64,000 nucleotides of DNA from an uncultured bacterium (lineage in GTDB: Bacteria > Verrucomicrobiota > Verrucomicrobiia > Verrucomicrobiales > DEV007). Shown in pieces: positions 1 to 64,000 of this stretch; the first letter of the stretch is position 1; the number at the start of each line of letters is the position of its first letter. The stretch covers positions 256,001-320,000 of the forward strand of contig CAXBMO010000001.1 in NCBI GenBank assembly GCA_963977015.1, in the 5' to 3' direction. The notes beneath the pieces were generated by a model. The model saw only the letters and a program-made list of their open reading frames with translations. It was not told where the DNA came from and made no database searches. Position numbers and translations under genes: made by a program.

Positions 1-404
1 GTCGGGTCGTGTGCTTTCCAGAACACGTCCAGAAGGCCCTCATAACTGATCTTTTTGGGGTCGTAGTGGATCTGGATCACTTCCGCGTGTCCCGTCTTCG
101 CGGTGCAGACCGCCTTGTAGTTTGCGTCCTCGGCAGTTCCGCCCATGTAGCCGGAAACGACCGAATAAACGCCATCAATTTGGTGGAACACTTCCTCGGT
201 GCACCAGAAACATCCTCCCCCGACGGTCGCTACTTCGGCGGTTTCCGGAATGTTCGACTCATCAGGAACCGGCAGCGGAGCAAACTTCGGCTCTTTCATC
301 TTTTCGGCTTCTGCAAACGGATCCGGATCGGCGCTCTCGGCTGTGCAACCGAAGATCAACAGGGAACCGAAAAGAAGGGCGATAGCGGAAAATGGGATTT
401 TCAT
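1..404 (-). CDS. msrA: Peptide-methionine (S)-S-oxide reductase MsrA, lipoprotein (3' end beyond window)
   Basis: Hand translation of minus strand from ATG at 404: MKIPFSAIALLFGSLLIFGC...ATVGGGCFWCTEEVF...VVSGYMGG...YKAVCTAKTGHAEVIQIHYDP...FWKAHDP. Contains GCFWC, GYxGG, GHAE and HDP MsrA motifs. Not in ORF track because it runs off the edge. Confidence 0.95.
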   Translation of the reverse strand, partial: MKIPFSAIALLFGSLLIFGCTAESADPDPFAEAEKMKEPKFAPLPVPDESNIPETAEVATVGGGCFWCTEEVFHQIDGVYSVVSGYMGGTAEDANYKAVCTAKTGHAEVIQIHYDPKKISYEGLLDVFWKAHDP

Positions 405-528
405 ACAGTTTGGTGGGATTGGGCTTTGGACACCTTACGCTGCGATTTGATCGAAATGAATTTTTAGAATTCCTTGCAAGCCAGATAGACGTAGTTGACC
501 GCAACTTCAAGAAAACGCCCTTTGATTC

Positions 529-1731
529 ATGCGAATCCACCTCTTTTGCTTCTCCATCGCTCTCCTGGCACTCGGCAATGCTCAAGACTGGACCGGATTT
601 CGTGGTGACGGAACCAGCCGGTTCACCAAGCCGACCAATCTTCCCGTTGAATGGAGCGATACCAGGAACTTGGCGTGGTCGCAGGATTTGCCGGGATATG
701 GGCAATCGAGCCCGGTGATTTGGGGCGATCAGGTCTTTGTCACGTCGGCTGATGGGAAGGAGAAAGAGCGTCTGATAATCGCATCTTTCGATCTCGAAAC
801 CGGCAATCCGCTCTGGCAGGGAACCTTTCCGGCCAGCGTCAAGATCGGCGCAACGGACATGGTCAGTCGAGGGGCACCAACTCCGGTCGTCGATGAGAAT
901 TGCGTTTACGCGTTTTTCGAAAGTGGTGATCTCATCGCGCTCAATCATGAAGGTGAGCGACTCTGGCAACGGAGTTTGACCTCTGAATACGGCGAGTATG
1001 AAGGCGGGCACGGTTTGGGGAGTTCGTTGGCGGCGACCAATGAAACGCTCATCGTTCTCGCAGATCATCAGGGAGCTTCCTATCTGCTGTCGATCGACAA
1101 AAAGACCGGCGAGAACGTTTGGAAAGTGGATCGTGAATCGCGCATTTCTTGGACGAGTCCCGTTGTGATTGGCGATTGGATCTGGATTACCTCCAACGGC
1201 ATCGTGGAAACCCGCAAGACGTCCGATGGTTCCCAGGTTTGGGCCGTGGAGGGAATGGAAGGGAACACGGTTGCTTCGGCCAGCGTTTCGCCGGATCAAC
1301 AACTGGTCGTCATCGGTTGTTCGGCTCCGGGGCAAAGTCAGGCGATCAGCCGCGATGGCGCGGAGTTGTGGCGCGCCGAGAAAGTCACCAGCAGTTTTGG
1401 TTCGCCCCTGGTTTACGACGGATGCGCCTATTTTGTGAGCCGCGCCGGTGCGTTGCGATGCAACGATCTCGCCGATGGCAGTCTGCTTTGGGAGACTCGC
1501 TTGAGCGAAAGCTGTTGGGCTTCGCCAGTTTCAGCCGGAGGACTGCTGTATTTCTTCTGCAAAGATGGAACGACGTTCGTCCTCAAGCCGAATCGTGAGG
1601 AACCCGAGATCCTCGCTCAAAACAAGGTGTCGGATCTTACCGGCGACCGCATTTATGGGGTTGCATTGACGTCATCCCGGTTCATTGCCCGAACCGGCAG
1701 CAAACTGGTTTGCATCGCGATTGTCGAATGA
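529..1731 (+). CDS. PQQ-binding-like beta-propeller protein (BamB-like, PVC-expanded family)
   Basis: Signal peptide, DWTGFRG start motif, repeated SSPVI/SSL/TSPVV/GSPLV/ASPVS blades each followed by W... Confidence 0.85.
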   Translation: MRIHLFCFSIALLALGNAQDWTGFRGDGTSRFTKPTNLPVEWSDTRNLAWSQDLPGYGQSSPVIWGDQVFVTSADGKEKERLIIASFDLETGNPLWQGTFPASVKIGATDMVSRGAPTPVVDENCVYAFFESGDLIALNHEGERLWQRSLTSEYGEYEGGHGLGSSLAATNETLIVLADHQGASYLLSIDKKTGENVWKVDRESRISWTSPVVIGDWIWITSNGIVETRKTSDGSQVWAVEGMEGNTVASASVSPDQQLVVIGCSAPGQSQAISRDGAELWRAEKVTSSFGSPLVYDGCAYFVSRAGALRCNDLADGSLLWETRLSESCWASPVSAGGLLYFFCKDGTTFVLKPNREEPEILAQNKVSDLTGDRIYGVALTSSRFIARTGSKLVCIAIVE

Positions 1732-1823
1732 CGTTCGATTGCGATTTTGGCCGCATAAATTGCCAAGAATGAGGCAAAGCGCGGGATTTTACTTGCAGCG
1801 AAGTTCGCAAAAGGCAACAGAGG

Positions 1824-1838
1824 TGAGACTGAGTCTCA
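1824..1838. promoter_or_regulatory. Palindromic operator TGAGACT-G-AGTCTCA, candidate Fur-family iron box
   Basis: Perfect 7-1-7 inverted repeat 18 nt upstream of the imelysin ATG; near-identical copy at 4445-4461. Confidence 0.7.
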
Positions 1839-1856
1839 ATCGCATCCATCAGTTTC

Positions 1857-2990
1857 ATGATCCGGTTTACCTTTCCTTTTCTCTTTCTGGTCAGCGTCGC
1901 AACGTCGGCTCTGGCTGATCTCGATTCGCTCAAACGCGACGTCGTTTCCAACTACGCCAATTTGGTTCATGCCAACTATGCGGATGCGTTGGTCGAAGCG
2001 GTCAATCTGCAGGGTGCGTTGACGGCGTTTGCCAATGAACCGGACGAAGCGGGGCTCGCCAAGGCGAGGATGGCCTGGATTTCCGCTCGCCTTCCTTATC
2101 TTCAAACAGAGGTTTTTCGTTTCTACGCCGGACCGATTGACGATGACGACGGGCCGGAAGGATTGATCAATGCCTGGCCGCTGGACGAAGCCTATGTCGA
2201 CTATGTGGAAGGCAATCCCTCGGTCGGAATCGTCAATGACACCGCGAATTTTCCCGAGATCACCAAGGAGTTGCTGGTTTCCGTCAACGAGAAAGACGGC
2301 GAGGAGAACATCAGCGCTGGTTTTCACGCGATCGAGTTTTTGCTCTGGGGACAAGACGAAAACGCGGATGGCCCGGGAAATCGCTCGGCGGACGATTACA
2401 TCACGGCTCCCAATGCAGACCGGCGCAAAGCCTACCTTTTGGCGGCCGGCGAACTTTTGGTGGAGAATCTGGAGCACCTCGTTGCCGAATGGGCTCCCGG
2501 TCAGGATAACTATCGCAAATCCTTCGAAGCCGCGCCGTCATCCGAGTCCCTGAAGAAGATCATTACTGGAATGTCGATGCTGGCCGGTTTTGAATTGTCG
2601 GGCGAGCGACTTTTGGTGGCGATGGAAACCAGAGCACAGGAAGATGAACACTCCTGTTTCAGCGACACCACCCATTCAGATGTAATCTACAATGCGAAGG
2701 GCATCGCCAACGTCTGGGAAGGGGAATACGGGAACGTCAAGGGAGCGGGAATCGATGATCTGGCAAAAGCCGTTGATGCCGATCTTCGGAAGAAGCTACG
2801 CAAAACGATTCAGGAAGCTCTGAAGCTTTCCAAGCAAATTCCCGTTCCGTTCGACCAAGCCATTCTCGAGGAAAATGGACGCGCATCGATCCTGGCGGTC
2901 GTGGAGACTCTTGAGGATCAGGCTGATCTGTTGGTCGAACTCAGCCAGAAACTGGGATTTGAGGTTCCTACTTCTGAAACGGATTCATGA
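1857..2990 (+). CDS. Imelysin (peptidase M75)/IrpA-like iron-regulated protein
   Basis: Signal peptide; INAWPLDEAYVDYV, GFHAIEFLLWGQD (GxHxxE) and EDEHSCFSDTT motifs. Confidence 0.9.
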   Translation: MIRFTFPFLFLVSVATSALADLDSLKRDVVSNYANLVHANYADALVEAVNLQGALTAFANEPDEAGLAKARMAWISARLPYLQTEVFRFYAGPIDDDDGPEGLINAWPLDEAYVDYVEGNPSVGIVNDTANFPEITKELLVSVNEKDGEENISAGFHAIEFLLWGQDENADGPGNRSADDYITAPNADRRKAYLLAAGELLVENLEHLVAEWAPGQDNYRKSFEAAPSSESLKKIITGMSMLAGFELSGERLLVAMETRAQEDEHSCFSDTTHSDVIYNAKGIANVWEGEYGNVKGAGIDDLAKAVDADLRKKLRKTIQEALKLSKQIPVPFDQAILEENGRASILAVVETLEDQADLLVELSQKLGFEVPTSETDS

Positions 2991-4390
2991 TCGTGATTTT
3001 TCGATACCTAACCCTTTCAATCTCGATTCTGGGCTTGGTGCTTGGCATGGCTCACGCCGCACCAATTCCGGAAGCTCAGGTTGGCGAAGAACTGAGTGGC
3101 GGAGCAACGACGGTCTTCCAGAATGGGAAAAACGCCTTCGCGTTGCCGTTGGCGAACATTTCGCGGGAAAACCGGCGGGCTCACGTGGTCGGAAACTCGT
3201 TTTTCAACAAGAACTGGGTCATTGCTCCGGCCTCGACGACGGCGCGAGATGGGCTCGGTCCGCTTTTTCACGCACGATCGTGTTCCGGTTGCCATACCCG
3301 GGATGGCCGCGGTGCGCCGCCAGCTCAGGGCGAACTCATGACGGGGTTGTTGTTTCGACTCAGCGTTCCGGGCCGAAGCCCTCATGGCGGCCCTCTTCCA
3401 GATCCGACTTACGGCGGCCAACTCGGGGTGCGGGCCGTTCCCGGAGTCGAACCCGAGGGCAATGTTCGGATCGAATACGAAGAAATTCCCGGAACCTATC
3501 CGGATTCAGAAACCTATTCTCTGCGAAAGCCAATTTACACGTTGGAGTGCTCCAAAAAATACGGAGCTCCACAAAACGATCTCCTCATGAGCCCCCGGGT
3601 CGCTCCACCTGTTCATGGTCTGGGACTGCTCGAAGCCGTTCCCGAAGCGACGATCCGCGGGTTTGCTGACGAGGATGACCAGGACGGCGATGGAATCTCC
3701 GGAAGGCCCAATGAAGTCTGGAATCCTGAGACCCAAACCCGCCAACTTGGCCGTTTTGGCTGGAAGGCGAATCAGCCTGACATTCGCCAACAGACGGCGG
3801 CCGCGTTTCTCGGAGATATCGGGATTACGAGCAACATTCATCCCAATGACGATTTCACTCCGGCACAGCATGCCCTGTTTGCGCAACCCGGATCGGGAGA
3901 CACCCCGGAATTGGACGACAACTTGTTGGCGCGCGTCGTGACCTATCAACTGACATTGGCGCCACCGGCCCGCAGAAATTGGACCGATCCCGAGGTGCTT
4001 CGTGGCAAGCTGCTTTTTGAGGAAGCACAATGCGCAGTTTGTCACGTGCCGGAAATGAAGACTGGCGATTACGAGGCGGTTCCAGAACTCGCGAATCAGA
4101 CGATCCGCCCCTACACCGACCTGTTGCTCCATGACATGGGCGAAGAATTGGCCGATCACCGTCCCGATTTTGAAGCCGATGGCCGGGAATGGCGGACGCC
4201 GCCACTGTGGGGAATCGGGCTGATCGAAACCGTCAACGGCCATACCTTTTTCCTTCATGATGGCCGCGCTCGAAACCTGGAAGAAGCCATTTTGTGGCAT
4301 GGCGGAGAGGCTGAAGTTTCCCGCGATCACTTTAAGAACCTGAATTCTTCGGATCGAGCCGCACTTCTCGCCTTTCTCAATTCGCTCTGA
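2987..4390 (+). CDS. Di-heme oxidoreductase family (DHOR) c-type cytochrome
   Basis: Two CxxCH motifs (CSGCH, CAVCH); DGLGPLF, GRFGWKA, PYTDLLLHDMG, WRTPPLWGIG, LHDGRAR; ATGA overlap with imelysin gene. Confidence 0.92.
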   Translation: MIVIFRYLTLSISILGLVLGMAHAAPIPEAQVGEELSGGATTVFQNGKNAFALPLANISRENRRAHVVGNSFFNKNWVIAPASTTARDGLGPLFHARSCSGCHTRDGRGAPPAQGELMTGLLFRLSVPGRSPHGGPLPDPTYGGQLGVRAVPGVEPEGNVRIEYEEIPGTYPDSETYSLRKPIYTLECSKKYGAPQNDLLMSPRVAPPVHGLGLLEAVPEATIRGFADEDDQDGDGISGRPNEVWNPETQTRQLGRFGWKANQPDIRQQTAAAFLGDIGITSNIHPNDDFTPAQHALFAQPGSGDTPELDDNLLARVVTYQLTLAPPARRNWTDPEVLRGKLLFEEAQCAVCHVPEMKTGDYEAVPELANQTIRPYTDLLLHDMGEELADHRPDFEADGREWRTPPLWGIGLIETVNGHTFFLHDGRARNLEEAILWHGGEAEVSRDHFKNLNSSDRAALLAFLNSL

Positions 4391-4444
4391 GTTGCCAATT
4401 CCCAAAAAACAAACGAAAACCAACTTGAAACTGAACGGATTCTT

Positions 4445-4461
4445 TTGAGAATGAGTCTCAA
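4445..4461. promoter_or_regulatory. Second copy of palindromic operator TTGAGAAT-G-AGTCTCAA
   Basis: 8-1-8 inverted repeat with one mismatch, 17 nt upstream of the Fe3+-binding protein ATG; matches the 1824-1838 site. Confidence 0.7.
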
Positions 4462-4478
4462 TTTCACCCAAACCTCTT

Positions 4479-5489
4479 ATGAATCGAAATTTCCTCTATC
4501 TCCTCACGACCGCTTTGTTTGCAGGCTCTCTGCAAGCGGAAGAAATTACGCTCTTCAGTCATCGTCACTACGAAGCTGATGATGCGCTCTATGAAAAGTT
4601 TACGAAGGAAACCGGGATCAAGGTCAATGTCGTCAAAGCCAGTGCTGACGAATTGATCGAGCGCCTGAAAGCCGAAGGCGAAACGACCAAAGGCGATGTT
4701 TTTATGACGGCTGATGCTGGACGTCTTGTCCGCGCAAAAGCGCAGGGCGTGCTCCAACCGGTCGAGTCAGCTGTGCTGAGCGAGCGAATTCCGGCAAATC
4801 TGCGCGATCCGGAAAATATGTGGTTTGGCCTTACGCAGCGGGCGCGAATCGTGATGTATGCGAAAGACCGCGTAAAGCCGGAAGAACTTTCGACTTATGA
4901 GGACTTGGCAGACAAGAAGTGGCGGGGCCGTATTTTGGTTCGCTCTTCCTCAAATATCTACAACCAGTCACTGCTTGCCTCGATCATTGCGGAACACGGA
5001 GCAGAAAAAGCAGCGGAATGGGCCAAGGGCGTTCGCGGGAACATGGCTCGTCCTCCACAGGGCAGCGACCGCGACCAAATGCGTGCCGTTCATGCCGGGC
5101 TCGGTGATTTGGCGATTGTGAATACCTACTATGTAGGATTGCTCGTTAACTCGACGGAAAAGAAGGATCAGGAAGTTGGAAAGTCGTTGGGGTTTTTCTT
5201 TCCAAACCAGGATGGACGCGGTGCTCATGTGAATGTGAGTGGCGCTGGAATCATCAAGCATTCCAAAAACAAAGACGCGGCCATCAAGTTTCTCGAGTTT
5301 CTAGCTTCGGATGAAGCTCAGGCCACCTTCCCAAAAGAGACCTACGAGTATCCCGTTGTTCCCAGTGTGGAATGGTCTCCTCTTCAGAAAAGCTGGGGCG
5401 AGTTCAAGGCGGATTCACTGAACCTGGCGAAACTTGGAGAGCTGAACGAGAAAGCGGTCGAAGTCTTCAACGAGGTGGGCTGGGAATAA
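4479..5489 (+). CDS. Fe(3+) ABC transporter substrate-binding protein (FutA/FbpA type)
   Basis: Signal peptide; SHRHY, RSSSNIYNQSL, NTYY iron-ligand tyrosines, HVNVSGAG, YEYP. Confidence 0.93.
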   Translation: MNRNFLYLLTTALFAGSLQAEEITLFSHRHYEADDALYEKFTKETGIKVNVVKASADELIERLKAEGETTKGDVFMTADAGRLVRAKAQGVLQPVESAVLSERIPANLRDPENMWFGLTQRARIVMYAKDRVKPEELSTYEDLADKKWRGRILVRSSSNIYNQSLLASIIAEHGAEKAAEWAKGVRGNMARPPQGSDRDQMRAVHAGLGDLAIVNTYYVGLLVNSTEKKDQEVGKSLGFFFPNQDGRGAHVNVSGAGIIKHSKNKDAAIKFLEFLASDEAQATFPKETYEYPVVPSVEWSPLQKSWGEFKADSLNLAKLGELNEKAVEVFNEVGWE

Positions 5490-5492
5490 GAC

Positions 5493-7106
5493 TTGATTGC
5501 GGCGGTTCAGAAGCACTTTCGACGTGAGGTGGACCTATGGTCCGCCTCCACGTTTGTACTGGCGCTTCTGATTTTAACCCCGCTGATCGTCGTGGTGGTA
5601 GGCTTGAGCGATGCCGGCCCGAAGTGGGATCACATCGCATCAACGGTGCTGTGGAAGTATGTTTGGAATACGGTTCTCGTGGTTCCTCTTGTGGGTGTCC
5701 TGGCCATTTTGATGGCGGTTCCTCCAGCTTGGCTGGTTAGCGCCTTCGAGTTCCCCGGGCGTCGAATCTTTGAGTGGGCCTTGGTGTTGCCGTTGGCAAT
5801 TCCTACTTATGTCGCTGCGTTTGTCTACTATCCAGGATTGGAGGCTGCCATCCCGTTCATTGTCAGTGTGCGCCAGAATTTTGGGTTCGATGCGAGTCAG
5901 GTCGCTGAGAAAATTGTGCGCTATGGCCTCCTGTCCATCCTCCTCGCTTCGGTTCTCTATCCTTATCTTTTCATCAGCGCACGATCCTCCTTTTCGCAGC
6001 AGAGGAGGGGAGTGATTGAAGCCGCGCAAACCTTGGGACGGGGACCAATCTCGGTGTTCTTCTCAGTGGCGTTGCCCTTGGCAAGACCGGCGCTGGTTGC
6101 GGGACTCAGCCTGATTGTCATGGAGGTGGTGAACGACTATGGAGCAGTTCACTTTTTTGGAGTTCCAACTCTCACCGAAGGCATTTTTCGGACGTGGTTT
6201 GGGCTGGGAGACCGATCTTCGGCCCTGCGCATTGCCGGGCTGGTCATGCTGGCGGTTCTCTGCCTGCTTTGGGCCGAACAGAGGCAACGTGGTCGAGCGC
6301 GTTTTTCCGAGCATTCCGTGAACTCGACCCCGTTGGCTCGGCGAAAGCTCGGAACCAGCAAGGCAGTTTTGGCAATCGTGGTTTGCGTGGTTCCGCTGGG
6401 GATTGGATTTCTCTATCCAGTCTTCAGATTGTTGGGGTGGGCTTCACAGACATTCGGAAAGGTCCTCCAAGCCGATTTCTGGCAACAACTGGGCAATAGT
6501 TTGCTTCTCTCGTTGGGAACCGCCGCAGGTCTCACGGCGATCGCAGTCATCTTTGCATTCGCGACTCGTCTTCATCATGCAGGGTGGCTTCGTGTGACGA
6601 GTCGAATGGCGACGCTCGGTTATGCTGCTCCGGGAGCGGTCGTCGCGGTCGGTGTCATGGTTGCCTTGGGAGGTGTTGATCGAAGCCTTGGCCAGCAGGT
6701 TCTCAGCGGAACCTATTTCGCGATCATTTTTGCCTACACGGTTCGCTTTCTCGCCGTTCCGTTTCATCCGGTCCGCGCGGGGATGAATCGCGTTTGTGGT
6801 TCACTGGATGAGGCGTCGCGGGTGCTTGGCCAAAGCCCGTTGCTGACGCTGTGGAAGATTAATCTGCCGTTGATGTGGACCACGCTTCTCGCCGCTACGA
6901 TGCTCGTATTCGTAGATATCTTGAAAGAACTTCCCCTTACCATGATCCTGCGTCCTGCGAACTTCGAGACATTGGCGACGACTGCGTTCGGGCTCGCGAG
7001 CGAAGGGCGATTCCGGGAATGCTCGGTTCCTTCATTGATTATTATCCTCGCTGGCGCGCTCGGCCTCATGGTGCTGAACCGCCTGACTAAACGAAAAACT
7101 GGATGA
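5493..7106 (+). CDS. Fe(3+) ABC transporter permease (FutB/FbpB type)
   Basis: Two-repeat multi-TM permease; LPLAIPTYV, EAAQTLG and DEASRVLG EAA loops, KELPLTMILRP. Confidence 0.92.
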   Translation: MIAAVQKHFRREVDLWSASTFVLALLILTPLIVVVVGLSDAGPKWDHIASTVLWKYVWNTVLVVPLVGVLAILMAVPPAWLVSAFEFPGRRIFEWALVLPLAIPTYVAAFVYYPGLEAAIPFIVSVRQNFGFDASQVAEKIVRYGLLSILLASVLYPYLFISARSSFSQQRRGVIEAAQTLGRGPISVFFSVALPLARPALVAGLSLIVMEVVNDYGAVHFFGVPTLTEGIFRTWFGLGDRSSALRIAGLVMLAVLCLLWAEQRQRGRARFSEHSVNSTPLARRKLGTSKAVLAIVVCVVPLGIGFLYPVFRLLGWASQTFGKVLQADFWQQLGNSLLLSLGTAAGLTAIAVIFAFATRLHHAGWLRVTSRMATLGYAAPGAVVAVGVMVALGGVDRSLGQQVLSGTYFAIIFAYTVRFLAVPFHPVRAGMNRVCGSLDEASRVLGQSPLLTLWKINLPLMWTTLLAATMLVFVDILKELPLTMILRPANFETLATTAFGLASEGRFRECSVPSLIIILAGALGLMVLNRLTKRKTG

Positions 7107-8056
7107 GCTCGACTCTCGAATACAGTCACGTTTCCAAGACCTACCCGAACGGCGAATTGCCGGCCGTGAAAGACGTTAGTCTGCGCGTCAAGAAGGGGCA
7201 GATTCTGACCTTGGTAGGGGAGAGTGGGAGCGGAAAAACGACATTGCTAAGAATCGCAGCGGGATTGGAGACGCCGGATTCCGGAGAAGTCAGAATCGGC
7301 GACGAAACCGTCGCCAGTGAGTCGCTCTGGGTGCCACCGGAAAAAAGGGGCGTGGGATTGGTGTTTCAGGATGGGGCTTTGTTTCCTCACCTGACCGTAT
7401 CTCAGAACATTTGTTATGGCCTGAAGGGACGGGACAAGGAGAAGCAGCTGAAAACGGTAGATTTCATGCTGGCGATGGTCGGGCTCAGTGGTTTCAACCA
7501 GCGTTTTCCTCACGAGCTTTCCGGCGGCGAGCGACAGCGATTGGCGGTCGCGCGAGCGTTGGCGCCCCAACCCAAGGTCGTTTTGCTGGACGAGCCGTTC
7601 AGCAATCTGGACCCGTCGTTGCGCCGTTCCATGCGTGACGAGATTCGCCGGATTCTCAACAAAGTTGGAGCAACCGCGATTTTGGTGACTCATGACACCG
7701 ATGATGCGTTGGCCATCGGTGACCGAATCGCGATTTTTCGAAAAGGAGAGATCGAACAAATCGGTACGCCCGCTGAGATTTACGGGAAGCCCAAGAACGC
7801 GTATTGCGCAGAATTGTTCGGCCCGGCTAACCACGTTGTTTTGAATGGAGGAAAGCCCAAATGGATTCGTCCCGAAAACATGACCCTGCTAACGCAACAG
7901 GAACGCGGGTTGATTGAAGTCACTGTCGAGGAGGTAAGGGATGCGGGACGGCATTGCGAGGCGATTGTCCGCCCCCTCAAGAAATCCACTTCGGATCGAT
8001 GGACGGTTTATTGCGGGAAGGCAAAAATCGGGGACCGTGCCTGGATTAAACTCTGA
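7103..8056 (+). CDS. Fe(3+) ABC transporter ATP-binding subunit (FutC/FbpC type)
   Basis: Walker A GESGSGKTT, VFQDGALFPH, LSGGERQR, LLDEPFSNLD, VTHD. Confidence 0.93.
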   Translation: MSSTLEYSHVSKTYPNGELPAVKDVSLRVKKGQILTLVGESGSGKTTLLRIAAGLETPDSGEVRIGDETVASESLWVPPEKRGVGLVFQDGALFPHLTVSQNICYGLKGRDKEKQLKTVDFMLAMVGLSGFNQRFPHELSGGERQRLAVARALAPQPKVVLLDEPFSNLDPSLRRSMRDEIRRILNKVGATAILVTHDTDDALAIGDRIAIFRKGEIEQIGTPAEIYGKPKNAYCAELFGPANHVVLNGGKPKWIRPENMTLLTQQERGLIEVTVEEVRDAGRHCEAIVRPLKKSTSDRWTVYCGKAKIGDRAWIKL

Positions 8057-8278
8057 TTGCGCTGGTTCTGGCCACGTTGGTTGGGGAATGAAACGCTGAT
8101 TCCGCGATGTGTCGAATGGCTGGAAGTCCAAGTCGCAGTTCCGGCTCCAATGGGGCAACAAGTTCAGGCTGACTTGCGAATCGCTTCCCGCAAATCGTGA
8201 AGCCAACCAAAACTTCATGACGGTTCTGACATTAGAAATTAGTGGGAATTTTGGGAATTGGGTGTTTTGTGAGAATTG

Positions 8279-9103
8279 ATGTCACGCATCTATTTCGACT
8301 CTCACATGCACACTCCGCTGTGCAAACATGCCGTTGGTCACCCATCGGAATATGTCGCTGTTGGTTACGAAGCGGGACTGAAGGGGGTGATTTTCACCTG
8401 CCATAGTCCCATGCCCGACGGCTGGTCGGCGCCAGTTCGAATGGCCCCGTCCGAGTTTGACGAATACGTCGATCTCATTGGGGAAGCTCGCGATGCTGCC
8501 CCTGATGGATTCGAAGTCCGGTTGGGGTTGGAAAGCGACTATTTCCCGGGAATGGAATTTTGGCTGAAAGACCTTCATCAGAAGGCGGAGTTCCACTACA
8601 TTCTCGGCTCGGTTCATTGGCATGTTCCCGAATATCGCCAAGCCTTTTGGAAGGACGATATCGCCGCGTTCCAGCGTCAATATTTTGAGCATTTGGCGGA
8701 ATCAGCCGAATCCGGCCTTTTTGACAGTCTGGCGCACCCCGATTTGGTCAAAAACGCCGATCCGGAAGCGTGGGACCAAGCCCGTCCGACAGAACACATT
8801 GCCCGGGCCTTGGATCGCATTGCCGCGACCGGTGTGGCGATGGAATTGAACACGTCCGGGTTGCGCAAAATCTATTCGCAGATGAATCCGGGGCCTGAAA
8901 TGCTGGCGATGATGGCCGAACGCGGGATTCCCGTTGTCATTGGGTCCGATTCCCATGTCCCGGAACGCGTCACCGCGCATTTTGTTGATGCGCTCTCGCA
9001 CCTGGAAGACGCCGGTTATCGGGAAGTCCACGTTTTCGAGAATCGCAAGCCGCAGGCTCTTACGATTGAAGCGGTTCGCGAGAGTTTGGCGGTTCCGGTT
9101 TGA
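8279..9103 (+). CDS. Histidinol-phosphatase, HisJ/HisK PHP family
   Basis: DSHMHTPLCKHA, TCHSP, GLESDY, GSVH, AHPDLVK, ELNTSG, GSDSH motifs. ATG at 8279 preferred over TTG at 8276. Confidence 0.85.
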   Translation: MSRIYFDSHMHTPLCKHAVGHPSEYVAVGYEAGLKGVIFTCHSPMPDGWSAPVRMAPSEFDEYVDLIGEARDAAPDGFEVRLGLESDYFPGMEFWLKDLHQKAEFHYILGSVHWHVPEYRQAFWKDDIAAFQRQYFEHLAESAESGLFDSLAHPDLVKNADPEAWDQARPTEHIARALDRIAATGVAMELNTSGLRKIYSQMNPGPEMLAMMAERGIPVVIGSDSHVPERVTAHFVDALSHLEDAGYREVHVFENRKPQALTIEAVRESLAVPV

Positions 9104-9174
9104 TTCGCGTTTGAGGTCGAATTTGCGGGGAACAACGGCTTTGAGTTCATCGGGATTCGGCCTAGGCTCTCTTC

Positions 9175-9588
9175 GTGAACTCCCCAAACCACCACATCGT
9201 CCTGTTCGATAGCGATTGCCCCATGTGCACGTTCCAGATGCGCGGGCTAACGTGGCTGGATTGGTTCAACAAGGTTCGGTTTCTGGCGATCAAGGATCCT
9301 GAAGCGGCGAAGGTCGCTCCCAGTTTGACTCGTGAAGACCTGTTGGAGGCGATTCACTGCATTACCAAAGATGGCAAGATCCATCGGGGAGCCCGTGCCC
9401 TCCGGTTTTTGGGAATGAGGATGCCGATGCTCGTTCCGTTGGCGCTTTTTCTCTGGATCCCGGGCGTGATCTGGGTTGCCGAGCGCATCTACATGTGGAT
9501 CAGCCGAAATCGGCACCTTCTCAGCAAGGTCTTTGGTTGCAAGGATGCCTGTTCGATCATGCCGGAGCGGCAGCGCGAAGTCGAGTGA
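9175..9588 (+). CDS. DCC1-like thiol-disulfide oxidoreductase (DUF393)
   Basis: FDSDCPMC (DxxCxxC) and YMWISRNR motifs. Confidence 0.85.
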   Translation: MNSPNHHIVLFDSDCPMCTFQMRGLTWLDWFNKVRFLAIKDPEAAKVAPSLTREDLLEAIHCITKDGKIHRGARALRFLGMRMPMLVPLALFLWIPGVIWVAERIYMWISRNRHLLSKVFGCKDACSIMPERQREVE

Positions 9589-9603
9589 GCCGCGAACCCG
9601 GAT

Positions 9604-11673
9604 TCACGGGGCCGAACTCAGTCGAAACAACAGCCATTCGGCACGCCGTTTGACTTCGGCATCCTTCGTTTGCTCCGCCGCCTCGATCAGTTGTGGCTTC
9701 GCGAGATAACCCAGCTCACCCAGTTGATCCGTCGCGTTTTCCCGGGTTTTCCAATCGTCGTCTCCCAGATCGCTGATCCATTTCGCGATTTTCGTCAGGG
9801 TTTCCGCAGTGATATTCGGAGACGGAACGACCGATTCGACGATGTCCTGAATCGGAATTTTCCAGGTCGAGTTCATCAGGCGAACGTCGAGAACGCGCTC
9901 TCGAAGCGTCCCCGAAACCACGCCTCCGCCCCAGAGCTCGGCGATAAAGGGCGGTTCCTGATTCGTCGGGGCAAGGTCCGGATCGTCGCCAAGTTGATTG
10001 ACGAGGTAGCGAATGCTGGTTGGATTCACCGGGATTGATTCGCTCTCGGTCAGCATCGTCAGCTGGGGAGCCAGAATGTTGCCGACCAGGCGTTGGCGCC
10101 CCCGAAGGTTGAGATAAGGTTCGGAGATTCGAGGCGATTCCCAGGTTGGGAGTTTGCGCGGATCCGACGTTGCCGCGGCTCGGGAGACGATCGCGCGAAT
10201 CTCGCGGGGGGAGATCGATTGGGACCCAAACCGCGACGTCTCAAACACGAACTCGCCTGCGCCGAGGAACGCGAAAAACCGACTTCCATTCTCCAGTTCG
10301 ACCTGATGTCCCACGGGCTCGGATTCCTGGGAAGAGAGAGCGGTGAGATCGGAAAGCCGAACTTCGACCGTTCCCCACGACGTCACCAACTCGAGCGCGG
10401 AATCGGGAGAGGGAAGCAATGCGAGTCGATCACCCGAATGCGTTTCCAAATAGGCGATGGCGTCATCCGGAATGATCTTCGGACTGGTTCCGGTTTCGAA
10501 ACTCCTGCCCAGAACCAAGCGATCCAGGTGCGCCGGTTCCAAATCCATCACCGTTTGATCGGGAAGCTGAAACTGGAGATTCTCAACGCTCAAGCTGCCT
10601 CCCAGAACCTGGCCGTCCTGCAAATACACCGTTTCCTGATCGCGGCGCTGGCGATGACTTCCCACGATTGCGGCGACCTCGTTGAAGGAGAGTTCCACCG
10701 CGCCAAACTCCGATTCGAGTTCCAGCCTGGCGCAAGTCGCTTCACCAAGAAGCCGGGTTGAATCAGCCACCGCGAGAATGTCGTTCCGGCCGCGCTGCAC
10801 GCCCAGTTGCTCGATGCTGGTGGTGGCAAGAAGTTCCATTCCCCGGGCTTCCTCTTCCAAGGTGAAATTGGCAAGATTGGTTCGAATCGAATTCGGCAGG
10901 GAACCCAGATTGCGATGGAGCGCGCCCGGGCGAAAGGATTCCACGAGCGACTTTCGGTCGAACGAAATCGGAACCGGGATCTGCGAGACCGTGTGCAACA
11001 AATGCTGGGTTTCACCCGGCTTGACCTGGATCTGGAAGTGGGTGCTGAGCACGTAACGGCTTTGAGCGGTGATGGTTGGGCGAGCCTCGCTTTTGGTTGA
11101 TCGAAGCGTCAGGACGAGGGCTCTGCGCACGTTGTTTGCCGTGGGCGTCACCAGAATCCCGGTTTGGTCGCGATTGAGCGTTGCGACTCCGGGGGCACCC
11201 GTATTGGTCAGGTAGTTTTTGTAGTTGCTGCTCAGGTGGGTCCGAATCTCGACCTGAACCGCAATTTCATTCGCCGTCTGGTTCTGGAACGATTCCAGAT
11301 AGCGGACGACCGCGTTCTGCTGATCCAGTCGAATGCGTCGGACCACCGAAAGACCACCATAGCCTTCGCCGACTTTTCCGGGGAGAACGAATTCCAAGCC
11401 GTCTTTCGTCATCAAAGACTGCTCCGCTTGAAACTGCTGATTGTTGATCAACAGCGTCATCCCGGTATTCATCATCGAGTTGCCGATGCGCCCGAGCGTT
11501 CCGTTTTGCTGAAAGTTCCAACTGCTGCCCTGCCGATCCGTGCGGAGGCCGAGAGCTGCCGGAATCAACGTTTCCTGGGATGACGATTCGTTGCTCGGGA
11601 CGAAAGTCTGGGCGTGGCTCGCGACCGTTCCCAGCAACGCGATGAGCAGGATTTTGCGCCAGAGTCCGATCAT
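9604..11673 (-). CDS. Secreted hypothetical protein: N-terminal beta-rich domain, six ~45-aa modules, C-terminal HEAT-like helices
   Basis: Start at 11673 (MIGLWRKILLIALLGTVASHAQ, signal peptide) overlaps upstream stop (ATGA). C-terminus LGDDDWKTRENATDQL is HEAT-like. Paralog of 11670-13517. Confidence 0.8.
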   Translation of the reverse strand: MIGLWRKILLIALLGTVASHAQTFVPSNESSSQETLIPAALGLRTDRQGSSWNFQQNGTLGRIGNSMMNTGMTLLINNQQFQAEQSLMTKDGLEFVLPGKVGEGYGGLSVVRRIRLDQQNAVVRYLESFQNQTANEIAVQVEIRTHLSSNYKNYLTNTGAPGVATLNRDQTGILVTPTANNVRRALVLTLRSTKSEARPTITAQSRYVLSTHFQIQVKPGETQHLLHTVSQIPVPISFDRKSLVESFRPGALHRNLGSLPNSIRTNLANFTLEEEARGMELLATTSIEQLGVQRGRNDILAVADSTRLLGEATCARLELESEFGAVELSFNEVAAIVGSHRQRRDQETVYLQDGQVLGGSLSVENLQFQLPDQTVMDLEPAHLDRLVLGRSFETGTSPKIIPDDAIAYLETHSGDRLALLPSPDSALELVTSWGTVEVRLSDLTALSSQESEPVGHQVELENGSRFFAFLGAGEFVFETSRFGSQSISPREIRAIVSRAAATSDPRKLPTWESPRISEPYLNLRGRQRLVGNILAPQLTMLTESESIPVNPTSIRYLVNQLGDDPDLAPTNQEPPFIAELWGGGVVSGTLRERVLDVRLMNSTWKIPIQDIVESVVPSPNITAETLTKIAKWISDLGDDDWKTRENATDQLGELGYLAKPQLIEAAEQTKDAEVKRRAEWLLFRLSSAP

Positions 11674-13517
11674 TGCGCTGAAGAATTGGGGGTGAGGAAA
11701 CCCAGAAAATGGAGGGCCGGGATTTCCCATTGTTGGCCTCGCGCCTCGACCAGGATGTTGGTGTCGCGGAGACGTCCGGCCATCGGAATGCCGCTTTGCA
11801 GCTCAATCTCAAACGTGGGTTGCTGGTCCAGAATTCCTTCCTCGGTTCTTCGAATCCAGGCGATGTCGTTCGCCAAAACCTCGGTCACCGCCGCCTCTGA
11901 AATCACGTGGAGAGTTTGACTGCTGAGGTTCCCGGGTAGTCGATTCCGCCCTTCCAACCAGAGTGTCGGGGCCTCCACTCCAGCAATCCATTCCTGATCA
12001 AATTCCGGCGTCATTTCCGGTTTGGAAGGACCTCCCGTTCCTGCTCGCCAAACTGCGCGAAGCTGTCCTGCGTCGATTTGCAATTCTCCCAATCGGGGAG
12101 TTCCAATCGTGAGTGGGAGCTCACTGATCACGAAACCGGTTAGGCGTGAACCGTCGACCAACTCAAGTTGCTGGCGGGGGCTCGGCCATGCCATGGTTCG
12201 CAGCTGGCTCACTTTGCGGAGCGGAACCTGGATGCGTCCCCACGGAATCGCAAACTCGACACGAGATTCCATCCCGTCTTGAATCGCCAAAACCTCGCCG
12301 GTCTTCAGCTCGGCGAATCCCCAAACCTCGCTCGGAAGTTTCCCATCATCCTTGCTCACCTTGAGAAAGAGAGCGTCAAACGAGTCCGGCTCCAGCGTCA
12401 TTTCCCAGCCATCAGCCCCGCCCATCCGGGCTCCGATTGCCGTCGACGTTCCAATCAGGACTTCGCCGTCTCGGGTAAACACTTCGTGGTAGCGATTGAC
12501 CCCGCGGCCACCGCGCAATCCGGCAATCTGGGACCATTCCAGCTGAACCGCGCCAAATCGGGATTGGAAATCGAGAGGCTGGGTTGGTTGGACCGTGCCG
12601 CGAAGCTGGTTCTCGCGACTCATCCAGAGGAGATCCTCGCCACCACGTTCTGCGTCGAGTTCCTCCAACCACCGATTCAGGCCCACCAGCGCTTCCGCAT
12701 CGAAGGCCGCGGCCAACGGCTCGGGTGAGGAAGGCAGGGCAAAGTTCTGAACCTGGTCCGGAGCGATTTCGCGCGGCAGATTGGACTTGAGGGGGCCACG
12801 GCGATGATAAATCGGATCAAACAACGCCGGCGCGGTCGCGAGATTGGTCACGGTGCGCTGTTCGGCCCAATACAGAACGGCAATCGTGGCTCCCGCGGGA
12901 ATGGTGAGATTGTATTGGAAAACGATCTCGCGATTGCTGTTCCCGGCCCGAACATTCGGTCGCACCGATCCGTTAGAATCGCCAAACAGATAAAGCATGT
13001 CGCTCCGCCCATCGATCGAGTTGAACTTCAGCAGCATGCCGGCGTCGCGAGGGCCGGGGCGGGTGTCGATCAACTTTCCGGAGTTCGAGTAGAGGTCCTG
13101 CCACGCCTGGCTGAAATCGCTTCTCACCTCGATCGGTAGCCGCAATTCACGATCCGCGCTGCGGTTGGTGATGATCTCCAAATGCCGGACGGCGCTGCGT
13201 TTCGTGTCGATCCAGACGTCGCGCCGAATCTTGAGGCCGGGCGATTCCCGTTCAAACGCGAAACGCGTCTCGTTCAATTGATACGCCGCCGTCGCTTCAA
13301 ACTTGGCGCCATTCACCGAAAGCTCATTCGCGGACTGAAACACGTTCGTCCCCATCGTGTAGAACGAACCGGCGCCGGTGAGCTGCCAAAAGAACCCGAA
13401 ATCGTCCTTCACCGGTTCAAACCGATTCGGCACCGCGTCCAGCTTCTCCCACGCCTCCTCCTTCGCGCCGAGCGCTTGGAGTAAAATGAGGCTGACGACG
13501 AGGGCGACGCGAATCAT
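11670..13517 (-). CDS. Secreted hypothetical protein, paralog of downstream gene (no HEAT tail)
   Basis: Start MIRVALVVSLILLQALGA (signal peptide); IRRDVWID..AVRHLEIITN aligns with VVRRIRLD..VVRYLESFQN of the neighbour. Confidence 0.8.
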   Translation of the reverse strand: MIRVALVVSLILLQALGAKEEAWEKLDAVPNRFEPVKDDFGFFWQLTGAGSFYTMGTNVFQSANELSVNGAKFEATAAYQLNETRFAFERESPGLKIRRDVWIDTKRSAVRHLEIITNRSADRELRLPIEVRSDFSQAWQDLYSNSGKLIDTRPGPRDAGMLLKFNSIDGRSDMLYLFGDSNGSVRPNVRAGNSNREIVFQYNLTIPAGATIAVLYWAEQRTVTNLATAPALFDPIYHRRGPLKSNLPREIAPDQVQNFALPSSPEPLAAAFDAEALVGLNRWLEELDAERGGEDLLWMSRENQLRGTVQPTQPLDFQSRFGAVQLEWSQIAGLRGGRGVNRYHEVFTRDGEVLIGTSTAIGARMGGADGWEMTLEPDSFDALFLKVSKDDGKLPSEVWGFAELKTGEVLAIQDGMESRVEFAIPWGRIQVPLRKVSQLRTMAWPSPRQQLELVDGSRLTGFVISELPLTIGTPRLGELQIDAGQLRAVWRAGTGGPSKPEMTPEFDQEWIAGVEAPTLWLEGRNRLPGNLSSQTLHVISEAAVTEVLANDIAWIRRTEEGILDQQPTFEIELQSGIPMAGRLRDTNILVEARGQQWEIPALHFLGFLTPNSSAQ

Positions 13518-13601
13518 GGAACAGGACGATTGGCACAGAAACACGCGCCAACGTAGCGGAAATTGCACGAAATCGGGCTTAAACCTGATTCGCGAAACGG
13601 C

Positions 13602-14276
13602 TCATCTGCCATTCGCGGCGATCTCGCTCAGTTCGCGACTCCATATCCAGAATGCCTTCTTGGCGCGTCCCCAACGGCTCAGACCACCAACGATTTCGGT
13701 TTTCCCCGTCTGATCTTCGTCGATCATGGCGTAAAAACGCTCCTTGGTTTCCGAATCGATGATCTCAGCTTGAACCGCGACCGTGCCTGAACCTGGAAAA
13801 TCGCCGCGAACCGCCCACAAGGCTGATGTCGCCGCAAAGGAGGTCGGCGTGTAGCCCGCCGCAAAAAGAAGGGGCGAATTGGGCTCCATTTCGACGACGG
13901 CCGCCCGCACCGTGAGGCTTCCGGGGATTGGTTGATCGACGAGATGCAGTTTCTCGCCGAAGGACTGCGTTAGCGCGGTTTCGAAGGATTCGGCCAGCAT
14001 GTTGGCTTCTTCGCGATTGGGGGCCGCCCGGCGAATCCGGCGATTGTGGTGTTCGAGCACCATTCCGCGCACCGAAACATCCTCGATGTAGACGTCTTGG
14101 TAACTCCGCAGTTTCGCGAGGTTCCCTTCGTAAACCAAAGCGCCGTTGATGCCCGGTTTCTTCGAAAATCCGTGATAGGAGCCGAGGTAGTTGCCGCTGG
14201 GAGGCGATTCAATCGACTTGCAGCTGACCAATCCGGTCATGACGCCGATGAAAAGGAAGAGTTGCACAGGTTTCAC
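13602..14276 (-). CDS. DUF3313-like lipoprotein
   Basis: Lipobox LVSC; SGNYL, LTVRAAV, AEIIDSET..., W...AF..W pattern typical of the family. Confidence 0.7.
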   Translation of the reverse strand: MKPVQLFLFIGVMTGLVSCKSIESPPSGNYLGSYHGFSKKPGINGALVYEGNLAKLRSYQDVYIEDVSVRGMVLEHHNRRIRRAAPNREEANMLAESFETALTQSFGEKLHLVDQPIPGSLTVRAAVVEMEPNSPLLFAAGYTPTSFAATSALWAVRGDFPGSGTVAVQAEIIDSETKERFYAMIDEDQTGKTEIVGGLSRWGRAKKAFWIWSRELSEIAANGR

Positions 14277-14371
14277 GACGGGGAATGAACCAGACAGACT
14301 GGCGTCCGCCTAGTAAAAAATCGTTCCAAGGAGAGAATGGAGGGGCAGCGCGTCTCCGGAAAAGTCGGCTT

Positions 14372-14400
14372 TTGACAATCGCCGCCAACGGGAAGACACT
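14372..14400 (+). promoter_or_regulatory. Sigma70-like promoter for yccF (probably leaderless)
   Basis: TTGACA (14372-77), 17-nt spacer, GACACT (14395-400), GTG start 6 nt later. Confidence 0.55.
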
Positions 14401-14406
14401 CACAAC

Positions 14407-14823
14407 GTGCGAATTCTGGGTAACATTCTTTGGTTCATCCTCGGTGGCTTGCTGGCCGCGATCCTCTACATCGTCGGAGGATTACTGCTCTGCCTGACCA
14501 TCATTGGAATCCCGTTTGGGGTGCAGGCCTTCAAACTGGCCGGCCTTTCACTCGCTCCCTTCGGCAAACAGGTCGTTTATGGTGAAAAAGTCACCGGTTG
14601 CGTCGCCGTTTGCATGAACATCCTCTGGGTTTTGGTGGGCGGCTTCTGGATTGCCGTCGTTCATCTCGTTTTTGCCGGGATTTGCGCCATCACCATCGTG
14701 CTGCTTCCCTTCGCCCAGCAGCATATCAAGCTCATGGCTCTCGCCTTCGCGCCGTTCGGGGTGGAGTTGAAGAAATTTGACGAGTACCCCAATCCGTTCG
14801 CCAATCCTGCGCTTCCTCGCTGA
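14407..14823 (+). CDS. yccF: YccF-domain inner membrane protein
   Basis: Duplicated LGNILW..GG...TIIGIPFG..AFKLA....PFG repeat. Confidence 0.9.
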   Translation: MRILGNILWFILGGLLAAILYIVGGLLLCLTIIGIPFGVQAFKLAGLSLAPFGKQVVYGEKVTGCVAVCMNILWVLVGGFWIAVVHLVFAGICAITIVLLPFAQQHIKLMALAFAPFGVELKKFDEYPNPFANPALPR

Positions 14824-14886
14824 TTCGGCCGGTGGGGGCGTTAGGTTAGATTGACCGGGCAAAGAGCTTCGGCTATAGATCGTCCC

Positions 14887-15420
14887 GTGAGTCAATTACC
14901 CGTGGACCAACTCCGCGCCGCTGTGCGCGATGTACCTGATTTTCCCAAGCCTGGAGTCCTGTTCAAGGATATCACGCCTCTTCTGGAGGATCCCAAGTTG
15001 TTTGATATGTCCGTGAACGCGCTCATCGAGCCGATTTCACATCATAGAATCGACAAAATCGTCGGGATCGATGCCCGTGGGTTCATTTTTGGCGCTGCCG
15101 CAGCCCAAAAGCTGAGTGCCGGGCTCGTTCTCATCCGGAAAAAAGGAAAGCTGCCCTACACGACTCACGCCCTCTCCTACGCGCTCGAATACGGCGAAGG
15201 CGTGATCGAGATTCATACGGATTCAATCAAGGAAGGCGAAAATGTCCTCATTCTCGACGACCTCCTCGCCACCGGGGGCACAGCCGCAGCGGCCCAGCAA
15301 TTGGTCGAAAAAGTGGGGGGGAACCTCGTTGCGACGGGCTTTTTGATCGAACTCGACTTTCTGAAAGGTCGAGAAAGGCTCGCAGCAAATTCGCAAACCT
15401 ATGCCATACTCAATTACTGA
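14887..15420 (+). CDS. apt: Adenine phosphoribosyltransferase
   Basis: PDFPKPGVLFKDITPLL, GIDARGF, RKKGKLP, YALEYG, DDLLATGGT. GTG at 14887 chosen as start. Confidence 0.95.
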   Translation: MSQLPVDQLRAAVRDVPDFPKPGVLFKDITPLLEDPKLFDMSVNALIEPISHHRIDKIVGIDARGFIFGAAAAQKLSAGLVLIRKKGKLPYTTHALSYALEYGEGVIEIHTDSIKEGENVLILDDLLATGGTAAAAQQLVEKVGGNLVATGFLIELDFLKGRERLAANSQTYAILNY

Positions 15421-15479
15421 GTTCGGGGAACTGCCTGGACTGAGCAAGTCAGCCTGAACGCCTTCGCACTTTTCCCACC

Positions 15480-17402
15480 ATGTCGACTCATCTCAATCGC
15501 GTAGCTGTTTCCTCCGGGAATCGTACGCAATTGCGGATGCTCGACCAGTATTTGGAGACCAACGGGCTGGGGGGCTACTCCTGCGGGACGTTGAGCGGCA
15601 TTCGCCAGTGGCCTTCGCAGGGAATGGTCGTGGTCGCCAAAAAGCCACCCATCGATCGCTACGTCTTGATCAACGGTTTTGACGTGACCGTCGAATTTGG
15701 CGAGGAGAAGGTTCCGATCACCACCAATCGCTACAAGGGGGATCGCTTTGAGCCTGATGCCCGCAAGCGGTTGCTCCAGTTTGAGAGCAAACCGTGGCCC
15801 TGCTGGACCTACGATCTTGGCCACAACCGCGCCATTCAGTTTGAGATCATGGCGCGGCATGGAACCAACCAATTTGTCTTTTCCTGGCACCTCGAAGTTT
15901 CCAATGAGCCCGCCCTGCTTCGCGTGAAGCCGCTCCTTTCCGGGCGCCCCATGAACTCGACCCGGAACGAGTCCAAAAAAATGGAACTGCGCCCGGAGCG
16001 CCCCTCTCCCCGCCAGTTTGTCTGGAAACTGAGAGCCGGTGCTCCTGCCCTGTCCCTCCTGTCTGACGGCGACTTCTTCGAGCGTGGTCGCTGGGTTCGG
16101 GACCTCGTCTACGACAATCACAGTACTGAAGACCTAGCCTGCCCGGGGGAGTTCCGCTGGGAACTGGGTGTTAAACAGCGCGCCCAAATCATCGCCTGCA
16201 CGGCCGAGGAAATGGAGGAGAATCCGCGCACCGCCAATGAAGTCGCGCACCTGGCCAACAAGCTTCGCAACGCCGAGCGCACCCGTCGCAAGCTCTTCCG
16301 CTCGGAACTCGACCGCGCCGCCGACCAATACATTGTGGAAGGAGCCGACGGAAGAACGCTGCTTTCCGGTTTCCCGCGCGGCACCGAGATGGGCGCACGC
16401 GCCATGATCGCGATTCGCGGCATCTGCCTCAGCCCCGGCCGACTCGATGTCGCCAGCCGCGTGCTCGAAACCTGGAGAGGCCGTGTCGCCACCGGCATGT
16501 TGCCCAGCGAGATCTCCGAGCACCGCCTCAACCCCACCTACTCCTCGCCCGAACCTTCCCTTTGGTACATCGTCGCAGCTTACGAATACTTTCGCGCTTC
16601 CTACCGCCAAGGCCGCCTCTTGCGGGAGGAGGAACGGACAGAAATCGAAGAGAGCATCAACCAGATCCTCGGATCCTTTTCTGATCGGCGGCACAAGGAA
16701 GCCTTCATGGACGAGGACGGCCTGCTCGCCGAATCCAGGCTCACCTCCCGCCGCGAGCGCGAGGGCGAAGTCGTCAAACGCGTTCAGGTTCAGGCCCTCT
16801 GGATCACCGCGTTGTGGATTGGCGCCCGGCTCGACAAGCGATGGAATGAGGGGTTCGAAATGGCCCGCGATGAATTTGATCGCGCCTTCTGGTTTGAGGA
16901 AAAAGGCTACCTCTACAAATCGATCATCCGCTCGCCCAACAAATCCATTCAACGGGTCCAGAGCATCAGCATGGAGCAAATTCTCGCTGTTGGCGGACTC
17001 CCCTTCGTCTGTGTCGACGAAGGCAAAGCCAGCCTCATCGTCAACGCCCTCGAAGAGCGCTACGCCACGCCGGACGACGTCAAAATGGCCACCTCTTTCC
17101 CCTGGCTCTTCGGCCCCTTCGTCGAGGCCTGGTATCGCGTTCGTCACCGTGAACCCAATGCGCTCCAGGAGGCCAAAATGCGCTTCATCGACCCCTGGGA
17201 AGCCCACCTCAAATTCGGTGGCCTCAACCACCTGCCGGAGAATCAGCCCTTCGTTGCCCGCGGCACCGTCCCCACCAATATCAAGCAGGCCTCCTTCAGT
17301 GCGATCGAGACCTCCGAGCTCCTCCGCATCCTCCACATGCCCGATCTCCAGCGGAACAAGGCTCCATTCGAGGATCGCCGGAACCAGCCGCTCCACCGGT
17401 AG
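15480..17402 (+). CDS. Amylo-alpha-1,6-glucosidase (glycogen debranching) homolog with degenerate catalytic motifs
   Basis: N-terminal YLETNGLGGYSCGT, AADQYIV..TLLSGFP, GMLP, VQALW, PWLFGPF; the catalytic motifs are altered (see findings). Confidence 0.8.
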   Translation: MSTHLNRVAVSSGNRTQLRMLDQYLETNGLGGYSCGTLSGIRQWPSQGMVVVAKKPPIDRYVLINGFDVTVEFGEEKVPITTNRYKGDRFEPDARKRLLQFESKPWPCWTYDLGHNRAIQFEIMARHGTNQFVFSWHLEVSNEPALLRVKPLLSGRPMNSTRNESKKMELRPERPSPRQFVWKLRAGAPALSLLSDGDFFERGRWVRDLVYDNHSTEDLACPGEFRWELGVKQRAQIIACTAEEMEENPRTANEVAHLANKLRNAERTRRKLFRSELDRAADQYIVEGADGRTLLSGFPRGTEMGARAMIAIRGICLSPGRLDVASRVLETWRGRVATGMLPSEISEHRLNPTYSSPEPSLWYIVAAYEYFRASYRQGRLLREEERTEIEESINQILGSFSDRRHKEAFMDEDGLLAESRLTSRREREGEVVKRVQVQALWITALWIGARLDKRWNEGFEMARDEFDRAFWFEEKGYLYKSIIRSPNKSIQRVQSISMEQILAVGGLPFVCVDEGKASLIVNALEERYATPDDVKMATSFPWLFGPFVEAWYRVRHREPNALQEAKMRFIDPWEAHLKFGGLNHLPENQPFVARGTVPTNIKQASFSAIETSELLRILHMPDLQRNKAPFEDRRNQPLHR

Positions 17403-17661
17403 GGAACGCGGGAGGGCAAATCAATGCTTCGCAGGCACTTGCCGTTTCAGGCGTGGCTTCGTATCACCCTTTTTTTGCATCACTTGTGCCAGTTTCGGAA
17501 AGAACGCGCTGTATGCACCCAAATATTGAAGATATGGAATCATTGGCGTTGGTGGCGGGGTTTCGGATTAGAGGTATTTCAGATGTGTCAGAAGGTTTCA
17601 TATTCCATTTCTTTCAAAATCGAGTTGACGTTGATCAATCCCCTCAGACAGGGGGATAGGA

Positions 17662-18000
17662 ATGAGTGAGCAAATGCCGAATGCTGAGCTGGCGATTGTT
17701 GATGTCTCAAAGCTCCGGGACTATTGCCTAAATCCTGATCATCCGAGAGGGAAACATAAGGCACGGGTGTTTCAAAGCTCTCTCAATCTAAAGCAAGAAG
17801 ATGCAGAAGCGCTCAAGGCTGAAATTTTGGCGGGTGTTTGCAATGCGCCCTGTGTTGCGGCGGGTGTAGACGAATATGGTCGACGCTATGTTGTCGATTT
17901 TTCGTTGCATTGGCTGGGCCAGGTCGCAACGATTCGAACATCCTGGATCATCAAGGAAGGGGAAGACGCTCCCCGATTGACATCCTGCTACGTGAAGTGA
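17662..18000 (+). CDS. DUF6883-like protein
   Basis: KLRDYCLNPDHPRGKHKARVF and YG.RY, TSWII, PRLTSCY motifs. Confidence 0.8.
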   Translation: MSEQMPNAELAIVDVSKLRDYCLNPDHPRGKHKARVFQSSLNLKQEDAEALKAEILAGVCNAPCVAAGVDEYGRRYVVDFSLHWLGQVATIRTSWIIKEGEDAPRLTSCYVK

Positions 18001-18012
18001 AACTGAGAGACG

Positions 18013-18228
18013 ATGAGAGAGCCGATCTGTGGACTTGATGTGGTCGCGTTGCTGGAGCCGATCCCCGAAGTGGGACTGGTGGTTGGCCAGGTGGGAACCG
18101 TGGTCGAAACTCTCGAGGAAGGTGTCTTTGAAGTCGAATTTAGTGATGATGAGGGGCGCACTTATGCGATGCGGGCATTGCGGGCAGATCAACTAATGCC
18201 TCTGGTCTACGCTCCCATTGCCGCGTAG
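18013..18228 (+). CDS. DUF4926-like small protein
   Basis: LDVVALL..P..GL..GQVGTVVE...FEVEFSDDEGRTYA motif; directly follows the DUF6883-like gene. Confidence 0.85.
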   Translation: MREPICGLDVVALLEPIPEVGLVVGQVGTVVETLEEGVFEVEFSDDEGRTYAMRALRADQLMPLVYAPIAA

Positions 18229-18346
18229 CAGAGCGTTAATGAGTCGGGAACTCGGTCGGCGGGGCAAGATTCGTTCTCGCGCGCCTCTCGTTCGGCCTAA
18301 CGAAGTGGCTTGAGTTCGTTGACGAATTGCGTGATAGGGTAGGGCA

Positions 18347-18784
18347 ATGAGCGGAGACTTGTTGGAACCAGAGGTGGGCGATGCGCTTCCGGAAAGGGAG
18401 GTGGAGTGGATCGCGTCGCGCTTGCGCGAGTTCAACGAGACCGTGACCCCGGTCGACTATCGCCCTCTTTCGGTCGTTATCAGAAATGATGCCGGGCAAA
18501 TCATTGGCGGTTTAACGGGAAAGACGTTTTGGAACTACCTCTTTGTCATCATTCTCTGGGTGGATGAAAACCATCGCGGAAGCGGTATCGGGTCGCGTCT
18601 CTTGGAGGCCGCCGAACAGGAGGCGGTGACACGAGGTTGCGGGTATGTGCAGTTGGATACCTACAGCTTCCAGGCCCTGCCATTCTACCAGCGACTCGGC
18701 TATGAAGAGTTTGGGAGGATCGATGGATTCGCCGGCGGGCACGAGCGATCTTATTTGCGGAAAGTTTTACGACCCGGTAATTAG
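18347..18784 (+). CDS. GNAT family N-acetyltransferase
   Basis: LWVDENHRGSGIGSRLL (motif A), LDTYSFQALPFYQRLGY. Confidence 0.92.
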   Translation: MSGDLLEPEVGDALPEREVEWIASRLREFNETVTPVDYRPLSVVIRNDAGQIIGGLTGKTFWNYLFVIILWVDENHRGSGIGSRLLEAAEQEAVTRGCGYVQLDTYSFQALPFYQRLGYEEFGRIDGFAGGHERSYLRKVLRPGN

Positions 18785-18960
18785 TTACTGAACGGGTTGC
18801 TTACGCCGTCCACCCGAGGATTGGATACCAATCTCATGTGATTCCGATCTTCCTTGTGCAGCACATCGACGCCTCTTTCAGCAAAGAAGAGATTTTGAAA
18901 CTGTACGTGTCGATCTACGAAGAAAGGATTCGCGAAGAATTGCGGGTTCCCGGCTTTTGA
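18781..18960 (+). pseudogene. Start-less fragment resembling a transglycosylase (GT51) domain
   Basis: Open frame LVTERVAYAV...IDASFSKEEILKLYV...GF*; resembles TITQQLA...YSKxEILELYLN with similar spacing. Confidence 0.35.
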
Positions 18961-18983
18961 GGCGAAAGAGATCTAGATTGTGA

Positions 18984-19035
18984 ATCCGGCATTCTGCCGG
19001 ATCAGCACTGCATTCGGAATGAGTGGCATCCTGCC
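18984..19035. repeat. Two GGCATYCTGCC palindromes (REP-like; may act as bidirectional terminator)
   Basis: ATCCGGCA-TTC-TGCCGGAT (18984-19002, perfect 8-bp stem) and GGCATCCTGCC (19025-19035), between convergent genes. Confidence 0.5.
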
Positions 19036-19044
19036 GGTCTCACC

Positions 19045-20196
19045 CTATCCCTGTTTGGGCCGGCGCCGCGCCGCTTCGGGCTTGGGCGTTGGTGGGCGGT
19101 CCTGGGCGAGGACGGCGGTGCCGGTTTCGTCGCAGACACGGAGCTGGAATTCCCATTGTACGGTCCAGTCGCGCTCCTGCTCATTCTGGCAACACTTGAC
19201 GAGGATCTGGTTGGTGCCTTCACGCAGATCAGCCTTCATCTTGTATTGGTCGATGCGGGCGCCGCGATGGTATTCGTCGCGACCGAAGAGGAGTTCGCCA
19301 TTGAGCCAGACTTTCCAAGCGTTTTTACCACCGAGTCGAAGCTCGACGGATTGGGCTTGGGCGGCGTTGAATTCAGTGTAGGCGTAGGCGACGACATCTT
19401 TCAGGAGGCCGTAGGGCTTGTTGAAGTCGAGTTTGCCGTATTCGTCGGTGGTGACGTAGGGTTGCCAGCTGACTTCGCCGTCTTTGCCGGGATAGGTGGC
19501 GCTGATATTGATCTCCGTTTCCGGCGGGTAGACGGTGTCGAAGCCTTCGCGTTCGGTGTTGTCGAACGGGCCGATGATGTCCCAATGCATGAGGAAGCCG
19601 AAGTGAAGCGGGAGGTCGACTTCCTGCTCTTTTTCGCGAAGCGCTTTGGCGATGGTTTGCACCTGATCGGCGTCGCGCGCGGCGGTAAGGGCCTGTCGAT
19701 AGATGAGGGTGGCGTCGCTGCCTTCGGTGCCCTTGGCTTCGTCGATGAGTCGTTCTACGGCGCGTCGGCGGAGATCAACGCTCGGGTCGTTGAGCATTCC
19801 AGGGACGAGTTTGGCGGCGGTATCAGGATTGGTGCGTTCGATCAGCTCAAAGGCGTAGCTGCGGGCCTGGGGCGCCTGGCGTGGATCGAGGAGAATGGAA
19901 CCAAGCTCGGACATCGGCAGGTTCTTCCCCGCTTTGGTCTCGCGAGCGACAATGGCGTCAACCGCTCCACGGAGGTAGTTGGCAGCGAGTGGGTTGGCGC
20001 CTTCCAATTCCGAGATGATGGCGGGAACTTGTTCCAGACTCGCGTTGCTGAGTTCTTCCCAGGCGGCTCCGGCTTCCGCATTGCCCTGACCTTCCGTTCC
20101 GACGCTGAGAATGGTGGCGATGGCTTCGTCCACTGCGGAGAACGCGTGGGTTGTGAAGCCGATGACGCAAAGAGCGGCGAGAAGAGGAGTTTTCAT
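19045..20196 (-). CDS. Secreted protein with HEAT-like repeats and C-terminal beta-sandwich (PA14/galactose-binding-like) domain
   Basis: Signal peptide; LNDPSVDLRRRAV; WDIIGPFDN, VAYAYT, WKVWLNG, GTNQILVK. Confidence 0.7.
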   Translation of the reverse strand: MKTPLLAALCVIGFTTHAFSAVDEAIATILSVGTEGQGNAEAGAAWEELSNASLEQVPAIISELEGANPLAANYLRGAVDAIVARETKAGKNLPMSELGSILLDPRQAPQARSYAFELIERTNPDTAAKLVPGMLNDPSVDLRRRAVERLIDEAKGTEGSDATLIYRQALTAARDADQVQTIAKALREKEQEVDLPLHFGFLMHWDIIGPFDNTEREGFDTVYPPETEINISATYPGKDGEVSWQPYVTTDEYGKLDFNKPYGLLKDVVAYAYTEFNAAQAQSVELRLGGKNAWKVWLNGELLFGRDEYHRGARIDQYKMKADLREGTNQILVKCCQNEQERDWTVQWEFQLRVCDETGTAVLAQDRPPTPKPEAARRRPKQG

Positions 20197-20246
20197 CGTG
20201 GCGAAGCGTGAAATCGGATGGGGAGACTGTCAACCTGGTTGGTGCG

Positions 20247-21050
20247 TCATTGCGTGGCGATCAGGGCGCGATAGGCAGAGGCGTAGCGTTGGCCGAGTTT
20301 GCGGTAACCGAGGGCGCTGAAGTGGACGAAATCGCCCTTGTGGGTAAGGCCGTCAGAGCGGACAAAAGCGGTGTTGGCGATGGATTTGGGGAGGTTTTGA
20401 TGGGCTTGGTCGACCATGATGCGCCAATCGTCCCAGGCCTTGTTCTCAAACCGTCCCATCTGGCCCGCGATGAAAGGAACGTCCGGATAACCCAGCTCCT
20501 GGCGGAAATTGCGGACAATCCAGTGGAGACGATCCTGATAAAGGGGCGCATTTTTGAAGTTGGAATCGGATTCGCCCTGGTGCCAGAGGATCGCCTTGAG
20601 AGTGCCGACCTTGAGCGCGGCCTTGGCGCGGGGCAACATGTCGTCCCAAGGATGCGTGTTGGTGGAAGGGTGGAAGCCGCCGGGAAGCCAAGTGTCGATG
20701 GGGGAACCGCCGACCGCGCAGGGGATGAGGCCGATCGTGATTTCCGGATTCGATTTCGCGATTTCGATGCCAAAGCTTTTGCCGAGGCCGACTCCGACGA
20801 TCGGTGGCTTGTCGAAGTGCATCGGGTCGACTGCGGGCGTCCATTCCAGCTCCTTGGTGAGCATGAGGACCCGTGGGTGCGGTTTGAGATCGACTTCGGC
20901 GATTTGGCCGCGCCCCGCCATGTTGGATTGGCCGACGAGAAGGAAGAGGTGAAAGTTTTCGCGGGCTGGAAGAGGGGGCTCCTGGGCCAGGGACGAACCA
21001 ATGCTTGAGATCAGCGCCAAGAGCGCCAGAGTTGTGCGGATTGGGGTCAT
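20247..21050 (-). CDS. Sialate O-acetylesterase / CE6-type SGNH esterase
   Basis: LVGQSNMAGRG, CAVGGSPI, WHQGESD, DFVHF; signal peptide. Confidence 0.9.
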   Translation of the reverse strand: MTPIRTTLALLALISSIGSSLAQEPPLPARENFHLFLLVGQSNMAGRGQIAEVDLKPHPRVLMLTKELEWTPAVDPMHFDKPPIVGVGLGKSFGIEIAKSNPEITIGLIPCAVGGSPIDTWLPGGFHPSTNTHPWDDMLPRAKAALKVGTLKAILWHQGESDSNFKNAPLYQDRLHWIVRNFRQELGYPDVPFIAGQMGRFENKAWDDWRIMVDQAHQNLPKSIANTAFVRSDGLTHKGDFVHFSALGYRKLGQRYASAYRALIATQ

Positions 21051-22419
21051 GATGTTTCCGTATCAGAGAATCTGGATTTTTGCAATTGTGCTGAGTCAAT
21101 CCGTTGCGGCGGAGATGGAGCCACTTGTTGTGCTTCAGGAGGAGTGTTTTCGCTGCCACAATCAGGAGAAGCGCAAAGGGGGGCTCATCATGACGAGTCG
21201 TGAGGCGTTGTTGAAGGGGGGCGACTCCGATGCGGCTCTGCTTCCCGGTAATCGCGAGCAAAGCTACCTGTATGAGTTGTTGGCCGAGGATGCAGATCCG
21301 CACATGCCGCCGAAGAAGCAACTGAGCGCGGCGGAGGTTGAGGCGATCGGTCGCTGGATTGATGAAGGCGCGAAGTGGGATGCGTCCGTATTGAAATCGG
21401 AGCGGCGGGAACCGGGAGAGATTCGATTGGGGGCTTTGCCGAAGCGTTATCGGCCGGTGTTGGATTTGGCGGTTTCGCCCGATGAACGTTTGCTGGCGGC
21501 GGCGAGGGGCGATGCGATTGAGGTGTTTGATCTTTCGAGCGAGGAACCCCAACGGGTTGTGACGCTTTTGGGCCACCGGGATGCGGTGCAGTCGCTGGCG
21601 TGGAGCCCGGACGGGAAGGCGCTGGTTTCGGGCGGGTTTCGGCGAATCCTGGTTTGGGATCCGGCCGTCTGGGAATCGGTGGCGACGTTGGAGGAAGGGA
21701 TTCGCGGGCGAGTCACCAGCCTGGCGTTTGTCGGCAGGAAACTGGTTTCGGCGGATTCGGTCCCGGGGCTTCCCGGCAATCTCCAGGTTTGGAGCCTGGA
21801 CGATTGGGCGATCGAAGAGACGATCGAGGCGCATAAAGACTCCATTTTCGATATCGCGGTGAGCCCGGATCGCCAACGCGTCGCCACGGTGAGTGCGGAC
21901 AAGCAGGTTCGGTTGTGGGATGCCTCAACCTGGAAACCCGGACCGGTTCTGGAAGCGCACACCGGTTATGTGCTAACTGCGGAGTTTAGCCCGCAGGGGG
22001 ATCGATTGGCGACGGCGGGTGACGATGAAATGATCAAGGTCTGGGATCTGGAAACGAAGAAGCAGATTCACAGCTTCACGGATCGATTGGCGACTCTGGC
22101 GGTGAACGATTTGATCTGGAGTGTCGATCCCACCAAGAAGCCGGCTGAGCCGAAGGAAGGGGACGTGGCGAAGCCGCTCGATTGGATCGTGGCGGTGACG
22201 GAGGATGGTAAGCCGCGAGCCTACACCGAATTTGTGGTGCATGACGGAACCCAGCGGAGCGGGGGCGCCAGAGCGCGAGCCTGGACAGAGAGCGATGCCT
22301 CGCTGACTTCCCTGGTTTGGCTGCCGCAACTGGGCAAAGTGATTGCGGGAGGCGCGACCGGTGCGTTGGAAATCTGGGATCAAACGGGAAAGCCGCAGGG
22401 AGCCATCGCGCTCGACTGA
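21049..22419 (+). CDS. Planctomycete-type cytochrome c domain plus WD40 repeats
   Basis: CFRCH, KGGL, MPPK..LS..E...I.RWI.EGA, then several GH...WD repeats. Start at 21049/21052 gives a signal peptide; exact start uncertain. Confidence 0.85.
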   Translation: MMFPYQRIWIFAIVLSQSVAAEMEPLVVLQEECFRCHNQEKRKGGLIMTSREALLKGGDSDAALLPGNREQSYLYELLAEDADPHMPPKKQLSAAEVEAIGRWIDEGAKWDASVLKSERREPGEIRLGALPKRYRPVLDLAVSPDERLLAAARGDAIEVFDLSSEEPQRVVTLLGHRDAVQSLAWSPDGKALVSGGFRRILVWDPAVWESVATLEEGIRGRVTSLAFVGRKLVSADSVPGLPGNLQVWSLDDWAIEETIEAHKDSIFDIAVSPDRQRVATVSADKQVRLWDASTWKPGPVLEAHTGYVLTAEFSPQGDRLATAGDDEMIKVWDLETKKQIHSFTDRLATLAVNDLIWSVDPTKKPAEPKEGDVAKPLDWIVAVTEDGKPRAYTEFVVHDGTQRSGGARARAWTESDASLTSLVWLPQLGKVIAGGATGALEIWDQTGKPQGAIALD

Positions 22420-22429
22420 GCAACGCACT

Positions 22430-23368
22430 CTACTCGAGAAGCGGCACCTTCAGGATGTTTTCGCGTTCGAGAACGACGGTCGCGGGAAGTTGATCCGGAT
22501 GCATGTGTTCAGCTTCCTCCGGAAAGAGGACCTTGATTTCCGTGAACCCGCCCTGACGCCATTGCTCTTCGCTCTTGAGCCAGTTTTTGATGAAGTTCGC
22601 AATGGAAACACGGCTCGGCTCACGTGCTTTCTGCAGGGCTTCCTCTGAGCCGGCCCGTTCCTCGAGCTTTTCCGTGATCGTCGTTTCGAGTCTTCGGCGG
22701 CCCGAGTTACTGTCGAAGTTGCGCAGCCAGCTTGAGGTTTTGATGTTCCATTCCTGCTTCCCGGAATCAAAGGCGACGGGAAGGGTCGGGCTGATCGGAG
22801 GGGCGACAACCACGCAGGTGCTGCCGACTTGAGACAGTTCCCAGCAACCATCGAGGGTGACGTGATAGCGGTAGGTGGCATTGACGTTGAGAGTGGTGTC
22901 GATTGACGAGCCTGCCACGTCCATATTGAAAACCCGCCAGTTGCGCGTGTCGGTAAACGTCTCGCGGACTTCAGCCGTGGCCGTTTCCAGTTTGCTGCTG
23001 GATTCGGGTTCCATGTGCGCGGCGATGAACGTCTGGGTGATATTCTCGTTCAGGAAGTTTTCGGAGATGTTGGCAATGCTTTGACCGAACCTCCACACGC
23101 CCTGTGCAGTGAGGTAATAAACGGCGACGACGCCGACCGTGAGGATGAGAACGCATGCGGCGATCATCCCGAAACAGCCCATCCCGCGCTTTTTCTGCTC
23201 GACGTAAACGACGTTGGGCTCGCCTTGGGAGGGATGGGGAGGTGAGGGCTGGATGGGTCCCTCGCCGGGAGGTGCTAAATCGTGGTTGCCGGACCCAACA
23301 CCGCCATTGGCTTCGGAGATCGCTCTTGCGATCGGGTTAATGGGTTCTCCGGAATCTGGGTCGGTCAT
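22430..23368 (-). CDS. Single-pass membrane protein, DUF4230-like
   Basis: Pro-rich N-terminus, KKRGMGC then one TM helix, periplasmic domain with LETA, ATYRYHV, VAP; overlaps udg stop. Confidence 0.55.
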   Translation of the reverse strand: MTDPDSGEPINPIARAISEANGGVGSGNHDLAPPGEGPIQPSPPHPSQGEPNVVYVEQKKRGMGCFGMIAACVLILTVGVVAVYYLTAQGVWRFGQSIANISENFLNENITQTFIAAHMEPESSSKLETATAEVRETFTDTRNWRVFNMDVAGSSIDTTLNVNATYRYHVTLDGCWELSQVGSTCVVVAPPISPTLPVAFDSGKQEWNIKTSSWLRNFDSNSGRRRLETTITEKLEERAGSEEALQKAREPSRVSIANFIKNWLKSEEQWRQGGFTEIKVLFPEEAEHMHPDQLPATVVLERENILKVPLLE

Positions 23369-24297
23369 TTCTTAAAGTAAGCACGTTGTTTGGGAGAAAT
23401 CGGCAGCTGCAGCTTTTCCATCACCATCAGCATATCCTCCCAAACCTTTCGTCGCTCGGTCAGTTGTTTGTTTCTCAAAAGGTAAGATGGATGGAAGGTC
23501 ACCATGGTAGGAATACCGGATAAGTCGTGAAACTGACTTCGCATTCGCGAAACCGATCCCGAAAGACCGAGAAGTCCTTCCGCAGCAGTGCCGCCGAGGG
23601 CCACGACGACGTCGGGCTGAATGACTTCGATCTCTGTCTTCACGAACGCTACGCATGAGGCCATCTCTTCAGATGTCGGCTTGCGATTGGACTCGCCCTG
23701 GTTGGGCAATGCGGGACGAAATTTCACGATATTGCTAATGTAGACGTCTGCACGGGGAATTCCCATCGCCTCAATAATCTTCGTGAGCAATTGTCCGGCT
23801 GGCCCGACGAAGGGTTCGCGCTGGCGTTCTTCTTCCGCGCCAGGTGCTTCGCCGACGAAAACGATTCGCGCGTCCGGGTTTCCCACCGAGAAAACCATCG
23901 TATCGCGCAGGGAATCCAGCTTGCGCGCGGGTTCCCAGTTTTGGGCGCGTTGTTTGAGCCAATCCAGCTTTTCGATCTTGGTCGATCCTTCCGGAGAAAG
24001 CGTTTCGGCGGAAGGGGTGGGCGTATCGGTCTTTTTTCCCAGGTCGGGACGCTCGATTTTGGCAACGTTTCTGGGAGCTTCGTCGCGTTGTGGTTGCGAA
24101 GTTGTCGCCGCAGCTTGGGTGCGGGGAGACGTTGCGGGAGCTTGCTGGCGAGTTTGAGGTGCAGATGACGCCGCCATCGCCCGAAGTTGCTTTCGTGCAA
24201 CGGGCGTTAACCAAATGTGATCTTCGCCTTTGGCTGCCTGCTGCTGAAGCATTTCAATCAAAGCAGATGTGGCGTGTTGGATCGTATTTTGAGACAC
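23365..24297 (-). CDS. udg: Uracil-DNA glycosylase family 4 with N-terminal extension
   Basis: FVGEAPGAEE, PFVGPAGQLL, NIVKFRP, NRKP, TFHPSYLLRN. Confidence 0.92.
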   Translation of the reverse strand: MSQNTIQHATSALIEMLQQQAAKGEDHIWLTPVARKQLRAMAASSAPQTRQQAPATSPRTQAAATTSQPQRDEAPRNVAKIERPDLGKKTDTPTPSAETLSPEGSTKIEKLDWLKQRAQNWEPARKLDSLRDTMVFSVGNPDARIVFVGEAPGAEEERQREPFVGPAGQLLTKIIEAMGIPRADVYISNIVKFRPALPNQGESNRKPTSEEMASCVAFVKTEIEVIQPDVVVALGGTAAEGLLGLSGSVSRMRSQFHDLSGIPTMVTFHPSYLLRNKQLTERRKVWEDMLMVMEKLQLPISPKQRAYFKK

Positions 24298-24439
24298 TCC
24301 TTAATTAAGTCGGGTTCCTAACCCTTTGGCAACTGAGGAAAGCTTCGAATCATGAGAATTATTTCGATCCTTTGTAATCGCCTTTTGGGATGATTGTGTA
24401 AAAATTCACCTGACAAAACCACCAAACCATCGTCACGAC

Positions 24440-25183
24440 ATGTTCAGTAGAATCAGTAATCTCATCCGCGGCTTTTTTGGTCTCTTCATTTCTGGATTGG
24501 AGAAGCGAAGCCCGGAAGCTCTCATTGAAGTGGAGAAAGAGAACCTCCGATCGCAAATTGCCGAGTACAACAAAGGGCTCGCAGCGCATGCGGGACTTTG
24601 TGAGCGGATGATGACCCAGGTGAAAAAAATGGAGAAGCAGGCAGACGAACTCCGCGCCAAAACCGCCGCCAACCTCAAAGCCGGGAATCGTGAACTAGCG
24701 GGCCAATATGCCTATCAATTGAAAGGCCTGAGCTCAAATTTGGAAGAGTCTCGCGCCCAACTTGAAGATGCTGAAAAGACGTATCAGGAACTGATTCGTT
24801 CGCGCGATGTTGCCGTGAAAGGGGCGCGAGAGAAGATCGCAGCGTTGCAACGCGACATCACGGACATGAAGATGAACAAGGCAATGGCAGAACTCAACGA
24901 GATGGCCAGTGGCATGATTTCCGAGATTGGCGGTTCCGGAGACACGCTCGATCGCCTCCATGAAATGGTTCAGGAAGAAAGCGACCAAGCGGCGGGACGC
25001 GCTCGTGTGGCGAGGGACAGTATCGACACCAGCGAGATTGACGTTTTGGAAAGTGAACAAAAGGCGCTCGAAGACATGGCGCTGGCGGACTTTGCCGCCG
25101 AAGCTGGCATCGTGCTGGATGAAGGCTCGAAAGGTGGCGTGGCGGAGTCCGGTGCCGTCGATAGTGGCGAGAAGACGATGTGA
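24440..25183 (+). CDS. pspA: PspA/IM30 (bacterial ESCRT-III-like) family protein
   Basis: N-terminal amphipathic MFSRISNLIRG, ExxxPE, long coiled coil, NLKAGNRELA. Confidence 0.85.
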   Translation: MFSRISNLIRGFFGLFISGLEKRSPEALIEVEKENLRSQIAEYNKGLAAHAGLCERMMTQVKKMEKQADELRAKTAANLKAGNRELAGQYAYQLKGLSSNLEESRAQLEDAEKTYQELIRSRDVAVKGAREKIAALQRDITDMKMNKAMAELNEMASGMISEIGGSGDTLDRLHEMVQEESDQAAGRARVARDSIDTSEIDVLESEQKALEDMALADFAAEAGIVLDEGSKGGVAESGAVDSGEKTM

Positions 25184-25195
25184 GGCTGGCGGAGC

Positions 25196-26152
25196 CTATT
25201 TCCACTCCCAGACGTCGTCCGCAACCAGGTTGGCGGCTTCCCGAAAGGCTTCGGATTGCAACCCGGCTTTCGCTTCCGTGTCGCCTTTCAAATAGGCGTT
25301 CCAGAATTGGGTCGTGACCAGTTGGATGGCTGAGTGGTGATGGGGAATCCGGTTCTCTTTGAAGAATGAGGTATCGGAGAAGGCGAAGTGATTCGCGTCC
25401 TGAAAGACGAGCTGAAATTTGTCGCCTTCCGGCATGGCCCGATAGACGTCGCGACGTGACTCAGCCGGCATGTTAGCCTGAATCGCACTGGTGTCCTTGG
25501 TTCCGGTCAGGCAAAGCACTGGCGAACGAACCTGACCAAACGCTTCGGCCGGCGTGATTCCCTTGCCCGTAGATGGACTCATGAGAATGAAGGCATCGAT
25601 CCGGTCATCTGCGAAGTTGTAGTCGAGAGGGAATTTCTGGCCCATGAGCGCTTGTGAGGTGATGGCGCCAAAGCTGTGTCCGCTGAGGCCAATGTGTTCC
25701 AGATCCAGTTTTCGGAACAAGCGATGGCCTTCTTCCTCATTCCAACGTTCCAACTGATCGATCACGAACGGCACATCGACAAAGCGATTGAGCGACGATT
25801 CCAAATTCGCCGCGCTTTTCATCGCGGCCATCCGCTGGCTTCTCTCCGCCGACTTCCAAACCTTTTCGTCACTGCCAGCATGCTGCATGAACACCGCAGT
25901 GTAACCATGCTTGGCCCATTCGTTGCCGAGAAAGGCGTTGTTGTTGCGTGATCCTCCGAGCCCGTGGGAGAACAGCACGATTGGTTGAGCCGTATCGCCG
26001 GGTTGCTGGTAGATTTTGAGGGGAACCGTTCGGTCACGTTTGGCGTCGACCGGATCAAGTTGGAAAATCTCGACCGAGGGAGAGGTGTCTGCCCGCAAAA
26101 GCGATGGGATCAATAGAGCAAGACTGCACAACACGCGAAAAGGAGGACTCAT
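25196..26152 (-). CDS. Secreted alpha/beta hydrolase (predicted dienelactone hydrolase/PAF-AH-like)
   Basis: FSHGLGG, GHSFG nucleophile elbow, TGTKD, ANHFAF. Confidence 0.85.
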   Translation of the reverse strand: MSPPFRVLCSLALLIPSLLRADTSPSVEIFQLDPVDAKRDRTVPLKIYQQPGDTAQPIVLFSHGLGGSRNNNAFLGNEWAKHGYTAVFMQHAGSDEKVWKSAERSQRMAAMKSAANLESSLNRFVDVPFVIDQLERWNEEEGHRLFRKLDLEHIGLSGHSFGAITSQALMGQKFPLDYNFADDRIDAFILMSPSTGKGITPAEAFGQVRSPVLCLTGTKDTSAIQANMPAESRRDVYRAMPEGDKFQLVFQDANHFAFSDTSFFKENRIPHHHSAIQLVTTQFWNAYLKGDTEAKAGLQSEAFREAANLVADDVWEWK

Positions 26153-26206
26153 AAACAGCCAGACGCCGGGTTTGGAGGAAAGGTTACAACGCTTCTTGGA
26201 TGCGGA

Positions 26207-27625
26207 CTACGATCCAAAGCGAGTCTCGATCCAATCCCCAACTTCCTTGAGGGCTTCCGGCGCAAAGGTTTCTTCCAGAGTTCCATATTCGGTCATCGAC
26301 CCGGTTTCCGAATGCTGAAACAGGTGATTGAGCTTTGGGAGCGTCTTCACCTCAAAATCTGGATTTCCGGCCTTCGTGAGAGCGGCTGTGACGGCTGCCG
26401 AATTGGGCTCGGCCGCAACCTGGACGTCTTTTTCTCCGAACAACGCCAAGACCGGAATCTGGATCTGCTCCAGGTAAGTTGCCGGTACTTCGCTGATGAG
26501 GGAACGGAACCAGGGCGTAACCGTCATCCTGATATTCTGCTGAACCAGCTCTTCGCTGAGTCCGATTTTCTCCTTTTGCTCGGGGCTCATCGTGTCGATT
26601 CGAGCCTTGGAACTGGCGGTTAGCTTCTTGAGAAGGTCATCCTGAGAGATCGACGCGTCTTTGATCATCTCGAGGTCTTCGTTCAGTCCGTTCAAGGCGA
26701 GATCAATCAAGGAGTCTTCAAGCTCCTGGGTTTTCATGATATCGTGATGTTGCTGCCTGAGGAGAGCGTCGAGCGCAACGCCGGGAGGCGCGAGGAGCAC
26801 CAGAAAATCCACGTTCCTGTTCTGAACCGCTACCTTGGGACCGGAGAGCCCCCCTTCACTGTGACCAACAATGCCGATCGCATCCTGTCGCACTTCAGGT
26901 TGCTTCAACAAAAACTCGATCCCGGTGATCGCGTCTTCAGCAAAGTCATCCGTGGTCGAGCCGAGATGGTCTCCTTCCGACTTGGCAACCCCGCGGTCAT
27001 CATAGCGCAGGGAGGCAATTCCCCGGCGAGCAAGGTAGTCGGCAATGACAAGAAAAGGCCGATGACCGACCAACATTTCATCGCGATCTTGAGGGCCGGA
27101 ACCGGTCGAAAAGAGCACCGTGGGAAACGGTCCGTTGCCTTCCGGAATCAGCAAGGTTCCTGCCAGGGCAATGTTGGCCGCCTCATTGCGAAAGGTGACT
27201 TCTTTGCTGTGATACGGGAAGGGCGGTTTTGGCGTTTGGGGGCGAGTGAGAGTCAAAGCTTCCTGGGTTGATTTTAACTTGAAGGTCAGTTTCTGCGGGC
27301 CCTGCTCAAAGTCGCCCTCAATCGTTGTTCCATCCTCGCTGAGCTTTCCCCGGAAGCTCGGATTTCCGGGAATTCCAGCCATCGCGAATCGCACCTGTTC
27401 GGCTTCGACTCCAACGCTGGAAAGCGCAAAACCTGCCAATCCCTGAGCTGGAATATCGATGGTGCCTGTCCAGGTTTCGCCCTTCTTCTCCAGGTTGACC
27501 TGGATCTGAAGTTCGGCGTTGCCCGGCAAATGAATCGCTCCCTTCCACATGCCGCTTGGGGTTTCGCCCAGAGCAATGGTGATCAGAGTACAGAAAAGAA
27601 ATGGAAGCAGGAAATGGGGTTTCAT
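26207..27625 (-). CDS. Secreted alpha/beta hydrolase (serine aminopeptidase-like)
   Basis: Start MKPHFLLPF; GSGPQDRDE, RYDDRG, GHSEGG, GEKDVQV, LNHLFQ. Confidence 0.88.
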   Translation of the reverse strand: MKPHFLLPFLFCTLITIALGETPSGMWKGAIHLPGNAELQIQVNLEKKGETWTGTIDIPAQGLAGFALSSVGVEAEQVRFAMAGIPGNPSFRGKLSEDGTTIEGDFEQGPQKLTFKLKSTQEALTLTRPQTPKPPFPYHSKEVTFRNEAANIALAGTLLIPEGNGPFPTVLFSTGSGPQDRDEMLVGHRPFLVIADYLARRGIASLRYDDRGVAKSEGDHLGSTTDDFAEDAITGIEFLLKQPEVRQDAIGIVGHSEGGLSGPKVAVQNRNVDFLVLLAPPGVALDALLRQQHHDIMKTQELEDSLIDLALNGLNEDLEMIKDASISQDDLLKKLTASSKARIDTMSPEQKEKIGLSEELVQQNIRMTVTPWFRSLISEVPATYLEQIQIPVLALFGEKDVQVAAEPNSAAVTAALTKAGNPDFEVKTLPKLNHLFQHSETGSMTEYGTLEETFAPEALKEVGDWIETRFGS

Positions 27626-27690
27626 GAGCGGCTTCTCAAAGGGTTCGAGTTGACGTGGCTTTACCTGAACACCTGTGCGATGATTTGTCG

Positions 27691-28218
27691 ATGAAGCAGT
27701 TTCTCCACCTTTCACTGCTCGGCCTGGTGCTTTTGTTGACGGGGTGTCAGGACGTTGTCGAATCCCCGTCTGGGCTTCCGCCTTATCGCTTCAAATTTGG
27801 CGTGGTGCAGAATGGGCAGATCATCGTTGTGGCTGAAAATCGCATCCCTTTTCGGCCGGGAACCGAGTATGGCTGGACCCTCGATCTCCAAAATCCCGGC
27901 GGGACGGTGTTGGTGAAGGAAGTGTTTACCTTGCCTTCGCCAACGGCCTGGAAATTCGACAATTTGGAGAAGATGGCCGGTCAAACAGAGGCGACCAAGA
28001 CAGAGAAGATCCGAATCGAGGAAAGTGGACAGGTGTTCAGCAAGGAAATGGAAGTGACTGCGGACGAAACCGTTTCCCATCTCAGCACCTACAAGATTCT
28101 TGCGAGTGATCCGTTGGGGAGTTATCGGCTGGAACTTTTTCTCAACGGTCAACCCGCCATCGTGCTCGAATTCACCCTGGTCAAAGACGAGGGCGAAAAG
28201 AAGGTGCGCTTGTCTTGA
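27691..28218 (+). CDS. Hypothetical lipoprotein
   Basis: MKQFLHLSLLGLVLLLTGC lipobox; beta-sandwich-like end (DPLGSYRLELFLNG). Confidence 0.7.
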   Translation: MKQFLHLSLLGLVLLLTGCQDVVESPSGLPPYRFKFGVVQNGQIIVVAENRIPFRPGTEYGWTLDLQNPGGTVLVKEVFTLPSPTAWKFDNLEKMAGQTEATKTEKIRIEESGQVFSKEMEVTADETVSHLSTYKILASDPLGSYRLELFLNGQPAIVLEFTLVKDEGEKKVRLS

Positions 28219-28226
28219 AAGGCAGA

Positions 28227-29120
28227 TTAATCCTCGTCGTTGCCTTGCGGGCATGCGTCACCAATTTGCTCCGTTTCCAGGGTGACGTGTTCGAACCCTT
28301 TCCCATCGAGGAGGGCGCGAACTTTCCCTTTCAGACCGGGGATGTCTGTAACCTGGTGGTCAAGCACCAGGTGCGCGGTTAACACATGACTCTCGCCATC
28401 GATCGTCCAGCAGTGGATATGATGGAGGGACTCAATTCCGTCCAGCTCGCCCGCTTCGCGCTCAAACTCGTCCGCATCAAAACCCTCGGGCGTCCTTTGC
28501 AGAATGACGGCAAAGACCTTGGAAAGATTTCGAACCACATTCCAGAGCACAAATACGGAAATGCCGATGGAAAGGAGAGGGTCGACGATCGGCAATTTCC
28601 AAATCGCCATCACGGCCGCTCCAATTAACACAGCCATCCAGCCAAGCGTGTCTTCGAGGAGATGCCAATTCACCAATCTCTCGGTGAGAGAATGACCGTG
28701 CTTCATCCGCAACACCGCTGCCCCATTGAAGACTACTCCGAGGATGGCAAGCCCGATCATTCCCGGGGCATGAACCTCTTGGGGATCCGCCAGGCGTCCG
28801 ATCGCGTGATAGAGCACGAATCCCAAGCCGGCCAGCAACATCAATCCGGTGATCAATCCACCCATCAGTCGAAAGCGGCGGTAGCCGTAGGTGTGCTGGG
28901 CATCGCGATGGCGGACGGACAGTCTCTCGAAATACCATGCCAGCCCCAACGAAATCGAATCCCCCAAATCATGGACCGAGTCGGTCAGAATCGCGATGCT
29001 ATTGGTCCAAAACCCGCCCGCGATTTCGAGAATCGTGAATCCGAAGTTCAGGAAAAACGCAATCTTCAGATTCTCGCTGCTGCTGGGATGGTGGTGATCG
29101 TGCAATTGTCTGTCTCTCAA
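28227..29120 (-). CDS. Cation diffusion facilitator (CzcD/ZitB-like Zn/Co/Cd exporter)
   Basis: His-rich N-terminus, NSIAILTDSVHDLGD, HTYGYRR, HLLEDTLG, HIHCW, HVTLE. Confidence 0.92.
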   Translation of the reverse strand: MRDRQLHDHHHPSSSENLKIAFFLNFGFTILEIAGGFWTNSIAILTDSVHDLGDSISLGLAWYFERLSVRHRDAQHTYGYRRFRLMGGLITGLMLLAGLGFVLYHAIGRLADPQEVHAPGMIGLAILGVVFNGAAVLRMKHGHSLTERLVNWHLLEDTLGWMAVLIGAAVMAIWKLPIVDPLLSIGISVFVLWNVVRNLSKVFAVILQRTPEGFDADEFEREAGELDGIESLHHIHCWTIDGESHVLTAHLVLDHQVTDIPGLKGKVRALLDGKGFEHVTLETEQIGDACPQGNDED

Positions 29121-29199
29121 TAGTCGAAATCCTGCCTCATTTCATTATGGAAAGTGACTATCGGCTCGCGCCGTTCGTCCTGGCAGGATAAGTTGGCTG

Positions 29200-29868
29200 A
29201 TGGAAATCGAACCGGTCGGATTCATCGAGAGCCCGTTTCAGGAAAAGTTTGGGGCTCCGAGACAACCCGGCTTGGTGAATGCCGCGGAAGGCCGCATTCT
29301 GTTCGTTGATCCGTGGAATCGGGAAGAGGCCATTCGTGGGCTGGAGGCCTTTTCGCAGATTTGGGTGATTTACGGGTTTCACCAGATTTCTGAGCCGGGA
29401 AGTCGAAAAACGACGGCGCGTCCGCCCCGGTTGGGAGGGAATGAACGCGTGGGAATCTTTGCGAGCCGATCGCCATTTCGGCCGAATCGACTGGGCTTGT
29501 CGTTGGTCGAACTCTTGGCGGTGGAGCCCGGATTGCTGCGAATTGGGGGCCTGGACATGGTCGATGGAAGCCCGGTTTACGATGTGAAGCCGTATTTGCC
29601 GTGGGCGGAGTCGATTCCCGAGGCAAAAGCTGGCTTTGCGGCGGAACGGCCGGGTTCCAACTGGGAGGTCGAATTTGAGACCGGGGTACCCAATCAAAAC
29701 CTGCGGGAACTCATTGCGGCAACGCTGGCGCTGGATCCGCGGCCGGCGTTTCACAAACCGGATTCTCATCGGGTCTACGGGGCGAAGTTGAGCGGATACA
29801 ACGTCCGATGGCGCGTCGATGAGATTATGGGCGTCGTCAAAGTGATCGAAATTCTAGAGGAGAAGTAA
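29200..29868 (+). CDS. trmO: tRNA m6t6A37 methyltransferase TrmO
   Basis: KFGAPRQPG, RPPRLGGNE.VGIFASRSPFRPN, DGSPVYDVKPY, DPRPAF. Confidence 0.93.
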   Translation: MEIEPVGFIESPFQEKFGAPRQPGLVNAAEGRILFVDPWNREEAIRGLEAFSQIWVIYGFHQISEPGSRKTTARPPRLGGNERVGIFASRSPFRPNRLGLSLVELLAVEPGLLRIGGLDMVDGSPVYDVKPYLPWAESIPEAKAGFAAERPGSNWEVEFETGVPNQNLRELIAATLALDPRPAFHKPDSHRVYGAKLSGYNVRWRVDEIMGVVKVIEILEEK

Positions 29869-29962
29869 AAAGTTCTGGGAATTACAGGCCTTTTGACAAA
29901 CATTCGTCACTGAGGCTTGCCAATCCGAATTGCCCAGCGCAAGCTCAAGTCTAATTTTTACT

Positions 29963-31147
29963 ATGGCCGTTTACCGCACAAGTCCCGATCCGCCCGAGGA
30001 CGATGATAGGCAGCTTCCGATTCCCGCCGACCAGGTTCAAAATCCGCAGGCCGGAAACCCTCAATGGAAGGCTCCAAGCGGCTTCAAGATGCCATCAATG
30101 GATTCCGTGAAGGATTTTTTTTCCGGTGGCATCAATAACCTGATGGATGACATCGTGGTGGCATTGGGGAGCGAGAACATTTATGTCGCCAGCCGCGAAC
30201 ATCCCGAGCCGGCAGCTTTTGCCTCTTACATCGCAGTTTCGAAAGCCAACGGTCAGGTCATTGCGCTTGGCGAAAAAGCGCGCGCGATGATGGGGCGTGA
30301 ACCGCAGAATATTGAGGTGATTCCACTGTTGCATCATGGCGTGCCCGAGAATCCGGATTTGTTCGGCAGTTTCGTGCAACGGGTGATCAAGAAGCATTTT
30401 TCGCGAATGGTGCGCCCTCGCATTCTGTGCAGCGGCAATTTCAACAGTCCGCTTCTGAAGCAGGTTTGCAGCGAGGGCCTTTCCCAGGTTCGGTGTCGCG
30501 ACATTTTGTTCTGCGAGCCGGAGATCGCGGCCGCGGTTGGTTTGGGATTGGACATTCTGGAACCAAGCCTCAAATCCGTCCTGGTTTTTGAGAAGGATTG
30601 GATGGGCTTCATGGTCATCAGCCTGACGGGCTCGCTCACGAAAGTGCGGCTGAATATCGGCTTCGACCACATGCTCGAAGACATTCAGATCTACTTTGAG
30701 GAGTCAAACGATTTCTCGCCACGAGAAGAGGATCTCGTGCAGCAGTTTCGCACCTCCGGGTTCACCGGGAATCAGAACTTGATTGGTTGGGAAGCCTGGG
30801 TTGATCAGGTGGAACGTGGAAAACCGGTGACCCTTCAAGCCGACAGCATGGAATATCAGAAAGCGGTCACGCCGACGTTGTTGCGGGTGAAACACGCCGT
30901 GAACAAATCACTCCAGGCGCTGACTCGTGAGCAGCGTTACACGGTGCAGACGACTCCGACATATCTGGCGGGTGAATTTGCCGAATTGCCCGGGTTCAAG
31001 GAACTGCTGGAGCGCGTCTTCGGCCGTGAATTCCGGATCGGGAAAAATCCGCGCCAGACGATGGCGTCGGGGTTGGTCGCGCTCATCCCGAATATTGATG
31101 TGCTGAGAGCGATCAATGGCGGCGAAGCTCAGGAAGTGGATTTTTAA
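29963..31147 (+). CDS. Divergent MreB/Mbl-like actin-fold protein
   Basis: Colinear with MreB: ALGSEN, GEKARAMMGREPQNI, RPRIL, EPEIAAAVGLGLDI.EP, VISL.G, YLAGE.AEL.G, NP...MA.G; phosphate motifs degenerate. Confidence 0.8.
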   Translation: MAVYRTSPDPPEDDDRQLPIPADQVQNPQAGNPQWKAPSGFKMPSMDSVKDFFSGGINNLMDDIVVALGSENIYVASREHPEPAAFASYIAVSKANGQVIALGEKARAMMGREPQNIEVIPLLHHGVPENPDLFGSFVQRVIKKHFSRMVRPRILCSGNFNSPLLKQVCSEGLSQVRCRDILFCEPEIAAAVGLGLDILEPSLKSVLVFEKDWMGFMVISLTGSLTKVRLNIGFDHMLEDIQIYFEESNDFSPREEDLVQQFRTSGFTGNQNLIGWEAWVDQVERGKPVTLQADSMEYQKAVTPTLLRVKHAVNKSLQALTREQRYTVQTTPTYLAGEFAELPGFKELLERVFGREFRIGKNPRQTMASGLVALIPNIDVLRAINGGEAQEVDF

Positions 31148-31156
31148 GGGCGCTCT

Positions 31157-32764
31157 ATGTTTTTTGGTCGAAACTCGTCTGCAAAAAAGAACGAACAACC
31201 CAGTTCGGCGACGCGCCTGCTGCAGCATCTTCTCAGTGAGCTAAGAAACGATTCGGGTGCGACGAAGCTGCGCAAAACGATCGAGCAAACGCTGAAGAGC
31301 GCCGGGATTGTGCAGGAGGAGGCTCTGGCCAACCTCTACCTTCAAGTGGAAAACCGGATCGCCGAGTTGGCTGCGAATCCGCTTTTGCGCCGACAGGAGA
31401 TTCGCGATCAGATTCGAACGACGTTTCCGGAGCTGGAGTCGAATTCCGAGCTGATGTTCGTTCTTGGGCCGTCCAGTGCCGACGCTGAAGAGACGGCGCA
31501 AAATTTGGAGAACACCTCGGCCGTTTCGTTGCCGGCAACGGCCATGGAGTTGACTCAGCGGATTGATGTCAGCGCGATTTCCTCGCTCGCAAAAGTCATC
31601 CTCAATTCGGTGAATGAGGGGATTCTCGCGCTTCGAAATGACGGCTCCATCCAGTTTGCGAATCCTGCCGTTGAGCGGATTTGGGGCTATCCCGTGGAGG
31701 AACTGTTGGGTCAACCGTTCGTAGATCTGTTGCCCGAAAGTTTTCGGGAAACCTATCGAACGGATTTCACCCGCTTCATCGGAGTTCCCCTTGAAGTCGA
31801 AGGGTTGCGGAGCAACGGCCAGAGTTTTCCCATCAGCATCAATATTGCGAGTGCCGAATTCCAGGAGAGTGCGGTTTTCACGGTGACAGCTCAGGACATC
31901 ACGATGCGCAAATACATCGAGGATGAGTTGGTGGAGACGAAGGATCAGTTGGAAAATCGAGTCGCGGAGCGAACCCGGGATCTTCTCGAAACTCAGCAGG
32001 ATCTCGAAAATCGCGCCCGTGAATTGGAGCGCACCAACACGGAACTCCAGCAATTTGCCTATGTCGCTTCGCATGATTTGCAGGAGCCGCTGCGTTCGAT
32101 CACCAGTTTCATTCAGATTCTCAATCGCCGATACGGCGAGGAATTCGGGACCGAGGCACAGGAATACATGGGATTTGTCGTCGACGGTGCCAAGCGGATG
32201 CAGACGCTGATCAATGAGTTGCTCGACTACTCCCGCGCCGGGAAAGGCGATCGTGAATTTCGTTCGGTGGACCTGAATCAAATCGTGGAAAAGGTCCGCG
32301 CGAATTTGCATGCCACGGTTGAAGAGACTGGCGCCGTGATTGAATCACAAGAGTTGCCCACGTTGGGAGCGGATGACCGTCAGATGATTCAACTCTTTCA
32401 GAATCTGATCGATAACGGCATCAAGTTTCGGGGAACCGAGCCACCCAAAGTCACGATCGAATGTCAGGACCGGGTCACCCACTGGGAATTCACGATCACC
32501 GACAACGGCATTGGGATCGAAGGAAAATACAAGGACCGGATTTTCGTCATCTTTCAGCGCCTTCACATTCGCGACAACTATGACGGGAATGGAATTGGTC
32601 TCGCGATCTGCAAAAAAATCGTCGAGCGCCATGGCGGATTCATCTCTCTGGATACTGAATACACGGGAGGAAGTCGCTTCGTCCTGGGGATTGCCAAAAA
32701 CCTCGTCGCGGAACAACTCGTATCAGGAACCACCAACGCGTTGGGTGGAACCGCCGTCGTTTAG
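31157..32764 (+). CDS. Soluble PAS-domain sensor histidine kinase (Cph1-like kinase core)
   Basis: PAS (ANPAVERIWGY..DITMRK), FAYVASHDLQEPLR H-box, QLFQNLIDNGIKF, DNGIGI, IFQRLH, GIGLAICKKIVERHGG; no TM segment seen. Confidence 0.93.
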   Translation: MFFGRNSSAKKNEQPSSATRLLQHLLSELRNDSGATKLRKTIEQTLKSAGIVQEEALANLYLQVENRIAELAANPLLRRQEIRDQIRTTFPELESNSELMFVLGPSSADAEETAQNLENTSAVSLPATAMELTQRIDVSAISSLAKVILNSVNEGILALRNDGSIQFANPAVERIWGYPVEELLGQPFVDLLPESFRETYRTDFTRFIGVPLEVEGLRSNGQSFPISINIASAEFQESAVFTVTAQDITMRKYIEDELVETKDQLENRVAERTRDLLETQQDLENRARELERTNTELQQFAYVASHDLQEPLRSITSFIQILNRRYGEEFGTEAQEYMGFVVDGAKRMQTLINELLDYSRAGKGDREFRSVDLNQIVEKVRANLHATVEETGAVIESQELPTLGADDRQMIQLFQNLIDNGIKFRGTEPPKVTIECQDRVTHWEFTITDNGIGIEGKYKDRIFVIFQRLHIRDNYDGNGIGLAICKKIVERHGGFISLDTEYTGGSRFVLGIAKNLVAEQLVSGTTNALGGTAVV

Positions 32765-34708
32765 AAGATCGGCGTGACGTCGGGCGACTCGGAATTTTAC
32801 GGCAACGGATTCCGCTTCGTTGAGGATCATCGTTCCCGCTGGATCCTCGCTCTCGGCGCAAGCTTTTGCGAACTCCAGGCGAACGCACTGATCTGGCGCG
32901 ATCCGTTTTCGCAACTCAACCGCAAGCCGCCCCATGGTGTATCGCGGATTGATTTCCACGATCGGTTTGAGCGCGAGGGCCTCCTTCCGATCTCGATAAA
33001 CCAGGGCATCAACGCCGATGGGGCCCAGGTAGCCGATGGCTTCCAGCTTTGATTCCAGAAAATCGCGCAGTTCGCGACCATAAAGCGGAAAGGCGAATTG
33101 ACCGAGGAAACGCGCCAATTCTGGCGGCAAAGCCTGGCACGGCTTTGGTCCGCATTGCGCGGCGAGAAACTGGCCCCGCAGATTGTTCTCCAAACGCACG
33201 AAATCGAGCTTCTTCAGCCCCTCGCGCGTCATCTCATACTGCACCGAAAAATCGAAAACGCGCTTGAGGCGGGGCTCAACGATCACACAGCCTTGATGTT
33301 CGATGATCTTCTCGGCCCAACGTCGTGTCGGTTCGCCTTGCCAAACGTGATTGCGCTGGCCCGATGCTCCGAACGGAGCCTTGAGCAACAGCTCGCCGGT
33401 TTTGGGGGCTTCGATCGAATCGGCATCGTCAACGATCTCGCCAATTTGCGCCGGATCGACAAAGGGAAGGGGATGCTGGCGCGCAAAATCCATCGACCAA
33501 GCCACATCGTTTGCCTTCGAATACAGGGTTCGCGTTTTCTCGTTCCAGCATTCCGCGATTCGGCGGGCGTTTTTCGGCAAATTGGGCTCCAGCTCGGCAA
33601 GCAATTCCGCACTTTGCGGGCACCAAGCCCACGGTCGCAACTCAGCAAGTTTCCGTTCCGTCAGCGTCCCGATCGCGTCCCGTTCCACAAATTCCGGTAG
33701 GGTGAATCCGTAACCTTGCAGCCGTTCGCGATGCTCCAGACTCGGCACGCGATTCATGAGGACCACGTCTTCGTGACTCGCGACGAAAGCCGCCAGGATT
33801 TCCAAATCCGCCGCCAGGTTCTCGACCGTCTTTCTCGGATGATACTCCAGCCTGGTCATTGCGTTCTCCGGATCCGGGCAAAACCAGAAAATGCGTGGCG
33901 TCCGCCCTTTCGAGCGCTGAAACAACTGCAATCGCCTCACGAAATCGGCATCGAGGCCCACTTCGAAGCGGCCATCGGTGTTGAATTCGACAGGGCTGTT
34001 TGCCTTGGCGCGACTCGGGCTGAGGGGGAAGTCGAGTTGACGTTCGAAGGCTTCCCAATCTGATTCGTCCTCCTGTTTCCAGTGCCGAAACCACTTCAGC
34101 CCGTAACTCACGTGGCTGATCTCATCGCGGTAAATCTTCTCGAGGATTCGGGCGCTCTTGAGGTCGCCGGAATCGCGGAACACCTTGGCGTAATTGCGCG
34201 AGTAATCCAGATTCGCCTGCTCAAAGGTCAGGCTCAACCGCGACACGTAATCCATCGGCGTCTCCATCGGCGCGACGGCGTTCCAGAAGAAGCCGTTCAC
34301 CGGGTAGTCGCCAAACTCGACTCCGCATTCGGCCATCCGCCGAAGGTACCACGTCGTATGATGCTGTTCTTCCCGCAACGTCTCGTAGACGCCCTCGCGA
34401 AATTCCCTGGGTGCATCTGGAAATTTCAGCAGCACCAGCGCCATCAGTTCCGTTGCCAACAGTTCATGATTGGCGAAAAAGTGGAGCAGAATTCCTCGCT
34501 GGGCTTCGTCTTCCAACGTGTGAAGCCCCGGTAACGGGGGAGGGGAGTCTTTGCGATCAAATCGCAGCGCCTCAGGTCGCTCCGGATGTTCGGGAAGCTT
34601 GATTGCCGGACCGGGCGCCTCGTCGGAAATTGCCGTGCCCGGTCGTGCCAACTTCGCTTCGAGCGAGTCAGCAAACAGGATCGATTCGGCGAATTCGCGC
34701 AATTCCAT
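32723..34708 (-). CDS. DUF455 ferritin-like (di-iron) domain fused to ATP-grasp domain
   Basis: FANHELLA, EEQHH, FEQANLD, DEISHV..G..W in N-terminal half; LLKAPFGASG, IVEP, GPIGVD, EINPRYTMG in C-terminal half. Confidence 0.85.
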   Translation of the reverse strand: MELREFAESILFADSLEAKLARPGTAISDEAPGPAIKLPEHPERPEALRFDRKDSPPPLPGLHTLEDEAQRGILLHFFANHELLATELMALVLLKFPDAPREFREGVYETLREEQHHTTWYLRRMAECGVEFGDYPVNGFFWNAVAPMETPMDYVSRLSLTFEQANLDYSRNYAKVFRDSGDLKSARILEKIYRDEISHVSYGLKWFRHWKQEDESDWEAFERQLDFPLSPSRAKANSPVEFNTDGRFEVGLDADFVRRLQLFQRSKGRTPRIFWFCPDPENAMTRLEYHPRKTVENLAADLEILAAFVASHEDVVLMNRVPSLEHRERLQGYGFTLPEFVERDAIGTLTERKLAELRPWAWCPQSAELLAELEPNLPKNARRIAECWNEKTRTLYSKANDVAWSMDFARQHPLPFVDPAQIGEIVDDADSIEAPKTGELLLKAPFGASGQRNHVWQGEPTRRWAEKIIEHQGCVIVEPRLKRVFDFSVQYEMTREGLKKLDFVRLENNLRGQFLAAQCGPKPCQALPPELARFLGQFAFPLYGRELRDFLESKLEAIGYLGPIGVDALVYRDRKEALALKPIVEINPRYTMGRLAVELRKRIAPDQCVRLEFAKACAESEDPAGTMILNEAESVAVKFRVARRHADLLNDGGSTQRVGGS

Positions 34709-34835
34709 TCTTGGAACAAACTGCGAAACGCTGAAATCGAAACCTGAAGAACCGAATAATTCGCCCGTGGTCAGTTTGCCTCGAATCTCCTTGTCAAAGC
34801 GAGAATCAAAGTCAGCCTAGATCGGTTCCCTCACC

Positions 34836-36068
34836 ATGTCAGAAGCTGCGTCCTCAGACCGTCCCGATTTCAAAGGACTTTTCATTATGCTCATTGCGAT
34901 TGCCGTTGGCGTCGCTGCTCAATTTGCGGGATTCTCGCTGGTTGCGATGTTTTGTGCCGCGGCGGTTATCTCCATCGTGCTCTGGCAGGTTTGCGACCCA
35001 TTTGCGGAAGCAGCGCAGTGGATTGGCAAGCGCTATCACATTCCGGGTTCGGTGCGAGGAGCGACGCTCGATGCCGTGGCGAGTTCGATGCCGGAACTGT
35101 TCGCCGGGATCTTCTTTGTGGTGGTTGCCCTTCAAGGCGTGGATCCGGAGGCGATGAAGTCCGGCCATCATGGTGCCGGTGCGGAAGGGTATGGATCGGC
35201 GATCGCGACGACGGCGGGCAGCGCGATTTACAACATGATTCTGATTCCGGCCTGCGTGGCGCTGGTGGTTGCCGTAAAACGTCCCAAGAATCCCATCGTT
35301 ACGGTGGAAAAGGAGGTGCTCCATCGGGACGGTATCTGGTTCATGGTCTGTGAGTTGGTGCTGTTGGTGTTTCTGTGGCAGCCGGTCATGTATTGGTGGA
35401 TGGGCGTCGTGTTCCTGGGGCTGTACGTGATCTACCTGGTTTGGCTCTGGCGTGATGCCGGGCGATTTAGGGCGGAAAAGAAGGAATCCAGCGAGGTTGA
35501 GGATTGGTCGGATTTACCGGAGAAGGCGAGCATCCTCTTTAACTTCGGGCACGTGCCGCTGAACCGAATTACGGTGTGGCTTGTGATTGGAACTTCGACG
35601 GTTCTGGCGGCAGCTGCGTGCTATTTTCTGGTCGAGGTGACTGTGGAGACGGCTGTGCTCCTGAAGATCCCGACCTTTTTTGTTGCCGTGATTCTCGCGG
35701 CCGCGGTTTCCAGCGTTCCTGACACGTTTCTGTCCATTGGAGCGGCGTCTCGCGGCGATGATTCGGGAGCGGTGTCGAACGCCTTTGGCTCCAACATTTT
35801 CGACATCTGCATCTGCATGTCGATCCCCCTGTTCGTCTATTCGTGGATCGATGGATGGAAGCCGGTTTCGATGCTTGGCGCCGACGGGGAGCCAATCCCG
35901 GGGATTCTCGGGCTACGGATTTTGCTCTGGGTGCTGACCTTCCTGACCCTCGTCATTATGTGGCACAAACGTTCCCTCAGCCGAGGCAAGGCGATCGTGT
36001 TGATCGGCCTCTATCTCCTGTTTGTGGCGTATGCCGTGCTGGGTTCGCTTGGGGTGATCAACGTTTAG
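34836..36068 (+). CDS. Cation/Ca2+ exchanger (CaCA, YrbG-like) antiporter
   Basis: Alpha-1 repeat AVASSMPEL...GSAIYN; alpha-2 repeat AAVSSVPD...NAFGSNIFD; about 10 TM helices. Confidence 0.9.
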   Translation: MSEAASSDRPDFKGLFIMLIAIAVGVAAQFAGFSLVAMFCAAAVISIVLWQVCDPFAEAAQWIGKRYHIPGSVRGATLDAVASSMPELFAGIFFVVVALQGVDPEAMKSGHHGAGAEGYGSAIATTAGSAIYNMILIPACVALVVAVKRPKNPIVTVEKEVLHRDGIWFMVCELVLLVFLWQPVMYWWMGVVFLGLYVIYLVWLWRDAGRFRAEKKESSEVEDWSDLPEKASILFNFGHVPLNRITVWLVIGTSTVLAAAACYFLVEVTVETAVLLKIPTFFVAVILAAAVSSVPDTFLSIGAASRGDDSGAVSNAFGSNIFDICICMSIPLFVYSWIDGWKPVSMLGADGEPIPGILGLRILLWVLTFLTLVIMWHKRSLSRGKAIVLIGLYLLFVAYAVLGSLGVINV

Positions 36069-36177
36069 GCTCCCTTCACTTTTTGATAAACAGAAGCTTG
36101 ACGATCGGTCGCGTTTCATCGTTGAATTGGCCTCCCTCCCAAGACCAAGAACCCAAGATCCCCTCTTTGGATTCCTG

Positions 36178-36810
36178 ATGAACCTTCAACACATTCTCCT
36201 CTCCGGAGTTCTGGCGCTGCTGTTGTGTAGCTGCTCGACCCGTTCCGATCTCACCGCGTTTCCAATCAAGGAACCGCAGGAAGGGATGGAAAAACATTGC
36301 TACGTCATCAAGACGACGGCTTACACCCACGAGGAAGCTGACAGCAAACCTTACGGAACCAAGACGGCGTTGGGAACCACGTTGAAGCACGAGGGGGAAG
36401 TCCGTAGTGCCGCGGCAGATTGGAGCCGATATCCGGTTGGAACCAAATTCAAGATTGTGGGACAATCGCAGATTTACGAGGTGGACGATTATGGGAGCGC
36501 CTTGGTGGGGACGGACACGATCGATATCTACCAACCGACAATGGCGGATATGCGTCGATGGGGCGCCCCGTTCGTGGGAATCGAGGTTCTGGAGTGGGGA
36601 TCCTTCCTCAAGAGCGCCGAAATTCTGGAAGGCCGGATCAACAAGGCGGAACACTGCCGGGAGATGTTTGAGCAAATCCAGGAGAAAGTGGAACTGTTGC
36701 CAGTCGAAATGCACGACGGTTTCCCTGCTTCGGAAGAGCAGAAAGATCTGGAGGAGCGCCAGCGGATTTCCCAGAGCCGGGTTCCGATCCTTGAATCCGA
36801 CAAGGTATGA
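36178..36810 (+). CDS. 3D-domain (Asp-Asp-Asp) lipoprotein, lytic transglycosylase-like
   Basis: Lipobox LCSC; TTAYT, AAADWS.YPVGT, VDDYGSAL, IDIY, RWG. Confidence 0.85.
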   Translation: MNLQHILLSGVLALLLCSCSTRSDLTAFPIKEPQEGMEKHCYVIKTTAYTHEEADSKPYGTKTALGTTLKHEGEVRSAAADWSRYPVGTKFKIVGQSQIYEVDDYGSALVGTDTIDIYQPTMADMRRWGAPFVGIEVLEWGSFLKSAEILEGRINKAEHCREMFEQIQEKVELLPVEMHDGFPASEEQKDLEERQRISQSRVPILESDKV

Positions 36811-36848
36811 TTTCTTGACGATCGCCCAATCTGCATGGGAGGTGGGGC

Positions 36849-37499
36849 GTGACCAAAACGGAACGCGCCGCTTATATCGGAACTCGCTTGGAGGAGCTTT
36901 ATCCTGAGACTCCGATCCCCTTGGATCATCGCGATCCCTACACTCTGCTCATCGCCGTTTTGCTTTCAGCACAGTGCACGGATGAGCGGGTCAACAAGAT
37001 CACTCCGTTGCTTTGGGTGGCTGCCGATTCGCCGACTGCGATGCAAAAACTGAGTGTTGAGCAGATCGAAGACATCGTTCGCCCATGCGGACTGGCTCCG
37101 CGCAAGGCCAAGGCCATTTTTGATCTTTCCGGCCTTCTCCTCGATTTGCACGGCGGCGAAGTTCCCGCGGATATGGATGCTCTGGAAGCGCTTCCCGGGG
37201 TTGGGCACAAAACGGCGTCGGTCGTCATGGCCCAGGCGTTCGGGGTTCCGGCGTTTCCGGTGGATACCCACATCCATCGACTTGCTCAGCGCTGGAAATT
37301 GACCAACGGCAGGAACGTGGAGCAGACGGAACGTGATTTGAAGCGCTTGTTCCCGCGAGAACGATGGAACAAACTTCACCTGCAGATCATTTTCTATGGC
37401 CGTGAGCATTGCTCGGCCCGGGGATGCGATGGAACCGTCTGCGAGATTTGCCGCCACTGTTTTCCCGAGCGAAAGCGCCCAGTCAAGACGCTGAAATAG
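36849..37499 (+). CDS. nth: Endonuclease III
   Basis: LLSAQCTD, LPGVGHKTA (HhH), FPVDTH, C-terminal Cys cluster. Confidence 0.95.
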   Translation: MTKTERAAYIGTRLEELYPETPIPLDHRDPYTLLIAVLLSAQCTDERVNKITPLLWVAADSPTAMQKLSVEQIEDIVRPCGLAPRKAKAIFDLSGLLLDLHGGEVPADMDALEALPGVGHKTASVVMAQAFGVPAFPVDTHIHRLAQRWKLTNGRNVEQTERDLKRLFPRERWNKLHLQIIFYGREHCSARGCDGTVCEICRHCFPERKRPVKTLK

Positions 37500-37642
37500 G
37501 CAGACAATTGGAAGGCTTTTCCTAACACTGGCCCGACTTTGTGAAAAATTTCACAAAATCCCGTTGCTTGTTTTTGGCGGCGGGGTATCAAGTCTCCAAA
37601 CCTGTTCAAACCCACGTTCCGACCACGAATCTTTCCTGTTAG

Positions 37643-38488
37643 ATGCCCACTTTAGCATCCATGGACCTTGCGCCCCTAGTTGCCCTGTCAGTTGAAGCTG
37701 AGAAACTCCCGTTTGGAGAGTGGCTCACCAACTCTATTTTTGTGGCGGCGCTCGTCACTGGGATTGTTTGGTTCTTCGCCAGCAAGGCGACGAAGAACAT
37801 GCAGATGGTGCCCCATGCTGCTCAAAACGCCTTTGAGTTGGTGGTAGAGTTTCTGTATGGCCAGGTTGAGGGGATCGTCGGACACAAGGTTGCCCCGAGG
37901 GCCTTTCCGTTGCTTGCAACGCTCTTTATCTTCATCCTGATTGCCAACTGGTTCGGTCTGATGCCCGGGGTTGGCACAATCGGGTGGGGGCATGGCACAG
38001 CTCCGCTCACCTTGGAGCATGTTGATACACCGCTTCTTCGTCCCGCGACCGCCGATCTGAATATGACCTTGGGCATGGCTGCCTGTTTCATGTTGGTTTG
38101 GGCCTATTTGACCGTCCGTGAGATCGGCGTGATGGGCTTCATTAAGCACACGTTCGCTCCAAAGGGGGGGCTTAAGGGTGCCATGTATTATGGGTTGCTG
38201 CCCATCTTCATTTTCGTCGGGCTGATCGAAATCATTTCAATCGCGTTTCGTCCGGTTTCTCTTTCGCTCCGACTTTTCGGTAACCTCTATGCCGGTGAGA
38301 CGCTGCTTCATACCATGAGCGGTCTTGGTGACAAGTTGCCACCGTTCGCGGCTTTCCTTTGCAGTGTCGCGTTTCCGCTTCCGTTCTACTTTCTTGAGCT
38401 TCTTGTCGGTTTGTTGCAGGCGATGGTCTTTACCTTGCTTTGCGCTGTCTATATCCAGCTTTCAACCAGTCACGACGAGGATCATTAA
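37643..38488 (+). CDS. atpB: F0F1 ATP synthase subunit a
   Basis: NWFGLMP, TADLN, RPVSLSLRLFGN..AGE, LQAMVF. Confidence 0.97.
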   Translation: MPTLASMDLAPLVALSVEAEKLPFGEWLTNSIFVAALVTGIVWFFASKATKNMQMVPHAAQNAFELVVEFLYGQVEGIVGHKVAPRAFPLLATLFIFILIANWFGLMPGVGTIGWGHGTAPLTLEHVDTPLLRPATADLNMTLGMAACFMLVWAYLTVREIGVMGFIKHTFAPKGGLKGAMYYGLLPIFIFVGLIEIISIAFRPVSLSLRLFGNLYAGETLLHTMSGLGDKLPPFAAFLCSVAFPLPFYFLELLVGLLQAMVFTLLCAVYIQLSTSHDEDH

Positions 38489-38574
38489 CGATTAAAGATT
38501 TCCCGTCGTGACCATGCAAAGACAGTGGGCGGCGGTAAAAAGACAACACAACCTACACAAAAGGAAATAAGACA

Positions 38575-38829
38575 ATGTTCATGGACGTATTACCTATGGT
38601 AGCTGCAGAAGCAGCGGCAGCCGGTGGCGGAATCAGTGGTAGCTTCACTCTCGGTATTGCCGGTGGTGCAGCAGCTATTGGAGTTGGAATGGTGGGAGCA
38701 AAGGCGGCGGAAGCGGTCGGACGCAACCCCACTGCTTTCGGTAGTATCCTGACCATCGGGATTATCGGAATGGCACTTGCTGAGGCTATCGCGATTTACG
38801 CGCTGATTCTTGCATTCCAAGGCCGCTAA
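38575..38829 (+). CDS. atpE: F0F1 ATP synthase subunit c
   Basis: Gly/Ala-rich helix, GRNP loop, ALAEAIAIY with conserved Glu. Confidence 0.97.
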   Translation: MFMDVLPMVAAEAAAAGGGISGSFTLGIAGGAAAIGVGMVGAKAAEAVGRNPTAFGSILTIGIIGMALAEAIAIYALILAFQGR

Positions 38830-38840
38830 AAAATGATTCT

Positions 38841-38885
38841 TGCGGCGGGGAGTTCATCTCCCCGTCGCACCTTTCTTACTTTTTG
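38841..38885 (+). terminator. Intra-operon stem-loop after atpE (partial terminator or mRNA stabiliser)
   Basis: TGCGGCGGGGAG-TTCAT-CTCCCCGTCGCA 12-bp stem (one G-U), followed by a T-rich tract. Confidence 0.65.
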
Positions 38886-38901
38886 ACTCTATCCTTCGAA
38901 A

Positions 38902-39411
38902 ATGGAAACTTTCACTGAAATCGCTCAACAGTTTGGTCTGAACTGGGCCAAGTTCTTTGCGCAAATTATCATTTTCGGAGTCGTTTTCACGGTTTTGCGG
39001 GCAAAGGCGTTTGGCCCGATTATGGGAATGTTGGAGCAACGTCGGCAACGAATTGCTGACGGCGAGGCGGCTCTGGCGAAGATCAAGGAGGATCAGGAGC
39101 AGGCTGAGGCGAAGGCTCAGGCCAAGATTGATGAGGCAAATGTTGAAGCCGATCGCTTGATTGAAGAAGCTCGGGAAAGTGGAGATGCGCTTCGCGAGAA
39201 GAAGACCCAGGAGGCGACGCTGGAAGCCGGTAACATCATCGCCAAGGCGAAAGAGGCTTCCCAACTTGAGCGCGAACAGGCGCTGTCCATGCTGAAAAAG
39301 GATTTCGGACGTTTGGTGGTCGATACCACCTCTAAAGTAACCGGGAAAGTCCTCAATAAGGACGACCAAGACAAGATTAACCAGGAAACGGCTGGTCAGA
39401 TCGCCTTGTAA
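38902..39411 (+). CDS. atpF: F0F1 ATP synthase subunit b
   Basis: N-terminal TM (AQIIIF), PI..MLEQR..RI, coiled coil; operon position. Confidence 0.95.
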   Translation: METFTEIAQQFGLNWAKFFAQIIIFGVVFTVLRAKAFGPIMGMLEQRRQRIADGEAALAKIKEDQEQAEAKAQAKIDEANVEADRLIEEARESGDALREKKTQEATLEAGNIIAKAKEASQLEREQALSMLKKDFGRLVVDTTSKVTGKVLNKDDQDKINQETAGQIAL

Positions 39412-39434
39412 TTTTTGTCCGTTTTTTCTGAATC

Positions 39435-39830
39435 ATGAAAGTTAGCAAGATCGCTCTCAGAACCGCCCGGCAATTGCTCAATGCAACAGTCGTCAATGGC
39501 GCGATCGATAGCGAGCGTGCCAAGGCTTTCGTGAAAAAGGTTGGCGAGAAAAAGCCCCGTGGCTATCTCCAGGTCTTGACTGCCTATGAGAACCTCGTTC
39601 GCCTCGAACTCGATAAACGTCACGCGACGGTCGAAAGTGCTTCCGAACTCGGGGCCGATCTCCAGTCGAGCGTGATGGCGGATCTCCGAAAAAAATACGG
39701 CAAAGATCTGACCTTTGATTTTCAAACCAATCCCGACCTGCTGGGCGGGATGCGAGTGAAAGTAGGAAGCGACGTTTGGGACGGTAGCGTTCGCGCTCGC
39801 CTTCAACAACTCGAAGACACATTTAGTTAA
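39435..39830 (+). CDS. atpH: F0F1 ATP synthase subunit delta (short, 131 aa)
   Basis: ATVESA..L, PDLLGG.RVKVGS.V.DGS; operon position. Confidence 0.92.
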   Translation: MKVSKIALRTARQLLNATVVNGAIDSERAKAFVKKVGEKKPRGYLQVLTAYENLVRLELDKRHATVESASELGADLQSSVMADLRKKYGKDLTFDFQTNPDLLGGMRVKVGSDVWDGSVRARLQQLEDTFS

Positions 39831-39842
39831 ACCAACGTAGAA

Positions 39843-41375
39843 ATGAGTAATCTCCTCCAGGAACTGGAATCTGAAATCGCGGGTCTGAAGACCTCGGTTA
39901 CCAAGTCAAATGTGGGCGTCGTCCGCGAGATTGGTGATGGTGTCGCCAAGGTCGAAGGTCTGAGCGACGTGATGCTGAACGAGATGATTGAGTTTCCCGG
40001 TGGACTCTACGGGTTGGCGCTCAACCTCGAGGAAACTGAGGTTGGCTGTATTCTTCTCGGTGACGGACTGGATGTGAAAGAGGGAGACGAAGTCAAGACG
40101 ACTGGTCGCCTTCTGTCCGTTCCTGTCGGAAAGCAGCTTCTCGGTCGCGTCGTTGATGCCCTGGGTCAGCCTCTTGATGGAAAAGGTGATATTTCAGGCG
40201 AGACAACGTATCCTGTTGAGAAAATCGCTCCTGGTATTCTGCCCCGTCAGTCGGTGAGCGTTCCTTTGCAGACCGGAATTCTTCCAATCGATGCCATGGT
40301 TCCAATCGGGCGTGGCCAGCGGGAATTGATCATTGGTGACCGCTCCACCGGCAAGACCACGATCGCAATTGATACGATTATTGCCCAGGCGAATCAGAAC
40401 AAAGCCGCCGAAAAAGGGGAGCTGAAGGGGCACAAGCCAGTCTACTGTATCTATGTGGTGATCGGTCAGAAGCGAGCCAACGTCGCACGAACGATCGCAA
40501 CCTTGGAAGAGGCTGGCGCGATGGACTACACCATCGTGGTTTCCGCTACCGCTTCAGATCCGGCTACCAATCAGTATCTCGCTCCCTACGCAGGGTGCGC
40601 CATGGGTGAGTGGTTCATGGATCAGGGATTGGATGCCTTGATCGTTTATGATGATCTTTCCAAGCACGCAGTTGCCTATCGTCAGGTTTCCCTGGTTCTT
40701 CGCCGCCCATCCGGTCGTGAAGCGTATCCTGGTGACGTTTTCTACCTGCATAGCCGTCTCTTGGAGCGTTCTGCCCGATTGAGCGAGGCTAACGGAGGAG
40801 GTTCGTTGACGGCGTTGCCGATCATTGAAACCCAGGCTGGTGACGTTTCGGCCTACATTCCAACGAACGTGATTTCGATTACGGACGGACAGATTTTCCT
40901 GGAAACCGACCTGTTCTATCAGGGCATCCGGCCCGCCATCTCAGTTGGTCTCTCCGTGAGCCGGGTTGGTTCGGCCGCACAGACCAAAGCGGTGAAGAAA
41001 GTTTCTGGAACGACCAAGTTGGACTTGGCGCAGTTTCGTGAATTGCAGGCATTCGCCCAGTTTGGTTCCGACCTTGACGAGGCGACCAAGGCGACCATTG
41101 AACGTGGTCAGCGGATTGTGGAGATGTTCAAGCAGGGACAATACAAGCCGTTCCCAATGGAGCTCGAAGTCGTTCTCCTCTGGTCGATGCAAAATGGCGG
41201 CTTTGATGATGTTGAAGTCGACCGCGTGAAAGAATGCCAGATTGCGTTTGAAGAGTATCTCACCAGCCGCAAGACCGAATTGCTTGCACTGATCCGAGAA
41301 GAGAAGGCGATTACTGACGATGGCAGCAAAGGCCTCAAAGAAGCGATCTCCGACTTCAAGAAGACTTGGAAGTAA
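39843..41375 (+). CDS. atpA: F0F1 ATP synthase subunit alpha
   Basis: [38 protein letters not shown]. Confidence 0.99.
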
Positions 41376-41418
41376 CTCTTTCTCCTCGATAGCCTCACCG
41401 CTCACCCCGAACTAAAAA

Positions 41419-43772
<2,354 letters not shown>

Positions 43773-43795
43773 TTTAGCTCCAAACCAACTGGCCA

Positions 43796-44203
43796 ATGCC
43801 CATTCACCTCGAAATTGTTACTCCTGAAGGCAAAAACTTCTCTGACGAAGTGGAGATTGTCGTGGCTCCGGGAGTCGAGGGTGAACTTGGAGTTCTCGCA
43901 AGTCACGCCCCGCTCGTTACCACGCTTTTACCGGGTGAGCTTCGTTATACCTACAAAGGCGAAGAACACTTTTTGGCGGTCGGTTCCGGAATTCTGGAAG
44001 TCACCGCAAAGAGCGTTGCCGTGCTGACGGACCTGGCGATTCGGGACGAAGAGATTGACGAGGCCGCCGTTGAAGCTGCTCTGGAGAGTGCCAAATTGGC
44101 TCTCGAAGAGAAGCAGGACGTCGAAGAACTGGCTGCTGTGCAGTTGGCGATTCAGAAGTCAATGGCTCAGCTTCATGTGAAGCGCCGTCGCAAGCACGTG
44201 TAA
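43796..44203 (+). CDS. atpC: F0F1 ATP synthase subunit epsilon
   Basis: LEIVTPE, GELGVL..HAPL.T.L.PG. Confidence 0.96.
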   Translation: MPIHLEIVTPEGKNFSDEVEIVVAPGVEGELGVLASHAPLVTTLLPGELRYTYKGEEHFLAVGSGILEVTAKSVAVLTDLAIRDEEIDEAAVEAALESAKLALEEKQDVEELAAVQLAIQKSMAQLHVKRRRKHV

Positions 44204-44218
44204 TTCTGGATCTAATTT

Positions 44219-45553
44219 TCAGTAGAGCAGGTAAGGCTTCCGTTCTTCACGGAAGTGATCGTTGAACGGCTTCCAACCTTGGATGATTTCCTGGGGCGTC
44301 GCTCCTTCGGTCATCTGGCTTTTCAGGTCCGTGGAGCCATAGACCTTGTAGAAGGTTTTCCACGGATTTGCGTCCGCTGAGGCAAAGAGTTTTTCGACGG
44401 GCAATCCCAATTCGTGAATGAGAAGCACGTTCAAGGCCGGAAGGTCTGTGTTCGTCGAAGGGGTGATCTTGATTTTTGCGCCGCTGAACTCGGGCAATTT
44501 GGGATTGGTGTAGGTCTGAAAGGAGACTCCCGGGGTGTTGGCGCGTTGCAGGGCCTTCACGAACCGCGTCGCGTCAATGTTTCGCCCGCCCGCATACTCA
44601 AACGGGCCGGTCGTTCCAATTCCGATGTCGCCAATTTTGAGTTCTCCAAAAATCCCGGTCGCAACATAGTAGAAGGGAGAGCGGGAATTGGGAATGTTCG
44701 GGGACGAAGCGATCCAGCGAAGTCCGGTTTGATCCCAGACCATCGAGCGCTTCCAACCCAGCATGGGGACGACACGGAGGTCGCATTTCGCGCCGATCCA
44801 ACCCTTTTCGTTGGTCATCCTGGCGAGTTCCCCCGCCGTCATACCGTGAACGTAGGAAATGGGGATTTGGCCGACAAACGAGCGCCATTTCTCTTCCATG
44901 GGAGGACCTTGAACCCGGTGCCCGCCCAAGGGATTGGGGCGGTCGAGAACGACGAACGTTTTCCCCAACTCGCCGCAAGCTTCCATCGCAAGAACCATCG
45001 TGCTGATGTACGTGTAAGACCGGGCTCCAATGTCTTGAAGGTCAAAAATCAGGACATCGATATTGGCGAGTTGCTGTGCGGTGGGTTTCCGCGTGGGGCC
45101 GTAGAGGGAATGGGCGGTCAGCCCGGTGATGGGATCGGTTCGGGTGGCAATGTGTTCGCCAGCTTTCTCAGTTCCCTCAAGTCCATGTTCAGGGGTGAAC
45201 AGCGCGACGAGATTCACCTTGGGCGAGCGATGAAGAATGAGTCGCGTTTTCTGAGCTGCTCGATTGACGCTGGTCTGGTTGGTGATCAAGCCGACCCGCT
45301 TCCCCTCCAGTTCGGGAAAATCCATTTCCTCAAGCATATCGATGCCAAGCTTGACCGGACCTTTGTAATTCTTTGGGTAAGCCTTCCTGGCTTCGGGTGG
45401 GGCATTGGTCGCCTCATCGGAGCAGCTTCCCAGAAACAGGGATGCGGAGAACAACCCGGCCAGAATCACGGAGGAAACCTGACGAAATCCCCAAAACTCT
45501 TTGATGCGTTGCCAACGAAGCAAGGTTTTTAAGCGGTCTGATAAACGTTCCAT
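44219..45553 (-). CDS. namZ: Exo-beta-N-acetylmuramidase NamZ (DUF1343), probable lipoprotein
   Basis: VGLITNQT, FTPEHG, FDLQDIGARSYTY, LDRPNPLGG, HGMTAGELA, SSPNIP; lipobox LGSC; start uncertain. Confidence 0.88.
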   Translation of the reverse strand: MERLSDRLKTLLRWQRIKEFWGFRQVSSVILAGLFSASLFLGSCSDEATNAPPEARKAYPKNYKGPVKLGIDMLEEMDFPELEGKRVGLITNQTSVNRAAQKTRLILHRSPKVNLVALFTPEHGLEGTEKAGEHIATRTDPITGLTAHSLYGPTRKPTAQQLANIDVLIFDLQDIGARSYTYISTMVLAMEACGELGKTFVVLDRPNPLGGHRVQGPPMEEKWRSFVGQIPISYVHGMTAGELARMTNEKGWIGAKCDLRVVPMLGWKRSMVWDQTGLRWIASSPNIPNSRSPFYYVATGIFGELKIGDIGIGTTGPFEYAGGRNIDATRFVKALQRANTPGVSFQTYTNPKLPEFSGAKIKITPSTNTDLPALNVLLIHELGLPVEKLFASADANPWKTFYKVYGSTDLKSQMTEGATPQEIIQGWKPFNDHFREERKPYLLY

Positions 45554-45597
45554 GTTGCGAGGGGGAGGAATAGGGGGAAGGTCAGAATGCAGAATCT

Positions 45598-46704
45598 ATG
45601 GACGAAAAAAATCTAGGCCAGTTTCTCCTGACAGGTGTTCCTGAACCGGAGTTGGACAGCGAAACCGCCGCGCGCTTCAAGCGCATTCAGCCCGGAGGAT
45701 TTATCTTGTTTGGGCGGAATATCAAGTCACCTGAACAGTTGCGCAAGTTGATCGACGATCTTCGTGACCTCAGTGACATTGAGCCAATCATCACCATTGA
45801 TCAGGAGGGCGGACGAGTTTCGCGGTTAAGGCTGATTGGTCAGGAACCTCCAAATGCCCAGAGTCTCCGCGAGAAGGGGGATCATGCGTTGATTCGAAAG
45901 CATGGCGAGCTCACTGGGAAGATTCTCCGGCTCTTTGGTTTCAACCTCGATCTTTGCCCGGTTCTCGATATTTCGTTTGAAGGTGATACCGACAACTCGC
46001 TGTTGGGCCGCACCTGGGGGCTTACTCCCAAAGAAACGATTGGAAACGCGAGTCTGTTCAATCTTGCGATGCGCAAGCAGGGGGTCTTGAGCTGTGGAAA
46101 ACACTTTCCGGGGTATTCCGCTGCCGAGGTTGATCCGCACCATGAATTGCCCGTCATCAACAAGACCATGGAGGAAATGGAAGCCCATGAACTCCTGCCG
46201 TTTCGCGCGCTTCTCAAAGACGTGGACAGCCTGATGGTGGCGCATTCACACTATCCCTGTTTCGACGCGGATCGTCCGCGGTGGCCGGCGTCACTTTCGC
46301 ACAATGTGATCCAGAAATTTCTGCGTGACCAACTGGGCTACGACAAGTTGGTGATGACCGATGATTTGGATATGGGGGCGATACTCAATGAAGTGAGTTT
46401 TGAGGACACGATTCGCTACTGCATGGAAGCGGGCAACGATCTGGCAATGATCTGCCATCGTATCGACATGGTCGAAGAAGCGCGGACCCATCTTGCGAAG
46501 CTACCGCATCCGTTGCTCGACGATGCGCTGCTCCGAATTGAAGCGACCAAGAAGAATCTGGTGAAACCGGACAAATGGTCGATCGAACGCTTTGAAGAGA
46601 TCAATGCTGAGATTTGGGATTTGCGCGTGGCGACGCTCGGCGAAGAACACGCCAAGATCTTGAGTGTGGAAGATGGGAAACGTTCTCCCGTCGAAGACTT
46701 CTAA
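45598..46704 (+). CDS. nagZ: GH3 beta-N-acetylhexosaminidase (NagZ-like)
   Basis: ILFGRNI, IDQEGGRVSRL, KHFPG..DPH, MTDDLDMGA. Confidence 0.88.
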   Translation: MDEKNLGQFLLTGVPEPELDSETAARFKRIQPGGFILFGRNIKSPEQLRKLIDDLRDLSDIEPIITIDQEGGRVSRLRLIGQEPPNAQSLREKGDHALIRKHGELTGKILRLFGFNLDLCPVLDISFEGDTDNSLLGRTWGLTPKETIGNASLFNLAMRKQGVLSCGKHFPGYSAAEVDPHHELPVINKTMEEMEAHELLPFRALLKDVDSLMVAHSHYPCFDADRPRWPASLSHNVIQKFLRDQLGYDKLVMTDDLDMGAILNEVSFEDTIRYCMEAGNDLAMICHRIDMVEEARTHLAKLPHPLLDDALLRIEATKKNLVKPDKWSIERFEEINAEIWDLRVATLGEEHAKILSVEDGKRSPVEDF

Positions 46705-46945
46705 ACCGATCTCGCGACCGCGCTCCGTTGGTGGCCACGCGAGGGCATCAATATCAAGCCGGTGATGGGTGGGGTATTTTGCAGATGAAGCAGGATTCCA
46801 GCCTCGCCAAAACCAGCCCCGATTTTCCAGCGCAGCTTACCTGCGGTTTTTTCGTGCTTCCTTCGCAATACCTTGCTCTCTGGCACGGAAAGCGCTATGA
46901 ATCCTACCCTTCCGCGCGCGTCCAACATTCCGCCCTCCGTCGCCC

Positions 46946-47887
46946 ATGATAGAAGTCCAGGATCTCACCAAAATTTACAACGGCAAAGTCGCCGTTGACC
47001 AGATTTCGTTCGAAGTCGGAAAAGGTGAGATTGTGGGATTTCTGGGACCAAATGGTGCGGGTAAATCGACCACCATGCGGATTCTGACGGGATTTCTCTC
47101 TGCCACCGGAGGAAGTGCTTCGGTCGCGGGGTTTGACGTCTATCGGGAGTCTTTGGAGGCTCGAAGGCGGATTGGTTACATGCCGGAATCGGTCCCACTT
47201 TACGCGGATATGCGGGTGAAGGAATACCTGCACTTTCGAGCCCATTTGAAGGGAATGCGGGGGCACGCGATGCGGCGCCGGATCGGGGACGTCATGGACC
47301 TGTGCGGTCTGGTTGACGTTCGCCGGAAACTGATTGGCGCCTTGTCCAAAGGTTACCGGCAGCGAGTTGGATTGGCCGATGCGCTTTCCAACAAGCCGGA
47401 CCTCCTGATTCTGGATGAACCGACCAATGGATTGGATCCGAACCAGATTCGTCAGGTGCGTGGACTCATCAAGAATCTTGGCGAGAACCATACCATTTTG
47501 CTATCAACGCACATCTTGTCCGAAGTCGAGATGACTTGTGGCCGCGTCATCATCATTGATGGCGGAAAGATCAAGGCATCGGATTCGCCGGAAAATCTCG
47601 TTCATCGAATTGAGTCATCGGGAACCATTACTGTTGAGATGAAGGGACCTTCCAATCATCTCCAGAAGCGGCTGCGTGGTATCGAAGGCGTGAAGAACGT
47701 GACTGCCGTTTCGAAAGAAGATGACTGGATGACATTGGAACTACGCCTCAATGGCCGAAATGAAATTCGCGATCAGATTTATGAGTTATCCGTGGCCGAG
47801 AAGTGGCCGATTCGGCAATTGAGCAAGCGTTCGGCAAGTTTGGAAGATGTCTTTGTCGATTTAACCTCTACCACAAAGAGAGGCTGA
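46946..47887 (+). CDS. ABC-2 transporter ATP-binding protein (GldA-like)
   Basis: GPNGAGKST, LSKGYRQRVGLA, LDEPTNGLDP, STHIL. Confidence 0.9.
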   Translation: MIEVQDLTKIYNGKVAVDQISFEVGKGEIVGFLGPNGAGKSTTMRILTGFLSATGGSASVAGFDVYRESLEARRRIGYMPESVPLYADMRVKEYLHFRAHLKGMRGHAMRRRIGDVMDLCGLVDVRRKLIGALSKGYRQRVGLADALSNKPDLLILDEPTNGLDPNQIRQVRGLIKNLGENHTILLSTHILSEVEMTCGRVIIIDGGKIKASDSPENLVHRIESSGTITVEMKGPSNHLQKRLRGIEGVKNVTAVSKEDDWMTLELRLNGRNEIRDQIYELSVAEKWPIRQLSKRSASLEDVFVDLTSTTKRG

Positions 47888-47898
47888 TTTTCGGAGAC

Positions 47899-48657
47899 AT
47901 GATGCAGAATTTTCGAACGCTACTTCTCAAGGAACTCCGGAGCTTTTTTGTTTCGCCGTTAGCCTATGTCGTGCTGGCTCTGGTGATGGTCTTGAACGGC
48001 GTATCCTTCCTCTTCAGCGTTGAGCGAATGGAAGGCAAGGTCAGTCAGATGAGCCTTCTCCATCTGACCTTTGATTCATTGTGGTTCTGGATGGTTTTTG
48101 TTCTTCTCTTTCCCCTGATTACGATGCGCCTTTTCGCGGAAGAACGGAAGCTGGGGACTCTCGAAACCCTGATGACAGCACCGGTTCAATCCTGGACGGT
48201 GATTCTCGCCAAGTACACGGCGACGCTGATCTTTTACGTGATTCTTTGGACGCCCAGTGCTCTGAATCTGCTGCTGTTTGAATCCATCAGCGGATCGGCG
48301 GCCGCCTTTACCGCAGGTTCGTTCTGGGGAACCTACACCATGTTGTTCATGGTCGGCGGTTTCAATATTGCCCTTGGGATCTTTGCTTCGGCGTTGACGG
48401 CAAATCAGCTGATTGCAGGCGTGTTGGCATTCGCCTTCGTTACCCTCCATTTCTTCATTGGATTTGTGCAGGGTTTCGCTGGGAACATGCCGGCTGAAGT
48501 GCTGGACCGCGTGACTTATTTTTCGACGGTTGAACACCTGCGTTACTTTTCCAACGGATTGATCGATACGCGCCCGCTGATCTATTATGTGACCGGATCC
48601 GCCCTGTTCCTTACGTTCACCTATTATGTATTGGAATACCGTCGGTGGCGCCCCTGA
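47899..48657 (+). CDS. ABC-2 permease (GldF-like)
   Basis: KELRSFF.SP.AY, TMRLFAEERKLGTLE.L.T.PV, GLIDTR. Confidence 0.88.
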   Translation: MMQNFRTLLLKELRSFFVSPLAYVVLALVMVLNGVSFLFSVERMEGKVSQMSLLHLTFDSLWFWMVFVLLFPLITMRLFAEERKLGTLETLMTAPVQSWTVILAKYTATLIFYVILWTPSALNLLLFESISGSAAAFTAGSFWGTYTMLFMVGGFNIALGIFASALTANQLIAGVLAFAFVTLHFFIGFVQGFAGNMPAEVLDRVTYFSTVEHLRYFSNGLIDTRPLIYYVTGSALFLTFTYYVLEYRRWRP

Positions 48658-48660
48658 ACC

Positions 48661-50139
48661 ATGAGCCAAGATTCAGAACATAGCCAGAAACGGCAGCAAT
48701 CGATCGATCGAAGACGGGTTATTCTCCACGTTGGTTTGCAGATTTTTGCACTCATGACGATTTTCGTGCTCGTCAACTACATGAGTTGCCGGCACTACTC
48801 GCGGTGGGATTTGACGCAAAACAGTCGGTTCACCTTGTCACCGACAACCGAAACGTTCCTGAAGAGCCTCTCGTCGGATATTGATCTGACCGTGGCGTTC
48901 ATGGCGGGGTCTCCCGTTTACGACGATCTCAAGACGCTCGTGGATCAATATAAACAGAGCAGTCGAAAAAAGATCGATGTGGAATGGATCGATCCTGCGC
49001 GGGCTCCTGATCGTGCGACGGATTTGCAGGCAAAGTATGGGTTAAACCTTTCGCGAAATGCGGTCATTGTTGCGCAGGGTGATCGGGTAAAGGTGATTCC
49101 GGAATCCCGAATGGTGATCCGCGATGGATCGGGCCTGGTCGATAAGTTTGCGGGCGAATTCGCGATCACAGCCGCGTTGATCGAGGTCGTCGAAGGTAAA
49201 CGGCGCCAAATCTATATTCCGACCGGATATCAGCGCGCCGAGTATCTCCAGGAAGTGATGCAGGAACTGCAGGTGCTTGCCGCCCGCCAGAATGCACAGG
49301 TCCAATTTTTGGAGTTGAGCGGCGGCGGAAAAATTCCTGAGGACGCGGATGCGTTGATTTTGGCGGCACCCCAGTTTGATCCACCGAGCGCTGAGATGAA
49401 GGAAATTCTGGATTATTGGAAGGGGGCCAGAGGTGCGTTGTTTGTGGCGTTGGATCCGGACGCCGATACGCCGCTTCTCCAATCCTTCGTCCGCATGCAT
49501 GGGGTTGTTCCCCGCGACGACCGGGTGGTGTTTGCGTCCCAGGTTCCCGGGCAGGCGCTCCAGAAGCTTTACTCCGTGCCGACGACGTTGCGAGTCGGGT
49601 CGCCGATTTCCTCCGAACGGGGATTGGGAGGCCTGACCATGACCTTGGGCGGGCGAAGTCAATCGTTGGAGCTTCATGAAAATGAGGACTTTGTTAAGGA
49701 CGAGAATATCCACTTGTCGCCGGTGTTGGTGGCTGATCCTCGGTTCTGGGGCGAGACCGACTATGAAGCGGAGGATATTCAGCGAGATCGTGATCTGGAC
49801 ACGCACGCGCCGATATTTTTGGCGGCAACCGTTGAACGTGGTGCGGTGGATGATCCCAATTTGAGGGTGGAAACCCAGCGGATGGTCATTGTCAGTAACC
49901 CAACGATTTTGTCCGGCGGACTGCAGCGCCAGAAAGTACAGTCCGACTTTGTGATGGCGAGCCTCAATTGGTTGCTTGATCGAACGGAGTTGATTGGCGT
50001 GAGCGCGAAGGAGCCAACCCGTTACGCGATCCAACTCACACGTTCCCAGTCAACTTGGTTGCAGCGTTGCGTGCTCTGGATATTTCCGAGCTTGGTTGGA
50101 GCGGTAGGCGTCATCGTCTGGTTCCAGCGCCGTTCTTAA
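48661..50139 (+). CDS. ABC transporter auxiliary component (GldG-like)
   Basis: N- and C-terminal TM helices, RWDLT....FTLS, IDP, NWL. Confidence 0.85.
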   Translation: MSQDSEHSQKRQQSIDRRRVILHVGLQIFALMTIFVLVNYMSCRHYSRWDLTQNSRFTLSPTTETFLKSLSSDIDLTVAFMAGSPVYDDLKTLVDQYKQSSRKKIDVEWIDPARAPDRATDLQAKYGLNLSRNAVIVAQGDRVKVIPESRMVIRDGSGLVDKFAGEFAITAALIEVVEGKRRQIYIPTGYQRAEYLQEVMQELQVLAARQNAQVQFLELSGGGKIPEDADALILAAPQFDPPSAEMKEILDYWKGARGALFVALDPDADTPLLQSFVRMHGVVPRDDRVVFASQVPGQALQKLYSVPTTLRVGSPISSERGLGGLTMTLGGRSQSLELHENEDFVKDENIHLSPVLVADPRFWGETDYEAEDIQRDRDLDTHAPIFLAATVERGAVDDPNLRVETQRMVIVSNPTILSGGLQRQKVQSDFVMASLNWLLDRTELIGVSAKEPTRYAIQLTRSQSTWLQRCVLWIFPSLVGAVGVIVWFQRRS

Positions 50140-50148
50140 TGCAGATCC

Positions 50149-52104
50149 ATGATAAAATCTTCGACTACGATTACGCTTGTTTCGATAGCCGCCGTGCTAG
50201 CGATCTTCGTACTCGGCTTTGAGCGGAGAATCGAATCCTCCCGGCAGGCGAAGGTTTCGTCACGAATTTTGGCGACGGTTCCCGTCGAGGAACTCAAGCG
50301 CATCAAGGTGACGAACCAAATGGGAGAGATTTCCATCGATCGCAAGGACGGCGGATGGAAGTTGATGAAGCCGATTGGTGATTACGCCGATCCTGGGTTG
50401 GTTGCCAAGCTGGCTGATAAACTGGCGCACCTCACCATTCGGGAGACGATCGACCGAGATGAAATCGGTGGAGATAAGATCCGCCTCAGCCGATTTGGAT
50501 TGTCCAAGTCAGCTTTCATTGAGGTGAAAATGGAGTTCGAGGGAAAACGCGAACCCGTAACCTTTCATTTTGGAGCGAACGGGCCTCTGCTTGGGACGAT
50601 TTACGCAAAGATACCAGATTCCTCCAATCGAAAGGATGTCTACGTTGTCGATGGTGACTTTCGATCATGGATTACCGATCCTGGAGACGCGCTTCGCGAT
50701 CGAAGATTGTTTCGGGAAGATCCCGGAAAGATTGAAGCTTATGTTCTGACGACAGAGAAAGGGGAAATGGCCTTGAAAAGAGAACCCGATGCGCCGCGTT
50801 GGTATGTGGAGCGGCCCATCAAGGCAAGAGCCAATGATGATATAGCGTACTCGATTCTCAATGAGCTTTCGCAACTGCAGGTTGATGAGTTTTTGGACGA
50901 ACAAGTGGGCTCGGCCTCCGGTGTCGGAAGTGGAGGGGATCCGGATACCGCCGTGTTCAAACTGAAACCTCAGGGCGGAAAGCCGTTCACCGTAAGATTG
51001 CGCGAACTGGGGAGCGAAGGGGAGCAGCGAACGATGCTGGCAGAGGTGGATGGACGGGATGCCGTATTTCGGATCAACAATAATCTGGTGTCGCGGTTGC
51101 CGAAGAACACCAGCCAGATTCGCTATCCTTACCTCGCCGATCTCGATCCCACAACCCTTGCCCGGATTCAGATTGAGAGCCCATTGGATTCGGTCGATAT
51201 CCGTCGCCTGAAAGATGGCGGGAAAGAGTGGCATTTGATCAAGGGCGGAGTGAGTCAGCGAGCCAACCAAGACAAAATTGAGCAACTTCTGACGGCGCTG
51301 AACACAGAGACCATTGTCGAATACCGGTCGGATACGGTTCCAAATTTGGAGGAATATGGTTTGGACCGTCCCTTTCTGCAGATTGCGTTCACATCCTCAA
51401 CGGTCGATGGGGATGCGTTGGATCGTTACCGTAATGAACTGGCCAAAGCTGAGCAGACTGGGAAGTCGAAGGAAGAGATTGAAAGACCCAAGGTGGAAAT
51501 CAAAACGCGGACCATCCGGTTCGGGAGGAAAGGCGACATTCTATTGAACGCAAAGTTTGATGACGAACCGTACGTTTACGCAATCGATCCCGCCTTTCTC
51601 TCGATTTATGTGCCGACCCATCCCATCGCCTGGCGCGGCCTGGAATTGTTGGGGTTCGAACTGCTTTCGCTGCAAGCCATTGAAATGGCAGAGGCCGGCA
51701 ATCCTGAGTTGAAGCTCTTTTTTAATTACATGCACGGGAAATGGTCAGGACTCCTCGGCGACCAGAGAGTTGACGACCTTATTGATCGGCGGCTGGCGGA
51801 AAGGTTGGCGATTCATTTGAGCCAGCTCAAAGGGCGTCAGTGGTTGAGCGGGAGTCGGCAGGACGCGTATCGGGCGCTCCGAAACCCCTCGTTGCAGCTT
51901 CGTATCAAGCTTCAGAAACCGAGCATCGGAACGCAGAAGCCGAATCCGGTGGGGGTTGCATCACTCGCGTTTGCTCCCGCCACCATTTCGGGAGATCGCG
52001 TCACGAACTATTTTGGACAGTTTGAGGGGTATCCCGATGTCTTTGTGCTTTCCGGGGAGGACTATGACAAGATCGTGGTACCCGTATTCAAACGGTCAGA
52101 GTGA
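50149..52104 (+). CDS. DUF4340 repeat protein
   Basis: N-terminal anchor; repeated W....P....A and YGL..P units; usual fourth gene of Gld-like ABC operons. Confidence 0.8.
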   Translation: MIKSSTTITLVSIAAVLAIFVLGFERRIESSRQAKVSSRILATVPVEELKRIKVTNQMGEISIDRKDGGWKLMKPIGDYADPGLVAKLADKLAHLTIRETIDRDEIGGDKIRLSRFGLSKSAFIEVKMEFEGKREPVTFHFGANGPLLGTIYAKIPDSSNRKDVYVVDGDFRSWITDPGDALRDRRLFREDPGKIEAYVLTTEKGEMALKREPDAPRWYVERPIKARANDDIAYSILNELSQLQVDEFLDEQVGSASGVGSGGDPDTAVFKLKPQGGKPFTVRLRELGSEGEQRTMLAEVDGRDAVFRINNNLVSRLPKNTSQIRYPYLADLDPTTLARIQIESPLDSVDIRRLKDGGKEWHLIKGGVSQRANQDKIEQLLTALNTETIVEYRSDTVPNLEEYGLDRPFLQIAFTSSTVDGDALDRYRNELAKAEQTGKSKEEIERPKVEIKTRTIRFGRKGDILLNAKFDDEPYVYAIDPAFLSIYVPTHPIAWRGLELLGFELLSLQAIEMAEAGNPELKLFFNYMHGKWSGLLGDQRVDDLIDRRLAERLAIHLSQLKGRQWLSGSRQDAYRALRNPSLQLRIKLQKPSIGTQKPNPVGVASLAFAPATISGDRVTNYFGQFEGYPDVFVLSGEDYDKIVVPVFKRSE

Positions 52105-54294
52105 GGCGGGCATTGGTTGGAGAAGGCGGATTTCATCCTGGCCTTCGGTGATTTCGAGACGCATCCCCGCTTTCAGGTTTTCAAACCTTTGGGTAAGGCC
52201 AGTTGCAGGCCAGAAGACTTCGAGGACGTCAATTTGCTGCGCCTTTCCAATTCCGATATGCTGGCGGAATGGATTTCCGCCAAAGCTTCCTCCGCTGTTT
52301 ACAAAACGGTAAATGGATCTGGAGTTGCCTTCTTCCGTGATGACGGCGTGGAGCCGACTTCCAATGGCATTCCGATTGGAAGTCTGACCAACGAGTTTGA
52401 TCTCAACCCATTGATTTTCGAATCCCGGGTTCTCGAAAATTACATCGCGATAGGCATCCACGGGATAGGCGCCACCAAGCTGTTCAAAGACGTCTTGATC
52501 GCCATCACCATCCAAATCCGCAAAGGAGACCGCGTGCCCCTTTTGCAGGTGCCCGAGCCCGGAAGCCATCGTGACATCTTCGAACCGTTTCCCTTCCCAA
52601 TTCCGATAAAGGAGGTTGGGAAGGATGACCGTCAGCTTGGGTTCTCCGGTTCCGATATAGAAATCGAGAAAGCCGTCGTTATCCAAATCTCCAAAGTTTG
52701 CCCCCATGCCAAGGATGGGAACTTCGGGGCCGGTTTCTCGTGTAACGTTCTTAAAGCGGGCACTCCCGTTGCCTTGGTAAACTGCTGACAATTCCGAGTC
52801 TGTTTCTTTCCCTAACGCAATTCGCGCAGCGTCTTCCACGGTTCCGGAAAAGGACGAGATGAAGATATCCAGATGGCCATCGTTGTTGAAGTCCCAGGTC
52901 CACAGCGGAAAACTGGAAATGGGTTCCTCGATCCCTGCTTGCTTTGAGATATCTGTGAACGTTCCATTTCCGAGATTGCGGTAGAGCTGGTTCTTCTGTT
53001 TCAGGTTGGAGATGATGAGGTCTGGCCAGGTATCGCCATCGACATCGCCCCAGACGACTCCCTTGGTCATCCCACCATTGAGAACTCCGGCGCTCCTTGC
53101 GACATCCTGGAACTGACCGTTTCCATCGTTCCTGAAGAGCTGATCTGGAGCTCGGACATTGGGGGTTGATTCGTTTCCAATATAGAGATCGAGGTCGCCG
53201 TCCTTATCGTAGTCGGCCCAGGCTGCCGTTTGAGTGGGGTAGTGGGCTCCACCCATTCCGCTGCTGAAGGTGACATCCCGAAACACTCCATTTCCGTCAT
53301 TCTGGAGCAGAGAGTTGGGGTGCTGGCCAAGCGCATCCCACCAAGCCCCGCGAAGCACAAAGAGGTCGTAGTCACCGTCGTTGTCGTAATCCGCGTGAAT
53401 CAGATTCAAGCCTCCGAGGATTCCAGTTAGTCCAGCCTCGCGTTCAACGAATTTTCCGGGACCCCGGTTCTCGAAAAAGCGAAGGGGCTCGGAAAGCTCA
53501 AAACTGGAGGTAATGATATCGAAATCATCATCGCCATCAAAATCGTCGATCACGACACCGCCGGCGAGATTGTCGTTATTGATTCCCCATTTTCTGGAGA
53601 CGTTGGCGAACCGGGGAAACGGTGTTGTCGGTTGAAATTGATCAGCAGGAAAGCGGAGATGTTTGGGGACTCCGTGAGGAAAGGTTCCCAACGTCATGTG
53701 GGCCAGGTTCAAGAACCATTGGCTGCGGAGCCGAAAGTCCGGATCATCACCGCGGAGTTGGATCGACTCTTCCAGGAACCGACTGGCCTGCTCAGATCCC
53801 CGGCGTTGGGTATGAATGGCTTCGCCCGCGAGCGGTAGAATGCAGCTTTCCGGTGCATTCCGCGCACAACAGTTTTCGGTTTCTCCCAACCGAAGATTGG
53901 CCATCCCAAGATGATAAGCGATCAACCCTTTCAGGCGGTCGTTGCCGGGCGTTTGATCGAGAAAGGCCTTGATCTCCGTGAACTGATCAATGCCTTCGTG
54001 AATCTTCCCGTGATTCAAGAAGGCGAGCCCAAGAGCGAATGCAGCATTCACATAGGCCTGAGGCAGCTTCTCTTGGTCGATATTGCTGAGATGCGATTCA
54101 AGTTGCTCAATCCGGGCCGTCCCAAAGAAGGGGTTGCTTTGCGAGGACGTATCCCGAATTGCTGCCAGAATGGCTTCCATTTTTTCATGGGAATCCAGCG
54201 CTTCCTGACCCGCCGCGTTGACGGCAACAACCAGGCAGATGATGGAATTGAGTAGGCGAGGGGAAGAGAACATGGAAGCGATGGCGAGGCGCAT
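52096..54294 (-). CDS. CRTAC1/ASPIC-UnbV family FG-GAP repeat protein with N-terminal TPR-like region
   Basis: Repeated DxDxDGxxD motifs, ENCCARNAPESCILP, NRNAIG, VNSGGSFGG, GIG...EVFWP. Confidence 0.88.
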   Translation of the reverse strand: MRLAIASMFSSPRLLNSIICLVVAVNAAGQEALDSHEKMEAILAAIRDTSSQSNPFFGTARIEQLESHLSNIDQEKLPQAYVNAAFALGLAFLNHGKIHEGIDQFTEIKAFLDQTPGNDRLKGLIAYHLGMANLRLGETENCCARNAPESCILPLAGEAIHTQRRGSEQASRFLEESIQLRGDDPDFRLRSQWFLNLAHMTLGTFPHGVPKHLRFPADQFQPTTPFPRFANVSRKWGINNDNLAGGVVIDDFDGDDDFDIITSSFELSEPLRFFENRGPGKFVEREAGLTGILGGLNLIHADYDNDGDYDLFVLRGAWWDALGQHPNSLLQNDGNGVFRDVTFSSGMGGAHYPTQTAAWADYDKDGDLDLYIGNESTPNVRAPDQLFRNDGNGQFQDVARSAGVLNGGMTKGVVWGDVDGDTWPDLIISNLKQKNQLYRNLGNGTFTDISKQAGIEEPISSFPLWTWDFNNDGHLDIFISSFSGTVEDAARIALGKETDSELSAVYQGNGSARFKNVTRETGPEVPILGMGANFGDLDNDGFLDFYIGTGEPKLTVILPNLLYRNWEGKRFEDVTMASGLGHLQKGHAVSFADLDGDGDQDVFEQLGGAYPVDAYRDVIFENPGFENQWVEIKLVGQTSNRNAIGSRLHAVITEEGNSRSIYRFVNSGGSFGGNPFRQHIGIGKAQQIDVLEVFWPATGLTQRFENLKAGMRLEITEGQDEIRLLQPMPASL

Positions 54295-54327
54295 GAATTC
54301 ACGCCACAGGATCAGGCGAAGGTGAAT

Positions 54328-55416
54328 TCAGCGATTCGGATCAATTTCGGCAAACACCCCGCCTCCCAGAAGGGTTTCGCCTTCGTAGAGGGCGCAAATC
54401 TGTCCGGGCGTCAGGGCTCGTTGGGGAGAGTGCCATTGAATGAGCGCGCGATCTTCGCCTTTGGGCTCGAAACGGATGGGCGAGGCGGCGCAACGATAGC
54501 GAGGCGCTGCGGAGATTTCTTCCGGCTCGGAGATGACCCGGTTGGTGAAGCTCAACTCGGTGATGAGCGAAGAATGCGCGAAGAGCTTGGGCGTCTCCAC
54601 CTCGTCAAATCCCACAACCAGCTCCTTGGTTGCGCCCCGTTTTTCGACCACCACGTAAGCCTTGCCATGCATGTTGGACGGGACCCCGTGCCCCTTGCGT
54701 TGGCCGAGTGTGAAGAGGTGCAATCCCCGATGCTCGCCAACTTTGCGGCCATCCACGGTGACAATGTCTCCGGGATCATCGGGAACATAATGCCGGAGGA
54801 AATCACTCATCTTGACCTCGCCGATGAAGCAGATTCCCTGGCTGTCCTTCTTGGTCGCGGTGGGGAGTTCAAAACGCTCTGCCAATGCTCGAACCTCGGG
54901 TTTTGGAATGTCGCCGATGGGAAAGAGTGCGTGGCGAATCTGCTCCTGTTGCAGAAGGGCGAGGAAGTAGGTTTGGTCCTTGTTGGGATCAACCCCGCGC
55001 AGAACGTCAAACGTGCCATCCTCCTGTTTCCGGATGCGGGCGTAATGGCCCGTCGCGACCGATTCAAATCCTTCGGCGAGCGCGTAATCGAGGAAAACGC
55101 CGAACTTCATTTCGCGATTGCACATCACATCCGGGTTTGGCGTGACACCATCCTGGTAACCCCGCAGCAAATAGGCCACGACCCGGTCCTTGTAGTCGCG
55201 CATCAGGTTGACCACGCGGAATTCGATTCCCAACTTGTCGCAAACCGCGCGAGCGTCCGTGATGTCTTGTTCCCAGGGACAGTGACCCGCGATGTTCTCC
55301 TCGTTGATCCAGTTCTTCATGTAAGCGCCGACCACTTCGTGCCCCTGCTCGACGAGCAACGCGGCTGCAACGCTGCTATCGACTCCACCTGACATGGCTG
55401 CGAGAATTTTGGACAT
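54328..55416 (-). CDS. mnmA: tRNA-specific 2-thiouridylase MnmA
   Basis: [44 protein letters not shown]. Confidence 0.97.
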
Positions 55417-55421
55417 GGCCC

Positions 55422-55449
55422 ATTTTAGACGGAATTGCGTGGCTTGCAA
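55422..55449 (-). promoter_or_regulatory. Sigma70-like promoter for mnmA (probably leaderless)
   Basis: Minus strand TTGCAA, 16-nt spacer, TAAAAT, then 5 nt to ATG. Confidence 0.55.
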
Positions 55450-55489
55450 AATCCGGCTCTCTGGGATTTGGTAGCGATTTTCCGAACCC

Positions 55490-56581
55490 ATGACTGGAGC
55501 CGACCAAATCGCCGAGCATTTTGAATCCAATTTTGGGGAACGCGGCGAAGTCGGGGCTTCCGTTTCGATCTGGCGAGACGGTGAGGAAGTCGTCAGTCTC
55601 CATGGCGGGTTTGCGGATCGCGCCAAAACGATGGCTTGGACGGCGGAAACGTTGGTGCCGGTTTGGTCGATCACGAAGGGATTTGCGGCCGCGAGCGTCC
55701 TGAGCGCGTTGGAGGACGCCGGGCTGGATCTTCATTCCCCCGTTGCGAAAATCTGGCCGGAACTGGGAACGCTGAGCTTTGGGCAGATTCTGTCTCATCA
55801 GGCGGGATTGGCGGCGTTGGATGATCCGCCCGACCTTGCCGATTATGGAGCGGTCATTCGTGCGCTCGAGGTTCAAGCCCGGGATCCGAATTGGAAACCG
55901 GGAGCGAGGCATGGATATCATCCCCGGACGTTTGGTTACCTCACGGATGAGATCGTGAGACGTTTGTCGGGCGCGCCCAGCCTGGGGGCATTTTGGCGGG
56001 AGCGCATTGCCGAGCCGCTGAACCTGGATGTCTGGATTGGTCTGCCGGAATCCGAGGATGAGCGGGTGGCCGAATTGATTCCCGCCAAGATGAGGGCTGG
56101 TGACCCGGTTTCAGATTTTTATCGTGAGTATGGGAAGCCGGGCTCGTACGTCCGGCGTGCGTTCGAGTCGCCGAAAGGCGTTCGCAGCCCGAGCGATTTC
56201 AATCGTCCCGAAACGCGGCGGCTCAGCATTCCCTCCTTCACCGGGATCGCGTCAGCGCGCGGAATTGCGCGTTTTTACGCGGCGATGACGAGCGGAGAGC
56301 ATTTCTCGGAAACCGTCAGGAACTGGGCCGAAACAACGTTGGTCAGCGGACCGGACGCGACATTGATGTCCGAAACGGCGTTTTCAGCCGGATTCATGAA
56401 GACGCCGAGTCTCCTGCCTTCAAGCCGTTCTTTCGGCCATCCGGGCGCGGGCGGCAGCCATGCCTTTGCGTTTCCGGAACAGAAAATCGGCTTTGCCTAC
56501 GTCATGAATCAGATGGAATTGAGCGTGGTGCCGACTCAAAAAGCTCTCGGCTTTCTCGAACCTCTGCATACCCTTGCCTAA
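55490..56581 (+). CDS. Serine hydrolase (beta-lactamase family / family VIII esterase)
   Basis: WSITK (SxxK), [18 protein letters not shown]. Confidence 0.9.
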
Positions 56582-56582
56582 C

Positions 56583-57002
56583 ATGCCAGCCTACGCCGAA
56601 ACAATCTCTGTCCGAACCCACGGGAAGAAGACCTACGAGATCACCGACGAAATCACGAAAATCGTTCGCGAAAGCGGGATCAAAACCGGCACCGCGACCA
56701 TCTTTGTCCAGCACACCAGCTGCTCCCTGTGCATCATGGAAAACGCGGATCCTTCCGCCCGCACCGATTTGCATAACTACTTTGATCATCTGGTTCCCGA
56801 GGACGAACCCTACTTCATCCACACTTACGAAGGCGCTGACGACATGCCATCCCATATTCGGATGGTGCTGACCGGATGTTCAGAGGTGATTCCGGTGATC
56901 GATGGCCGAATGACCTTGGGAACCTGGCAGGGCCTGTTTCTCTTCGAGCACCGGGTTGCGAGCCACACCCGCCGAATTTCGGTCAGTGTGGTTGGAGAGT
57001 AG
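56583..57002 (+). CDS. yjbQ: YjbQ/UPF0047 family protein
   Basis: QHTSCSL..ENADP, H..EG.DDMPSH, LGTWQG.FL.EHR. Confidence 0.92.
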   Translation: MPAYAETISVRTHGKKTYEITDEITKIVRESGIKTGTATIFVQHTSCSLCIMENADPSARTDLHNYFDHLVPEDEPYFIHTYEGADDMPSHIRMVLTGCSEVIPVIDGRMTLGTWQGLFLFEHRVASHTRRISVSVVGE

Positions 57003-57043
57003 AAGAACCGCCGTTCGCGGGCACGGCCGGGTAGAGAACCAGC

Positions 57044-58066
57044 TTAATTATCATCGCGGGGGCGCGGCGGAGGTCCGTCACGTCCTGGCCCACCACCAGG
57101 CGGCGGAAATCGCCCTTGTCCCGGTCCTCCACGCGGTGGCCGCATTCCGCCGGGCCCTGGTCCCCGGCCGGGACCGCCGCGTTCTTCTCCGCGCAGGTTT
57201 TCCGGCGTTCCCTTTAATTGTCTCGGTATCACCGGCCAATCTTTGGTGAGGAAATACGCATAGGTTCCCTCCGGAAAATCCGGTGTGATCGTCTGCCGGC
57301 CATTGCATTCATCCAGATCTCCCAGCCCGTCGACATACTCGTAGTCCTGGACAAAGGCCCCGTCATATTTTCCATCCGGCTCCCGACCGCCTGGACGGTC
57401 GCCCGCTTTCAGCCGGTAACTCGACTTCAACTCCACCACCTGCGAACCTTCGTCCTCCGTGTCTTCATATCCGTAGAGAGCGTAAATCGGGAATCCATCT
57501 GCAGCCCACCCAACAATCGGCGAATGCTTGCCTGCGGTTACCTTCAAATCTTCCAAAAGCAGCGTGGGCAACCCGTGATAGTGGTATTTCCCCGTTGGTT
57601 GAACATGAGCATGGTTTTCATCCAACCCGAGCGGCACGGCTCCACCCAACGCTTCGTAGGTCCAGCCCGAACCGGGGTTCCCCTGCCAGAATTCCGCCGC
57701 TCCCGGATCGAACAGGACTCCGTTCACGGCAATCCCCGTCGGGCCGAGGTCCATCGCAGTCGTGCGACCGCTCTCCACCGGATTCGCCTGCAATCGAAAA
57801 TCCTGATCCTGCTCCGAAATGGAGTGCGGATTTCCCGCATTTGGAAACCGTCCCACCTTGTGATCGGGAATGGCGTTCGACCGGATTTCGCGGAACATAC
57901 CACGGACTTGGATGTCGCAGGCGTTGTTGCCGGGAGGAGTCCTCGACGCCGCTTCCAAATCGAGCGGCCGAGCTTCCGTTGCGCTATGACGTCGAAACTG
58001 CCCTTGGGCAAAAGCAATCGTCACTCCGCAGAGAAAAAGGAGAAAAGATGAATGTCCTGGGTTCAT
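57044..58066 (-). CDS. YHYH domain protein with Gly/Pro/Arg-rich C-terminal tail
   Basis: GIAVNGV, LDENHAHVQPTGKYHYHG, GWAADGFPIY, GDLDECNG; signal peptide from MNPGHSSFLL. Confidence 0.9.
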   Translation of the reverse strand: MNPGHSSFLLFLCGVTIAFAQGQFRRHSATEARPLDLEAASRTPPGNNACDIQVRGMFREIRSNAIPDHKVGRFPNAGNPHSISEQDQDFRLQANPVESGRTTAMDLGPTGIAVNGVLFDPGAAEFWQGNPGSGWTYEALGGAVPLGLDENHAHVQPTGKYHYHGLPTLLLEDLKVTAGKHSPIVGWAADGFPIYALYGYEDTEDEGSQVVELKSSYRLKAGDRPGGREPDGKYDGAFVQDYEYVDGLGDLDECNGRQTITPDFPEGTYAYFLTKDWPVIPRQLKGTPENLRGEERGGPGRGPGPGGMRPPRGGPGQGRFPPPGGGPGRDGPPPRPRDDN

Positions 58067-58143
58067 GGGAAGCCAACGTAAAACACCCTGACAACAACGC
58101 AAACCTCCTCGCGGAGTGGTGAGGGATTTCCGATTGGCTTCGG

Positions 58144-58953
58144 TTACCACCGGACCTTCCGGCGAACCACATCGTCGGGCGGGAGAACGTCCCAATCGTC
58201 TTCTTCGATCACCACGACTCTCGGTTGCCCGGTCGCGCGCGGCCCTCTGAAAGGCTCGGAAAACTGCGGGTCGAACTGGCTTTGCCAAAGCGCGCTTCGG
58301 CGCTCGGCTCCCGCTGCCAGAAAGATAAAGGCGGCGAGCACAATCCAAAGCAGGTTGAAGGTGAACAGGCCGAGAACACCAAAGGCGATCGCGAGACCTT
58401 GTCCGATTCTGGCCGCGATGTTCGTCGCCCAACGGTGATCGCGATACATCGTCAAAACGGCTCGCAAGACTCGTCCGCCGTCCATCGGAAACGCCGGAAT
58501 CATGTTGAAGACCACCAAGATGATGTTGGCGGAAAGCAGGGTGAAGACAAATTCGCGAACTGAGGCGGGCGCCGCGGCGGCGGCCAAATCCGGAAGTCCG
58601 AGAAGAAGCACGACGGGCACCAGCAACAGGGCAATGACCACGTTTACCGCGGGTCCTGCGAGGGCGATGACCAATTCCTGGGCCGGGTCACGCGGCATAC
58701 GCTCCAGTTTCGCGACGCCGCCGATCGGGTAAAGGGTGATGTCTTTCGTTCCGATTCCGAAATAGCGGGCCGCCAGGCTGTGGCCGAGTTCATGAAGCAC
58801 AACGCATCCAAACAGCGCCGCGATCAGCAAAATCGAAAAAACCGCCCCGACGATCCCATTCTGGAAAAGGCTCGAAAGACCGATCCAGGCCAACAAAAGG
58901 CCAAACGTCCAGTGGACAAAAACTCCAATACCAAAGGGGTTACCAAGTTTCAT
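58144..58953 (-). CDS. Site-2 protease family (M50) zinc metalloprotease
   Basis: [27 protein letters not shown]. Confidence 0.93.
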
Positions 58954-59144
58954 GATGGTTATTAGTCTGCAAAAAGCGTACCACCTTGCGACAAATCGGC
59001 GCCCCGATAAAGTGGACCCAATCGAGGCAAATGTTCCCGTTTGCGCCATTTTGACTCAGTCAAATTGACCGAATACTTCTTCGTTGCATTCCGAGGCATC
59101 GATTCCGATAGTTGGCTGATGAAGTTGAACAGGCTCATGCGAAC

Positions 59145-59711
59145 ATGGCGAAGGACGGGGAACTGAAGATTCGGATCAGGCAAGCCTGTGAAGATGATAT
59201 CGAGGACTTGTTGGCGCTTGCTGCGTTTGCCGACCGCGATGATGGCGGAGACCGGGAGGAACAAATCTCCCGGGACACACTCCGGCAGTCCCTGTTCATG
59301 CCGGGCTCACTGTGCCGCGCGTTGGTGGCCGATGCCTCCGGACCGATCGTCGGCGTGGCTCACTATCACCGCTTTCAACCCGCAGTGGTTCGCAATCCGA
59401 CGCTGGCTCTGGATGATTTGTATGTGATTGAGCAATATCGGCGCTTGGGCATCGGTTGGAAATTGCTCGAAGAACTGAGCCGGCGCGCAATTGAGATGGA
59501 TTGCGAGCAAATCGACTTCACGGTGCAGCGCGGAAACCGGAAAGCCGTACGATTTTACAAGCGTTTGGGAGCCAAAGTGTATAACGACACTCACTATTGC
59601 CGTCTCGATCGCAAGGTCGTCAAAACGCTTGCCAGTTCCGGCAAAGAAGGCTTGGCGAAGGAGGAGGAACCCAAACCCAAACGGAAATTTGGCCGGAAAG
59701 CGAAGAAATAG
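59145..59711 (+). CDS. GNAT family N-acetyltransferase (SSAT-like)
   Basis: LDDLYV..YRRLGIG, N.KAVRFYKRLGA. Confidence 0.88.
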   Translation: MAKDGELKIRIRQACEDDIEDLLALAAFADRDDGGDREEQISRDTLRQSLFMPGSLCRALVADASGPIVGVAHYHRFQPAVVRNPTLALDDLYVIEQYRRLGIGWKLLEELSRRAIEMDCEQIDFTVQRGNRKAVRFYKRLGAKVYNDTHYCRLDRKVVKTLASSGKEGLAKEEEPKPKRKFGRKAKK

Positions 59712-59768
59712 TTGCAAGGCAGGACTGGAGGGGTAATCTCTCGGCCCTTCACGAACCAAATTTTTCTC

Positions 59769-59924
59769 ATGTCTCAGCATCCAAGTCTCAAAGGCGCAGC
59801 CGGTAGCGGAAAGAAACGCAGTGTATTGAAGCGTTTTGAGCGCGTGAAATTGCTGAAAGAGCGTGGCGAATGGAAAGAGGGCCAAAGCCCGATCGGTTTG
59901 CCAAAAACCAAGCACATTGACTGA
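59769..59924 (+). CDS. PVC-superphylum small basic protein (TIGR04137-like)
   Basis: 51 aa MSQHPSLK...RSVLKRFERVKLLKERGEWKEGQSPIGLPK; upstream TTGCAA-16-TAATCT promoter. Confidence 0.88.
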   Translation: MSQHPSLKGAAGSGKKRSVLKRFERVKLLKERGEWKEGQSPIGLPKTKHID

Positions 59925-59961
59925 TTTTCAGTCTTTCTGCTGTTAGCTTTAAGGTTTCATA

Positions 59962-60696
59962 TTGAGCGACGGCGTCCGCATCAACAAGTTCTTGGCCTCA
60001 TGCGGATTGGGCTCTCGTCGCGGTTGCGAAGAGATCGTCTCTCATGGCCGAGTCACCGTGAACGGCAAAGTCGTGACCGATCTCGCGACGCGGATTCTGC
60101 CGGATGACGCGATCAAGGTGGATGGAAAGCGGGTTTGGTCGGGCGAAGAAACCACCATTCTGCTCTACAAGCCGAAAGGACACATCTGCACCAAGGAAGA
60201 TACCCACGACCGCACCACGATTTACGATCTGCTGCCGGGGCGTTTTCAGCGGTTGAACTACGTCGGACGGCTCGACAAGGAGAGTGAAGGCCTCCTTCTC
60301 CTGACGTCCTCGGGCGAAGTCTCCCAAACGTTGACTCATCCGAAACACAAGATCGAGAAGGAGTATGAGGTGGTGATCGACCGTCCGCTTGAGAAAGATC
60401 ATGCGGAAAAAATGGTCGAAGGCATCCACACTGCGGAAGGGATTGCGACGGCCGAGCGCGTTGAAGTGTTGGGCCAACGCCGGGTTTCGGTGGTTCTGAA
60501 ACAGGGGCTGAAGCGACAAATCCGCCTGATGTTCGGAAAATTCGATTACAAGGTGAAGAAGCTGGTCCGTGTTCGAATTGGAGAACTGATTGCTCCGACG
60601 ATGAAGGCTGGCGATTGGGTTGAACTCGATGAAGAGGGAATCGAGTTGGCGATGACGAACCCGCCCAAGCCCAAAAAGCCGAAAGACGCGGTCTGA
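59962..60696 (+). CDS. rRNA pseudouridine synthase (RsuA/RluB family)
   Basis: S4 domain RINKFLA..G.GSRR, VGRLD..SEGLLLLT, G.KRQIR.M, L.RVRIG. Confidence 0.93.
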   Translation: MSDGVRINKFLASCGLGSRRGCEEIVSHGRVTVNGKVVTDLATRILPDDAIKVDGKRVWSGEETTILLYKPKGHICTKEDTHDRTTIYDLLPGRFQRLNYVGRLDKESEGLLLLTSSGEVSQTLTHPKHKIEKEYEVVIDRPLEKDHAEKMVEGIHTAEGIATAERVEVLGQRRVSVVLKQGLKRQIRLMFGKFDYKVKKLVRVRIGELIAPTMKAGDWVELDEEGIELAMTNPPKPKKPKDAV

Positions 60697-60732
60697 TTTG
60701 CAAGCTCCTGGAATCACGAACATGATTCGGGA

Positions 60733-61797
60733 GTGACGTTCGCTTATCCCCTGGTTTTTCTGGCGTTGATTCCTGCGGCCCTGCTGTTGGCCTGGAACTG
60801 GATGAGCCGTCGTCGCGACGCCATCACGTTTTCATCGACTCACGCGGTCGCTTTGGTTCCCAAATCCCGCCGCCAGAAGTTCGGTTGGCTTCCGAACGCG
60901 GCCCGGGCCTTGGCGGTGCTTCTGGTGATCATCGCATTGGCGCGTCCGCAAACCGAAAAATACGAGTCGTCGTTGGAGAGGGAAGGGGTTGCGATCGAGC
61001 TCCTGGTCGATATTTCCAGCAGTATGGACATGCGGATGAAGCAGCAGGGCGGGCGCGATTCCTCGCGGCTTAACGTGGCCAAACGGGTCATTTTCGACTT
61101 CATCGAGGGAAATTCCGACGATCTGGCGGGACGAGCCGATGACTTGATCGGGATGATCACGTTTGCGCGCTATGCCGACACGATCTGTCCGCTGACGCTC
61201 AGCCACGAAGCCTTGGTTTATCTGACGGAAGGGATCACGATCAACGATCGACCCAACGAGGATGGAACGGCTTACGGCGACGCCACGGCGCTGGCTGCGG
61301 CCCGGCTGGCAAGGCTGGAGGAACGTTTGCAAAAGGGCGACAAATTCGCTCCGGCAAAGGAACCGATCGCGAGCAAGATCATCGTCTTGCTGACGGATGG
61401 AGAGAACAATTGTGGAACGATGCTCCCGCTCCAGGCTGCGGCGTTGGCGAAGGAGTGGGGAATCAAGATCTACACCATCAGCCTGACGGATCCGCCCAAG
61501 TCGCAGTTCGTGAAGGTTGATGACGAAGAGACGATTGAGGCCGCGAGAGTTCGAAGCGCGGCGGAACGGGGATTGGAGAAGATGGCGGAAATGACTGGTG
61601 GAATTTTCCGAACGGCTTACGATTACGACACGCTTCAAGCCGTCTATGAGGAAATTGACAACCTGGAGCGCAGCAAAATGCGTTCGACGATGAAGACGGT
61701 TCCGCAGGAGCGGTTTCAGTTTTTCGCCCTGGCCGCCTTGCTCATGATCGGCACGGAATTGGGGCTGGCGGCGACTTGGCTGCGGCAGATCCCCTAA
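60733..61797 (+). CDS. BatA-like vWA domain protein
   Basis: FAYP..F, ALARPQ, DISSSM MIDAS, PLTL, GTAYGD, LLTDGENN, C-terminal TM. Confidence 0.9.
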   Translation: MTFAYPLVFLALIPAALLLAWNWMSRRRDAITFSSTHAVALVPKSRRQKFGWLPNAARALAVLLVIIALARPQTEKYESSLEREGVAIELLVDISSSMDMRMKQQGGRDSSRLNVAKRVIFDFIEGNSDDLAGRADDLIGMITFARYADTICPLTLSHEALVYLTEGITINDRPNEDGTAYGDATALAAARLARLEERLQKGDKFAPAKEPIASKIIVLLTDGENNCGTMLPLQAAALAKEWGIKIYTISLTDPPKSQFVKVDDEETIEAARVRSAAERGLEKMAEMTGGIFRTAYDYDTLQAVYEEIDNLERSKMRSTMKTVPQERFQFFALAALLMIGTELGLAATWLRQIP

Positions 61798-62543
61798 CTG
61801 CGTTCATCGGATTCCCAACCACGGCTCGCGGCGCGCTCCGTGCTGATGTTGATTTGGTCAATCCAGTGCTGGAGAAAGAACTTCTTCTCGGTGGGTAGCA
61901 ATTGCTCCTCCGCTCCAATCAGGGGGCGAAGTGAGGTCGACATCTGGAACGTGACCAGCGCAAAAATCGTGATCCAGACGAAGTAGTGTCCGCGAGGTTG
62001 CCCGCCCAGAATTTTGCGGGCTTTGAAGAGAAGTCCGGCGACAAAAAGCAGGGCCACCGACCAAAACGTGATCAACAATCCGCCGAGGAAGATCGCCGAA
62101 TCGGTGGATTGCGAGAAAATCCAGACGACCGGCGCAAAACTGACGAGAAGCAGACTGGCCAGGGCGATCGAGGCGGCCATGACTCCGATTGTGGTTCCAA
62201 TCCGGATGTCGAGCCCATTCAGACAGCTGAAGATGTAAAGGCTGGGCAGGCAGATCAACCCACTGAACAGCAGCCCAGCCGTGATCTTGGCCGGCGCGGC
62301 CCAGAGTTGTTGCATCCCGAATTCCCGATCGATCGCGAAGAGTCCGACGACAAATCCGAAGAGGGCGAGGCAAAACAGGCTGGAGAAGGTTAGCTTGGCG
62401 GCAATGTTGATCGGTTTTCCCCGTTGCAGGTAAGCGAGGAGATCGACGGGTTTTTTGAGAAGCTTTTCGAGCGACTCCCCAAGGCCGAGAGCTCCCAGGG
62501 CGGGAAGCTCGGGAGGAACTGGTTGGTTTTCAGGATTTGTCAT
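61794..62543 (-). CDS. Five-TM membrane protein (Yip1-like), paralog of neighbour
   Basis: K.P-like motif (APAKI), CLPSLY, FAP, QMSTSLRPLIG, FF. Confidence 0.7.
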   Translation of the reverse strand: MTNPENQPVPPELPALGALGLGESLEKLLKKPVDLLAYLQRGKPINIAAKLTFSSLFCLALFGFVVGLFAIDREFGMQQLWAAPAKITAGLLFSGLICLPSLYIFSCLNGLDIRIGTTIGVMAASIALASLLLVSFAPVVWIFSQSTDSAIFLGGLLITFWSVALLFVAGLLFKARKILGGQPRGHYFVWITIFALVTFQMSTSLRPLIGAEEQLLPTEKKFFLQHWIDQINISTERAASRGWESDERS

Positions 62544-63231
62544 TTGATGTGTAGGTGTGTGGATAGAGTCCGAGCGTTTGGCTCAGTGAGGTGAAGATGG
62601 ATTCGTAAAAGGTCTTGTCGCGCCAGTCGGAGCGCAGGAACTCAACGCCGGTGTAGGGGCTCCCAAAGAAGGGGCGCAGATTCCAGGAAAGCTGGGCCCC
62701 GACAAAGAGATTGCCGGCCAGCCAGATGACCAGCGTTTGGCGGGCTGTCGTCAGGTTCCCGATCCTGGATTGAAGAATGCGGTAGAGTTTGTGATTGGCG
62801 AGGAGGCCCGCGTAGGCGATCACGCCGGTGTGGATGTGAACCTGCGAGCGATAGGATTCGAACTTCAGTTCGTCGGTCCAACCGGGCATCTCGAATGCGA
62901 GGAGGAAGGCGATGGGACTGAGCGAACCCAGAAGCAGCGAAAAAATCAGAAAGCTGGTTAGCTGACTCTTGAACGAGTCCGCAAAGCTCAGGCCCGAGCC
63001 AATCAGTTGCCCCAGAATGCCGTTCATCAGTCCCGTGCCGCAGAGTGTCGCCAGAATGAGGAGCGGGAACTTTACCCCGACATAGAGCCCCATGTGTGGA
63101 GCGCGCCACGAACCGATTGCGAAGCCGTAGAGTCCGCATCCGAGCAAAATTCCGCTGATGCAGAGCCAGACCGGCACTTCCGTGTCGGGATCGCCGCGCA
63201 GGACGGCGGAAATGATCGATGGACGTTGCAT
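62530..63231 (-). CDS. Five-TM membrane protein (Yip1-like), paralog of neighbour
   Basis: Start MQRPSII; YG..IG, VKFPLL, SLSP, QLSWNLRPFFG, FY. Confidence 0.7.
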   Translation of the reverse strand: MQRPSIISAVLRGDPDTEVPVWLCISGILLGCGLYGFAIGSWRAPHMGLYVGVKFPLLILATLCGTGLMNGILGQLIGSGLSFADSFKSQLTSFLIFSLLLGSLSPIAFLLAFEMPGWTDELKFESYRSQVHIHTGVIAYAGLLANHKLYRILQSRIGNLTTARQTLVIWLAGNLFVGAQLSWNLRPFFGSPYTGVEFLRSDWRDKTFYESIFTSLSQTLGLYPHTYTSNDKS

Positions 63232-63235
63232 GGGC

Positions 63236-64000
63236 TTAGGATGTGGGTTGGATCGCCGTGACCGCCCACCAGGGACCGGAGGTTCTTCGCAGCGTCGCCG
63301 CCCAGAACCAGGCTGAGACCTCGCTCCAGATTTGGTCCGGCGAAGAAATGGCTTCGTCGACCCGAAAGCGGAGGTCGCCGGATTGGGCGATGAAGGTTCC
63401 GGGTTTCTCGGACTCAATGTCCCAACCCGCTGCGCGAAGGCATTCGGCGCTGGAATGCAGTTTGCGGGTCGGCCGCGATACCCAGCGGTAGATGACCTTG
63501 TTGGGGCCTGCCGAAAAGACTGCGACCCGGCCGGGGAATTGGCCCGCAAACGTGGACTCCTGTTCCGTCAACGGCATGGGCTCCAAATAGTGTCCGTTCC
63601 ACGTTTTGGGCCATCCAGGGAAGTCGGCGAGGCATGGCACGGTCGTTGATTGCGGGTTCAACATGGGAACCAAGGCGACTCCGAGGAACGCGATCGCGGC
63701 GAAATTTTGGTAGGGAAGCGCCGGGATAGCGCGTGCTTCCGCCGGCATGACGCTCATCGGCATCTTCTCCACCAACCTCATCAGGCACCACACGAGGATG
63801 GCAAATACCAGCAGCCCGATGCCGCTGTGGGTCCAACCAGGAAGTTGGACCATCTCCGATTCCTTGACAAAGAGAAGCGTCGCTCGAAGGGCGTTTCCCA
63901 CAACGATGAGTAGGAACCCGGCGCTGCCGCAAAGCAGGGTCGGTTTCCACGGGAAACGCTTCGCGGCGCAGAGCGACAGAGTGATCAGCATCCCAACCCA
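63236..64000 (-). CDS. Exosortase/archaeosortase family protein with fused C-terminal soluble domain (5' end beyond window)
   Basis: TM region with GNALR (catalytic Arg) and HSGIG (His); then FPGWP...FPGRVAVF...PTRKLHSSAECLRAAGW domain. Frame is open to the window edge; catalytic Cys not visible. Confidence 0.75.
   Translation of the reverse strand, partial: WVGMLITLSLCAAKRFPWKPTLLCGSAGFLLIVVGNALRATLLFVKESEMVQLPGWTHSGIGLLVFAILVWCLMRLVEKMPMSVMPAEARAIPALPYQNFAAIAFLGVALVPMLNPQSTTVPCLADFPGWPKTWNGHYLEPMPLTEQESTFAGQFPGRVAVFSAGPNKVIYRWVSRPTRKLHSSAECLRAAGWDIESEKPGTFIAQSGDLRFRVDEAISSPDQIWSEVSAWFWAATLRRTSGPWWAVTAIQPTS

Follow-up and report, generated by a model that had tools for sequence, protein, structure and literature searches.

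The 64,000-nucleotide window (the whole stretch of DNA analysed here) encodes two colinear paralogs on its minus strand, which we call LONG and SHORT and which belong to an unnamed family so far found only in PVC bacteria. Within a Bat-like MoxR system the pair probably acts as an exported heterodimeric arm. The best explanation of the evidence as a whole, to which we give somewhat better than even credence, is that LONG and SHORT form an exported, probably periplasmic, pseudo-symmetric heterodimer that serves as the scaffold or adaptor arm of a MoxR-serviced complex. We read the pair in this way because it heads a Bat-like envelope cluster in most PVC genomes. Each chain would have a non-catalytic GH-type β-supersandwich as its head and then six homologous small-barrel modules of five strands each, which would pack through shared β-ladders into one rigid body. 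Two such bodies would bind face to face, each offering an equivalent surface with the invariant W-G of module C (LONG W433/G434) at its centre, and the heads of both chains, like the HEAT-like tail that LONG alone has, would remain free for other partners, any ligand being putative.

Table 1. Positions in the window of the two paralogs and their parts
Feature	Position	Strand	Description
LONG paralog (P0001)	9604–11673	−	689 aa; signal-peptide-like N-terminus, predicted supersandwich, six-module array and HEAT-like tail; from ORF and translation
SHORT paralog (P0002)	11670–13517	−	615 aa; signal-peptide-like N-terminus, predicted supersandwich and six-module array, without tail
LONG N-domain	10891–11580	−	aa 32–261; predicted β-supersandwich like the N-terminal domains of GH15/65/94/116 and YidC P1
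SHORT N-domain	12768–13448	−	about aa 24–250; homologous to the LONG supersandwich by colinear BLASTP
LONG six-module array	9814–10785	−	aa 297–620; carries the predicted dimer interface
LONG modules	A 10654–10785, B 10498–10644, C 10324–10467, D 10174–10314, E 9988–10125, F 9814–9957	−	
SHORT six-module array	11679–12638	−	aa 294–613
SHORT modules	A 12504–12638, B 12351–12494, C 12189–12332, D 12036–12179, E 11841–11975, F 11679–11822	−	
LONG C-terminal tail	9613–9807	−	aa 623–687; helical, HEAT-like

The gene pair and its genomic context

The stop codon of SHORT overlaps the start codon of LONG in an ATGA, and the two proteins are 25% identical over about 600 aa (BLASTP, E = 2e-38). Both N-termini, judged by eye, are basic and then hydrophobic in the manner of signal peptides. 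The ORFs, the BLASTP alignment and these N-termini bear out the sequence-only reading that had preceded this work, which saw two ATGA-coupled signal-peptide proteins with the same layout. The start of SHORT at 13517 is backed by orthologs of 615–616 aa; an alternative in-frame GTG lies upstream at 13568. A promoter and terminator scan was uninformative, with 0 promoters and with 4 terminator-like sites where 6.6 were expected.

A word search found 42 relatives of LONG, and the family comprises 701 cluster representatives at E ≤ 1e-30. Related loci were searched for with a 22-row alignment, and each of the 45 that were examined belongs to a PVC bacterium or an unlabelled MAG. SHORT followed by LONG in tandem is found in 39 of them, across Verrucomicrobiota, Planctomycetota and Victivallales, and so the pair is indeed kept across PVC genomes, the distribution that had been proposed as a check. 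Two of the six non-tandem loci end at contig ends, and two Prosthecobacter loci have LONG alone. The tandem is present in all six longer regions from relatives that have both genes, with a 4-base overlap in at least three (L018, L019 and L020), and two representatives, P0048 (1302 aa) and P0049 (1278 aa), are fusions of SHORT and LONG in that same order. Neither Pfam nor NCBIfam has a model for the family (in NCBIfam there was no match for LONG, SHORT or the third protein of the cluster described below). As the family is nameless, the literature was searched by MoxR/Bat/PVC context, and no paper on it was found. The family and its module are candidates for domain databases.

In relatives the cluster comprises the pair, a membrane coiled-coil/Pro-Gly-rich protein (the third gene), a MoxR AAA+ protein (AAA_3), a TPR/β-propeller protein of about 1450 aa, DUF58, a BatA-type TM-vWA protein and a vWA/GATase1-like protein. 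The third gene follows the pair in at least 31 of the 39 loci with room for it, and MoxR follows on the same strand in 27 of 34 related loci whose downstream sequence reaches far enough. In each of the five loci of other genomes that were extended (L071–L075), BatA_N/VWA comes after MoxR, and DUF58 is present in four of these, L072 being the locus without a listed DUF58. Of 41 related genomes, 16 bear the pair. The third gene accompanies it in 15 of them, and the sixteenth is 59% complete. Another five related genomes carry that gene but not the pair, which is thus dispensable to the MoxR cluster. In the genome studied here the cluster is split over three contigs, with the third gene on one (C25) and the orthologous MoxR (73% identity) and the TPR giant on another (C13). 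No MoxR, DUF58 or BatA_N/VWA lies beside the pair in the window, and because MoxR and the third gene are on other contigs there is no operon link between the pair and MoxR in this genome. In PADLOC the pair, the third protein and the TPR giant all went unmatched and MoxR had only weak P-loop matches, and a defence-system reading was dropped for these reasons.

An earlier suggestion made the pair a periplasmic scaffold or receptor. We favour an exported scaffold or adaptor, to which the signal-peptide-like N-termini and the MoxR-cluster synteny both point, and we infer its localisation and role from them.

The neighbours of the pair in the window (a DUF3313 lipoprotein, DCC1-like, YccF, APRT and GDE) are not conserved with it in the longer regions of relatives. 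A glycogen-debranching-type gene lies nearby, at 15480–17402.

Supersandwich head, module array and tail

The AF2 model of LONG has a mean pLDDT of 86.5, and in the complex model described below the SHORT chain has a pLDDT of 84. The N-domain of LONG is, as modelled, a glycoside-hydrolase-type β-supersandwich with the galactose-mutarotase-like fold. It matches GH-type supersandwiches at Z 14–16 with 198–213 residues (about 205) aligned and rmsd 3.1–3.8 (VIA), it reaches Z ≥ 8 with 428 of 984 chains (VIA), the fold being matched over the whole domain, and it matches YidC P1 at E = 1.5e-7 (Foldseek). The fold is thus common to LONG aa 32–261, the N-terminal domains of GH15, GH65, GH94 and GH116, and YidC P1, but at identities of 6–13% and without a Pfam match; no GH Pfam match was found in LONG, SHORT or 44 family members. 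Unlike those enzymes, LONG has no (α/α)6 catalytic domain after the supersandwich, and past residue 290 its model holds only all-β modules and a short helical tail.

Such a head would suit accessory proteins that are secreted and act alone in binding or processing glycans, with the MoxR synteny a lineage habit devoid of functional meaning, and the nearby glycogen-debranching-type gene and the separation of the pair from MoxR in this genome fit that idea. It is harder to reconcile with the missing catalytic domain, with the occurrence of the supersandwich in non-enzymes such as YidC P1, with window neighbours that are not conserved alongside the pair, and with a third gene and MoxR that keep their synteny with it across three phyla. 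We regard the glycan explanation as unlikely and retain that of an arm of a MoxR-serviced complex.

The expectation that a β-rich N-domain would be followed by six modules, here of about 45 aa, in matching order in LONG and SHORT, proved correct: the paralogs are colinear and all 12 modules align nearly gap-free, and the array limits first proposed were close to those in Table 1. The repeats exceed chance. When modules were compared with one another profile to profile, as had been suggested, 7 of 15 pairs reached a probability of at least 80% (maximum 94%), against 0 of 36 comparisons with N-domain or tail segments (maximum 2.9%) and 0 of 30 with reversed modules (maximum 24%). Plain BLAST self-comparison found no internal repeats, so that they are visible only at the profile level.

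The array is predicted to be a single rigid body of six modules. In the AF2 model of LONG aa 290–622 (pLDDT 91.1, pTM 0.86) each module has five strands, and β-ladders join the neighbours A-B, B-C and E-F. Coevolution gives antiparallel ladders at A316–323/B357–364 and E534–539/F590–598; it was computed on gap-poor rows and columns with an Neff of about 224 for 312 columns, a depth at which the strongest ladders only are to be trusted. Independent beads, the opposite outcome that had been considered at the outset, are therefore not what the model and the coevolving ladders describe.

A tail is present in one chain only, as first noticed. Residues 635–679 of LONG match Pfam HEAT_2 at E = 2.6e-4 and 21.6 bits, under the 27.7-bit cut-off, and the AF2 model has long paired helices at 623–635, 641–668 and 672–687. 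HEAT_2 matches occur in 14 of 44 family members (E ≤ 0.1).

A predicted complex of LONG and SHORT

LONG and SHORT are predicted to bind each other through their module arrays. Complex models of SHORT with LONG lacking its N-domain gave ipSAE values of 0.82, 0.79 and 0.80, against 0.00 for the best control, with 125–136 contacts, a partner pLDDT of 81–83 and agreement between runs in at least 86% of contacts. Of 157 solved complexes 116 attain the ipSAE pass mark, as do 2 of 215 mismatched pairs; these counts are only a rough guide here because we used our own alignments. The pass does not reflect a memorised structure, since no sequence relative exists in the PDB. The interface runs array to array with a pseudo-two-fold, the SHORT interface residues lie within 282–603, and homologous positions are used on the two sides (SHORT number equal to LONG number minus 7), for example 1:462 with 2:430 and 1:423 with 2:469. 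Contacts between modules of the two chains include C-D′, C-C′ and C-F′.

As regards binding of one chain to the other, these models, which predict it rather than show it, agree with the heterodimer envisaged in the sequence-only reading; they cannot separate a heterodimer from a homodimer, as near relatives of a genuine partner reach the pass mark too. SHORT and LONG might instead be functionally separate duplicates, each forming homodimers or higher homo-oligomers. The predicted interface is isologous, as expected of a homodimer descendant, LONG stands alone in the two Prosthecobacter loci, and one Brocadiia locus has a SHORT-type gene without an upstream paralog (only about 280 bases of downstream sequence are available there); yet the SHORT-then-LONG order is fixed in 39 of 45 loci, the SHORT stop and LONG start overlap, and natural fusions preserve the same order, so that we find separate duplicates decidedly unlikely and keep the heterodimer as the preferred reading.

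In a bolder version, possible but doubtful, SHORT and LONG would make an obligate twelve-barrel heterodimer without a solved-structure counterpart, and an envelope machine serviced by MoxR and present throughout PVC bacteria would work through it as its exported end. If true, the long-unexplained Bat-type MoxR/vWA systems would gain a first candidate partner in the periplasm, one whose interface can be tested.

Comparison with known systems

The modules had been likened to Sm/Hfq proteins. As modelled they resemble Hfq, Sm and LSm in having five antiparallel strands in a small barrel of some 45 residues and a Gly that follows strand 1, and they match Hfq/Lsm chains weakly (Z 3–4.1, rmsd about 2 Å over 42–53 residues), among them the Hfq chains 3hfo, 6gwk, 5szd and 1kq1 (Z about 4, rmsd 1.9–4.1, 42–53 residues). 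Equal scores, also weak at Z about 4, come from Tudor, BirA C-terminal and designed SH3 barrels. Unlike the Hfq/Sm/LSm proteins, the modules are covalently tandem and probably exported, have no RNA link and give no Sm1/Sm2 match. None of the six has an N-terminal helix before strand 1, the sole helical element being a turn of three residues that precedes the last strand (DSSP, both models). Pfam LSM/Hfq had no match in LONG or SHORT (E ≤ 1) or in 44 members (E ≤ 0.1). Against PDB sequences the family profile found nothing significant (top Sm match E = 0.89), nor did the module profile (lowest E 0.75, an unrelated chain). The structural matches, moreover, always cover two sequence modules (ranges 7–100, 115–210 and 228–333). 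Small five-stranded β-barrel-type modules are what survives of the original likeness, and membership in the Sm/Hfq family is not.

TagJ/HsiE1 (4uqx), which is not a ring protein, gives the strongest structural match: its two-barrel C-terminal domain aligns with modules E+F at Z 7.8 over 91 residues (rmsd 3.3). The ImpE-like VPA1032 (1zbp) aligns with the same two modules at Z 6.3 over 93 residues. These type VI secretion accessory proteins are the top structural matches for the module pair, at Z values in a range common among unrelated models. They are cytoplasmic and have a TPR-like head and one two-barrel unit, whereas the arrays here have three, and no sequence or Pfam match to ImpE was found in LONG, SHORT or 44 members. 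The whole array had no Foldseek match in the PDB at E ≤ 0.001; its sole matches were Spt5 KOW-domain tandems (best E 1.3e-3), which are also tandem small barrels but are dissimilar in arrangement (TM-scores 0.09–0.14, rmsd about 19–26 Å). The tandem small-barrel architecture has no close PDB match.

We give little credence to the proposal that the six modules of each chain close into a pseudo-hexameric ring like those of Hfq/Sm and that two such rings pair. The number of modules per chain, the several Hfq/Lsm chains at Z 3–4, the predicted rigidity of the array and the predicted array-to-array binding would all be in keeping with it. The modules nonetheless lack the Sm helix and any LSM/Hfq Pfam match, the structural matches come in two-module units with TagJ/HsiE1 at their head, coevolving pairs between modules A and F number 0 in the top 110 and 1 in the top 200, and the predicted C-D′, C-C′ and C-F′ contacts are unlike a simple stack of two six-rings. 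A rigid array that pairs face to face with its paralog remains our preferred description.

Bacteria very commonly carry MoxR/DUF58/vWA (Bat-like) clusters, whose function is still poorly understood. Neither a paralog pair of this kind nor a third coiled-coil/Pro-Gly protein is known from the described Bat (Bacteroides aerotolerance) operons. The MoxR-vWA-YebA transglutaminase system (PMC3495828) is encoded by another operon, and a TGL protein was not seen here. With Bat-type MoxR-DUF58-BatA/BatB-TPR operons (compare PMC3557215; PMC5700661), most PVC pair loci have MoxR, TPR, DUF58 and BatA_N/VWA in common, whereas in the window the pair stands alone. The LONG/SHORT family is tied by synteny to one such MoxR cluster and has a concrete, model-supported heterodimer interface.

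The tandem genes and their family

LONG (P0001, the tailed paralog) and SHORT (P0002, the tail-less paralog) overlap at an ATGA, so that the SHORT stop shares bases with the LONG start codon, and BLASTP aligns their products colinearly along ~600 residues (25% identity, E 2e-38). Both N-termini have a short basic part and then a hydrophobic run with small residues at its end, and, read by eye, each appears to be a signal peptide. Neither protein has an NCBIfam match and SHORT has no Pfam match; the sole Pfam match of LONG is HEAT_2 in its tail (E 2.6e-4, 21.6 bits, under the 27.7-bit cut-off).

Positions of the paired genes, two neighbours and the third gene of the cluster
Feature	Position	Strand	Remarks
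LONG (P0001)	window 9604-11673	minus	ORF, 689 aa
SHORT (P0002)	window 11670-13517	minus	ORF, 615 aa
DUF3313 lipoprotein gene	window 13602-14276	minus	E 1.7e-24, lipobox-like VSC near N-terminus
DCC1-like thiol-disulfide oxidoreductase gene	window 9175-9588	plus	convergent with LONG 3' end
Third gene (P0194 family)	contig C25, 8736-10574		beside ClpB and DAC-domain genes

A word-indexed search found 42 relatives of LONG versus 4 of SHORT, and an exhaustive profile search found 11,450 representatives at E<=0.001 (701 at E<=1e-30), two of them natural SHORT-LONG fusions. The closest ESM Atlas clusters lie in Verrucomicrobiota and Planctomycetota and have no Pfam family, and a literature keyword search returned no description of these proteins. 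A pattern scan of species-representative genomes gave 45 loci (33 in Verrucomicrobiota lineages, 9 in Planctomycetota, 1 in Victivallales and 2 unlabelled), a sample biased to Verrucomicrobiota because the patterns were derived from verrucomicrobial LONG proteins. The sequence-only reading had asked whether the pair is conserved across PVC genomes, and it is: the tail-less paralog lies directly upstream of the tailed one at 39 of the 45 loci, in all three groups. In two of the six exceptions a contig end truncates the locus; the others are two Prosthecobacter loci with LONG alone, one broken LONG, and a Brocadiia locus whose SHORT-type gene has no upstream paralog (~280 bases of downstream sequence only). 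Strong matches occur in 16 of 41 related genomes, and every contig there that carries both genes has them in tandem.

Six homologous modules and their fold

Each chain had been read as a head (the N-domain) followed by six ~40-45-aa modules, here called A to F. Plain BLAST self-comparison found no internal repeats. When segments of the 44-sequence family alignment were compared as profiles by hhalign, 7 of 15 module pairs matched in register at >=80% probability (maximum 94%). In the controls, none of 36 comparisons of a module with a segment of the N-domain or tail got that far (maximum 2.9%), nor did any of 30 that set modules against reversed ones (maximum 24%). Since these matches stand above the controls and all twelve modules of the two chains can be aligned nearly gap-free, the six-module pattern is real and homologous, and it lies where the sequence-only reading had placed it. 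Three SHORT-type relatives (P0122, P0134 and P0174; 853-869 aa) carry two ~90-aa domains between modules D and E, and therefore the D-E linker tolerates insertion of whole domains; the inserts match the periplasmic STN domain (secretin/TonB N-terminal) weakly and short of the cut-off, at E 1.2e-4 and 3.2e-3.

AF2, run on the 44-sequence alignment, models full-length LONG with mean pLDDT 86.5 and pTM 0.62, and residues 290-622 folded separately give pLDDT 91.1 and pTM 0.86. In the model five short strands make up each module, and a helical turn precedes the fifth. Coevolution analysis, which is noisy (239 gap-poor sequences, Neff 224, 312 columns), gave as its top coupling 539-592 (z 10.6), part of an antiparallel E-F ladder with 535-596, 534-598 and 534-596; further ladders join A to B (317-363, 323-357, 316-364, 319-361) and B to C (360-443, 361-442, 365-435). 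The top 110 pairs include 17 E-F, 11 A-B, 8 B-C, 8 C-D and 3 D-E couplings. The analysis and the pTM of 0.86 both speak against modules that are independent beads. Closure of each chain into a pseudo-hexameric ring, as had been proposed, finds no support in the couplings, with none between A and F in the top 110 and one in the top 200.

Foldseek found no PDB match to the LONG array at E<=0.001; its best matches were the KOW tandems of Spt5, at TM ~0.1. In an exhaustive structural scan only 2 of 48,161 chains reached Z>=5: modules E and F together aligned to TagJ/HsiE1 at Z 7.8 (91 residues) and to an ImpE-like protein at Z 6.3. Numerous small barrels followed at Z 3-4.8, among Hfq, Sm/Lsm and Tudor chains, the BirA C-terminal domain and designed SH3 proteins. 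Each match covers two sequence modules (ranges 7-100, 115-210 and 228-333). Of the proposed Sm ring, only a weak likeness in fold is left, and the modules lack those defining features of Sm proteins that were looked for. SHORT and LONG represent a real, conserved and unnamed family, whose tandem small barrels are a new architecture. In the Kuenenia (planctomycete) diheme cytochrome c Kustd1711, a C-terminal portion (PDB 7zs0_A, residues 238-287) fits unusually tightly within modules E and F (model range 229-328; Z 4.3, with 45 residues superposed at an rmsd of 1.5 A and 18% identity), and other exported PVC proteins may share the same small barrel.

The LONG N-domain (aa 32-261) is modeled as a beta-supersandwich. 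Foldseek matches it to P1 of YidC (E 1.5e-7) and to the domains that begin cellobiose and maltose phosphorylases, and a second aligner matches it to GH15/65/94/116-type N-domains (Z 14-16, ~205 residues). In LONG no catalytic domain comes after it. Nine separate stretches of the 6011-aa protein P0152 match this head, which therefore also exists in tandem copies within a single, very large chain.

A predicted SHORT-LONG complex

A complex of SHORT 19-615 with headless LONG 290-689 was modeled with ipSAE 0.82, 0.79 and 0.80, versus 0.00 in all three controls, with 125-136 contacts, partner pLDDT 81-83 and contact agreement between runs of at least 86%. Of 157 solved complexes 116 attain this ipSAE mark, as do 2 of 215 mismatched pairs, a calibration that is rough here because our own alignments were used. 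No sequence relatives of either protein were found in the PDB, and therefore the score is not a memory of a solved complex. The predicted interface runs array to array, and the two chains contribute homologous residues to it. Its lowest-error pairs lie between module C of either chain and module D of the other; C-C' and C-F' contacts add to these. Module C has a W-G that is invariant in 44 of 44 aligned sequences and lies inside the interface. The HEAT tail is absent from the listed interface, which includes just two SHORT residues ahead of the array, 282 and 286, in the linker after the head. The model supports binding of SHORT to LONG as a prediction, with a score that does not discriminate heterodimer from homodimer.

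Gene neighborhood and Bat-like systems

The DUF3313 gene, 84 bases upstream of the pair on the same strand, and the DCC1-like, PHP, YccF, APRT and GDE genes of the window are not kept beside the pair in the relatives examined; a DCC1-like homolog near the pair in one of them (locus L017) may be coincidence. In other genomes a fixed series follows the pair. The third gene, found at 31 or more of the 39 loci that extend far enough, encodes a ~640-aa protein with no Pfam family. This protein has hydrophobic helices at the N-terminus and a C-terminus that is conserved, along with a long helical region rich in charge and a stretch rich in Pro, Gly and Gln. Next come a MoxR AAA_3 ATPase (27 of 34 loci with room), a ~1450-aa protein with TPRs and a PQQ_2/BamB-like propeller, a DUF58 protein, a BatA_N/VWA membrane protein and a VWA/GATase1-like protein. 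In the set of 41 related genomes, the third gene is present in 15 of the 16 that carry the pair and in five that lack it. The two Prosthecobacter loci (L054 and L055), a reduced variant of the cluster, have LONG without SHORT, then directly a more distant MoxR (E ~1e-71), with the third gene absent. In the present genome this cluster, an unbroken series in most PVC genomes, is spread across three contigs, with the orthologous MoxR (73% identity) and the TPR giant on contig C13. Nine MoxR-like matches at E<=1e-20 occur in this genome.

The family offers a testable partner prediction, and synteny is the one clue to its function. The best-supported reading is that SHORT and LONG are an exported pseudo-symmetric heterodimer, whose rigid twelve-module core would leave the supersandwich heads of both chains and the HEAT tail of LONG free. 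In a PVC version of the Bat-like MoxR/DUF58/vWA envelope systems, this heterodimer would be the exported arm. The MoxR-vWA-YebA system (PMC3495828) is a different operon from the pair's cluster; background on the Bat operons is given in PMC3557215 and PMC5700661.
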